Position numbers and translations under genes: made by a program
Assembly (NCBI GenBank): GCA_965285935.1
Contig: OZ260666.1
Location: 65,286,001 to 65,350,000 of the forward strand
Direction: 5' to 3'
DNA from: Ophelia neglecta
Lineage: Eukaryota
DNA: 64,000 bases
Shown here: one piece after another, positions 1 to 64,000 of the stretch
How positions within the stretch are numbered: position 1 is the first letter of the stretch
How the letters are laid out: each line of letters opens with the position of its first letter
Notes under the pieces: generated by a model
Database searches by the model: none
What the model saw: only the letters and a program-made list of their open reading frames with translations
What the model was told of the DNA's origin: nothing

Positions 1-1285
1 CATGTTTCCACCTCGCTACAGAAGTATTGAACATTTTGAATAGGATCCCAATAACAGGAAGAGCTTCAATGCTATAAAAATGCTGTAGAATATTTCATAG
101 CTTTGAATCATACAATTTGATTGAACCTTCTGAATCGAAGCTATGTATGACAGATGACTAAAGTACTAAGTGGGGACACACTGACAAGGATCAAAAGTGC
201 ATTAAATTTTGGTGTAACATTAGTTCATACAAGAATATATATTGTGTTGCACAAATTGGTTATCTTTATCTTCATCTATGCTGCTTATAAATGATAGCAT
301 GTTTAACTAACAGTTCGCCCTTCATGGCGAACCCATATTTGGATCCCAACAGTACCCAGCCGTGCGTCACAGTCATTCCACGATGTGCCCCTGGGCACAC
401 TGTGAAACTTGGGTATGGTGCACCGAGTCAAATGCACCATTCCAATATCATGCTTGTAACCTGAGTTACATTGTGTTTCAAACACAGTTCCGTCAGAGCT
501 ACATTCTGTTTCAAATACAGTTACTGTGAGTTGCAACATGTAGACATTTCAATCCTAACCCAATCAGTGTGTTACTTCGTAATACTTTTTCCACCGAGGC
601 TGACACATTTTAACTCAGTGGTGAGACGTGTTTAATAGAAGTACCACGTGAAGCCTTACAACCCACATATTTAAGTTGGTGTTTATATGAGAATACACAT
701 GTTATCGCTCACAGCGTTTGTGATCGATCGGTTTTCGCGTTATTTATACATGAAGTGCCTGACCATTTACTTATATTGATTGCTGATATACAAATCATAA
801 TTGTTAGCACACACACAGTCAAAATGTGTAAATCGGATCTCGTAACTACCTGTATTTTACTTGTAACTATTTCTCCAGTGAATTCATAATAACAGCCTCA
901 TTTCTGGCATCAGCGTCCTGGATGTTTACGACATAAGGGCTAAGGCTACACAGTTTGAGTGTGATTGCCAGTAAAATCCCCTTTTCCAACGGATTTTAAT
1001 TTTCAACAATTCACAATCTGAATAAAAGTGTGTTGTTGCTATTAAATACGAAGGCCTTTAACAATTGTGGGATCTGACATTGAGTTTACGACAAATGAAA
1101 CATAACTTCCCACACAGATGGCGACACTTGTCAGTATGTTCGCGCCATCGACCAGCGGGCGACATATTTGCTCCGGAAGCTCCACACTGTGCCTCGCCTA
1201 GTATCCAGGTAATGTTAGCGTTTTAAAGACTTCTCATGGCAGAATTAACTCCAAAAATATTATTAACCCCAGATTACGCTTTCTG

Positions 1286-1408
1286 AGGGGGGAGGGGGAC
1301 GGGGAAGGGGTGGAGGGTGGGGCGAGGGAGGGGGGGAGGGAGGGCGATACGGTGGAGGGAGGGGGGAGGGGGCGGGAGAGGGAAGGGGGAGGGAAAGGGG
1401 AGGGGAGG
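1286..1408 (+). repeat. Polypurine G-rich low-complexity tract (G-quadruplex/H-DNA prone)
   Basis: About 120 bp of almost only G and A with many G3-G6 runs; explains the spurious Pro/Ser-rich ORF 1234..1503 (-). Confidence 0.9.
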
Positions 1409-3420
1409 TTATAAATGGTTAATATAACCCCAAAGCTGAAAGGGGGGTCTGCCGCAGGTGGTCTCAAAACCCTACCCTTAATAAGTGCAAATTTTAAAGG
1501 CATTTATTTTAAAGTCACTATATTGCCATTTTTACTTGGGGTATAGGCTGTTATGGATTCTTTTATCACTAGGGGACACCACAAACACAGAAAGTTCTTA
1601 AATGCTGCATAAAACAACATTTTGGCAATTTTCTAGAGTTTTTTACCATGAGCAAGGGAAAATTTCCCTCCAAAACGACTTTTTTGGACGGCACATACCT
1701 ATTATGGATGGAAATGGCAGTGCCCTTTTGTTGAGATTTAAAAGAAATTTTTACGACTTTGGCCCGTTCCTGGACAATGTTTTCCACTTATTGCCTTTGC
1801 GTTAATTTATTCCTTTTTTCCAACCCGTTTTGTCGCTATGTAGCTGAAATCTTTCGTAAACCAAGACATTAAAATATGGTGACCTTCGGCCTTATGAACA
1901 TTAAATACTTTCCATTATAAAGCATTATCAATTAAAATTACAGATTGCCATAACATATTTTTTTCAAGAAATGATATTTTATAATAGACTGTCAGTATCT
2001 TACCATTTTCAGCAACATCTAATTTGTTTGAGTATATGAAAAACGCACTTGCATAAATTAATAAAGCAGTCAGGAACAATTCTCATTACTGAATATAAAC
2101 TATTGAAAATAATTATGATATGGTACTCCATTTAAAAGATTTGTATTTAAAATGCACATCACATTACAAAATCAAGCCCCTTACGAAGAGCCACCACTCT
2201 CAGATGACCACAATCACTTGATTTTATGAGAGGTCTCTGATAATTAAGGGTCTAATATATGACATTGTATAGTCAGCAAAAGAAATTGTGTTATACATTT
2301 GGCTGGTGGCCCATGAAGAAATACTTTATTGTTATATCCATACAATTGGATTAAACAATAAAGTAAACAAATGAAGGAAAATAATTAATAGGCTTTTGTA
2401 GGATTTTGTGAGGATCTTTGTGATGTTTGATGTTGTGGGAATAAAAGTTTGAACCTTTTATAGCAATGGCCCCATTCACTCTGGTGGATAAAAGGGATTG
2501 GTTATATAGCTATAGGTATATCAAGGTGTCTCCATGGTTTGTGGAATGTCGAATTTCTCTACGTGGCCCCAATAATGTTTTTTTTTTGTTCATGTGTGTC
2601 AAATTTCGTGCGAGGCCACCAATGCCAATCCAAAATTTGTTTGACGAAAAAGCATAAATTTGGCATATTTTGCTTTACCTCCGGCTTGGACAAAAAAGTG
2701 CGTTTTTGAAAACCAGTATGACGTGAATTCAAACGTGACTCATATAGATTTTTTTTCCATATGTCCGAGTAGGAATAAAGTTATAATGATAATACGGACC
2801 TATAAAGCGCATTAAGGCCCATACTGGCATGTGCTTCGCTTTGCAAGACCACCTACAGGTATGGTGTTCTCGGGGAGAATTTTGTTCAATTCTAGGATGG
2901 ACTGAGAAACATTCTTTCTGTTGTCATCAGAAAATCTTCTCGAGTGGATAGATATATAGATCTACTTTGCACCTTTCAACTTTGTCCTCGAAAAACCTGT
3001 AAAAACCCACTCACTATTCAACTATAGAACACTTCTATTCTCACCCTAAAAAGAAACATTTCTAAAGCATATATTGATCTATTTTAGGTAAACGTGTGGA
3101 GTGGTTCGCACTTGTGTACCCTTTCCTTGGTTTGCGCTAGGTCCAAGACCTTCTTGTATTTTACATGAAAGTTTATCATGGGTTACTTCATTATTTGAGG
3201 ATATAGTCTCCTAAACTGACATTTATACTTAGCATGTAAACACTTAACAAAGCTAGCGATCACCCACCTATATTACCTACAACAAGCTCCAGTAATTGAT
3301 TGACGCATGCCTCTTCAACCCTTCAGGCAAGGTGTGTTTAAATTTCTTTGACACCAGAGGTGTCCAAATCCTTAAATTCTTCAAAAGTGCCGACAACAAA
3401 GACACATTCAATTAAAAGTG

Positions 3421-3700
3421 TTAAGCACCCAGTAAAGTACACAAACACAGATTGGAACTCTGTAGTTGGGCAGCCACCAACCATTGAAAGCCTAAATTCG
3501 GTTTCAAGTGGGTTTTGTTCATGATCTTTGAGCCGCTATGAAGTCCTTTTATGACGATGTATTGTATAGCTAAGGATATCCAACAGAGAGTCTGTAGAGC
3601 AGGAGAAAAGATGTAGCGAGGCAGCCAGCCATTGCTAGTGGCTCTCAGCTGTGTGGGGGCCTTTGTGGAACAGATGGCCACCAATACTGATGAACACATC
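3421..3700 (-). mobile_element. Possible decayed terminal exon of a CACTA/EnSpm-type transposon accessory ORF
   Basis: Minus-strand acceptor ttttcttcacgcag at 3701, then frames reading DVFISIGGHLFH... and ...RYIFSPALQTLCWISLAIQYIVIKGLHSGSK, resembling the YYIFNLxYP...FIQ C-terminal motif of animal EnSpm-associated ORFs; contains stops/frameshifts. By-eye match only. Confidence 0.3.
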
Positions 3701-3781
3701 CTGCGTGAAGAAAATGTGAAATATCCAATAATAATAAGTACTCGTATTATTTATGTTCACCAAGGATGCTACAACTTAAAA

Positions 3782-4137
3782 TATATATAATAATAATAAT
3801 AATAATATTTATTCATTTGTATAGCGTACTATTACAGAAATGAAATTCCTTCTCATAGACGCTGAACATAGGTGCAAGAATAAAAAGAAGTTAAAAGACG
3901 ACTTATTGACTAAAATGCTGATTATAGTTAAAAAATTGACTAGATGAACCATGTTGACTAGAATCTACTGATATGCCTGTTTAAATAAAAATGTTTTTAG
4001 TTTGTTTTTAAAAGAAGCAAAAGTTAGGCTATCACAGCGCAAATCAGTTGGCAGGACATTCCAGGCATAGGCAGCAGCAAAACCAAAAGAGCGTTCACCA
4101 TAAAATTTAGTTCTGACTTTTGGAATGACGTAGAAGC
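3782..4137 (-). mobile_element. 5'-truncated L2-type LINE 3' end
   Basis: ORF 3965..4216 ends VIPKVRTKFYGERSFGFAAAYAWNVLPTDLR...FKNKLKTFLFKQAY*, the typical L2/CR1 ORF2 C-terminus, followed on the minus strand by a 3' UTR ending cgctatacaaatgaataaat(att)n. ACTTAAAA occurs on both flanks (3774-3781, 4138-4145), a possible target-site duplication. Confidence 0.8.
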
Positions 4138-5539
4138 ACTTAAAAAGCACCATGCTATGATAAAAAAACTGATTAGCGATCAAAGAACTGGATTGGTGGT
4201 CTCTTGTTAAATGCATCGCCTCTCACAAATAAAGTACATGTCACATTATTTAACGCAATCGTAACTTAACAAAATACTTTCTTAAACCAAAAAAATAGGA
4301 AACGGTAAAAGATCCACCAACATCACGATTTCTGGGATAGTCCGGGAGGGCCTGTTTGCGCCACAGACCCATTGCTGTTTTTGAATGTCCCATTCACCCC
4401 CACTGCAAGGGAACAATTTCACCCATTGAAATGTAATATTTAAAATATCGTACGGCCTACCATAAATGTCACATTACTGAGGCATGTATATGGACATTTG
4501 TCCCATTTGCTTGACAACCAGCTAGGAATATGCCTGTCGGTTTAGATGCGTATATTGTTTTCTATATATTTATAAAGTGCAGAAGTATAAAAGCTGATCT
4601 ATTATGCCCAGGTTAATGCTAGGATTCCCATCAATGGCAATAGCCTTTGGCCTTTTCATATAAAAAAAAAGTATGCCATGGCCCCTTTTAGATGTCCGCA
4701 ATTTTAGTCACATGTGTATCGCTAGTCTCTCACCCACTCACACACTCACATATACCGCAGGCGAAAACCATCAATCAAAAATATATTGAAATGCATAACT
4801 GCATATATTTATTTGTACGCCCGATGTGAGGAGAGTTTTTGGCAAGTCCTTCCACTATCGGCTGCCAACATGACAGATTTCTACAGAAAGAAAACCTTTA
4901 ATGTACTCGAGATTTGCACCAATTAGCATTGAATTGTCCATCAAATATATATTCCCTTTTATGAATGAGTATTTGATACATTCATGAATATGCATATATG
5001 TATATATTTCCAATGGTTATGTTTATACCATAGCGTAAACAAGGGTTCACTGCACTATTTTGATCTCTCGGCAAATGATGCCATGATATTAGGCCAGGTA
5101 GCTTAAGTTATAAAGCAAGTCATTTCAGAGCATTGCCCCAGTCTCCGGATTTCAGAGGGGGGAGAATTTACACTTGCTTGCTTATCCACCACATTTATCA
5201 TTTATATTTTATCTATATTTTATCAAGGTAAATCCTAATTGTCATCGGCCAAGGAAAATTTGTTATTTATGGATTCTACATGACACATACATGAGTCTGA
5301 TCGACCAATTGGCATTTTTCCACTTCGGAGGACAATAATTGATTCATGCTTCTCAATAAATAATTATATTGATTATATTTCTGGCCGTAAGTCCTCTAGC
5401 ACTCATCGTCGTTGCGTATAGACAGTCAGTGATGTTATAAAGGGAATGTCGTCTGCTGCAGCATGTCTACCTGACTAACATCAGATGTCATCATTGGAGT
5501 AATAGTGGAGTAATGCCATTAATAAAATATCTGTATGTT

Positions 5540-5830
5540 GGCATCTTATTTCTGCAGGCGCTCGGTTTCTAAAGCCGATCCTTCCACCCTAATATCCGTT
5601 GAAGTACCAGTTATCTTTCCATGTTCAGAGTCTCCTCTTTTTTTCATTGGGACCCGAGCAGGCATACTCATAATTCATCGGAATCAGCAGGGATCAAGGT
5701 CGGTAATTGGTTATTACTAAAACGTGAACTAATGAAATTGTCGTGTACAGGAAACGGGTCAGCCGGGCACTCGTCTGTCAGCGCCTCTATCATCCGGGCA
5801 ATGAGAATAAATCGAATTCATCAAACGAGA
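5540..5830 (+). mobile_element. Ancient Gypsy integrase C-terminal relic
   Basis: ORF 5621..5950 contains WDPSRHTHNSSESAGIKVGNWLLLKRELMKLS, resembling the Gypsy post-integrase YxD...IKVGDxVLLK...KLS segment. Confidence 0.45.
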
Positions 5831-8359
5831 TCTCAGGGTCGTACGCCGTTCCTGGAGAATAGTAAGACGCTGGTTTTACATTATTGTAAAGCCAATCTAC
5901 ATATCAAGGAATCAACTGGCGCCACATTAATCGGAGCCGTTAGGTTCTGAATAAAATATTAAAAGCGTATAGACTAAATTTCTATAGACCTTGGATTCTT
6001 TTTGTAGATATACAATCAGAGATTCTCTTGCGTGCAAGACTTAAAGCACGATTTATCCATTGTCTTTGTGTGTGCACTTACGTTTGGTTAACTGCAGTTT
6101 AGAGACATTGAAGATGACACCTGAGGACCGGAAGTTACCCGAACGCATGTAATATGTCATGCGCAGCTGGTCGTGAAGAGACCATACGTGCTAGCACAGA
6201 GAGGAACACTGATCCTTGATTAAACTCATCATTGCATTCTTTCATTACCGCTAACAATTGCACACCTCTTCAGTCAGAGACATGCAGGCATCGCTCTTGC
6301 TGTAATCCCGGCTGAAACACGCAAGCCAGTTTTATTGCTTTGCGGTAACGTTATAAACGGGTCGCTATACGCGTATTGCATGTAACTAAAGCAGCCTCAA
6401 CAGTAGACTTTTGGTACTTGTGCTTGTCACTGTTTTTGAACAAGGGGTCTGTCACATTGCCCTGTGATGTAGACAGATTTGTTATGCAGGGGTGTCTAGT
6501 TGAAAGCTTCTTGTCATTAACTGAAGTATGCCTTTGAAAAATTCTCTATCTGTAGTGTCGAAATGACGATGCTAATTCGGCAACTTATAAATTGCCATGA
6601 TAAATTTGCCAGCCGCTGATTTCGCTACTCAAACCAATGATTGGCCTGAGCAGAGAGGCTGGAAGTAATCTGATTCTAGAAAAGTCGCGGCCACCTTTTG
6701 GGATCAATATCTATATAGTACGTGGGATAAAAAAAAGGACAGGCTGTTATGCAATTCACATATTCCTGGATTTGGGACTGTAACTACAACGGAGACGGCA
6801 AACTATGTCACAACAATTCTTTCCTATTACAAATTGCAGCTTTTGCATATCTAACAGACAGTTCCTAACAAGGCATTCGCTCCATCACATGCTTGTGTCA
6901 ACTGCCAGATTATAGCGCATGGACCGGAAATTGGCCAGGGTGATTGTTCATAGGGCAATCACAAGACATTTGCCCCCAGTACAGCCTCGACAACAGCAAG
7001 CCTATTAATGTTATTTCTGTGTACTTGTATCCCTCAATAATGGACTGCCTGCCTCGCCCCAGGTTACATTGCCCGCTTTGATGCTGGCATCATGTAACTG
7101 TGTCTGAAGTGGTGACCACCACTCTTACTCAAAGGTCATCCAAATGTTTCCAGTTCTCAAGGAAGCCCAACCAATGCATGCATGCCAATAACAACGATAT
7201 TTTCCCCTTGCCTGAAACGACAAAGTGGTGTTTTCTTAACAAAAGCAGATCTGGTGAGGTTTATAATGGTGCATATAATGCTTCATCGACGTTTTTATTG
7301 CTTGTATCCGTTGTTGACTCGAGCTCATATAGACCTTAGCCTATAATATTAAATTTATTATATTTCCGGCTAGTGAACATTTCCAAATATAAATGCTCGG
7401 AGTGGGTGGGGTGGGTGGGGCGGGGGGGGGGGGAGGCGACTTGGGATTCGAACCTGACTGGCCTATTTATTCCTCTCAGAGACGAAACACCAGATTGACA
7501 TTAAACTTTTTACCGGAGTCTTTATTAGCATGGAGTACGATGGCCGGACTAATGTGGGAGTTCAGCAGGTGCAAAACAGCGTTTTTATAAAGATTCGTAA
7601 TAAATCCCATCTTGCCTCTAATATTACATTGATTGATTGCCGATATCCAAGTTAAGCCTATTGGATTCCTGCCTTTTCGGTCTACTTACCTGATAGAGAG
7701 TATACATGTATTCTGATAAAGATGTCCTGCGTTAATTATTTACGTTTTTCATTTGGCGGCTTATTCGGTTGTCTTGCAACGCCTCCTTATTCAATAATTC
7801 AGCAAACCTGGGCTTCCCCGTACAGTATGCATATTGAATAAAACTCCCTGGTAGAACTTGGAAAATGGCATTTGACGTATTGAACCCCCCACCCATACCC
7901 TACCCCACCCCCTCTTATTCCTGTACCTTGGGTTTTAGTATGCATATGGAGATATTTCATCTGGTTGATATAGGATAATTACATGTGATGAAGGTTCATC
8001 ACAGTCTGCTTATATGATGTAAGAAGCTGTTTTTGAATGTGCACATCAGACGTCTGCCTGTAGGAAAACGTCGGTTGTATCGTAGGTGTTACGTTACGGA
8101 AAGGTTATGCCTCACGAGTGGTGTAGCTGTATGACCTTTTGAGCCGAATGTTGTTGAAATCACATAAAAAAGAGAAAACAAATAACTAAACGCCACTGCG
8201 GAGGCTCGTGGCAATTCCAGATGTCGTCTGCTCGACATTTGCCGATGTGTATAGCAATATACCACAAATGGAATACATAAAACGGTATAACGTTAGCTCC
8301 GGCTTAGGCGATACACGGCCAATTTCTATATTCGATTTGTCTCATTTTGCGAGGCCAGC

Positions 8360-8373
8360 GTTTCCATGGCAAC
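8360..8373. promoter_or_regulatory. RFX X-box
   Basis: GTTTCCATGGCAAC, a canonical near-palindromic RFX X-box. Confidence 0.45.
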
Positions 8374-10199
8374 TAAAACCACCGGTGTGTCTGCCTGCGA
8401 GAAAAGCAGCAGGAATGCTTCCACCCAGATGATAATAGGTGAGTTGATTTGAGCGCTCGCGGAGAGAGGACACTTCCGAGACGGTATATTCTCATTGAAA
8501 CACAATTGAGCAGTGTTTTTTGTCGTCTTTTCCTGTAGGAGGAGCTAGGCGGGAACATCAATCGATCTAGTTTATAGCTCGAGGGGATTAGGGATTCATT
8601 AGAGACTTAAGTAGGAACGCAGGTAAACAATCCACTTTCAATCTACACGGTTATATTTGATTTTATTATTCGACATAAAATTGGTTGTGGGTGTCATCGG
8701 CTGATTTCAGGTAGATTCTATATTGATTCAATTGTCAAAAAGGATCTTTGTACAAATGTATAACGTCGTGGAGCAGCTCAAGAAGTGTCTCTATATAACA
8801 GGCGCTCGAGCTTGGCAGGCCCTTGTGTAAACCACACAAATGTCAGCTTCATCTGTCCTCTGTTATTCCTTAGATATGGCTTTAAAAAGGTGCTATAGTA
8901 TAGGATCTATAAGGTATAAATATAAATATGTGTATATAGGAAATGTAAACCAATCTGTACTCATTGCTTTAGCAATATATACTATATAATGTGCTTATAG
9001 TTTTGATATGTATAGAGACAAATTGCCGCATCAGCTTGTTACAGATCATATCTGAGGCCAGTTGAAGACAGTCGAGGTGGGCGCCCGTGCTATAATGTGA
9101 TTTCCCACGCCATGCTGATTGATTTTTATGTCCATTTCGCCTGATCATTCTGTGTTTCTCGTATCTTTTCGAAGCACTGTATTTTTACCACTGTAGAAAT
9201 TCCCTATTTAGAAAGTGGAGTTAGAATACACTGTTTATCTTAAATGGCAGAGGCATTTATAGTGGCAATATATGTTTTATTTCTATACCCGTACCTTATA
9301 ATTACCTTAAACAAATAGCCTGGTACATAATAAAAATATATGATTAGACTGATCTTTTAGTTATTCAGGACTTTTCAGGCTTCTCGTTACTCTTTCATTT
9401 TGTTTTCTCTGTGTGGTTGGATACCTTGACCATATCGATGTATGGCGTACCTCTTATATGAACACGCCATTTACAATTCAAGCTCGATGTCATTTTGACC
9501 GTTACTGTCTCGAGTCTGAGCTGCCATTTCACAGTTTTCTGGGTTACATTTTTTACATGGCTTATTATATATGTATGGGCAAACTCACTCTTAGCATTGA
9601 ATTTGGTTGATATTTCTGAGTTTGGTTATTTTTAACATAAATTTATAAGATGTTTTGCCCCCCGCATAACTTTCTACTGTTTTCAAGGGTGTAAAACGAA
9701 AAAATGTATTTGGAGGCAGGGCCGACGTTGTGCCTCTTTATACATTGAAAGATCCGACATGCTGTTTTATAAAGTTACAGTATGAAATAATTCCCGACGG
9801 AAAGGCGAAAGTTGACATGTTCACTCTTTGTTTTTTGAAGGACCCATGTAGAGAGGCGTTTCTTTGCCTATGTGCTTATGGGTTATTGACAAAACCAAGC
9901 CCCCACCTACGCAAGCTAAATGTCACATTAAAAAATCATTAGTAATTCCCTGAAATCCGAGGCAGTGTGTATATTATCTACTGTCTGCAGCATATCGACA
10001 ATGATTACGTGTAATGCGGGAGAAGTCAAAGCAGACGGATAGTTCCAGCAATGGAATGTCAATCCGACCGGATGTTAGGAGCCGTCTGCGTGCTGGTACT
10101 GTGGCGGGTCGCAACATATATGGGAGACCTGGAGCGCCCCCTCACTTCCCCACCCCCTCTTGTGCCTATTAATCTCCACTTGAATGTAGAGACACATAC

Positions 10200-10390
10200 T
10201 AAACATCATCAGTTACTCGTGCAATGCATCCCTCGGGTACCTGTGTTGCTCATCCAACAGTGAAGACCTCTTCCTGCTATGGTGCTCGTCGTCATGTTAA
10301 TACTCGTCCATGTCAACCCTTAGTGCGCACCATGTAGTACTCAATGGAGCGCGACCACTCGTGACAGGATTATCTGCCCTTGACCGATTT
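10200..10390 (-). mobile_element. Ancient Gypsy integrase zinc-finger relic
   Basis: Minus-strand translation GQGQIILSRVVALH*VLHGAH*GLTWT...GRGL...MHC resembles LHxAHxG...WPG...CxxC; in-frame stops. Confidence 0.35.
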
Positions 10391-13300
10391 TGACAAGCAT
10401 ATCATACAAAAAGAGATAAGATTTAGTAATCTTCTGAATATCAATCCTACTCTATTGCATCCCTTCTAAGACTTAATGTTTATGTTCTGAAGCTGTTGTT
10501 TAATACCTGGAAACCTGGTGAACATCACTCCAACATAGGAAAACAGATGATTGCAATCTTAAAGCTGAGATCCTCAGCTCAAATCTATATTATAATTAAA
10601 TCTTTGGAGAACTTTAAGGAGAAAAATGTCTTATTGGCACATGTTAACTGTTAACAGATTACACCAGGACATATTATCCAGGGACTATGACAAAGGATAG
10701 AAGTGTCAGAATGCCAGAAAGAGTTGATTAATAAACTCGAATAAGAAAAAAGGTAAATACATTTTCTGGGAATTTCCTTTTAACCCCACCTGTATAATTA
10801 CACACTCATTATCTGCACGGAAGGCCGGCGTGGTAGCAAGGAGCTGGTATAGGGCATGGGGTCGGGCGGAGTTTAAACAGGAAGAGGAGCGAGTCTAGAT
10901 AGTCACGTATTGCATAGGCTATCTTTACTAAACATTTGATTATAGCAAAGAAATGATGTTTTTTTGTGTAACGACAGCTGTGTTAAAGAACCTTTAGGTG
11001 CCAGGTATCCAATGAGGTTCATCTGCAAATCACACCCGATAAATAATCTGAGACAGATAAATATACAACCTGCTCACGGACATCGTGTGTGCAAGAAATA
11101 AACAAGATATTTATTTGTAAGTAGATGGTACGAAGAAAGAAATAAACTGACCCAATCGCCTGTGATTGAGGGAGGGGCTTTTGAGATAACAGCAGCTGCC
11201 ATGGTGGTTGCTTAAACACTATAGGTGTGTCCGAGGACGGTGGGTTGTGGTTGGGGGTTTAAGAGTTGGATGGTGGTGTGGGAAGGGGTTTGGGTGGAAG
11301 GGTAAGGTTTGTCGGGGGTAACTGCTACTGGAGGGGGGGTTGGGGATGTGGTAAGGGGCAATTTAAAGAGAACGTAACAAATGGGTCCTCCTGTAAAAGT
11401 AGTAGTAGTGTCACTTGACCTCATTTTGATTTTGTTAGCGAGAAAATTGATTACTCTAACAGCCGAAGAAGATTAGCAGTGACCTCTCAGTAAGACATCG
11501 GATTCTATCACCTCCTGTCAATGTTTCACACTCGTCTCGTTCACATAAACACTTCAAACTTGATAACGGAAACCATCAAGATTATTAATGCTTTAATTAA
11601 AACTGAAGTGAAGGTGGAGGAAACTTAACCCGGGCTCGAGTCGGCAGGTAGGAGACTTCAGTCGTCACAGGTCGGAGACCTGAGGGGCCCATCGACACAT
11701 TTTCCTTGACGAAACAATTATGCTAAATAACATTGGGTGATCTAGCATAGTCCTTAAGAGTTGGTGCGCTGTCCCTTGGTGGGTGTGGGATGGGTGACCC
11801 TCCAGGGGGGGGGGCCTGAGGACTTGGAACCCCCCGAGAGAACACCCATCTTATCGAAATATAGGGGGGTTCTGACCCCTGTGTCATCAGTACCTTATAT
11901 CCCCAATTCCCTAACTGAAGCCAATCGATTTGATTTTAGCAGTTCTTGTGTTTTTTATATCCTGGGACATTTTCCGGGATATAAACAATGGCGGTCCCCT
12001 CACAGGTAGGCAACTCAATAGAATTCCTTTTATTTAAAAAGAAAACGGCGAACTACACTGACACACCCTCACATAACGAATGGGCCCTGCCGCCAGAGAT
12101 ACACTGATGATGTTCAACTCTAGTATCTTGTTATGTCATTAATTCCCAGTTATTTGGTTAAGCTTTACGGCTAGGTAGACTTGACAGATAACATTCACAC
12201 TGACATGCGCGCAGGTCATGGGTCCCCTATAGTGTCAATCGGCGGAATTTAATTACTCGCCTGAATTCAAAGCGGAAGTATATATATTTTTTCTTATCCT
12301 ATACCTAGGTGATTGAACATTGCAGGTAAATCAGGCATTATTTTATTTTGTTCTCTGCGGGTTTAAGTTTCTGCAGCCATTGGGCATATGTGCATTTTTA
12401 TCCATGTACATGTACTACGGGCAACGAAATACCTAATCAATTGATTATTGTATAATAATTTATTTTTAAATCTTGTTTTCAGAATAAGACTTTTCGTTTT
12501 AAAAGTATTTGTCTGAAGTCTGCCTTTTGATACCACCTCATGCTTTGGTCTATTGACGTAAGTATGTCACCTATAACTTTTAAAACCCTAATCAGTCATT
12601 GCACAAGAAGTGACTTTTTTAATGTTCTTTTGTCATATAAAACAGTGGTATCATTCAAACTGGTATTCACTCTCTTGCATATGTTTTCATGTAGGTATAG
12701 GAAAAACGTTAACACTCACTTACGAGCACTTGTACATAACGGACATAAGTCTGTGGTGTATTTATCAGCGCCATGAGCCGTCTGACCTATATATATATGT
12801 TTGCATACATTTGAGCCAAATTCTTCACTTGAATATAATTTTTGCATATGACTATAGTCAAATTTTACACCACTATAATGCCCTGATCTCGTTGTCAGGT
12901 TCTGTGCACCACATTTGGCTGTTTAATAGACCTAATACAACAACGAGAAAAAACATGGGTATTTATTGTGCAAATCACTTCTCAGTTTGTACGAAATATA
13001 CGTATATACGTATTTTGTGTGGTGAGAATAAACAAATCAATCATCAGACAATATTGATTTTTATAAAACTGAAAATTAAACACTAAAATGTTCGAAATGT
13101 CTGTTTGTATACAGTCTTAAAACCCTAATTGAGCAGATATCACATATCACAGATCATTCAAATGACTGAGAAGCTTTTCTGGCAATTTAGAACTCATTTT
13201 CACGACTAAGTATTAATATAATGGTAACCATAGTTTCAACAATGCGATGCATGATGAATCTATCACCTCGTGAACCATCTGGCACGATTGCTTTTTTTCG

Positions 13301-16018
13301 GCTACATACTTGTATCAGTGTTGTTGAATACTGTGGATCATCAGGTAGGCAAACAATCGAATTTGAAAAACACCTATGCCTTTATACGTATTAAGGTTTG
13401 TGTTCAATGGTTCCCACGTACAATCATTACTCGTTTTCACGATCCTCCTTCGAAGTGCCTACAGGTCATCTATGGGTTACGTCACTAGACTAGACAATTG
13501 TCTTACTAATCGATTTAGCGGCTTAAGAGACTTTATCACATGTAGTATGTGAATATGAAATCTTCCGATAAGATTAAGTATGTAAAAGAGGCAAAAATGA
13601 AGGGGACGCAGTTAATTGATCTACAATTTGTTAATTTAGAGGTAGGTTGATGCCCATTTTGTAAGACTTCTAGGTAATTATTTTCTGGGTCCTAATAACA
13701 ATTAACTATACAACAACGATTTCATGCGCAGTCACCAGGATCTCCTAATTAAAGGGTCCTGCTTTACCCCTTCAATAGTTTACAATACAGATTAGTAGTA
13801 TAGAGCTTGGGATGAACTTGGTATTATAGTCTAGCAGCAGGAAGGTTCCCGACCACTCCCCGGAAATACAAATGCCACCTGCTTCTTTGTGACCCTGAAG
13901 GGGTCTCATTAATAATCATGGATTTGAAATGTACAATGGGGTTGATTTGGCGGCCATTTTGAATTCTTTTCTATGGTCCAGAAATGAATTATTAAAGAAT
14001 TAATATAATCGATTCAAAACAAGTACAAGTGCACTAAAAACTTATGTCATTAATTTGCAATAAAATATTTTATGAAGAAAAAAACATTCTCAATGTCTGC
14101 ATATTATGTTGATACTTTCCCTGCTAGAAGATGTTATGCCAGTCATCACAGAAACTATTAAGTTTCCTCATCCAGGTATTCCATAAGCGTATCATTGTAA
14201 TTGAGATCTTTCACCAGCTCTTCCTCATCATCTGCAAATTTTCCTAATACGCCATGTGAAGCAAATCCACAAGCGTAATAGGTAGGCTTCGTCCACATTA
14301 CCACTGGGGCTCTATGTGATTTCCTACTTTCAACCATCCTTACTCTGCGTAAGGTTTTGATTTCTCCAGTTTTGGTGTAGGAGCTCTAGTACTGTGCAAC
14401 ACGGTAATTAACACTCTTACCGTGTGGTGTTTGAGTAACTTTGAATGGGGTAAACATGAAAGCCCTACTTGGACTTCAATGTCAGTTTTTCATATTCGCC
14501 CACCATCTTCTCCAGCATTTGAGTTCCAACTTCATTGGGGCAAACAAGTGTGCGGGGTAACCAAACTTCAGACATGTTAATGCTTACAAAAACCGGGCTT
14601 GGATACCCGGCAGACAAGGCAAAATCAAAACTCAGGAAGAGTCTATTAAATCAGTCCGAAGTCATCAGCACACAGCAGCAACAGGCCCACACACATCAAT
14701 GAATCAGTCCCCAGTCCCAAAACAGTAATTCAATTGTAACGAAATACGTGTAACAATTGCTATCACTTGGAAAGAGAAGTAGTCTTAAGATTTAAAGACA
14801 CAAGTTAGAGCACAATACAAACGAGGCAGTGGGAGTGTCTCAGTAAACTTGGTACCAAAGATGGGTGTAAAACTAAAGGGTCCCTGCATACTTGAGAGGA
14901 AAATGGTAATAGTGCTCTTTGATAGTGCTATATAATATTACTTGCGTAAAGTTCGGAAGTTTTTTCAGCAGGCCAACTTTAATGCGATCTTCTCTTATAA
15001 ATACATAAAAGCCACGAGCGGCTAAGCGGTATTCCTTCCCCGAAGAATTATAATAATGTGTTTCCAAGTGCCTATATAGATATATTAGAAATTGGTATTC
15101 TAACAACTGCAAACTCGTAACCAGACTTTTCTGCATACTTGAGTTAAAGGACAGCTCAGTTTTCTGTCAGTTTTATTATCTATAACCATGTTCTATCTGG
15201 GACTAATAAAGGTATCTTAATCTCAGGTTTTATTAATAACCCAATCACCGTAGCCTATAGCCTGTGCAATGGGCTATACAGTGGCCATAGCACCTTAAAG
15301 TGCAAGTGCATCTTTATTTGAATTACATCTATTCAGTATAGCGCTATCGGGTTCACATATAAATAACCCTGATTCCCAGTTATAATTGTTTTGAAGATAA
15401 ACAAGCTACCAGATAAATCAAAACAACATATGACAGGCGTAATATTTGTCAACTATCCTGGGGATTACCAACATGGGCTATTGGCCGAGGGACTCTACAA
15501 ACCTTAGTTACATGAATTGTTTGAAAGCTTAGATCTTTAGAGTTATAAATAGCTTCCTGTACAGGTGTTAAATGTGTTTTTATCTATGGTTGTCCCTTTT
15601 CATTGTTGTATACAGTATTTCTCTCCGGATAACTTTTTAATCACCAAGACAAGTCAAAATGAAAAGTACAGCAACGAAAGGCGCGTATTTAAAAAAAATC
15701 ACTATAGATGGCTACCGCATGTAATCAATTTATAGTTCCAGATCTTACCACCGAAGAATTTGTTCACATATGGGTTAATTGGCCTATAAGGTGCCTTCAT
15801 TAACAGCGCCCTCGAGCAAAGTCATTGTGTAAGGGTTTCCACAGTACGACTTCAAAGAACATTCTTCTTCAAAACAATGTAAGCGCCTCTCAGTGTCCAA
15901 CATACAGTCAACAATGTTTTGCAGAAGCTTGCGCTGGTTTTACCGTCTCTTTTATGCAACTTTTGTTTGAAACAAACATCGAATGCCTCACATATCTAAG
16001 GCCTGTTTGGCACTAATA

Positions 16019-16264
16019 ATATTGTCCAGGCGACCTGATCCTCCTGAGAAACCCGAGGCGATCAGGTAGCGTCTCTCTGTGGAGAGGCCGGGGCCACTGA
16101 AGTCGGAATATGCTTGATCTTTCAAGAAGGTCATTGAAGAGCTTTTAGACGTCATTCGATCGACTTTGACCGAGCTTACGGTCCGAAACCCTACAGATAA
16201 TATCGGAGGCCAGGGGCCATTGCAAGGAATTAACAGAGGGTTTGAAACAGAACAACAAAGTTGA
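16019..16264 (+). mobile_element. Ancient Gypsy RT-RNase H connection relic
   Basis: Translation ILSRRPDPPEKPEAIR*RLSVERPGPLKSEYA*SFKKVIEELL...TDNIGGQGPLQ parallels YLSKFIPNLxEKTEPLRxLL...WxxE..SFxKLKxLL...TDASxxGLGAVLQ. Confidence 0.45.
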
Positions 16265-16968
16265 CAAGTCTTTTTAATATAAGCCACTACTATAATCGCC
16301 AAGATCGGGGATTTAAATCTAATTCCGTGGGTTTTTTCTTTCAAACTCTAGAAAGTGCAGAAAGTAACTTTGCACTTTATTTGTTTGGTGCATTTGTTAA
16401 ATGTTTGATGGATTTTAAAAGATATTTATCTGAGCCAAATCATTTGTCTCTTGAAGTTCCACAGAATTCCGACATTAATCGCCTTTTTAGTCACTCCTGT
16501 TACAACCGTGTTTGACCCAAGTGTATTCATTATCCCTAATCCGAATTAGTCACAAAGCTCATTATACTGATGAACCATTCATCACCTTCATTATGAGAAG
16601 ATTGATTGGTGGACAGAGGTAGACATGCAGGTGGGCACTGTCTCTATAACAGTCTTAGCCTGGATAAAGCCGTCTGCTGACCAAGCCCAGGACTCGAGGC
16701 TCTGGACATTAAGTACAATCGATGTGTATTGTGTTATGGACTATCATCAGTAATCAGTTGGATTAAGGCGTGCCCCCGGGTACATGCAGGTGACAGCTAT
16801 CGGTGGCAGTCGTCGTGATCTATGGGCCGCTATAGGGGCCATATAGCCCGGTACTAGGCCAACGCTGCTCCTTGTGTCTGAAATAACAAACGTAATCTAA
16901 ACCTTTTTAAACTGTCAGTACCAGCTGACATTTAATTTTACCGCTGCCGTGCATCCCCTAGTCTCCAA

Positions 16969-17255
16969 GTATCTCTAGTCATACCAACGTCAACATGTAT
17001 GATTGTCAACGTATCTTTAGTCATACCAACGTCACCCTGTATGATTATCAGCGTATCTCCAGTTATACAAACGTTAACCTATATGATTGACAGCGTATCT
17101 CTTTTTATAACAACGTTACCCTGTACGATTGACAGCGTATCTCTTGTTATACCATCTTTCACATGTATGCATGTCAACGTATCTTTGCATACAAATGTTA
17201 CCCTGTATGATTGTCAGCGTATCCCCAGTTTTACCAACGTTAACCTGTATGTTTG
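16969..17255. repeat. 42-bp minisatellite, about 7 diverged copies
   Basis: Units start at 16969, 17011, 17053, 17095, 17137, 17179 and 17219; consensus approximately GTATCTCTAGTTATACCAACGTTACCCTGTATGATTGTCAGC. Confidence 0.95.
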
Positions 17256-19045
17256 GGAGGGGGGGGGGGAGGAAAAGCGACATTACCGCCTTGCTTTATG
17301 GTATCCGTGCAGCATATCCTGCCTACGGTAACTCTATTGATTAGGTAGTGCATTTTACCTTGAGATGTACGGCTGCCGTAAACTAGTCTCGTCTGTTTAA
17401 TGTACGGGGTCATTAAAGTAGGTGCCTCCTCATAGCTCCTAAAGTCATACATTGAAAAGCTGACGAATTTGTTTTCAAAGATCTTTTTTTGTGTGGAAAT
17501 AGCTCATGTCCCAATTTGTTAACAAGAGTTGCCCATTAAATGTCCTTAAAGTAACACACTGTATGTGTGATACCTTTGATTCACCTTTTGAACTCGAAGT
17601 AAATATGAATCAAGTTACCTAATGTTACTGACTTGATTAAAAAGGAGGTACTGGTAGTAGTTCTATGGTGTCAGCAACCGCAGCAGGAAGCGTCATAGGA
17701 GGTCAATTATCAAGTTCTAATTGGCCTCAATTATCGACCGCTATAATCAGCTTACCAATTCATTCTGGAGCTAGCAGCAAGAATACCATCTGCCGGCAAA
17801 AGCCAATTATTGTAAGGGCGTGACTGGACTTTCCACCGAGGCAAGGTCTCTCGTGTAGGGCGGGCTAAGGACTGACCCGCCGCCATTCTGTTTCTGACAG
17901 GAGTTTAGACTACGTAATGTATTGAAAATGTTATCATCTCCATAACTACCGCAAAGAGCTCCATCAGCTAAGTCTGTAAGGACGACGCCCGCTTTCTAAT
18001 AACATGCCAATATCATTAAAATGTCTTTGGTTGACATTTCTAAGTTGGTCATCAATGTATGGCCGCCAATAAATTTGATTCGGTAACCATGGAACTCCAA
18101 GGACTCGTTTTCAAGGTGAAACTTGGAAATTATGCTTATGAAATTGAGCGGAGTTTTTTATCCTGTCGGAGAACCATGGTATTAGGTTAACACTGAATGC
18201 TGAGAAAACCTTTAACAGGAATAGGTTTTAAAATTGATGGTATTTGCGCCCCTTCCAAACAAACTAAAGTGGGCTTTGCCGTAAATAACCAAGGTTGTTG
18301 CTTTAAATATTGCATCAAGACATCAATACCCATCGCGGAATGCTTATGAGAGAATTACGAGAACTCCCCTATGGGCATGTCCCCCGCATCCGGCCTTTGT
18401 TCCTAATCTCGCGAGATCAATACCATGAATGCGATGTTATATATTCTTCTGACTATCTCCCACTAATATTACACTGTACTTGGCCATGAAATTATGTCCT
18501 TGTTCTCACTCATCTTTCAATGATTCTCTGGATAACTAGCTGTTTCAATTAAAGTTCCATCCATTAGGCAGAACGCGACAAAATGGTGGCCGATAAAAAT
18601 CAATGATTGTCTGTACACATGTTAGACAGTTGTTAATGAATTGTCCCCAAGGACTGTCGTGAAAGCATGTCTAATATGCGTATCATCAAATCTCGCCTTG
18701 CAAACAAGGGGCATGGCCAGAAAACACTCAGGCCTCTTGCCCTATTTGGATAATACTGCCGATACAACCCAGGTGCAAGCAGATGGGAGTTTTGGGATAA
18801 AATTCCCGTGGCAGAAACTCATTAGCAGAGTCACAGCAAACAGCCTGATAGTGAAAGCCTCCCCTGAAGATACCCCGCATCTAATCATCCGAAGCACCTT
18901 TAACAAAGTCGTCTGCCATATATAATCTTTGCGTCTGCGTTTCCAAATGAAATCAAATATGCCTACAAATTTGTACTGAATATACATTTCCGTATTATTT
19001 TATTACCGAAGAATTTTGTTCCAATAGTTTTCCATCGAATAAGTA

Positions 19046-19745
19046 TTAATGAGGTAGATACCTTTAATTTCAAGATTTAGGGATAAAAAGTTGGAGCAGT
19101 TTGTATTGATTGGACAATATATAGGTAGAGAGAGAGAACAATTGCTTGGGCATATTTTTTGAAACGAGTCCTTAAACCTACTGGTCATGACCTCAAAATA
19201 AACATTTAAATCCCCTTATTTTATTGAAAGAAAATTATAATATCCTCCTGTGCCATTGTGTTCATAAATGTTAAGAGGCAAATGGATTACACCACAATTT
19301 GGTAACTAGAAGAAAAACGATAGGTCATCATATATTTTTTTTCAAAAGAATGACTTAAAAAATCAAGGATTAGCCAAAAATACCCCAAATTGGCTGATTT
19401 GTGTCTTATTCATCTAATTTTCGCAACCATATAAAAAAAAAGGCACGGTGACCCATTTTATTATTGAGTTATTAAATTGTGGACTCGTCTTATTGTCACC
19501 TGACCATTATGAAAACAATTGTAATTAAGAATATTATTATAAAAAACATTCACTAAAACAAAATGGTTTTAATTGTCCATTTAGGGTCATGACCCCTGAT
19601 AAAAGCTAATAGGCTTAAGGAATCTTTCGAAAAAATTATTTGCCCATTTAAGGTTTTCATGTTATCTGCTACACAGACAAGTAAATAAAAATTGTTGTAA
19701 GGTTCTGCCCCTTAATATTAAAATAAAAGGTATGTACCTCCTTAA
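19046..19745. mobile_element. Palindromic TTAA-ended MITE (outer element of a nested pair)
   Basis: Left ttaatgaggtagatacctttaatttcaagatttaggg matches the reverse complement of the right end (ttaaggaggtacataccttttattttaatattaaggg); the inner parts of the arms also pair (tgggcatattttttgaaacgagtccttaa vs tgggcaaataattttttcgaaagattccttaa). Confidence 0.7.
19176..19614. mobile_element. TTAA-targeting MITE inserted into the centre of the outer MITE
   Basis: Flanked by TTAA at 19172-19175 and 19615-19618; imperfect inverted arms of about 100 bp, both containing ggtcatgacc. Confidence 0.7.
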
Positions 19746-20289
19746 AGAAAATTCGATTTTGTATGTTTACAAAGTAAATAAACGATATTTCTAGTTTTTC
19801 CGTCGCATGGTTAATTGCGTCATCTCAAAATCAGACGCCGTTCGCGCAAGTCACGTGTACTGAGGCAGAAGTAATTGATGTCGCTCGCCAGAAGGCAGGC
19901 GAAAGCTTGTTTCTCCAGCTTCCTTCGCCCAATGCACTCCCACTGGTGCCCTCGGGGGCTTAATACTTCGTTACGGAATCCATTAGCAATGTTGGAGATA
20001 AATTGGAGTGATTAAACCCCCCTTCCTCCACCGACATATCAACCAACTCGCTCCTATAAGGCATCACCGCATGCAGATACGTGTCTCTGAAATACAGCTA
20101 TAGCCTAAAAACTAGATACTTGCTATGAGAACTGAAGTAGACAGGAACTTTTTACACCGTATGGCTCCGGAGTATTCAGTCAAATCCCTAGGTAGTGGAA
20201 AAATTGAAACAGTAATTCTGCAGCAACAATCCCCTCTTCAGGTAGGCCTTCCTGCATGGAACATCAAAGCTTAGAGCACGCTCGCTGCT

Positions 20290-20445
20290 CATTGTTAATT
20301 TGCCTTAGGCCATTGATGTCCGAGCCGAATCCCAGTTCCAATTCCGCATTTTAGCAGTGGCTTGTGATCTTTTGCACGGTTGCCTTGGTGATGTTTTTAT
20401 GATTGGCGATCAGAAGCCTGGATTTCATCCTTTTAGTCAGGTAAT
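20290..20445 (+). mobile_element. Ancient Gypsy RNase H relic
   Basis: AESQFQFRILAVACDLLHGCLGDVFMIGDQKPGFHPFS parallels AExxYxQxExExLAxxxACxxFHxYLxGxxFxIxTDHKPLxxIFS. Confidence 0.5.
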
Positions 20446-23099
20446 TGCCTCGAAAATCATAGATATATGCGTTGTTATAGAAACTCAACACAATTGTATA
20501 CGGTCAAAGGATTCTCGAATGAAAACGATTTTACCTGTTTTAACCTCGGTTATTAGCTCTACAATCATCTAAAATATGCCCGAAATATATATGTTATATT
20601 CATATATATTTTTGTCAGATGAAACATAATATCTTATAACAATGATGCATATACATGTGTACAATAACACTTTTTTACTCAGCTTAGAGATCTGGATAAT
20701 ATATTAATCAACTAGAACATACCTCTGCCTAAAGGTGTGCTTGCAGAATCAAGGTACTGCTCATATATATAGATATAAGTCTTTGGTGGTGAAACTGTAA
20801 ATTGGTGTCGAATTCCGGAATAAAGCTTGCATATACAAACATAATTTGGTTTAAGAAAATGCCAGAGCTTTCATGGAATAATGATAAAAGAACGAGGCCA
20901 TTGGAAATAATATATCTTTTCTTGTTTCAAAATAGCAAGGACTTTTATCATGTTTCATTCATATAGAAATTGGAATTTTTTTAAATAAGGTTCTGGTGAT
21001 TGCTAAAAGCCAATGAACGGCTGTGTGAATTTTCTTATATAACGTTTTCATCGATAGATTTTACCAAAACTATTCTGTAGGTTTGGGTTACAAGGTGCCT
21101 CATAAAAATCTGATAACGGCAAATATATCCCGAAATGCATTTCGCGGTGTTAAATGACGGAATCGACGTTGCTCGAAGGTCCCCTTACCACTTTACGGTA
21201 ATAGCGCTGATTTTGCAGCTAATACGACCTGACAGGTCGGACGGGAAGTGCTGGGAAGCGAGAAATATACCAGCTGCGTCTAAAACCATAGCTCCTTAAT
21301 TAGCAGTTTTCGCTACATATTTTCATCTGCTTAGCCCTGTACTTTTGGCATACTACAAACTCTGTATCTTTCCATGGATACATCGTTTCATCTAGAATTT
21401 CATCTCTCTCTAAACAATAAACAATCCCTCTCATCTCCAAAGCATCAGATCATCCCTCAGTATCATGAAAGTCAATACATTGAACAAGGCATGGATTATT
21501 TTCATTCTGACTTGTCATTCATGTTCTATTTGTTCCCAGTAATCAAAAGAATCAAATATTAGGATTACGGTATCGGAGCCCGTCATCAAAACCAGCAATA
21601 TTTTGTTTCATTTTCTGTCAGTGCGGCGTTTATTAAAGGCAGACGTTTGCTCTTGCTTTGACCTCTTGACCTATCTCAATTAGTCTCATTATAATTCAGG
21701 AATCACCTTTCTACGTATTCCTTGTCAATGTTCATTAGGATTGGATGGTCAGTCAGCTTCCGGAAGCATCGCTTTGGCTTCATTAACAACGTGACAACTT
21801 CTCAAATGACGTCTGGTCGAGTGTCAGTCCTAGTCAAGCTGACACTGACACTAGAATTCACTTTCTAGGTCACACTGCAATTCAGATTTGATTCCTTTTT
21901 TTATACACGTGAGTTGTCTTCGATTCGGTCTATTATTTAGTAAAGATATATGGCTGACGATCGAGAAACAATCTTTTTAAACTGGCAAAGAAAAATTGTT
22001 AACGTGACTGAATGTACGCATAAAAGTTTTGTTCTTAATCCGTATCAAAATACAGCAATATTTCCGATTCCGAAAGACATAACTTCAACAGCCAACTAAA
22101 ATTACAGTGTATAATTAATAAGTATACATTTGCTATAGAGATTTTCACCCAGGGCATTAAAAACATAATATAAGAGACACAGGCCTGTATCACAGAAGAG
22201 TGAAAATTTAGAATTACGTGTGGAACGGAGACTGATTTTCCTCTTATACTAATAGCAAGCTTGCCTGTATGTCAAAATACATGTAAATGGGAAGGAACCA
22301 AGTGTCAAAGATTAAGTATAAATCTTCGACAAAATCTTTATCAACTTGGAAACGTGTCGGACTGGATGCTAATTGAGAAGAGCTCTTTAAATAGTGAAAA
22401 GGATATTGTCAAGTGTTCTGGACAGACTTAGACTACCGATTGTGTCGGATTGTTGTTAAAGAATCGCTCTCTTGTCTTCCGTATCAACAACAAGACAAGG
22501 CTGCCAAAACTGTCCATTGTGCTGAAGGAAAGAGGATTTGTTAAAGAGGACAATTAAAGTCCCTTAAGTCTATTCCATTGAAGCAAATCTCCATTAATGA
22601 TAAACCCACAATGTATTTCTAATTGACTACAGTTATAACCCTTGTTTACATTAGGGATTAGTATCTTAAGGATTCATTGGTGTGTGCAAACAAAGACACA
22701 AGGCTTTAACTAAAGCCACAGTTTTGCATTTAGCAGTGATTTAGCCAGTATTCACTACAATAAAATGGCTGTTTTTCTTTCACTTCCCAATCTTGTTTCA
22801 GTGTTTCTGAGATTGACTTACTAGATACTTAATAACTTACACTTTCGTATATTCTTCGTGTCCCGCTGCGCCAGTTTGCTTTTGGAAATCCGCAGCACTT
22901 GAGAATTTTACAGCGATTATTTTAGGCTCCCCCTAATTGCTGACTCCTGCTATGATTGGGCCTTGTGCCGTCGGAGAATCGCTTGAAGAATGTAGATAAA
23001 GTCGAGATTATGAAATGCTTATCTTGTGTTTACAAAGTTGTCCCGTTAGTTTACTTTCACACACGTCGGCTCTGGCCAAGGTTTTAAGATAATCTAAGA

Positions 23100-23320
23100 C
23101 AGATCAACCTGTACTTGGTGGAGGTGGCTACTAAATGGATTGTTGGCCGAGAGGAATGCGGCCATGTCGCGTGTTCCGAGGGAAACCTCTTCGATTACGG
23201 TGTTATATTATCAGGGCACCTTTTGGAAGATGCACCGTACAAAGACCAGACTACCCTGTGTTCATTTTCCCATCATTGTATCTCAGATGAATTGCCCAAG
23301 ATGCTTGGAGAGGGAAAAGA
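23100..23320 (+). mobile_element. Ancient Gypsy integrase zinc-binding (HHCC) relic
   Basis: LLNGLLAERNAAMSRVP...YYQGTFWKMHRTKTRLPCVHFP...NCPRC parallels DGLL...IP...HxGHxG..KTKxRARxxVYWP...CxxC. Confidence 0.5.
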
Positions 23321-23682
23321 CGCTCTATAGGCATAATCGACAGGCTTCTATTTTTTTCACTCCTTATCATGATTCATTGTAGATTTTCGATTGGTATAGC
23401 CCTACCAGATGAACTAGGATTTGACATGGTTATTTAGTAACAAGCAATGATTCTGGCCTATAGCCGTGATTACATTAAAATCTATATCTTTTTATCTTTT
23501 TATAATGTGGACCTTTGGTATGTCCAGCTAGGCGTCTCACCATGGAGAAGCTATTGTAGAATGCCCAAATCCTCTGACCTCTCGGGAAACCTCAGGGTTT
23601 CCCGAGACTTTAGGCAGACGGCAGCTGAGTTGTAATCACATGTAATCGCCACAGAAACTTCTGCCTCTGTGACTCTGAATCA

Positions 23683-23696
23683 GTTACCATAGCAAC
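23683..23696. promoter_or_regulatory. RFX X-box
   Basis: GTTACCATAGCAAC, a perfect X-box consensus about 5.8 kb upstream of the Frizzled ATG. Confidence 0.5.
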
Positions 23697-24776
23697 CGTC
23701 TAATATTCCTAATTTAACAAGAAAAGGGACACGCGATATTGATTCTCGTTCGTCTACTTATCGGCGGGGCGAGTCCGCAAATAACTCTAATTGATATTGT
23801 TAATATGGCTGGCCTCGTATCCACGGGAGTATCATATCACGTGGGTTTCTGCGAACTTTTGACCCTCAGAGGTGCACAGATTCATATTTAACAGAACACC
23901 TTCATTTTTGTTGAGGTTTTTAAATAAAGTAAACAAAAGCGATTGACAAATTCGTTCGATTTAAGCTAATGGAAGGAATAGAGCGAAATGAGAAGACGTC
24001 AATATCGTTATTTACTAGAATATAGGCCACTATAGGTCTAGCGGAATATTTGAAATATGTTTTTAATGCGACAGGAAAAGTTTCATTCAGTGTAATAATG
24101 CTGACAATTTTATCAACTTTCGTTCACGTTACTGTCCGAACGTTCAATAACACAAACGATATATTTCATTTGGTTTTCTTAAGCATGATCAAAGATATAA
24201 ACAGCCTTATAGTGGAAGGCCTGTTCATATACTTTTGAACCTAAAAATATCTGGGAATTGCAGAAGAGATAATTGGATACGTTAAATCGCTATGTCTTGT
24301 TCATTTATTGAATGTCGTTGTGTGATTTGCGTGACCCCTTTATATCTGTCATTGAATACAGATGAATGTGGATTGAAGTTTAAAACGACTCGAAAGCACT
24401 TGAAAACGAAACATTTGACAGCGCCCAATTAAACATAGTGTCCTCTTCTGAATGAATCTCTGACATGGCAATTTTACTTACATTGATATTGCCTAGTGTG
24501 CAATTTGCCACCAGCGATTATTTCATTAATAACTCGATTAATGTAGCACACAGTCGTGTAACTTCTCTATGCGGCTATGAATATACTGAACAGCGTTATT
24601 AATGCGACTTAGGTCAGCCATTGTTACCAAATTCCAGGTCTCGCCCTTGTCTTGGCTTAAGTAGCCTTCATTTGACGAGATTTAGTAAAACGCACGACAA
24701 ATTTTGGACGCTCTTTGTCCCTTTTTAGAAGCGGGCAGAGCACTGTGAAAATTCCATGAGGGTCTTATATGCGCGC

Positions 24777-24790
24777 CCAGCAGGGGGGCG
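24777..24790 (+). promoter_or_regulatory. CTCF-like motif (forward)
   Basis: CCAGCAGGGGGGCG, one extra G relative to the core CCAGCAGGGGGCGC. Confidence 0.35.
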
Positions 24791-26337
24791 ATTGTTTGGT
24801 GTCAGCCCTCTCGCGTGGAGAGGCGAAACTGTGTGCTAGAGCATTTTGAAGAGGACTTAAATATCCCCCAATGTTGCCTTCCTTCAAATTGTTGCCAATA
24901 GAACCCAGGAGGTGGGGCGTCCGAAAAAGAAGACTAGTAGCCAGGAAAGTTACATCTCCTTGATACAGGGCGTTTCTCGGAGGCTTGTAGATTTTTGTAT
25001 TATGGAAGTAAGGAGTTTTGGGATTATTGCTATGGGAACCGCGAGCACCTTAAGTGAGGAAACCGACATTTTAAACCCTAACAAAGACCGTTAATTATTT
25101 CAATTTGTTGGTCGCAGGATCCCCCTTCGATTTTTTCAATGAAATGTGTCATTGGTATTTGCCAGGCTCTGTGTGTTTGTAACACGCATTGTCGTCTGTC
25201 TTGATTAATGAACAGACAACTTTCACCACAAATGGTTGTTACACTTGTTATGACGTGATAATTATATAATAATCACCCAAAATTCTCTTCTACCACCCAA
25301 GTGATTACACATTACAGCAAAACAATAACCGCAATATTGGCTTCGTCATAAACTTGAGTGATCTCGTGGGAAAATTTCTATAGCTCGGTTGGGGCTTTTT
25401 TGCGATAAACAGCTACCCGGGAGTTCTGGCGCTCTGCGTATCTCTGTCGCCATTTTGTCACTGTGCATCTCCACTGTACTGTTTGGAAATGTTTAATTCG
25501 ACTAATTAAATGTCTGCAAAAGCGGTTTGACAGTTTTGGCGGGCGCTGAAACGGGGTTGCCCTTGTACTGTCTCTTGACTGTTGTACACGAGGCCTATAG
25601 GCCTACCAGCTGTCTGAAGAGATTGATTTTTAAGAAAAAATCGAAATTTCTCCCGGGGGCATTTCATTACAATTGAGTCCAGGTTACCGGGCGTAAAATC
25701 TGTAGTCGTTGTCTCCAATGCCAACGCCATTGGCTATGTGATATGAAAGAATTAAGAACGCGAGCTTTTAATAATTCACCAACACCACAGAAATCTATAA
25801 ATTATTGTTTGAATGAAGTGAAGATGGTTGATTCACAGATAAGCGCTGGATTTTAATGGTGCTGTCATCGGATCAACTTAGTCCATCGATAGTTATAATC
25901 TAATCCACTCTAGCGGCAAAGCTTTGTCCATTCCGACGGTTTACTATGAATACGGTGGAGTGTTCGTTGTTCAAAATATCCATGCACATTAAAATCAAAC
26001 GAGGAGTTGCCTTATTTAGTGAATTTAAACCAATAAGATGTGTGCTAGTTACAATTTTCTGAATAAAAACTAATATTATGGACGACACCTAAATGAAATA
26101 AAACCGGTAGAGATCGTATTTTGCATGAACGATATTAAAAACTCGCTTTTATTTACTGTCTACTCATTTTAAAAGAGATTTGATAAAGAACCCATGGGCA
26201 CAATATGTTTCCAAGGGATAAACACATTCATATCGGAAAATACACGTCGTGCATGTAAAACACAGCCATATCTGGAGCTGTTTACGCGAAAGAACTAACA
26301 GCAGCTTTGTTCTGTCTCATGTTGTAATGATGATCGT

Positions 26338-27000
26338 CCTTTGATTTGCTAAAAGCTTGGAGGCGTATATTAGTCGCTGACAATGATACAGTTGAAGATC
26401 AGTCATTCTTTGATCTGCCACAGGTGTGAAATAAAGGTTTTCTATATAGCATTACACCTGTGTTTCTCGTTATAGACTCGCGGCTCAAATAAGATGCAGG
26501 TAAAAGGAAGAATAGGCAACAGAAGAATTATATTCATATAGCCTATGTGGTAGTTTAATAAATAACGCCTTTGACAATGGCGTCAGCCTCCTCATATATA
26601 TTGGACTAGCAGAGCGTTTCTTTGAAAGCTACAGCTCGCTTTATTAAAAAAAAAACTCTTTATTCCGTTGGCAATGCAATCATGACTTAGGCGGGAGATT
26701 TAGTGGATAAAAGGTGTTTATTTGTATTTTACGGTCGAATAAGCAAACTAAACATAGCTAAGCCGGTTAAGCAAGGTTTCTCACACAGTTACCGCCGTAT
26801 AAAGCCAGGTCTTTTGTCCATTCTGGTCGCCATATTTGCTCTCCTGTGAAAAAGTGTTAAGTCATTAGTAACACGGTTTAGATTTGTATTGTTGGCGACC
26901 TTAATGGAGTCGGTGTGTGTCTATTAAAGCCCAGTGTTAATAAGGGGGGAGGGGCCAACCCTACCTCGTTAAATATAACACCTATTAATACCCTTTGAAT
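26338..27000. promoter_or_regulatory. Candidate enhancer with clustered TCF/LEF sites
   Basis: CTTTGWW sites at 26339, 26408, 26620 and 26993, a near-match CCTTTGAC at 26568, a T-box half site AGGTGTGA at 26422 and CAGGTG/CACCTG E-boxes. Confidence 0.4.
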
Positions 27001-28089
27001 ATTATCCATCCGGAAATATTTGGTTTGTTAAGTAATTGGTAAAACAAATATAGGGATGAAACTTGAGCAATGTTGTTTATTTAAACACATAAACTGGTTT
27101 ATGTTAGACCTATTAAACACTCTTTGCTGTGCGCTTAAGATTACAGAATAAAAAGAAAGGTGGAAGCTGATATTCTAATTAGCATTTCCTGAGCTAGGAT
27201 TTATCTCGCCTCTAACAAACTAGTAGCATTTTTCTCATTTACTCTTTCAATGTTGCTTCTTTTCCGTTTCTTTCATCTATATATTCTACTTGCATTCTTC
27301 ATGTGCATTTCTAATATATGCGTGTAGGCCTTAGCCATAGTGGTTCCTAATTATGCTGTTACAGAGACATGTCAGTGGGCCCGCCATTAAGCGAGTGTTC
27401 CTTGTGGCCACATAATGCAGCGATTTTCCGCCTCGTTTGCGCCTATTCATGTCGGCTTTGTCGGCCGACTAAATACGCTCTTTTTCAACAAATACTGCGC
27501 TATTATTAGGGACCTCGGGTTCCAAGCATAATAGACTGGCTTTCCAGCCTATGAAAAGTAAAATGTCGCACCTTTCAGTAGTGCATAGAATGGGTATTTA
27601 GCGAATAAAGGTATGTTGTGAAGCCGGTCTTTGGCCAAACAAACAAAGTGCTGTAGAAAATTGATAAACTCGCATGCTGTGGTATATTCAGGAGAGAAGG
27701 TGCCCCTTCACAGTGGTTCCCAAAGTATATTTGGCCAGCAGGAGTTTAATGCAGAGATTCATTGCTTACATCGTGCTGGAATACTACGCTGAAATATGAT
27801 CCTGTCTAAACTATAGAGGTCTAAGGTTTGTGACAAGAAAGCATTAAGGAGTGTGCGAGTCCTGGGTGTTTAATTTAAAGCTTTAAGACAGATGTGGGTC
27901 ACGCGCATGTATATTTATTGCTGCCATTTCTTTTGCAGGTCATTTGAAGACGACCACAACGGAAGAGATATTGAATGGTTTTGCGCAACCTAAACTGTGT
28001 ACAAGGACAAGTCTTGGTATGCTGGAATATGATAAACTTTAAAAAGTTCTACGGACGTTTGACACATGCAACTACCGATTTCAAGCACC

Positions 28090-28220
28090 CGTCACGCCTA
28101 ATTTACATAAATAATGAACCTCCTAGCGTTGAGTGGCGTGTGACGTGGCGTCCAGTCTGCGCGTTGATTGGTCAGGCAGGATTCTGACACAGGGGCCTCG
28201 TGCGGCTAGGTGTGAAATCT
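28090..28220 (+). promoter_or_regulatory. Probable proximal promoter of frizzled5/8
   Basis: GC/CpG-richer patch with ATTTACATAAATA (POU/FOX-like, 28101-28113), TGACGTGG (CREB/ATF-like, 28141-28148), reverse CCAAT box ATTGG (28167-28171) and AGGTGTGAAA (28208-28217). The TSS itself cannot be observed. Confidence 0.45.
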
Positions 28221-29363
28221 GCAAGGGAGTGAAGTCTCTAATCCTCGCCTTGGGCAAAGACGCTAGTTTTCGTCCGGGAGCCTAGCAGAGAGGTCTTCTA
28301 GCATTCTCTCTGCTCGCTGCATCATTTAGGAACCCTTTGTGGTATTTTGACCAGTGTCAGACTCAATCGGACTCACCCACTCAAGAAGAACCTGCGTGCA
28401 TCCCTGCCATTGGCCTATACACATTACCTGAGCGCTGGTGCCTCGCAGGAACGATAGCAGAAGACATTTGCCAACCTGCTAGACAAATTGATCCAGAGAG
28501 ACACCGCTAATAATTCAATATTTCATCGATATTTGGAGTCCGGGTCGCCTGATAATACGTTTACTTCATTGGAGTATAAATCCACATTGATTTTTTCTGT
28601 TGGTTTTCACTGTGCACGGCTAACAACAAGGGAGAGGGGACAAATCTAGCACAGCAATTGGCGACCACAGGATTGAGAGACCTCACAAGCCATGGACATA
28701 TACTATAGGCATCTGTCAGGTTAAATCGCACATAGGACGTTGTGAGATACAAATTTTGTGCAAACATTGAGGTAGAAACAGCCCTCGCATGAGTAATAAT
28801 CGGATTTTATACCCTGCCGGTTAAGAAGCTTAGTTTTGGGGGAGGATTCTGCCTGATGGACCTGGCGCTGTGATTCGGGCGGTTTTTGTGTACATTATCA
28901 GTTAATACAGAACATATTTAGAACCTACATTGCCAAAACTCAGAAAAACAGAACTGTGAAATCCCGGGAATCACCTGAAGAAGGCACAGAGTACAGTCAA
29001 CAGTAATACTGCTAATTAGCATAGCACGCATTGAACTTGAAAGAGAAAAAAACATGTGAAAGGAAATATTATTTTCAATGTATACAGATTGTTAGGAGAA
29101 GAGTTGGCCTTACACAACATTGTTGAAGCCTAGGCGACTCCGTTTTAGCAGGATGTTCACTTATTACCCGTGGGTTGTCACCGGAGAATAACGCGTTTGT
29201 GCCCAGTTGACTTTACTCTATCAAACTTTGTCAGGTCGGTAAACTACGAAATAGCTAAAGTTTGCCTTGAACATACAGACTATTTGGAAATCTGTCCTTC
29301 TTAAAGCCATTGAACTACGCCAATCCATTGTTCCTGGCCCTAAGTAGAGGCATTGACAAAGCC

Positions 29364-29399
29364 ATGTGGATATACAAGAACCCACAGACAGCTCGGTAG
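29364..29399 (+). other. Upstream ORF (MWIYKNPQTAR*) in the frizzled leader
   Basis: aaagccATGt context, out of frame with the main CDS, TAG at 29397-29399, 56 nt before the main ATG. Confidence 0.55.
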
Positions 29400-29455
29400 T
29401 GTTTGCTTGTGGAAATCTTGTGTTGGATTCAGGTGAAAGTCAAAACTTCGTCAAC

Positions 29456-31291
29456 ATGGCTTTAAGAACTCGGTGTTTGGCAGCAGTTTCGCCCGTCAAA
29501 ATGTCGCCTGCTCGGGTATTGGCGGCCTCAGGACGATACGTCCTCGTTCTCATGGTGGCCTTGACATTGACCCTCGATCTGGTATCAGGGAAACGCGGTG
29601 ATGGCAGCCGGAAGTGCGAAGAAATCACTATTCCAATGTGTCGAGGAGTCGGATACAATTTAACTCACATGCCAAACCAATTTAACCATGACACACAAGA
29701 AGAAGCTGGCTTAGAGGTTCACCAGTTCTGGCCCTTGGTGGAAATCCAGTGCTCAGCAGATCTGAAATTCTTCCTGTGTAGTATGTACGCCCCTATCTGC
29801 ATGACAAATTACCACAAGGCCTTGCCGGCCTGTCGTTCGGTATGTGAGAGGGCCAAGTCGGGCTGTGCTCCTTTGATGAGACAGTATGGCTTTGAGTGGC
29901 CGGAGAGAATGAGATGCGACGATCTACCGGAGTATGGGGACAAGGATCAACTGTGCATGGACTTCAATACAACAGAACACAAACAAACCCCGCCCCCAAA
30001 AACTCATGTTATAGATCCAAAAGGACCCTACCCACCTCCTAAAGGAAACAACTCTCCTCCAAGACGGGATGGATCGAGCCGCCCGGCAGAATGGGACGGG
30101 CGTCCTGTGCCGACCGGAAGGGACTGTCCCTGCCGCTGTCGGGAACCCTTGGTCCGACTCACTAACTCTACCCACACCCTTTGGAACCGAATCAGCACTG
30201 GAGGCCAGCCTAACTGTCTAATGTCCTGTGAAGGGGCCTACTTCAGCAAAGACGAGCAGACATTTGCTCAATTCTGGATCGGACTTTGGTCTATCCTTTG
30301 TTGTGTAAGTACCACGATGACAGTACTCACATTCTTAGCCGACATGCAGCGCTTTAAGTACCCAGAGCGACCGATTATATTCCTCAGCGCTTGCTACACC
30401 ATGGTGAGCATTGGCTACATCATCCGCCTGGTCGTGGGTCATGACGCCATTGCCTGCGAGGACTATATGGGTAGTAAGATCATCCGCTACGAGACCACGG
30501 GTCCGGCAGTCTGCACCGTGGTGTTTTTATTAGTTTATTTTTTTGGCATGGCCTCAAGCTTGTGGTGGGTGATATTAAGCTTCACCTGGTTTCTTGCCGC
30601 GGGACTTAAATGGGGGCAAGAAGCTATCGCAAGCTACAGCCAATATTTCCATCTGGCTGCCTGGCTGATACCTAGCATCAAGAGCATCGCCATACTGGCA
30701 ATGAGCAGTGTGGACGGAGACCCCATCGCGGGGATATGCTATGTGGGCAACCAAAACATTGACAATTTACGGGGCTTTGTGCTGGCCCCTCTGTGCGTCT
30801 ACCTCTTGCTAGGCTTCTCATTCCTCCTGGCTGGCTTCGTGTCCTTGTTCCGTATTCGTAACGTCATAAAGCAACAGGGACGCGCCAAGACGGACAAGCT
30901 GGAGAAGCTGATGATACGCATTGGGGTGTTTTCAGTATTATATACGGTTCCTGCTACTATTGTTATTGCCTGTTATTTCTACGAGCAATATTTTAAGGAC
31001 AGGTGGGAACACAGCCATAACTGCCCATGCGCCAAGGACCACGCGGTTCCGGACTATTCTGTTTACATGCTCAAGTACTTTATGTGTCTAGTGGTGGGCA
31101 TTACATCCGGGTTCTGGATCTGGAGTGGAAAGACATTGGAATCATGGCGGAAATGCTACGGACGCTGTTGTGGGAAACCTCAATACCATCAACCTGTGGG
31201 CCGCTTACCGCCTGCAAAATATACCAATCCAAGCTACCAAACAGCGAGCCAATGTGGGTCAAATAAGACAATCCCGCTAAGTCACGTGTGA
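29456..31291 (+). CDS. FZD5/8: Frizzled-5/8 Wnt receptor, intronless CDS, about 611 aa
   Basis: Hydrophobic signal peptide (YVLVLMVALTLTLDLVSG), 10-Cys CRD (CEEITIPMCRGVGYNLT...EAGLEVHQFWPLVEIQCS...), seven TM segments with YPERPIIFLS, the Dishevelled-binding KTxxxW motif (KTLESW) and a PDZ-binding C-terminus PLSHV as in FZD5 (LSHV) and FZD8 (PLSQV). The track ORF starts at GTG 29366; the first in-frame ATG is 29456 (caacATGg), with an alternative ATG at 29501. Confidence 0.97.
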   Translation: MALRTRCLAAVSPVKMSPARVLAASGRYVLVLMVALTLTLDLVSGKRGDGSRKCEEITIPMCRGVGYNLTHMPNQFNHDTQEEAGLEVHQFWPLVEIQCSADLKFFLCSMYAPICMTNYHKALPACRSVCERAKSGCAPLMRQYGFEWPERMRCDDLPEYGDKDQLCMDFNTTEHKQTPPPKTHVIDPKGPYPPPKGNNSPPRRDGSSRPAEWDGRPVPTGRDCPCRCREPLVRLTNSTHTLWNRISTGGQPNCLMSCEGAYFSKDEQTFAQFWIGLWSILCCVSTTMTVLTFLADMQRFKYPERPIIFLSACYTMVSIGYIIRLVVGHDAIACEDYMGSKIIRYETTGPAVCTVVFLLVYFFGMASSLWWVILSFTWFLAAGLKWGQEAIASYSQYFHLAAWLIPSIKSIAILAMSSVDGDPIAGICYVGNQNIDNLRGFVLAPLCVYLLLGFSFLLAGFVSLFRIRNVIKQQGRAKTDKLEKLMIRIGVFSVLYTVPATIVIACYFYEQYFKDRWEHSHNCPCAKDHAVPDYSVYMLKYFMCLVVGITSGFWIWSGKTLESWRKCYGRCCGKPQYHQPVGRLPPAKYTNPSYQTASQCGSNKTIPLSHV

Positions 31292-33129
31292 TCTGGCGTG
31301 AAGTCTCGTGAATCTTACGAGATTCGTGTAGGATTTCCTCATTACTCGTGACCTTGCCTGAGTCTGGTTAAGCTGCATGCGATCCGTGATGTCTAAAACG
31401 CCAGGCCCTTATCCCCGTAGAAAAGTGCTGCTTGCCACGTTTAAAAACTACCATAAGATCTGCCCCCAAAGACCGCCAGGTTTGGGAAGACTATTGCCAT
31501 AAGGTGGCTTACATTGACAAGTTGCTGTGCAGCTTTAACATTTTAGAAGCCGATTTGCTCATTTTTCCAAGGGACGGCAGATACAAAATATATAACGGTG
31601 CTCTCCGACAATCTCATTGACATATATTGCCGCCATAAAAGCATGCCATGACCCTTTTAAAATGTACGTATTCCGCTTGGGCACTATCCACATCTATTGT
31701 GACATTCCACTGCGTAACGGAAACAGACACAAGGTTCCACGCAACGCCGGAAGTACAGCATGTGCCCAAAGCGTCCGCGATATGCCCTTGAACACAATGT
31801 CAACAGAAGGGATCGGTCGGTACCTTTGACTACCATTTGTTGCCTTCCGGCCATTTATGTGCACCTGTCTGTAGACAAATTACGGACAAAGCCGTCTGCG
31901 CATTTACAATCTGCGGACAGCAGAACAAATAGCCACTGAATATGGGTCGGCCGTGGTAAACAAAGAACTGCCCTAACGCTCTTGGGGCGATTGGAGATTG
32001 AATTGTCTCCCAAATAACGACGTAAATCTACAAATCTTTGCCCACAATTCTAGTACACGGTCAGAACAAATTGTCATGACAACCTGTTTAGTGAGTGACA
32101 AATTGGCAGAATCTCGTTGGGATTTTCATTACACCGTTTAATATCAAACTGTGAAACTCTTCAGCTTTGCATGATAATCAAAATTGTGTCTGAGAAATAT
32201 CAAGAGAATTGATAAGTGATATGGGAGGTCTATTTTCATGGAGTCGGTGAGTCTATGGATAAATTCCGATGTGTATATTTTGTGGAAATATGTATAAAAT
32301 GTTGCTTCAGTTCGGACATTGTGCAATTGGTGCGTATTTCTGATATTCTTTATATTGTATTCTGTAAATTCTGCAGTAGTGAATGATTTGATCTTGTAGG
32401 GGACTTTTATGTACAAATCGAGAAATCTGGTTATATATTGGTAATGTTTCCTACATAATTTTAAATAACTATACTATCACAGGATGTAAGCGCGTAGACA
32501 ATTAGAAACGGATAAAAGATTACTTTATATAAATATCACATTAATATATTAGCAGCGTAGACAGTTGAAACCTATCAAAGTTATACAGTAGGCTTGTGAT
32601 GGTGGATGATGCCCTGAACGATTTCTTTCGGCTTTTGAATTCCAGAATAAGTAAATTTCGTTTGGCATATTTCCTTTTCTTTTGTTAATTTCACAATAAG
32701 TGCAATTTATGCAGGGGGAAAGGACCAAAGACTTCTAAAATAGCCTGTATTCAAATTGACTTCCGACTCATTTTAAAGAAAATAATATTATACTATTCAT
32801 ATTGATACAATGCGGCATTAGACTAACTAATATAATATTTTTACCAGGATGATATATAATGCGTTAAAAGCCACTTATTTATGAATTATATTTCGGCGCA
32901 TATTTCGTTTTACAATACCCGATGAATATATCCAATATTGTCCACTTGTCGAACGTATTATTGTCCCAAAACGAGGCTAAATTCACCTAATCAGATTAGT
33001 GTCCGGCCCACATTAGTTTCTACAAAGGATGCATTCGAATAATCTTTAGGATTGTCAAAATGTTGTAATGTTCACAGAACGATTCTGTAGTTTATTCGTT
33101 AAAGGCCCACATGTATGCATGTTAAATCT

Positions 33130-33230
33130 TGTATATATACATGTACATGTTATTGCTATATTTTGTACGTGAAATTCTTGTGAATTAAACTTGTCTACTT
33201 ATTACACGATCTCGGCTTGGGTTGATTTAT
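33130..33230 (+). terminator. Probable polyadenylation region of frizzled5/8
   Basis: TGTA-rich upstream elements (TGTATATA 33130-33137), ATTAAA at 33184-33189 and a downstream GT-rich stretch (ttgggttgattt); implies a 3' UTR of about 1.9 kb. Confidence 0.5.
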
Positions 33231-34779
33231 ATGCACTTGTTAAAAACAAACCAACAATGGTATAAACGAAAATACACAAAAGGCCAGCTTCTTGAATAGA
33301 CAAGTAAAAAAGCTAACCGTTAAAGACAACTCTGTAGAAAGCGTACAGTTCGATCAGCGAGCTCTTTGCGACACGTTTTCCCTTTACTAAGCCATAGTTT
33401 ACAAGTAAGTTTTTACGTAAACTATAATTCATGACACATTTAGTAATTTGAGTCCCAGGGTTGCTTTTACAGCGAGATATTTTCAAATATATTGTCAACT
33501 CCCGGAACGAAAATTACCAGCCAACTTTGATAAACAGTGCCACTTTTAGGAAACCCACATCAGTATTTAATTAAGGGAGGTTTCGTATTTTATTTTGCCG
33601 TTGTTAATTTTGGTTTGGAGGGAGAACTGTGTTTATTCAAGCTCGAGTTTGTTTACCCCCCTTTCTTAGTTCAAGTGTCCCCTAAGAGTATAACATGGAC
33701 GTGGCCAATGGCTTTCTCTAGCTCTCGTTACAACATCAACAACTTATTTTACTCTCCTCGGCTTGACAATTATTCTCTCAAAGTAACTAAATGAATTTCG
33801 ATAATATTTGATAGGTGTTTAAATTCGATAACTATAGTAAATTCGATAACCTACATCTTGCCAAGCGTTCGCCAGGCTCTCAAAAGTAATGTGAAAACAA
33901 CAAAAACAAACAGACCGAATCACATCGCTTATCCGTCATAAGCTCTGACACTTAGATAGCAGTTTTTTTGTTGACTGCTTTTATTATCATTCTACTTTTT
34001 TAACCCGAATATTTATTTCAATCCGTTATCCCAAACCACACCGGATTATATCTGTTGTTGGTTAAAGAGGTTTATCGCTGTTTATGAGAATTTGTTTTGC
34101 AAACAAATATAGAAAAAGTAAAAAGAGATGAAGCATTAAAAGATTAAATATCTAGTGAGAAAATAAAGCAGAAGTTCAAGCGGCTACGGTCACTAGCCCC
34201 ATTGTAATCTCTTTTATAAGTGCACATGTCACTGGCACACCATCATCTTAAATAGTTGCAATGGTATATATTACAATGTTGTATAGTTTAGAATTGGAAA
34301 TTTACCGTGTAAGATAGAAATACACTATCAAGGAACATAAACCACGTTTGACCATTTCAAGAAAAAACTTGCACTGCTTCAAATAGTAAAATAATTCCAA
34401 ACTCTTATATATATATTATCCATTTGACTGCTGGGTTTGACTTCAGAATATTTACCATTATAGTTCCTCAGATAAGGCTGGCCAAATGCTTTTAAAAGTA
34501 TTTGCACCTTTAATTTTCGAGAATGGCGACTTATTTTAAAGTTCGTGACTAAGATGAAACCATAATCATAAAAGATCATGTTACTGAATCGACGGATATT
34601 TGATTTATTCATGCCATAAAAAGCATAAATGAATTGACAATTCAATCAAGTATACAGACTGCACGGAGCGATGTCAACAAGGGATTGCTCATCTGAACAA
34701 ACCCATCTCCGGCGTCAGTAACTCGGAGGGGGGCTCTTAAAATCATCGTGAGTCGGCTGCCAACTAGCGTAGTGATATG

Positions 34780-35120
34780 ATTAGGAGTGACAAGGCAGCA
34801 GGGTGATTTGTAAAGGGATTAGCACAGTAATCCCGTGGGATGATGCGTCATTCACTGCCACTAAGACGGGCCGGATAATCATCCATAGGGGGGTGTAAAC
34901 TTTTGTCAAGGAGGAATCAGGGGCTGGATTATGAAAATTAACAATTGTGGTGGGGTAGGGTGCGATGGAGCTTTGGTTATGATGGGTCGAGAAAGACACA
35001 TAGGGGGCATCGCATGTGAATGAATAGGATGGGTTTCTGGGGTATGTAAGAGCCAGGAGGCCTTTCGAGGTTAGATTTGCTGGGGAAGGAAATTTAACCA
35101 GGGTAGATTTGTATTAAAAG
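34780..35120 (-). mobile_element. Decayed Penelope-like retroelement RT N-terminal relic
   Basis: Strong G/T skew on the plus strand; the minus frame reads SLTKVYTPLWMIIRPVLVAVNDASSHGI, paralleling the Penelope LPKIHKP...RPIVS...SPT..IS motif. Confidence 0.4.
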
Positions 35121-35869
35121 TGTAAGAAATAATTTAGGGATACAAAATTTTATTAAAAATTAAACTTATAACGAACAAGTGTAAATCAGGCGGGAATATT
35201 GCAGTTTTAATATGATAGTGGCCGGAAGAGTGAGGGGCCCTGTTGGTATTTGTTAATGGTAAATAAACCAATGCCGCCAACTCATATTCCTTCCTGTATC
35301 AAATCTAGGCTTATAAATTAGAATAGGCTTTATATTAGCTTCATAAATAAAAAGGATGTTATGTAATGCCTACACACATATACGAGATTCACATTCGCAA
35401 TACATGTATTTATATAATGACTACAATTACTTTCACAACAACAAAATAGTACACTGTATGCCTAGGATGACGACACCACCGCATTAAGGGACTTAAAATC
35501 CATCAGATTATGGAAACAAAGAAAAGACAGGAGAAGGATAATTCTTAGACAGCCTCATCAATGTTTTAATCAGCTCCGTCACATTTTTAACGCGATTGCT
35601 GTGTCTATTGTAGCGTGATTTTTCAGCTCTGGATAATATTATAATTATCCACCTCGGAGCAAAGCTAGCCCTATGAATCACAGGGCACCCTTCGCCTAAG
35701 GTAGGGTTCATTTAACAGCAAAACTGAATATCGATTAGCTAATGTCGAACGAAATTAGCCGCGGATTAACCATATGTCTATGTAAAAAGTCCGAGCCAGC
35801 GAAAATATGATCCGGCATTTGATATTACCGGTAGCCTGGAAAGATAATGACTATGTTTACCTTGAAAAT

Positions 35870-36430
35870 GGATCCTTGGCTCTCGGGGAAAAAGACTCAT
35901 GGAAGCATGTCTAATCGCGTGGAGGCCTTTTTTGTAAAGTAATAGGCATAAATGTGCATAAAAACCACGAAAAGATAACGGAGGAATTTCTAGTTACTGC
36001 CCAAATGCTTTCTAGTTTACCCTGTAGTCCAATTTGTAAAAACAACCGGTCATATAAACTACATATATATCGGATGTTCAATCCCGTCTGTATAGATCTT
36101 GCAGTGATTAGCTCACACGAGTTCCGGATCCAATTATTCCCCAATGAAATTGTAAAAATGGTAGATTGATTGGATTTGCGGGCTAATGGTCAACAAGGAA
36201 ATCTTAATGATATAATATATAATAAAAAGCATAATCTTGGATAAATCCCCACACTGTGTGTCTGGTATTGGAAATGAGATTCCGGTTGATTAGATTGTTC
36301 ACTGTCTAGACATCCGGAAGAAAATAATGGGCAGACGACAATTTGCCGATGGTTCGAAAATACGAAAAGAATACACATCTCTCGAGACCCATCCCTTTCC
36401 AAAGCTGATAAATGATTCTAACAACACCAG
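35870..36430 (+). mobile_element. Ancient Gypsy integrase relic (zinc finger into core)
   Basis: Fragments RGKRLM..., CSPIC...NPVCIDL and SRHPEENNGQ...RDPSLS occur in the expected order (CxxC, PWxxxxxD, SPxHPxSNG, DPxLA). Confidence 0.35.
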
Positions 36431-37589
36431 GTAAATATAAATGCCCTAGCTGCCAACAATTCCGACAGCCACCAAAGTTCTTGAAACTTGAATTTTAGAT
36501 CTATAAACAGAATATACGTACAAAGTATTCCATGAATGAAATAAAACGATAAGGTAAATGTGTGTCAATTACGCCTACGATGTTGCGCCAGTTTCATATG
36601 ACAGATGTACATTTTGAAATATATTTTAACTACCAAATTCTGTTAAAATGTTATTGAATTGAACAGCATGTCACAGATTGTAGCCACAGTGTTGGCTCAA
36701 TGCTATATTGAAAAGGTAGACTAATTGCACGCACATTAAAAATTGTTACTGAAATCTAATACCGACAAAGAGGGAAAAATGAATGGAAAAATGTAGTTCT
36801 TTCTGAAAATTCTGCCCGCTGAGACCTATGTGCATTCACAGACGCATTAGCCGTGACTTATTTGACCTCTAATTCACTGATTAATACGCCTGGGTTGGGT
36901 TGTATTGGAGCTTGATAGGTTGACACGACGGGGACTATCTTTGGTGACAGGTATGTATTACTACACGGGGTCTATGTCATCCTGTATCTCTAAAAAGTGG
37001 TGAATAGAATTCTGCAGAAAATAGGACAACGAAGGAATGCTTTCTTTTCATTCGTTGCACTTTGAATATTTTTTATTGCAATTCGTATATGTTATACATT
37101 CATGCGAGCTTAGAATATTTACTTTTCAACATGATTTAAGAATTAGGCTTATCAGCAAAGAGGTTTCATAAGATAAAGGAGGTTCAGGTCAGAGACATGG
37201 ATACAGCGTAACATTAGTCGATCGCAGAACTGAAATTCCTCCATAATATAAATCTGTAAACCGGGTAAAAATCAACTCATCACCATTGATTTTAACGAAT
37301 TCATTCCGATATTCATCTAAAATCATCACTGTTTATACACAAATACCCATGAATATTGAACCTTTGTTTTGAGGGTAGACCAGCTATACTAAATTCAGCC
37401 GCACTGTAAAATTGTTTGTTGCTTTAAATGTATACATATCGAATTTAACACCAAACATCGAGGGCTGGGTCAAATAGCAGTTAAATCAACTTACATTTAG
37501 GGATTAGAACTAGATGTTTACTTACAAATCGTAGGATTAGGAAGTAAACTAAAGTTAAGTAACTCGCGCTTAGCTAAACAGCCTGGCAG

Positions 37590-37750
37590 TGAAACATATT
37601 GACAGTCGGTTGGCAACCTCCAGGTCATTACTTCATGAGGATAGAGGGTGGATTAAGGTGCGTCTGGGGGTCAGAACCCATTTGGAGATGTCTCTATCCG
37701 CCTTAAACTTTGATAAAAAAAATTTAACTTGCTTGGAGGATGTGAAAGAG
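37590..37750 (+). mobile_element. Ancient Gypsy integrase zinc-finger relic
   Basis: LLHEDRGWIKVRLGVRTHLEMSLSALNFDKKNLTCLE parallels LLHEGHPGIVKMKxLARSHVWWP...CxxC. Confidence 0.4.
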
Positions 37751-38514
37751 ATAAGTAGCTGGTACCACCGGACCTTCCAGATGAGTAGAACTATGTAAAA
37801 GGCCTCCTCACCCAGCCTCCTCTACACTCTTTTTCACAGCACACCCCCTCTATCCCCTCTCTCCGTCCCTGAGAGATAATCCTCTGGTTGTCCATGCTCA
37901 CATGTCACCTAAGTTGACACTCACCCCACCCCACTCCCTGTGTTTTTCTAACATCACTGCTCCACCCCTGGCTTTGTTTGAGAGTGGCAGGAATCTTGAG
38001 TGTATTATCAACATTTAGTGGGAAAACAAGAAGCCACTTTAATGTTTGACAATCTAACTTGCCCCGACCTTTCTTTTGGCCAATGCGTAGCCTTTTCAAA
38101 CAATTCAATATTAACCTGGGCATAGTGTTCCACCATTACCAAACCGGCGTTAGTGCCACCTCGGTCGGTCTATTATTAATTATTACTCATCTGTTAACAA
38201 GTAACTTGTTGTGGGTAAATATACGCTGTATCTATGCCATGTCAAATTATATAGAACTAAAAAGGCACGGGGCCTTCAATAAGTTAATTTCAGTTGTTGA
38301 CGACCAATGTTGATAATCATTCATATTAATTTAGAAATGATTGACACTGCGGAATTTTGACTTGTGAAAAAGAGTGCAGTAAACGCTAGGAATGAACCAA
38401 CCATCTTTTACTTCTAAATATATGTGCACTTTGCAGTAAATTCTTACTCATCCACACAATCACAGACTTAAGCTGGTTTAAGCGGATCTCAACCCTGTGA
38501 CCCCTGACTAAGAC

Positions 38515-38593
38515 ATGGCTATATTGTCTGTTTATTCCCATGTATTTAAGTGTTTCGGGTGTTTATTGAGCAGATTGCCCCGAGAGCCCTCCT
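38515..38593 (+). repeat. 79-bp dispersed repeat, copy 1
   Basis: 76/79 identical to 60365-60443 in the same orientation. Confidence 0.95.
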
Positions 38594-38639
38594 CGTAACC
38601 CCACACCCTGTACAAGGATTCGGGGTAAGGTTTCCAAGG

Positions 38640-39050
38640 ATACTTTGAGGAAGCGTCTGCCTCGATCGTTACTGGCAGACTTGGCTCACATGGGTTTCTA
38701 AAATCGTGTCGATCAATTGTAAGACAAATATAGAACCAATCGAGCAATCCTCACTTTCCAGAAATTGGAGGACAATAAACAAATATATAAATAACTGAAT
38801 CCTAAAATGCTGAATATCTGTTCATTATTACATTATAATTATTGAAAAAGGGAGAGAAAGTCACATTGTTTGTAAAACAAGACTTTCTTTGGGTCCGACA
38901 TGGAGGAACAGGTGGTATTATTATGGGCCTCCTTGATACACCGGAACCAAGAGAGAACTTTTGGTAGACGTTCTGTAAATTGTATTACCATACGCCTCCA
39001 ATGTCGTCTGCTTGAATATACTAAGCCCCAGCAGACGTCAAGAAACACAT
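38640..39050 (-). mobile_element. Ancient Gypsy reverse transcriptase-RNase H relic
   Basis: ORF 38839..39048 (FLDVCWGLVYSSRRHWRRMVIQFTERL...SDPKKV) parallels YLDDILVYG..xxHxxRLxxVLxRL...PDPxKV; the downstream ORF 38532..38747 has EPSLPVTIEADASSK, matching DPxLPVxLxxDASxxG. Domain order is correct. Confidence 0.6.
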
Positions 39051-39980
39051 AAACAGATTTTTATAATGCTATTCGACATGATTTTAACCAACCAAACATG
39101 CTAAAGTTTTTTTTGGGAAGACCTCAAAGGACAATTATTAGGGCCATGCGCTGATGTGAGTGAGAGAATGAATAGGTCCTCCTTGACGGAAACCAGATAA
39201 TAACAAATCATCATGTGGCCCGTGGTTTTATTTTGCATCATGACTACTAACAATGGTTATTATGAATCAGAAAAAATTACATTGAAAAACTCAGAAATAG
39301 AAAACAAAATCAAAAAAGGCCTGCATTGTATGAAGTTTATCGGCCTAAATTGAATTGAAAATTATTGGATGTCGATAGCGACTCACTTGTGACCTAAAGG
39401 TTTCACACAAATGACATACGCCAATATTATCAGGGGTATTTCTTAAATAAAACTGCACAAATATTGCCAGTTGAGATTCAGATGTGGTCACCACTGTCGT
39501 CTTATCCGCCATCATTTCCGGATATAACAATGCCATGCTTTACTAGATTATCTGTAATATGCAACCCAACCAAATATGACACCGATGGTCAGTTGGTCAC
39601 AGAAATTTGATCACATCATAGTTGATTAACTGCGCCACAGGTTATGACCTGCAAAGTATCCCCTATTGATTACATTTATTGATATTTTGCAGAAACAGCC
39701 AATCGGATATAACTTGTTTATACATACATTGAACAGTATAAATGGTGCATTTTTCATCATTATTTATATCATAAAGATGAGAAGCCATTATGATGAGATA
39801 AATCATGATAAATCGAAGCTGCGTGGGTATCTTAACAGCTCATTATCGCCCTCGATATACATGTAGCTATATTATCATATGTTAAATGTTCGAAATAAAA
39901 TCACTATGAAACATAATCAAGACGTCTCCTGTGTTAAATTTTAGAAACCCAATTGAAGCCTGTGCGCCATGTTGGATTTA

Positions 39981-40120
39981 AGGGGGTTTCAGTTGGGCCA
40001 AGAGCCCCTTTCATATGGTGAATTTATGGAGGGGAAGGGTGGGGGTTACATGGGCCCAAGAGCCCCTTATTACCTAGCGGATTTATAGGGAGGGAGTCAG
40101 TTGAGCCGCGAGCTCTCTTC
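39981..40120. repeat. Diverged tandem repeat of about 60 bp, about 2.5 copies
   Basis: Recurring ggggg..cagttgggccaagagcccctt...atttatgg motif. Confidence 0.6.
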
Positions 40121-42495
40121 TCGCTATGCATGTTACACAAAATAGTACCTATAGCTCTAAGATTTTAAATATTTCAAATTTTTAGTAGATCCGGCATTTT
40201 AGGTAAATCCTTCATTATATCTACCTAGTAACTTTTATGAGTTATACGTAGCCCCCTTCAAAGAGTGGTCCCCCCCCCCTTCCCTGATATCAGACCCAAC
40301 CATTCATTTATCCTCCGCGGCAGACGTGTATGCCTGAAACTTTTAAATAATTTGAACAGAACAAGGATTTCTTTGAAAAATTGTCTAAAATACCAATATG
40401 ACAAACGAATAGCATTGTATTTATTCGTTTTTCCTAATTGTGGAAAGATGATATATCTTGGCTGAACTTTGCACAATCTGTAAATTTACTGGTGAATTAT
40501 AAAATGCCAATAACCGGGTACCAAATATACATTTATATGCGAATTGCAAATAAATGAAATATAGTATTGCATCGTATTCTAAGAGTTTTTAAAGGTCAAA
40601 TATAAAACACTGTGCAAAAAAAAAAACATTTCGACAAGATATCAAAAATGTAAGTATCATTTCTTGGAATGTGCATATACATGTTGGCCAATATAGAATT
40701 ATAATTTAAAATTGACGTACGTTAATTTTTTTTGGCAAGTTTGACTAAAAACTAATCATTTTGATACGAAGTGTCCAAATGCCATTCGATATTGACAGCA
40801 TGCTTTGTTTAAAATAGTCAATTGCTATGCCATGATTGACTTGATTTCACGATGAGCCAGAGGTTTTGTATCGTATTTCAAGTGGAGTGTTTTTTCTTCA
40901 GGATTTGGTTTTGGCAGAGCCTTCCACCCGTCTATCAGAGCGCCTCTTGTGAGGTATCAGTCAGTCAACCCTACCATCTCGATTCCCGCCACCACCTGTT
41001 CATTTCAGCAGCTCTCTCCAACCTTCACCGTATCTAACTGTTCCCTGTAAGGCCGTCTTGCCAATGACAGCAGACATCTCATTGTCAGAAGCTACCCACG
41101 CGCGTTCGACAGCCTCACATCAAGGGGCAGATGTGCGCCGATGATGAAAATTATAAGATAACTTTATTGCCAGGTGACATGGTGGCCATGTTTGGCTGTG
41201 GATATGCAACCATGGTTAATAAGAAACGAGACTTGATTGGCTAATAAGGCTTTATAGTTGAAAACTGAGGAATAATAATAATTTAAGCATGGTGTCGCGG
41301 TATTTCTATAACAGCCATTCAGTTAATAGTTATTAAGAAAATTCAGGCGAGACAAACTCATCTTTTTGTTTCATTTTGTTAACAGTAAATACATTGTCTT
41401 CCAGTTTGATTATTGGCATCTTTTCAACAAATGGCTACAATATCAGCTTATCGTTGACAGAACTACTTATTTATACAATAGAGTAAAACGCTAATCCTCA
41501 ACAGACATGAAAACTTGGCTGAACCAATTCGATAACTGTCCTTGTTATATTGCACGTTTGGCACGTCCTTGTTTATCGACGTAGCTTCTCAGAGTGCAGA
41601 GATGTCGAATTTTTTTCTTTGTTTTATTAGTTGCGGTTACGAATGGCACTAAATTCCTCTCTTTTATCTTTTGAAGGAGAACACGATGCGACATAAAAAG
41701 TCGGACAGAAGGATTAATGTTGTCATTGTATTCTTTATTTAATCACAACATATTGACGAGCGAGGTCGCAACTCTTTAAACAAAGACCGAGTTTCGTTAA
41801 TATTTATTCAGAAAGTTGAGATTTGGGTAAGGAATCCGTGTGATTGTTGGCAATATGGTTGAAGGGCTGTTTGGTGTTTTGCTATCTTTGTAACAACTTT
41901 CAAGCCTTTTGTGTTAATAGGAAATAAAACGCGTTATGAAAGACAGGTATTCTTTTGTGTCCTAAGTGAGTCCTTCCGAATGACAATCACACGCATAATC
42001 ACGGTACTTCTCGGCGGGTAATTATCGAAATGTCAATCAGAATACAAGAAACTCTCATAAGAGACCTTGTGTTATATTCTTGGGAATTGCGCCAATCACA
42101 TAAATATGATATCATCTTTGTCTACGAGCAAACTTATATCTGCTGATCAATAAATCTTAAGATGGGAATCTTTTTTGTGGTTAAAATCACTCTGCAATGC
42201 ACAAATCTGCCTGGGAATATAGAATGTCCCATGAGTTCTGTATACTTCCTGTACGGCCGTCAACACTAAAAAGGATATAAACAGGTATTGAAAGTGATGA
42301 AAAACACAGAATCACAGCGTCGACCGTAGCTTTTAAACCAATGAAAACTTGCGTCTAACCACCAATATGGTAATTTTGTTAACAAAGAAGCATTATTCAG
42401 TACACAGATTGATTTTTGTGATGGTGAAAGTTATGTCCGCGGGGCACATAGAGTCAGCCACTCACTCATAAGGTTCATTACATTTACCACGCAAA

Positions 42496-42509
42496 GCGCC
42501 CCCTGCTGG
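42496..42509 (-). promoter_or_regulatory. CTCF consensus motif (reverse)
   Basis: GCGCCCCCTGCTGG is the reverse complement of CCAGCAGGGGGCGC, an exact CTCF core. Confidence 0.55.
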
Positions 42510-44109
42510 ACCCGCACATCGATCTAGTACGCGAAACGCGAAAACCCAGGAAAGGGTTGCAATGGTAGATTCTTCCAAAAGGAAACGTTGACCTTCAATT
42601 TTTGGTTTCTTTGCTTTTTATATAGTTATTTAGTTTGCAAAGCATATTAGGAATTTGAATCATGGACACCGCTGGGGCAAAGTAAAATGAAAATGGACGA
42701 GAGGGGTTCAAGAAACGTTACCAATGACTGTTTTGGAGTTCAAAAATTTAATGTCGTCATAGCATAGTACACTGGCTAGCATTACTAGGTCATCTTCTTC
42801 AGATTTGTCTGAGCTATCATAAATCATTTGTTAAGCTAGTTTATCCCTTGAAGGTTCCCTATAAGAAACCTTCCCGTCATTGTCATGTATGATTTGCTAT
42901 ATTATGTGGAAATGAGGTACAACAGTGTTGTTGTTGTTGTTTGGGTTTTTTTTCCGTGGCTTACAACAGTGAATAGACGAAGATGATGGAAGCAGTTTCG
43001 GATTGCGCGAGTTATAGGCCTATAAGAGTTATATAAAATATATACTAGAGTAATATGAATTAAATATCTAGAATATATGCAAGAGAAAGAAATAATAGGC
43101 CGGCCCAATATCATAAATTCATATCTGAGCTAATCCAGCCAAGCGCGCCGGAGCTCGTGCAGCGTCTTATCATGGTGCAGCTAGCAACCATTGCAACTTT
43201 ACACTTTTGCGCTCAATTCCAACTTCCGGAACCAGTATGGGGCAACGAAGGAGAACAAGACCAAATGAACCCTGTTTGTTAGTCCACGGACTATTTACCA
43301 GATTTGTTGGACAGATTACATACGAACAAACGTAAATGGAAGGCAATAGCGCAGCTTGGCTGGGTCCTTTAGGCATGTTCAATTCTTAGCAAAAATGAAT
43401 CTTAAATGCATACTAGGGACAATACATAAACGTTAAGGGCAGGGGTCAAGGGTCTTGATTCAGGTAAATCTACTCTCACGACAATTATGGACGTATCATA
43501 AGAAATTGGAGAGGGTGGGGAGAAATAGTTTTAAAAAAATGTTGGCGCGATCTCCGGCCTGCCTCTTGTACATATATTTTTTGACATAGAAGATGCACGA
43601 ACCTGGGCAAAGTATAAAAACCCCACTTGCTTCATCATCTCTTCTCATAAAAAGAGCATAAAATCTATCAATTTATGGATTATTTCTTTAAAAAAAAGAC
43701 CAATTACAGTGGCCTATATATCCAGCAATGCAAGTTATTTTGTATGTGCACTTAAATGTGTAAAACAAACAATTAATATATAAATATCAAGAGACTTAAA
43801 AGCAAAAGCGTGAATCTGATGATGGCATTGTCTAAAAAGCTGTGAGTCACTTCTGGAGCTATTCACTTTGCTCAATTCTTTCCTATATTTAGTCGAACGG
43901 GCCATGGCTAATGCTCAAATTAATAGCCAAGGTTGGTCAATACTTGTCAAAGGATATAACTACAGTGGCAGCAATTTGCCGCCAAAACGACAGGAAAGGG
44001 AGACCCGGGCTGGAGAGCCCCAATTATTGATCATATTCAATAAGCATTTCCCTTCCATTGAAATGTTAACATGTTGGCCGAGAGTGAACATGCTCCCGGT
44101 TAAATTACT

Positions 44110-44555
44110 AGGCTAGAGATCGCAAGGGGAGTCGGGAGCTGGTTAAATTACTAGACCAGGGGTTGGAATTGGGGAGAAGGGGGGGGTGCCTTGTCTTTTG
44201 GGTTTGGTATGGGAAGTGTGGATAATGGCTTAATTCAAGTTGGGACTGATTAATGAGTGAGGCGTTCATAACTACATTTATAGGTGGGGCGGCGAGTGGA
44301 ATCATGGGAATGCTTTAGGTAAACTTGTTATTTGGGGTTAAGCCGCACTATAAGGTGGGACGGGTGTAAGTAATCGGGCTTCTGCCGGGTAAGTGTGCAG
44401 GATGTAGTTGGCGTGTGTCATAGCTATATGTAGTTAGTGGCTTTCTTAAATCCATAGTTTGGACTAGGTGCAGGGTGGGAACTTTGAGACGATTATAAGC
44501 AGAGATGGAAAGAGGTGTGGGGCTTAATTGGAATGTTCTGTTAGGGGTGAGGGCA
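44110..44555 (-). mobile_element. Decayed Penelope-like relic (RT thumb/linker)
   Basis: Strong G/T skew; minus frames give FKKATNYI*L*H...HPAH and ...NLTSSRLP, resembling KPT...YLH..SxHPxH and NL...LVxSxLP. Confidence 0.3.
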
Positions 44556-46287
44556 TCGCGGCCGCCTTTAGTTTCTGCTCACACAGACACAGGCTGGAAA
44601 AACAGGTTATGATTGAGGTGAATCGACGCTTCTTCCAAAGTTTGTTAAACTTTAAACAGAAACGCTTTCTAAATGTCGAAAATTAATGCACTGCTGCTCT
44701 TAACTATATACTATACATTTCTTATTAGCACAGAAGCATGTTGAATGGAAAATTAACAACAGCAGACCGAATGTAACAAGCATGGCTAAGGCCGTGCTTT
44801 GCTACATTCCCTCGAGATACCACTTGAATGCAATATGCAAATACAATTGCCCGTCCCAGCTTAGATCAAACCAAGGTTGTTCAGTAAACAAGATGGGCTA
44901 GGCCTAATAGTGAAAAAAAATTCAGTTTTTTTTATTTCTATTTTCGGTGTTTACTGTTGAATGGTCTTATTTCTGCTACTTTTAGATAGATGAAGGACAC
45001 AGTGCCACCCCCACCCCATCCTACCCCCTGCCTAACCTCCGCACACACACACTCCTTCCCCACACCCCTCTCTGCCAGTTATAAATGTTTAGTGAGCAAC
45101 ATGCCGTCTAGGAGCTTTTAAAGACCAGCGCCTGTCAACTGGCAGGAAGTAGGGTCGCATACAAACGACAGGGGGCAGCAAATTACATGTGATTTCAGTA
45201 TTATTCGACTGAGTGTAAAATGTGCATCACTTTCCATACTTTATCTTTTTTCACTGTACATGCAAGTTTTGCATCCTGTACAATTTAGATGAACTGTTTT
45301 TCCTTTAAATAAGCCAGCATTAGCCATGTTAAAATCAATGTTAATAATATATGTAATATACGCAGCTCACAGGCCTGTGTTTCCCAGTTTATCAAAAAGT
45401 TTGAACAAAGTCTGATTTTTTCGTTAGTTAAACGATTAGTTTAGTATCTTCACTAAAAGAAGGACAAATATTAATGCTTCAATACAAATCTTGGAACGAA
45501 CGATGGGTATAAAATTGACTTATTTTGGCGCTCCGTTGTAGTTCGTATAAGTGTGAAAACTATTTTAAGTTGGCGCAATTTCTGGAAATTTAGACCTAAA
45601 AACAGTGAACTTTATTAACCAGGTTTACTTCAACCTCCCTCACATTGAGTTTTCGGGGCTTCAGATCAGCAAGTGATATATAGACCCACCAAGACGGGGG
45701 GGGGGGGGGTTATCAGGCACCATAGCTAGAGTTTCCCTCATCACGCGCTGACGTCCGCTCCCTCCATATTTGTGGATTCACACTCAGTCCTAACAAGAGA
45801 ACTCCCTCCCTCCATTACGACAACCCGCCCATTCCATCCAGGACACTCCAGATCATTGTACAGAACCAGGGGGCGGAAAGGCACATGAACAAATCACAAG
45901 ACATTACAGATTCAGCTGACTATTAGGATAAAGTTATTTGAATGCGAGGATGCGCGGAGATAAAAGATCAAAGATCTCTAACTCTGTGATGATTCCGCTA
46001 AACAGAATCCACTAATAGTGCTTTGAGTGGGGCGTGGAGTTTTTCGTAATTACCCCTTAGCACGATGCGCTCACATTCACTAAAGATGTTGCCTGTGTTG
46101 ATGTTTTTACATAATGAAAATTAACTGGATTGTTACAATAATAACACAAGAATTACCACACAGTAAATTATGCGTTTTCGGCATTGTCGTTGTTCTAGCC
46201 GCCCAATAATGCCGTTTGCCACAGTAACTGCTGCACAACAGTGGCTATAAACTGATGGGTGTAATCTGAATACCATACTGGCCGTCC

Positions 46288-46350
46288 ATGTCGAAGCGTT
46301 CGTTGTAGCTGCAAAAAAATGTCGAAGCGTTCGTTGTAGCTGCAAAAAAA
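46288..46350. repeat. 31-bp tandem duplication
   Basis: ATGTCGAAGCGTTCGTTGTAGCTGCAAAAAA twice (46288-46318, 46319-46349). Confidence 0.95.
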
Positions 46351-46469
46351 ATGCACGTATATTACCCAATATATCTACAAAAAATGCGTCAGTCCATTTA
46401 AAAAATCTCGAGTTCTCCCTACACTATCTATATACGTGTAGGATTAAATCTAAACAACAATCAGTGTAA

Positions 46470-49400
46470 TCAGAGATGGCGTTACCGGTATATACATCTC
46501 TGGTGTAATACATATAAATTACTGTAACATCGAAAGCAGTTGCAGTCACCAGATGTCGCCATGATCAAATATAGTTCCATCTTTATCATCTGCAACATGT
46601 CGGTAATGAATCGTAAGTAGTTTTCTTCAAAGTTGTCCAATGTGCATGTAAAAAGACTAGCTGTAGTGTGCCTTCTTTCTCTATGCAATCGGAATATAGA
46701 CAGATGGAATAACAAAACATAATATTACATGACATGCCATGTTTATTGGCCAAATGAACTATGCCACATCTTACCAATATCACAAAGATAGATAAACAGG
46801 AGGAAAAAATGTTTCACCTGCAACAGATCAACACGGCTTTGGAGGAGGAAAATAAATCTCTAAGGACCAAATTAGGTTTGACGAAGGACGGCAGACGACC
46901 CTATACGCCAGAAAATACGCCGTGCAAATTCTCTCTAATGAAAATGAACAATATTCAAGGAAGAATAATATCAAAATTTTTTGTCTTACGATGACCGAAT
47001 ATGAATAGAAGGCAACAGCTACCCGCGTGACTGACTTCCTAAATAAAGAATTGGGACTACAACTCACGACAAATGACATCGACACAGCTGACATTCTACC
47101 AACAAAGTTTGATGGACCTAATCCACTCATAGTCCGCTTCAAGTTCAGGAAATCGGTATCAGTTGTCACAGGAGCTCGTCGGCAACTTCGTGATAAAACA
47201 TTCAGCAATATTAAAGTGGATAATAAGAGGAGGACATGACCCACACGAATGCTAATCTACTTACGAGAGTTACAAAACACCTGTGGGTTGAAACTGCTTA
47301 TAATGGCAAAGTTAAAGAAAGATTACATGGGATACAAGGTAATACATTTGACATTAAACCATTTATAGACCTTGAAAAGCAAATCAGACTCAAGGAGCGA
47401 GTGCGACCACCCAAAAAGTGAGGCTGCAGCCATATAAGGGGCCCGTACGCTGAACTTGACTGGTGTAAAGGTGTAATCAATTTTGTTTTAGCTGGTCCAG
47501 TGGCGTTCTTGCCTTTTGTACTACTACCAACGAGCTGTATCGTAAATCACTTGTCCCTGACACCACAGTCGGTGTTTCTTTGATTTGTTGTTATGTTGAA
47601 AACAAACTTGTTTATTATTTGTGTAAATACTAAGCATGCCACTTTATGTCATCTTTCACTAACCATATACAAGCTATGCTCGACCCAAATCTTCATAATG
47701 CCTAGTATGGATTATAATATAAATGAAATTGAGCTAGTTAAATAGTCCCATTACTATTCACGCGTTGAGATAGGACCCTTGTGTCAAAGTGCAACACTGA
47801 AAAAATCGTTGGCTATCATGAATTTAAACGCCCAAAGTCTTGTCAGTAAATTTCAACTTCTCTTACAAGAGTTCAAAACCATCCACGCTGTTGCGACTGA
47901 CGTGGTCACAGTAATTGAAACTTGGTTAAATAACAACTTGTAGCAGTTTGTAAATATTCCTGGATATTGTCTTGTATGCAAGAACAAACCTGTAAAGAAG
48001 GAGGGGGAGGCATATGTGTTTACGTTAGAGATGAGGTACCTTGTAAAGTAAGAAATGATCTTGATTTCACGGCTAATCATGATAAGTATATCGATGGTCT
48101 GTTTATTGAAATAACTCTTAATATGAATAACAAACCCCTGGCCATAGGCACTATATATGGATCCCCTAGCAAAATTAATATACAAGAGTTTTCAGATCAC
48201 ATTGAGGATAAAATCCATTGAATAGAATCCGAAGGGAAAAATTGTATTATATGTGGCGATATGAACCTGTTAAACTCAACCCCAAACAGAGATTCAGCAA
48301 ACTACCTTGACATGTTTATATCAAACAGTTACATTCCCCTTATTACTCTGCCAACTAGAGTCACCGCGCACTCTTCTACGCTGCTCGATCATATATTTGT
48401 CAAACATAATCCTTCAATATCATAAACTGCAGGAACACTACTCACTCACTATTCAGATCATCACCCAAACTTCGTATTCATTCATAATTCATTAACAACT
48501 GAGTATAAGCTCCCTAAATTTGTTAAATATAGGCCGTTTAACGACACCAATATTAATTCTTTTAAGTAGGGCCTCAGCAATGTAAACTGGGACCCAGTAT
48601 TAAACATTGCCAAAGATAATGCAGACATTGCATACGACATTCTTCTGAACACCTTCAATGCAAAATTGGATGAGTGCATACCTGAAAAAGAAGTGCGGTT
48701 CAATAAGTATAAACACAAAATTAAGCCCATGGGTTAGGCAAGGTATTCTGAAATCTATCCACACACGAGACTACTTAGGTAGGAGATGTGCCCTTCATTG
48801 AGACATGCCCGCTTTCAATGACGTTAATAAGAAGTTTCTAGACTATCGTAACATATAAGATAAGGTTATCAAATCTGCCTAGACCGCTTACTGAGAAGTC
48901 AGGTTTAGTGATGCCAAAAATGACCCTAAATTAATCTGGGAAAATATACGACAGGTAATGAATAGGGGCAAGAATGAAAAGTTGCAATCAGTATTTCTCG
49001 ATAGGGACGGCAACAAACTAACTGACCCGGAAAAGATAGCCCAAAACCTCAATACCTTTTTCGCAAATAGCCCAAAACCTCAATACCTTTTTCGCAAATA
49101 TCGGAACTAGGCTGGCTGATTCGATATCCTCTACCACGAATTTCAAATCCCATCTGAAAACACCAACAATAAATAGTATGTTTATGTCGGAAACAAATGA
49201 TTTCGAAATACTCAAAATTGTAGATAAAATGAAACCACATCTAGTTGTGGATTCGATAATATTACACCTCGGCTGCTTAAACTGACCATTGCCCCTATGG
49301 CTGCAGTGCTTGCAACTATATTTAATTCTATGATCAAACACGAAGTATTTCCAGATTCTGCAAAAATTGAAAAGGTACTTTCTATTTTCAAATATGGCTT

Positions 49401-50770
49401 CATCGATATTTACAAATTATAGACCCATATCAATATTCCCGGCGATCTCGAAGATTCTTGAAAGATTTATTTACAACCGCATACACAATTACCTAATTTG
49501 ATTTAATCTTTTAAATATTTAATGTCTGCCATTAACATAGACTTGTCCAAAGCGTTCGACACTTTGGACCACTCCAGACTTCTCCATAAATTGGACCATT
49601 ACTGGATCAGGGGTAATTGTAATAAGCTACTTGAGAGCTATTTATCTTCTCGTAAACAATATGTCGTTTATCGTAAAGTATCGTCGCACATGCTGCCTAT
49701 TAAATGCGGTGTACCACAGGGATCTATACTGGAGCCTCTGCTCTTTCTAATATATGTGAACGACCTCTGTAACTCTTTTCCTATAGCGCATACCCTATTA
49801 TTTGCCGACGATACCAGTATTTTGTTCCGTTATAAGGATATAATTGATTTACGGATATGAATATAGAAATTGAAAACATATATACCTGGTTGAAATCAAA
49901 TAAACTGTCCTTAAATATTCGAAAAACTAAATACATGTTATTTTGAAACCATCAAAAGCCTTTACCAGCATTCCATAGTATGCTCAATGTCATAGTGAAT
50001 GGTAACCCTATTGAGCTAGTATCAACATTTCAATTCCTGGGCATTTGGTTCGATGTACACCTCAACTGGAAACTAAACACTGATGCAAAATGCACACAAA
50101 TAGCCCAAATAAATCTGGTCATAAATAACATTAAAAGGAAAATTACCTTGTAAAATTCTCAAGCTTATCTAATATGCTCTTGTCCAATCACAACTTACTT
50201 ATAGTTTACTTGTGTGTAACAATGATTGTTATAAAATGAACCTGGACAGACTTTTCTTACTACACAAACGTTCTATGCGCGTTATCACGAAATCCCATCG
50301 GGTATCCTCAACCTGCATGATTTGTATATTTTTCAAGGTTTTAAACTTTCCACTCGAGTAAAGATTAAAAATGTCCTGTATATTTAGTAAGCTGCCTATT
50401 GTCAAATACTGTATCCCATACTCATAATACTCGATACCGAAATGTAATCCAGTTGGATAATATGCGAACAAATGTAATTAAACAATATCTTATAAATTGA
50501 ATGGTATAATTATGTACATTCGACAAATGTTACACATTGATATTAACAAGCATGTGAATATTAAGAGCGCAATTTTGAACCTATATAATAACGCTTGCCT
50601 GGTCAGAAATTGTTATGTCTGTAATTATAATGTATAACCTGGTTTCTCTGAAATGTAATCACTCCAAACCGTGGCATTGTAAGCTTGAAGTTCTTTTGTA
50701 AAATTGTTTTTCTTTTTGTTCTTTATAATCTTAGCATTGTTCTTGCTATTTACTTGTGCTTATTAAACTT
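46470..50770 (+). mobile_element. Degraded near-full-length CR1/L2-group LINE (ORF1, APE endonuclease, RT)
   Basis: ORF1 relics (coiled-coil LEEENKSLRTKL; DIDTADILP...PNPLIVRF), APE motifs (NLNAQSL, ETWL, GGGICVYVR, CGDMN, PTRVT...LLDHIF) and RT motifs (DLSKAFDT, GVPQGSILxPLLFLIYVND, FADDT); many stops, frameshifts and a deletion before DLSKAFD. Ends are approximate. Confidence 0.9.
49036..49097. repeat. 31-bp tandem duplication inside LINE ORF2 (frameshifting)
   Basis: ATAGCCCAAAACCTCAATACCTTTTTCGCAA twice, exact. Confidence 0.95.
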
Positions 50771-51229
50771 TTAGGTTTTGCCATTCCGTAGCATGAATTG
50801 TTAGTAGAACTAGGAGCGTCATCGATATCCTACATATCGATATATCGCTATTCCCTATTTATCAATATGTGTATCGATATACATGGCTTAATATCAAAAT
50901 ACCGAAATAATCATATTTATGCCATAAAAATGCCATATAATAAAGAAAACAGAGACAACTTTTCAAATTCGCAAGCATGCTTCACATAAACCACTATAGA
51001 AGCCCTCTTCTTATCCACACATACACAGATTATAATAGAAATAGTCCCCTGCAAAGATGGCTCGAAGAGACTTAGGCCTGATTCTTGCAAAAACAATTGT
51101 TTCTGGTAACTTTTGTACCAGGAAAAGGTGCTAAAACTAGTATTCTAGACCTGGCCTTCTGCTGTAGTGGGACAGCTATCTTAAGTATTGATACTTTTTT
51201 GGCATGTCCTTTTTGGTTGACGCTCTACC

Positions 51230-51406
51230 TTGCTTATTTAATTTTATTTAATGCATACATATCCTGGGAGTCCAGTGCCTACAGCTATGCCATTACTGGC
51301 ATCCATGTTTTCCCCAGATCTCTTAATCGCATTTTTGTCTGTATATACTTTACCTAACTTGTGACTGGTATGAAACCAAATAAAATAACTTCAATCAATC
51401 AATCAA
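51230..51406 (+). mobile_element. LINE-like 3' tail (AATAAA plus (TCAA)4)
   Basis: AATAAA at 51379-51384 followed by (TCAA)4 at 51391-51406, typical of CR1/L2-group 3' ends; may be the displaced tail of the 46.5-50.8 kb LINE. Confidence 0.5.
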
Positions 51407-51864
51407 AACAAGCATACAAATCTAGCATGACTAGGGACCATTTTTGTACAGAACTTGGAAAGGAGTAACATATTTGCCACTTTATATAGTCTGATATGTT
51501 CCATTTTTAACCTTTCACGGGATAAGTCCTTCATAAAATAATTTTATATAATTATGTCATGTTGCCTTCAAATAGTTTTACCTTAGATTCAAGAAAAGAG
51601 ATTGGTTCAGATATTAATATTTTCAGATTTCACCCAAAAGTTCATCTGTCTACAATTCTACAATAAGAATAGACCAAAGTGCAAATACCACAAAGGGCAG
51701 CCCTAGGGCCCCTGGGGATACTATGCTTAAAATATGCCCAGTATTTTAAGAGATGTGCTCTGCAAATGACAAGTGGACAGACAGAAATGAAAAGTGGAAA
51801 GAGAGAAGGATGACTGAATGGACATGCTGATGTTGACAAACCTATTTCATGCACATTTCATATA

Positions 51865-52042
51865 CAGTAAAACCTACTTTAAAGACCTCCTCCATACTCA
51901 GACCACCTGGTAATTCAGACCACTTATATGAAAGCCATACTGGACACATTAAATGTAAAATAACCTGTTTAAACAGACCACCTCAAAAATCAGACCAATA
52001 TTGTTCAGTCCCTTGGGTGGTCTTAATTCACAGGTTTCACTG
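51865..52042. mobile_element. Tc1/mariner (pogo/Tigger-like) MITE, 178 bp
   Basis: TA|CAGTAAAACCT ... AGGTTTCACTG|TA terminal inverted repeats with TA duplication; internal repeated AGACCAC motifs. Confidence 0.85.
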
Positions 52043-52131
52043 TAATTATAAAGTAGGAACACATAGGCAAAGACCATCACACTCTCTGTTCATTTTTTCC
52101 AAAAAACACAAATAAACTAAACTAAACTTAC

Positions 52132-52318
52132 CAGATATCACTGGAGATCCATCCTACTGCCACAAAGCTGAGGGAGGGGTAACGACTTCAGATTACTTCC
52201 ACAGGTTAATTCGTCCTTGTAGTACGACTGACAATCTAGTAATGGTGTATCTGGTATCAGGTCCATCTCTGATTGTGATCTGTCTACTGGGCTTGTCTCT
52301 CATAGCAGTCCATTCTTT
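52132..52318 (-). ncRNA. Candidate exon of a spliced, apparently non-coding minus-strand transcript
   Basis: Acceptor gttatttttcag| and donor CTG|GTAAGT; all three frames contain stops. Confidence 0.35.
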
Positions 52319-55300
52319 CTGAAAAATAACACAATACTTATACATGCTGCATGATCATAAGAAAAACTTAGACTGTAGAAAACAGACTCAGAAGACAGTA
52401 ATCTGTCTAACATGACATATCATTCCCTCCTTAGGTGGACACCCACCCCACACCCATGACATGAGAAATGCCACATCCTTACTCCCCCCCACCCCACCCC
52501 GCCCCCACCCCCCCACCCCCACACACACACACATAATTTATGCAGCAACATTGTTAAACATCTGTCTCAAAACACACTTTCAACTCTGGTCTTGATAACG
52601 TGCCCCCCTTTCTAAATCCCCCAGTGTAATAAATCCCATGCCTAGTAGGACTAGATGTCCAATAAGACCTAAAGGTCCTTACCTGATTTGGTTTTTTCTT
52701 ATGTAGGTAGTTTCCAAATTGTCTCCACATCAGTTCAAGAGATATTGCATCCCAAACGTAAAATTAATAAAAGTAATATAAGGAATTTAAAAGATAAAAA
52801 AATTTGAACAACATGATTTCTTCCCAACATAGGTCTAGTAAAACATTATTTTTCTCCGAGACAATGTTCTGTTATACGACAATGTGGGATGTTAAAATGA
52901 ACTATGCACAGTTCGTGTTCCATGAAATTGAAAAAAAAAAATCATTGGCAGTACCACTAAGAAGTAATGAATTATTAGTGGTGATAAATATGATGTGTTT
53001 TGGTAATGTCTTTATTATTTAATGTATTTTTGTTGCTGAAACAATTGCTAGGCTACATTCAGAGAGGGGTGTATTTTCCTAAATCTCTGACGGCTGCAAA
53101 TCAGTATTTATTTACATGAAATAAAAGAAAAAAATGAAAGCTGGGAGCCATTCCTGATTACCAAAGTTTTCCTCTTTAAGAAAGGCAGGTGTAATTACAG
53201 CAGATTTAGGCCTAGATTATTTGGTTTGAATAAAAATTGAGGTGATAAGTTATTGTTTGTACATATTAAAGAAAGTTCAATCTTTATAATGAAATAATAA
53301 TGGAAATATAAATGAAATAAATCAAAGCATGCAGATATTTAAAGCAATCCAAATAGTTTAAACAGATCCTTTTTTCAAAAACTAGTAGTGAACTACTGAA
53401 TTGGATAGTACTACATTCCAATAGCAGCACACCCATGTAAAAAGACAGCCCCTTCAGATTTAAAGTAAATTTGACTCTGTCAAAGAGTATTATTTTTATA
53501 CTGTGAAGTGCAGAAGTTTAATGACACATGAATCACTAAAAAACATGGGCAGCATATTGTAATATCTCATTAAAATTGATTTTTTATTGGGTGTAGCCTC
53601 TACACTCGTTGCTTGACCAGGGCCTGCAGATGTGTGAGATAGCCGGGCCTGCCCATTGGATTATAGGGGATTGAGCCATGACATCAAACACCCCCATCAT
53701 CGTCTGCAGCATACTGATACTTAAACATTGCTTTTATATACACTGGGATGACGATATCTCCCCCTACTTTTCCTACTTTTATGAAGTCCCTTCTGCTACT
53801 AGAAAAGTTACTGAAGCAACTGTAATCCTGTGAAAAACATTGTTATTATTCTGCCACAAGCTTAAAATGCATCTTACCTGTCCTTCCTTGCTTCTTTAAT
53901 ACAATATGGTTTTAGTTTACTAAATTGCTCAAACTGTCGCAGGCAGGTTATTTATGCGTATATTACTAATGTGCTTTATGTGTCTGGTTTGATAAGAACC
54001 ATTGTTATGTGTTGTTTAAAAAATCACATGCCAAGTGAAGACAGGCTTTTCCACCCTATCGTATGAGGGTTTGATTTTGCCACATAGTAGTGTTTACTTT
54101 TATTACTACTCATTTAGTAGTATGTATAGAACATCAAATTTAGAGTTATAGTGTGTTTAAACTATGTGTATATATAAATTAAAATGGAGAGACTCTAGAG
54201 CTTAAGCTATTGCTCACTCATTAAGATATTTTTTATCTTATTATTATTTAGGTACTTCTAAATTGTACCTGTTTTTGGCCACACTATGACATGTTTGACA
54301 AATAAACTTTTTCTCAATAGTGAGTCGCGCTCAGGTAAGGTTATGAGGAAGGGGCCAAGGGGGATGGCTACCCGCTAACAATAGACCTATGAGCGTGGTG
54401 CATCACTTCTGGCACACAATCGCCAATATGCCTAGAAGTAACTCGCAATATAGCGGTCTTTCGACATTTTATGTAATAATGCCGATATCAATTGTAAACC
54501 CCACCCCAAGAACTTATAGTGGGATATTGGGGTTTTCCTGGGCAATACAGGGGCTATCTTCAGTCAGCAGCACCATTGGCAAATAATAAGTATATATTTA
54601 GGGAATACCAAACTCCTACTGGATAGTAAATGTTATAATTGATTTATGTCGATGATTACCATATATACAACAAAACATTCATAATATATAGCGCCCACTA
54701 GGTACCCAGAAGCCAATGAGTGGAAATTTTCTGAAAAAAAACATTGAAAATTATGAAGTTGTAGCACTTTTTGTCAGAAAATATAGGTTTTTTTTCAAAG
54801 GTTGCCATGGAGCACTGAAATTAATTATAAGTGTGACAGCTGTGCCAATGTGTTCCTAAGAGTGTAAAGTAGTAAAGGGTCATTCAGAATTTCCTAATTC
54901 CTCTCCTAACCAGTGATTTTAATAGATTTTGTAACTAGTCATCTAATATAGTACTCATTATTGGCTTTCTCAACTTTGGCGATAGATTACTAATTGTGGA
55001 AAATCTGAGGGACCCTTTACTAAATCTAACTTTTGTTGACAAGTTCCCGTTTGCAGATTTTAATTCAGTTAAAGTTTGAAGAGGCCAGCATTGTTTGAAA
55101 ATGATGAATAGCTTGCAATTCACACCAACTCATCTTTGCGGCTAATCAACAAAGAAGGTGCCGGAACACCGTTTTTCTCACTTGAACGCCTGGATTTGGC
55201 GTGATGCATTCTCACCTTTTCACTGGCCACTAGGGCAGGATAGTCTGCTACAATCCCACAAACTATCATTTTCTTTCCACCAATCATAAGTGTAATTTTT

Positions 55301-57684
55301 GGTGATTTTTAATCGAATGTAATGTTACTCGTTCAGTTCCACATTGTAAGCCATGTGGACAGATTTTCATTGGCTGTGATGCCGTCGCATCAGCCCTTGT
55401 GGCGGAGCCAAGTAGGGGAGATTAGTGGTATCAGACAGATCATCTGTATATATAAGATTAGCTAACTTGATCAGATATAAATCATGCATATAAATCATGC
55501 ATCATCAGTTGGAAATTAATTAGCGAAAGAATAACCTGGGACTTCAGACATCGATTGATTATTGCAAATACAGTGTAATTCATATACAAAAAAACTGTGG
55601 ATGGTGGGATATTCCAACAGGATGGAACGGAAAAAGATACCCTTTTCAAACATTTGTGATTAGATTGCGGCCAATTGTAGGATAAACTGTGCAATCATCT
55701 GGTCTGTGCCTGTAGGTATGGCTTAGCCTGTGTTGACTTTGATATAGTGAAATTCTCGGGGATAAATATATTTCTAGTAAATAAGGAACCTTCGTTTCAC
55801 GTTTTATCGCTCACATACATGCTTTCTCACATACGCTCTATAATAGGGCATGTAGACTACATGTGCAAGAATTTGCAATTTTCAGTATTTGTCGTCATTT
55901 TCATCAGGCTCTGTGTCAATGCTTGCTATTCATTCTGTAGTCTGTGCACCTATTATATACTTTTATTGACAAGTTCATTCTCATAAGAAAATTCGGACAC
56001 AGCCTCTTTCTTGGAGCCATTTTACACGTTTTCTATTAGTGACTTTTGGGCACACTAACATATTATGTACAGGTATCGCACGGCACCTGTCATAATATTC
56101 AGTTTATCACAACTATCAGTGATCCAGTGAGAGTGGGGAGGAGCCTAATTGCCATTGCTTAATGCTTGGTCATGCATGGCTGATCACTATGGTTATGTGA
56201 CGAACAATACCATAACATGTCTTGTTTGTAAACAAACAATTAGCTGATGGGCATGAGTAAAAATCCTTCATTTGAGTAAAATAGAAAATACTAAGAATGA
56301 AAACAAACACACCAATGGATAGAGCGGATTTAGCTCTAACTAAAACAGTGCTTTTTTAAAAAATCACCCAAATTATGACATTTATCATGAACTAAGGGTC
56401 CGGTTTGTATGAACCTTCGTGCACCTGTACAAAGCTTGTAAAGACCGCCTATGAAACGCAAAGCGCTGGGCATGTGTTATAACGTAAAGGCATACACTAT
56501 AGATCTACTTACGCTTTCTGTTATGAGAGGCAGAACGCATTATCAGCTGAGAGAACCTCATGTTTGAAAACATCCTAGGCCATGTCGGAAGTAGTCCTAT
56601 GAGGCAAAAGTTTGGAGAAACACGCTTGTGAAAGTAGTATACAACTTCCACCGGCGAAAACCACATGGCCTCTCATATGAACACAATATTAACCCTAAGC
56701 TTACCCATTTATATCAAAAACAAAATTGAGAAGTCTGGTTAAGGGTTGGGTATAAAATAACTGATATTTTAGATTATTGTGTCATCAATGCTGCTTTCGC
56801 AACAGCTTTCGCTTTCGCCATTAACACAAAGCCGCATCCACCAGTTACAACGACTATGTTGGTTTGGGGCCTAGTCCTGGGGGGGGCCCAAGCGCTAGAA
56901 GGGGATCTCCCCAGGAGGATCTCCCATATCGAGTAGCATATATGATATATATATTTAGAATCCATTTTGTATGTAAGAACTATGAAATGACTGGAGAACG
57001 AAAAACCAAACATAAAATCAAAAACGATTAAATAAATTCATTAGTTATAAAGTTTTGCCCTCATTATTTTTAGATATTTATAATATAATCAATAAGGTAA
57101 GAACATAAATTATGATATATTTCGGTTGGCTGCAATTATTAAATTGCGCTCGAAAGGTTTGAGTTGTGGATTAAAATGTATGAAATTGTGGCAAACATTA
57201 AATAATCATCAATTAAAATTGTGTGCATTTTCGGATAATCAATTCCACCCTAAACTCAATTCATGTAAGAATGTAGGCCTATAAGCACAGCTTTCTTTAA
57301 ATTAGAAGTGCACACACGCCTTTGTATGCACAATCCCTTTAATTCAAGTCTCTGTCAGTTTGAAAAAAAAATTGGAGTGAAGACCCCCCAAACAAAGCAT
57401 TAATCATTGATTAAGAATAGTTCATTAAATCTGTCTTTAATTCTCATACACCAATCGCCAGCTCCCAGAAAGTAAATAAGCTTGTTACGCTAATTAAATG
57501 AAACAAATGTAAACATAAAATTGATGCATGCAATTTAGGTGAAAAGTGGGCAAGAGTTTTCCAAATTCCGAAATCATCAGGAGAAATGTACATATTTACC
57601 TTTAGGACCCCAGTTTCCAAAAAAAAAATGGACATAATCTACCAGCTAATAAATACATGAAAAAATAAGCGAATATTGAAATTA

Positions 57685-59776
57685 CCCACCAAGCCAAAAA
57701 ATGTTTTTTAAATGTCTTAAAAATGTTTTTTTCAAAACATATAAACGTTTGAAAAAACCCAGATCAAACGTTCATTTAACATTTATTTGTTGGTTCTTAT
57801 TAACATTTGTTTAACGTTTTGTAGAAACATTTTTAACATGCGTTTTTATAATGTTTTTCCTCAAACGTCTTTTCAACGTTTTTTTGTTGTTGTTTTTTTA
57901 AACATATTTTTAACGTTTTTAAATAATATTTTAACAAACGTGTTTCCAACGTTATTTTGTTGGTTCTTTTTAACATATTTTTAACGTTAAAAAAAGTATT
58001 ATTCCTTTAATGCGTTCTTTTTAACATACATGTAGTTTTGACATTTTTACAAAAACATTCTTAACAAACGTTTTTATAATGTTTCATGTCTCAGAATCGT
58101 ACATGCGCGCGCATGTCTCAGAATCGTACATGCGCGCGCATGTCTCAGAATCGTACATGCGCGCGCATGTCTCAGAATCGTACATGCGCGCGCATGTCTC
58201 AGAATAGTACATGCGCGCGCATGTCTCAGAATCGTACATGCGCGCGCATGTCTCAGAATCGTTCATGCGCGCGCATGTCTTTGAATCGTACATGCGCGCG
58301 CATGTCTCAGAATCGTACATGCGCGCACATGTATCAAAACTGTTCATGCGCACGCAGGTACCGTTTTGAGCCATGTGTGCGCAGATAAAGATTTGGTAGC
58401 CTAGGAAGTGGTTGCCTTTCAGCATACTTCAGGCCATTCCCTTCAGCAGAATATTTGTCCTATACATAATTGGACATCATTAAGTTGAAGTTGGTGTTGT
58501 AGTGTTTCATAAAAAATATGAACTTGCTTGACTCATGCAATTTAACATTTTAAGAGGCAACATAATTCCTGCTCCAAGATTCATCTTTGTATTTGTTATA
58601 TTTTGATAATTTTTACAGTGGGAAATTCTGTAAGTAGGTTGGTTTGTTACTTATTTGTTTATTTCATGAATAGTTTAGGCCTAGCACTACTATGGATATA
58701 CATGTTTCATACGTTTTTCATGACTATCTGTTTTATACTGCTTTAGTAACGTTTAAGTCGTAACCATGAATGAAAATAAACAACTGTAGTAGTGATCTGG
58801 TGTTAGTACCTTGAGCAAAACTGCCCGTTTGTACTGCTTGGGTAATCCTTTAGTAGTAACAATGATTGAAAATTGCAATAACAGTATAACGAAATGATAA
58901 TAGGATAAAACAGGTCAGTCGCATGGTCCATGTCCATTGTTCTCATGATTTGGAGAGCTGCAGGATATAGATAATGTCAGCAGACATAAACACAAAAATA
59001 TTCAAAACAAAACATAGGTCTACTTTTTGTATATATACATATACATACGCCTATCAGTGAAAGGTAACCTCTTAATTCGGACCACCTCCTGGCCAGGTAA
59101 AACTGGCCTCTTTGTGCAGATAGCGTGTTGAGAATTTTTCTTTTATTATCGGTTGTCTGAATTCCCAGGTTACCTGTAAACGTTTTACACTAAACGTTTC
59201 GAGTGTTTTATACTTATTGAAAATAATTAAAATGTTTTAAACATAATTTTCAACTTCTTTCTAAACGATTGTGGTTGAAAAAAATGTCTTCATTAAAACG
59301 TTTCATAAGATGTGCTATATAATGTTTTATTCACGTTTGCCTTAAATGTTTGCGGTAACATTTATATCACATAATAAAAAATGCATTTCAAACGTTATTT
59401 AAACCTTTTTATTCTGAAAGTTTCAAGAGAACTTTACTTTTTAACACTTATATAGAAAATTAAAAGAATTTCTAAAACGTTTTGTCTAAACATTTCTCGT
59501 TAACCATATCATTCCGCTTTAAAACGTTTCATACAATGTGCTATATAATATGACTTCACGTTTGCCTTAAATGTTCGTGGCTTACCATTTTATTACAAAT
59601 TAAATATGTGTTTAAAACATTCTTTTGACGTTTTTTTTTTCTGAAAGTTTTGTTTTTACCTTCTCAACACCAATTAAGAAAGTTAGAACGTTTTTAAATC
59701 CATATACACGCATTTTATAAACGGTTGTGCTTAACTTTATTCAAAACGTTTGATGAAATGTTTTATGTTTGGTGGG
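57685..59776. mobile_element. Non-autonomous TIR/foldback DNA transposon (CMC-EnSpm-like CCC termini, TA flanks)
   Basis: TA|CCCACCAA at 57683-57692 and TTGGTGGG|TA at 59769-59778; both arms are rich in AACGTT/AACATT subterminal motifs; diverged internal duplication of about 225 bp (about 59293 vs 59519). Confidence 0.75.
58085..58354. repeat. 27-bp palindrome-containing tandem array (9 near-perfect copies plus 1 degenerate)
   Basis: Unit CATGTCTCAGAATCGTACATGCGCGCG; unit junctions form the 16-bp palindrome ACATGCGCGCGCATGT. Confidence 0.97.
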
Positions 59777-60364
59777 TAGTCAGATGCGAGTCAGTAAAGT
59801 CGACTTTAGCACAGATCCCTCGGTGACACCACAGATCATCTTGACCAAAACGAAAATATTCCCATTGACGCGAACGACATATTTCCTGTTGCATAAAACC
59901 AGTTAACCATCAATGAGGGACATTTTGTATAGCTAAATGTTGTAACATTTTAAGAATATAGAAAACAGTGCTCAATTATTTCGGTATCAAACATTCATGG
60001 GGACCGAACGGACAATTTCCCTAATACAACCAGTTCTTTAACCGTATCGTCGAGAAAATCAGAATAACCTGATGGTTAAAGAATGGGAGACAAAGCTAAT
60101 AGTCCATTAAATCAGTCCAGAATCATCAGGAACCAGCAGCCGCAGGCTCACACACATATAAACATCAGTCCCCACCCTCAACCTGTATAAAACTAAATTT
60201 GTAAAATAAAATAAGGCAAATTGATTTCCCTGCAGTGAGAAGTAGCTGTTTTCCATGATGTTCCATGTGAAGTTCAAGTCTAAATATTTTGGCCGTAGCA
60301 GACTGGAATTGAGAGCCCAAATCATGGCTATTGGGATTCACCTTCAGTTCGCATTGTAAAATAA

Positions 60365-60443
60365 ATGGCTATATTGTCTGTTTATTCCCATGTATTTAAG
60401 TGTTTCGGGTGTTTATTGAGCAGTTAGCTCCGAGAGCCCTCCT
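60365..60443 (+). repeat. 79-bp dispersed repeat, copy 2
   Basis: 76/79 identical to 38515-38593. Confidence 0.95.
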
Positions 60444-61870
60444 TCTCAGTGTGTGTGGATTTCATTGTGTTTCTCTGTTGATCGTTGCTATTTTGCTACT
60501 GGCCCATAGTATGAAAAGGACAATAACCGATATTGATACGTGCTTACAATTCGCTCTTGTAGAGAAGGCGCGGCTCCGAAAAATCTATGTATGCCACTGC
60601 CGCTATTGTAACATCATCTAAGAGAAGACTGCATAAGAACTGAAATCCATAAGAACAGACCAGTTTAGTATCTCCTTAGCTGATAATTGTCGGCACTTTG
60701 AAAAACAAATTCAAAAATTGCTCAATTACAGTCGAATCTGCCCTTGTGGTCATCTGTAAATCAAAGACATCTTTGTATTAAGGACACGTTTGTTCAGCCA
60801 CGCCTGATTTAACCTGGGACTAATAGGAGAGGGCATATGTGAATTAAGGACATCTCTGAATTGAGAAATAACGGCTGGATTTTCGTCCCATTGCTGTCTT
60901 AAAACCCAGTGAATTAAGAGCAATCAAGTTTAAAGGTGTTGATTTTTAAGGTTTTTGATAGTGAATGCTGCATACGAGAAGGTGTTAAACCACCAGTGAC
61001 AAACAACCAAATGGGTAGAACAAAGATTTTCGGTTTCCGAATTAATTTGTTGTGAATTCAATTGTAAATGTGAAACCAATACTGGTACTTTCAATTTCAC
61101 TTCACAGGAGCTAGGTCAAATTCTTTGCGTTTATGCATACTTACACGTTAATGACAAACTTGTTGATTGACAAATGATTTAGTTCAAGAAGGGGAAGCGT
61201 TGAATTTTAGGGCGATGAGTTTGAGCGAGTTCGAGGCAGATCACATAGAACATTCGATATCTCCGCAGCATTTCATTTATAGTTGGATAAGGATTTGGGG
61301 GGTTCAATGACACCACCATGTGATGAATTTAGTGTCTTTAAGCTGGGTATATTTCATGTTAGTATCAGAATTGCGTTATATTAATATGTAGTAATGATAT
61401 CAAGATATGTTATTATGCTTTATTTTGTAAAAACTTTCAAGAGGTATGGATAAGAGATCTTTGCTTGAAAAAGCATTTATGTTTTAGTAAAGGTCCATAA
61501 AAAAGTCTGTGAGTCAATATACAGGTAAAATGGCTTTGAAGCCCTCAACTTTAAAAAATCGATTCTATATTCGAGATCTACTGCATTTTGAAATAAAGAT
61601 CTATTGCTCTCAAGTCCCTTTTAGTCTAAATCATTAGAGTTCATCTATAATTAAAGTATGACATAAAACAACGTCGTCCGATAGGCCTACATTGAAATTG
61701 CACATTAAATGTTTAAATGTCGGGATATGCTGTCATTCCCAGTGAAAAACGTAGAGAATAAAACCAAACCTACATTGTGTTATTTTTAAGCATATATTCT
61801 TTTGCATATCATCATATCATGAGCATGTTGTGTATGTAAGTAGACTTATCACGCTGCCATTAAAAGAGAA

Positions 61871-61871
<1 letters not shown>

Positions 61872-61924
<53 letters not shown>
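61872..61924. repeat. (TA)n microsatellite
   Basis: About 26 perfect TA units. Confidence 0.98.
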
Positions 61925-61926
<2 letters not shown>

Positions 61927-63016
61927 CATGTTTACTGTATAAAGCAACGGTAGGTCTGATATGGATCCAGAGGGTCAATACACAGGGGTAGATACCATAG
62001 GTAACAGCGTTGTCGATTATTTACTGGTAAACAAGATCTTCAACACTTCAAAATTTTGTTTTGTGCGTGCCAAAAACTCGATCATTATGTTGTTTTGTAT
62101 CGATTTGGGAAAAAAATACCATTGTTGAATATGTACATCCAAACAAGACAGCGCTTTGTTTACCACCTATGCGATCGGTAAAGTATAACATCAATAAATG
62201 TCCAACCACGATTTACCACGTTAAACATAATTTTGCTATGAGTTAAGACATAGTGGATGAGCTCAGTTCGGGTGGCTGTTAAAAACCACTATCTAAAGTA
62301 TATGAATCATTCAGCATATATGCCAAATAGAAACATAGTCTGTCGGGAATCCGTTGTGTCAATAACAACGTTAAAATACATTCGACAGGGCGTTGAATGT
62401 GGTTGAATCGGTTATTGATTAAATCCGCGCATATATTTGATTTATTCCGCGCATTGTGTAGAGGCCGCTACTTCTTGCATTGTCTTATTCCACCCATTAA
62501 GAAGCCGCAATCAAGAGCCAGGAGGAAGACATGTCGATACATCGCCTTGTCTCTATCGCTGGAATTATACTTTTTTTTGGTAAAGTACAGAGATTAGTTT
62601 ATCGTCATTTATCTCGTGTTAGTTTTTTCAAGTTCAATAGTATATTCAAGTCATAACTGACCTAAATATATTCATAAAAAAGTATCAATGTACATACTGT
62701 AAAAATAGCTCAAGTTAAAAATTGATTAAAATATAAGTTATATTTCTCAGTGGGTATACATAAAGTCAATTCAACAATGATTTCTATTTGGAACATGTGA
62801 TTCTACAAGCATCTAGTTGGAAAAACCTATAAGTTAAGTCACAAGTTACGGTGCTTAACTATATGCAACACACCAGGATCCAAAGTTTATAAGCATATCT
62901 ATAATAGTAAATATACTTGCCAACTCGCTATCCCGGTGCGCCCATGACAATATACATTTATACAGGTCATGATAGAGGAAACTGTTATTTGCAATTTATT
63001 GGGTAAATGTTTTTAG

Positions 63017-63087
63017 CTTCAGTTTGTTCAGGATGTGAATCTGGTTGGTCGTCATACCAAGGACACTGCTACAAGTATTTTCCTCAG
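63017..63087 (+). CDS. C-type lectin domain protein, exon (5' boundary uncertain)
   Basis: Encodes SVCSGCESGWSSYQGHCYKYFPQ, the CxxGWxxYxxxCY start of a long-form CTLD; donor CAG|GTAGAC at 63087/63088; candidate acceptors end at 63016 or 63031. Confidence 0.8.
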
Positions 63088-63272
63088 GTAGACCGGTTCA
63101 TTGTCTCATTATCTTTTAAATTACGGCAAAAAGTAAATAAACTACAATAATTATTCAAATAAACTCTTTATATGGAATCAGAGTCACATAAACAAACCTA
63201 CCCTGCATCATGTGTTCTTGTGCAAAATAATCATCCATCTGAGCATCAAACAGGGTGGTTCTTTCGTTTTAG

Positions 63273-63383
63273 GACTGTATGAGTGGAGTGACCCCTGCCC
63301 GGATCTCCTGTCGAAAGCATGGAGGAGACCTTCTGGTGATCGATGACTTGGCCGAGGACATCTTCATTAACACAACATTAAAT
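63273..63383 (+). CDS. C-type lectin domain protein, next exon (gene probably continues beyond the window)
   Basis: Acceptor ttcgttttag|, in phase with the previous exon, encodes DCMSGVTPARISCRKHGGDLLVIDDLAEDIFINTTLN (AxxxCxxxGGxLxxIxxxxExxFI motif); donor AAT|GTATGA. Confidence 0.8.
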
Positions 63384-64000
63384 GTATGAAGCTCTGACCC
63401 TTCCAAAGCGTGTTGGGACATTGATCATTTGGTCAAAAATGAAAGAAAACTAAACGAGTCTCCATAAAAATCTGAGCATTATCAGTGTCAGAATCATAGA
63501 TAATTGCTGGTGACTGATCCCAAAGTTTAATTTGTTTCTTTATTTGTATATAATGAGTTCCTTACAATATTTCCAAAAGTCATCCAGGTAATACAATAGT
63601 TATAAAACTTTCTTGGCTTTCTCATTCCGCTGAAATGGTCTTAGAACACTAGCTAGGCCTAGTAATGTATAATTTGTCAATTCACTTCAACTTACATTGC
63701 TTAATATATATAATAGCTTTTCGTGGCCTCACATCAATTTTTGTATTGAACTATGGGGTTGGGCCAACAAATCTTTTATTAAACTTTATATAACTTAATT
63801 GTAAAATAGATAGTGTCAGCATGTCAGCTCCATATCGGGCCCACATAGCTCCTTTATTTGATAACCAAAATGTGCTCTCTTTCTTTAATGCATGCATGAA
63901 GTGATGATTTTCATTTTTTAATTTCATCTATGCCTTTTACTTTCTGGAAATTCAACCAAGTTTCTGAGTCTAGTTGCATTATCATCTTCATGGAAGGGCT

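What the first reader, a model, noticed from the sequence alone, without database searches (positions are those of the whole stretch)
58085..58354. Transposon-borne tandem array of p53-family-like response elements
Each unit junction reads GTACATGCGC-GCGCATGTCT: two CATG cores exactly 6 bp apart, the zero-spacer geometry of the p53/p63/p73 element (RRRCWWGYYY twice), with three flank mismatches. It is repeated about nine times at 27-bp period, very homogeneous, CpG-dense and alternating purine-pyrimidine (Z-DNA and hairpin prone), and sits directly inside the left arm of a TA-flanked TIR element. Inference: a mobile, methylation-sensitive cassette that could couple the element or nearby genes (the lectin 4.7 kb away, the putative lncRNA, fz5/8) to p53/p63 germline or stress signalling. 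This is the most distinctive structure in the window.
Basis: partly seen in the sequence, partly recalled or inferred. Interest (0 to 1): 0.7.

Follow-up and report, generated by a model that had tools for sequence, protein, structure and literature searches.

The report
Transposon minisatellite of NRF1/p53-like palindromes
This repeat is a standard internal part of a young family of cut-and-paste transposons with over a hundred copies in this animal genome; its units are predicted to bind p53 moderately, but they more likely are stacked binding sites for the promoter factor NRF1 that would serve the transposon itself, and nothing here shows that the host uses this copy.

Summary
The array is real: 27 bp x 10.1, 93% matches. 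It is a fixed internal minisatellite of a young non-autonomous EnSpm/CACTA-type family: 105 exact left ends, 727 right ends, CCC termini, variable 2-bp target duplication. So 'TA-flanked' and 'next to the left arm' describe this copy only, which has a private deletion. The p53 resemblance is more than chance. A published human p53 matrix gives logKd -6.88, the best site in 64 kb, and the host p53 keeps its DNA-contact residues. NRF1 explains the same letters. The core ATGCGCGCGCAT binds human NRF1 in vitro (0.57 uM, against 0.31 for consensus), two abutting NRF1 10-mers give CATG-N6-CATG automatically, and the three 'p53 mismatches' fit NRF1's alternating pattern. The commonest variants move toward NRF1, and an ETS motif follows. 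Conservation does not decide: only positions shared by both motifs are conserved. Copies decay uniformly, without CpG hypermutation. No RNA or binding data were available, and no evidence links this copy to neighbouring genes. p53 sites in a non-autonomous EnSpm are already published (zebrafish EnSpm-N6_DR). Array-bearing copies also seed several macrosatellites. The scan's earlier notes held nothing on this family.

The parts
57683..57684 (.). Left target-site duplication (TA in this copy; variable 2 bp in the family)
57685..59776 (+). Non-autonomous EnSpm/CACTA-type element, 2092 bp, ends CCCACCAAGC...GTTTGGTGGG; no transposase match
57685..58084 (+). Left terminal repeat and AACGTT/AACATT-rich subterminal arm, ending at a private deletion joined at TGTCTCA
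58085..58356 (.). 27-bp minisatellite, 10.1 units; each full unit holds the 16-bp palindrome ACATGCGCGCGCATGT
58099..58118 (.). First of nine 20-mers read as a p53-like site (predicted logKd -6.88) or as two abutting NRF1-type 10-mers (8/10 and 7/10); repeats every 27 bp to 58315
58103..58114 (.). First of eight exact ATGCGCGCGCAT cores, the oligo measured with human NRF1 at Kd 0.57 uM
   Evidence: PMC10810270 Table 1
58373..58384 (+). Degenerate extra unit core (family majority ATGCGTGCGCAG) that keeps the inner palindrome and has lost the p53 site (predicted -5.05)
58403..58410 (+). ETS-like motif (AGGAAGTG here; CGGAAGTG in most copies); ETS label recalled
58630..58635 (+). Candidate splice donor GTAAGT of a predicted first exon; untested
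   Evidence: pattern kept in 55 of 79 loci
59231..59776 (+). Right subterminal arm (AACGTT-rich) and right terminal repeat
59777..59778 (.). Right target-site duplication (TA)

Best explanation
The array is a variable-length internal minisatellite of a young non-autonomous EnSpm/CACTA-type transposon family, and its units are likely stacked NRF1-type promoter sites that would keep the element's own promoter region open and active, with the p53-like spacing likely a by-product of the same palindrome. Shown: element anatomy, 2-bp duplication, family-wide retention, uniform decay after insertion, exact identity of the core with an oligo bound by human NRF1, and a host NRF1 with the base-reading residues. 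Inferred: NRF1 binding in this animal, transcription starting just downstream (ETS motif, candidate first exon and donor), unit-number change by slippage or unequal exchange, and mobilisation in trans by a host EnSpm transposase. This copy is most likely a neutral passenger for the host.
For: Core ATGCGCGCGCAT is exact in 328 of 425 interior units from 79 loci and in 8 units here. Human NRF1(54-284) binds exactly this 12-mer at 0.57 uM against 0.31 for consensus, the tightest non-consensus spacer tested (PMC10810270 Table 1). Host NRF1 gene at C1:65.01 Mb keeps R206, K221, N242 and R244 (numbering from my count on the alignment). The unit matches a head-to-tail NRF1 pair at 15 of 20 bases, and that pair alone scores -6.67 for p53. 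The commonest variants C19G (172 units, 36 loci) and T18C (39 units, 15 loci) move toward GCGCATGCGC. The degenerate downstream unit keeps the inner palindrome and loses the p53 site. 420 of 425 units keep at least one TGCGC half-site, while 364 keep both CATG. GGAAGTGG follows in 58 of 79 loci. One autonomous EnSpm in this genome (C9:29931593) has a 9/10 NRF1 site, an ACTTCC motif and a GTAAGT donor about 500 bp inside its left end, facing the transposase. NRF1 and GABPA/ETS are methylation-sensitive CpG-site factors in mouse (PMC6923324 passages).
Against: No perfect GCGCATGCGC in this array. The two TGCGC halves sit in the non-canonical tail-to-tail arrangement, and the same paper found the intact GCGCNTGCGC needed for reporter activation of TFAM; the zero-spacer form was not among the reporter tests in the section read. 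NRF1-only positions 9-12 vary as much as the spacer (4.5% against 4.4%); only positions shared with p53 are conserved (1.4%). Variants are less damaging to the p53 score than a null (P 0.0012, events not independent), and T2A and C12A improve the p53 score. C19G may be ancestral rather than selected, and it also lengthens the alternating tract. Only 1 of 9 delimited autonomous EnSpm elements carries its own NRF1-like site. No cognate autonomous element was found in 38 transposase loci. Binding data are human and in vitro.
Confidence: 0.5

Rival explanations
1. Neutral passenger: an alternating purine-pyrimidine palindrome that expanded by slippage inside the founder element and is copied with it. 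It resembles both motifs by its symmetry and does nothing.
For: Private changes are 0.78% per site and uniform over p53 core, inner palindrome and spacer, close to 1.1% singletons in the flank. Unit number drifts from 4 to 16. Neither factor-specific position set is conserved. Symmetric variation is expected of any palindrome. Full copies with matched duplications lack the array (L253, L260, L268).
Against: Positions 5-8 and 13-16 vary about three times less than the spacer. The six internally deleted array-less copies have six different breakpoints, whereas the amplified deletion subfamilies keep the array (weak, few subfamilies). A promoter-like ETS motif follows it.
Confidence: 0.25
2. The array was selected as a p53/p63/p73 response-element cluster that ties the element's transcription or silencing to germline DNA-damage signalling.
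For: Predicted logKd -6.88, equal to the predicted values of PUMA BS2, Noxa and PCNA sites in PMC2275157 Table 3. None of 63,700 other window positions or 359,658 other positions scores as well. 91% of 425 interior units score -6.5 or better. Outer positions 1, 2, 9 and 10 matter little across p53 homologues including Drosophila (PMC2807882). Host p53-family genes keep the contact residues. Precedent: zebrafish EnSpm-N6_DR.
Against: Outer core C4/G17 takes 18 transitions against 4 at inner G7/C14, although p53 needs all four (P 0.004). G9, which costs p53 affinity, is nearly invariant (4 of 425), and C19G, which costs affinity, is in 40% of units. The exact inner 12-mer arose in 0 of 7137 simulated p53 sites. 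The last unit and the downstream partial unit lose the second CATG.
Confidence: 0.17
3. The array is a binding platform for the element's own trans-acting protein (TnpA-like) or a structural transposition enhancer (hairpin or Z-DNA).
For: Strong palindromic folding; kept in amplified subfamilies. Spm has an internal GC-rich repeat region under TnpA control (recalled; search found no paper).
Against: The arms already carry the usual subterminal repeats (AACGTT type). The array is 800-1200 bp from the end in typical copies. No such array was seen in 38 transposase loci.
Confidence: 0.05
4. This particular copy has been co-opted by the host as an enhancer for a neighbouring gene.
For: Proximity only: a lectin-like exon 4.7 kb away. 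About half of the tested EnSpm-N6_DR copies drove p53 reporters in zebrafish work.
Against: The copy is young, has a private deletion and ordinary unit variants. Frizzled is 27 kb away. No copy-specific conservation could be shown.
Confidence: 0.03

Closest known systems
Zebrafish EnSpm-N6_DR (Micale et al. 2012, PMC3485254; parts 1-2 of 6 read)
   Same: Non-autonomous EnSpm DNA transposon, a few hundred copies (210 there), carrying embedded p53-like elements.
   Different: There 346 bp with two sites and reporter evidence (14 of 27 responsive). Here 2.0-2.7 kb with a tandem array of 4-16 sites in an invertebrate, no functional data, and the site doubles as an NRF1-type palindrome.
Animal EnSpm/CACTA elements (Transposase_21, PF02992) of this same genome
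   Same: CCC termini, 2-bp target duplication and palindromic subterminal repeats. At least nine delimited examples, including CCCACATAGC and CCCAGCAGGC ends with AACGTT/AACATT repeats.
   Different: None shares DNA similarity or exact ends with this family, and none has the array. The cognate autonomous partner was not found.
NRF1 binding element GCGCATGCGC (Liu et al., PMC10810270; passages and sections 15, 19, 20 read)
   Same: Core identical to their zero-spacer oligo (0.57 uM); each half of the 20-mer is a 7-9/10 match to the consensus; host NRF1 keeps the base-reading residues.
   Different: No intact consensus; tail-to-tail half-sites; multimerised nine times inside a transposon rather than a host promoter.
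p53 response element RRRCWWGYYY x2 (PMC2275157, parts 2-3 of 6 read; PMC2807882, abstract and section 6 part 1 read)
   Same: Two CATG cores with zero spacer; predicted logKd -6.88, within the range of natural sites.
   Different: Three of four quarter-sites miss the position-2/9 purine (four of four in the C19G subfamily); variation across copies does not single out the four p53 core bases.

Membership tests
EnSpm/CACTA (animal type), non-autonomous | Short terminal inverted repeats beginning CCC or CAC (animal form recalled; searches gave no paper stating it) | tested here: met
   CCCACCAA at both ends; same CCC start in PF02992-related autonomous elements of this genome
EnSpm/CACTA (animal type), non-autonomous | 2-3 bp target-site duplication of variable sequence | tested here: met
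   22 of 24 and 28 of 38 full copies; empty site L224 against L055 shows TT duplicated
EnSpm/CACTA (animal type), non-autonomous | Subterminal repeat arrays in both arms | tested here: met
   15 of the window's 30 AACGTT strand-hits per orientation set cluster in the two arms; 83-85 bp and 120 bp arm periods in copies
EnSpm/CACTA (animal type), non-autonomous | Cognate autonomous element with the same ends and a Tnp2-type transposase | tested here: inconclusive
   No BLASTN hit in 20-kb regions round 38 transposase loci; no transposase match in 60 left-end loci of 5 kb; the searches score only the best candidates
Tc1/mariner-type (obligate TA target) | Invariant TA duplication | tested here: not met
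   Only 7 of 22 matched duplications are TA; TT, AA, CG, CT, AG, CA, TC and AT also occur
p53-family response element | Two decamers with C4/G7 cores and 0-1 bp spacer | tested here: met
   Nine sites; all four core bases intact in 387 of 425 family units
p53-family response element | Predicted affinity in the range of natural sites | tested here: met
   logKd -6.88 with the PMC2275157 matrix (human p53; stated average deviation 0.35)
p53-family response element | Selective conservation of p53-read bases | tested here: inconclusive
   p53-only positions 6.2% variable against 4.4% for the spacer; mean effect of variants below null, P 0.0012, events not independent
p53-family response element | Binding and p53-dependent regulation in vivo | not testable with these tools
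   Needs EMSA, ChIP or reporter
NRF1 binding element | Intact GCGCNTGCGC consensus | tested here: not met
   Best 8/10 and 7/10 in this copy; 9/10 in 19 of 425 family units among the listed variants
NRF1 binding element | TGCGC half-sites in an arrangement bound in vitro | tested here: met
   Exact ATGCGCGCGCAT, Kd 0.57 uM with human NRF1
NRF1 binding element | Host NRF1 with conserved base-reading residues | tested here: met
   PF10491 gene at C1:65.01 Mb; exon aligns to PDB 8k3d/8k4l, E 2e-29
NRF1 binding element | Occupancy and promoter activity in vivo | not testable with these tools
   Needs RNA, ATAC or ChIP data

The most novel reading that the evidence does not exclude
The unit is an overlapping NRF1/p53 switch. 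NRF1 drives the unmethylated element, p53 occupies the same bases after damage and overrides it, and the family's dispersed copies and macrosatellites (1297 exact palindromes) together form a genomic sink or network for both factors.
Probability: 0.12. Interest if true: 0.65.

Novelty: new variant of a known kind. Interest (0 to 1): 0.35.

Why it matters
If the sites are bound, a single transposon family has put more than a thousand NRF1/p53-compatible sites into one invertebrate genome, many in macrosatellites, which is a testable case of factor titration and of how DNA transposons hijack housekeeping promoter factors. As it stands it is a well-defined transposon feature with a published p53 precedent and no functional data.

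Tried and rejected
Expression: no RNA holder listed; three DNA-type contig sets of one sample were laid. They show the family's high copy number and a second allele contig that leaves the window sequence at 57664, 20 bp before the element, in two runs. Whether that allele is an empty site stayed unresolved. Autonomous partner: PF02992 and two protein searches, 38 loci inspected, none matched. One candidate delimited at C12:74.52 Mb was dropped because its 'ends' lie in integrase-like coding sequence. Six of 60 left-end pattern hits were not family members, and one (L250) was read in the wrong orientation; all seven were left out of the 45 of 53 count. Tc1/mariner rejected on target duplications. 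A coding role for the array frames rejected: unit number and frame vary freely. CpG decay as a methylation proxy: CpG transition frequency 2.3-4.3% against 2.3-3.9% at other C/G in four element segments, so no hypermutation. An MTF-1 metal-response reading (TGCRCNC, recalled) also fits the core and was not testable. Literature: searches returned nothing; (NRF1 + transposable element + tandem repeat) listed five unrelated papers; one search gave only plant CACT(A/G) termini; four look-ups by recalled id were not held. No supplements were read; Table S1 of PMC2275157 and Figure S4 of PMC3485254 (the EnSpm-N6 site sequences) could bear on the comparison.

Full report
Observation. The array is as described: 58085-58356, period 27, 10.1 copies, 93% matches, with nine CATG-N6-CATG pairs, seven of them in the 20-mer GTACATGCGCGCGCATGTCT. 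Each unit holds the perfect 16-bp palindrome ACATGCGCGCGCATGT. It is CpG-rich (o/e 1.87 against 0.75), alternating purine-pyrimidine over 15-21 nt and folds far better than shuffles (z -11.3). The window is G000:C9:65286001-65350000 of a 762-Mb animal genome. Its p53 is closest to PDB 7pc6, which I recall as the annelid structure of PMC8901663 (passages read).

The host element. The array lies in a 2092-bp element, 57685-59776, with ends CCCACCAAGC and GTTTGGTGGG and AACGTT-rich arms. The target duplication is a variable 2 bp. It matched in 22 of 24 distinct full copies and 28 of 38 further ones, only 7 of the 22 being TA, and an empty paralogous site shows TT duplicated. Elements round PF02992-positive or related transposases in this genome have the same build: CCC ends, 2-bp duplication, palindromic subterminal repeats, in at least nine delimited cases. 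I therefore file it as a non-autonomous EnSpm/CACTA-type element. The animal form of the termini is recalled, since three searches gave no paper stating it. No cognate autonomous element turned up in 38 transposase loci.

The family. There are 105 exact left ends and 727 exact right ends, controls 0, and 1297 exact 16-bp palindromes. Full copies run mostly 1.9-2.8 kb. The array was present in 45 of 45 distinct loci picked by the array or downstream segments, 20 of 22 picked by a TA-preceded left end within 1.5 kb and 45 of 53 family loci picked by the left end, with 4-16 units, median 9, among the 79 loci analysed (loci with fewer than four units were not added). It normally starts 800-1200 bp inside the element. 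Its position against the left arm here comes from a private deletion at TGTCTCA. The excess of right ends comes at least partly from macrosatellites. C1:72.53-72.73 Mb is a run of 1.72-kb units (array, right part and flank; 21 sampled units 99.4% alike, lengths differing by 27), and 3.1-, 5.3-, 1.8- and 3.9-kb tandem units occur elsewhere with different breakpoints.

The p53 reading, tested. With the measured matrix of PMC2275157 (Table 2) the unit scores logKd -6.88, like the predicted values for PUMA BS2, Noxa and PCNA. It is the best site in the window; none of 63,700 other positions there or 359,658 elsewhere reaches it. Shuffled units reach it at 1.5e-4 and palindrome-constrained shuffles at 1.3e-3. 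Specificity is conserved among p53 homologues, and outer positions matter little (PMC2807882). The host has two p53-family loci, and the intronless one keeps the contact segments TKSTT, SSCVGGLNRRP and VRICACPGRDR. Binding in vitro is therefore plausible. The idea also has a direct precedent: zebrafish EnSpm-N6_DR, 210 copies with two p53 elements each, 14 of 27 tested regions responsive (PMC3485254).

The NRF1 reading. The unit matches such a pair at 15 of 20 bases, and a perfect pair scores -6.67 for p53. CATGCGCGCGCATG with random flanks reaches -6.5 half the time, while 0 of 7137 simulated p53 sites of this strength contain the exact inner 12-mer and 47 reach 15 of 20. PMC10810270 measured that very 12-mer, ATGCGCGCGCAT, at 0.57 uM against 0.31 for consensus; it is exact in 328 of 425 interior units. 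The host NRF1 keeps R206, K221, N242 and R244. The commonest variants, C19G (172 units) and T18C (39), move toward the consensus, and C19G weakens p53 to -6.70. A degenerate unit just downstream keeps the inner palindrome and scores -5.05 for p53. An ETS-like GGAAGTGG follows in 58 of 79 loci and a candidate donor in 55. One autonomous EnSpm shows a similar NRF1-ETS-donor order facing its transposase.

Against NRF1, and the limits of the conservation test. There is no intact consensus, the half-sites are tail-to-tail, and the same paper found the intact motif necessary in TFAM reporters. Only 1 of 9 delimited autonomous elements has its own such site. By position class, changes per site are 1.4% where both factors read, 6.2% at p53-only, 4.5% at NRF1-only and 4.4% in the spacer, so neither factor is singled out. 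Outer p53 core bases take more transitions than inner ones (18 against 4), which is against p53. Yet variants are on average less damaging to the p53 score than a null (P 0.0012), and T2A and C12A improve it. These events share ancestry and leak from degenerate end units, so none of the P values counts independent events.

State of the copies. Private changes in the array are 0.78% per site and even across classes, against 1.1% singletons downstream: young copies decaying without host selection that I can detect. CpG transitions are not raised over other C/G in four segments of the element, so there is no sign of germline methylation. Sensitivity to methylation remains possible, since NRF1 and ETS factors are blocked by it in mouse (PMC6923324 passages). 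Nothing links this copy to neighbours: Frizzled is 27 kb away, the lectin-like exon at 63007-63150 has no Pfam hit, and the lncRNA was not examined.

Verdict. A real, family-wide transposon minisatellite. Most likely a multimerised NRF1-type promoter module of the element (0.5), otherwise a neutral palindrome (0.25), a selected p53 cluster (0.17), a transposition aid (0.05) or a host enhancer (0.03). It is a new variant of a known kind. I found no description of an NRF1-site array in a DNA transposon in one search, which is a thin basis. Three look-ups in the scan's notes held nothing on this family. Interest 0.35.

Noticed in passing
G000:C1:72,526,000-72,735,000 (L141-L149): About 210-kb macrosatellite of 1.72-kb units (array, right part of the element and 280 bp of flank), 99.4% alike, nested in inverted orientation between ends of the same family and interrupted by other insertions; unit lengths differ by 27 bp.
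   Followed up: partly
G000:C1:71.66-71.70 and 77.54-77.61 Mb; C2:55.42-55.50 Mb; C8:74.669-74.675 Mb; C9:65.389-65.403 Mb: Further independent tandem amplifications (3.1, 5.3, 1.8 and 3.9 kb units) that all include the array; one four-copy run lies 40 kb from the window.
   Followed up: partly
Family-wide: Listed copies are confined to intervals of the large contigs (C1 67-88 Mb, C2 55-65, C8 31-75, C9 37-68, C12 7-10); no exact palindrome occurs in the first 67 Mb of C1, while other EnSpm transposases lie elsewhere. Pericentromeric accumulation or local hopping, untested.
   Followed up: no
G000:C2:30389374 (L095:1078-2316): Intronless 413-aa p53-family open frame with DNA-binding and tetramerisation domains and no SAM hit, beside an intron-containing locus at C2:82.03 Mb: a probable intact p53 retrogene.
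   Followed up: partly
G000:C7:28593686-28597191 (L285-L286): A 3.5-kb insertion inside an EnSpm transposase gene carries six canonical GCGCATGCGC sites: another mobile element rich in NRF1 motifs.
   Followed up: no
G000:C1:68597636-68597845 (L274): A second, diverged NRF1-like DNA-binding segment apart from the main NRF1 gene.
   Followed up: no
window 63007-63150 and about 71,500 (L021): Two near-identical exon-sized frames reading GC(E/D)SGW(S/A)SYQGHCYKYFPQ, 8.5 kb apart: repeated C-type-lectin-like first exons.
   Followed up: partly
window 48000-50150: Degraded non-LTR retroelement with a reverse-transcriptase fragment (PF00078, E 2e-14).
   Followed up: no
window 57400-57664: A second allele contig at about half depth differs at 18 bases and leaves the window sequence 20 bp before the element's left end; compatible with the insertion being on one haplotype, not shown.
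   Followed up: partly
window 16969-17255; 54870-55022; 59062-59175: A 42-bp minisatellite, a small 25-bp inverted-repeat element, and a 25-bp inverted repeat inside the transposon.
   Followed up: no
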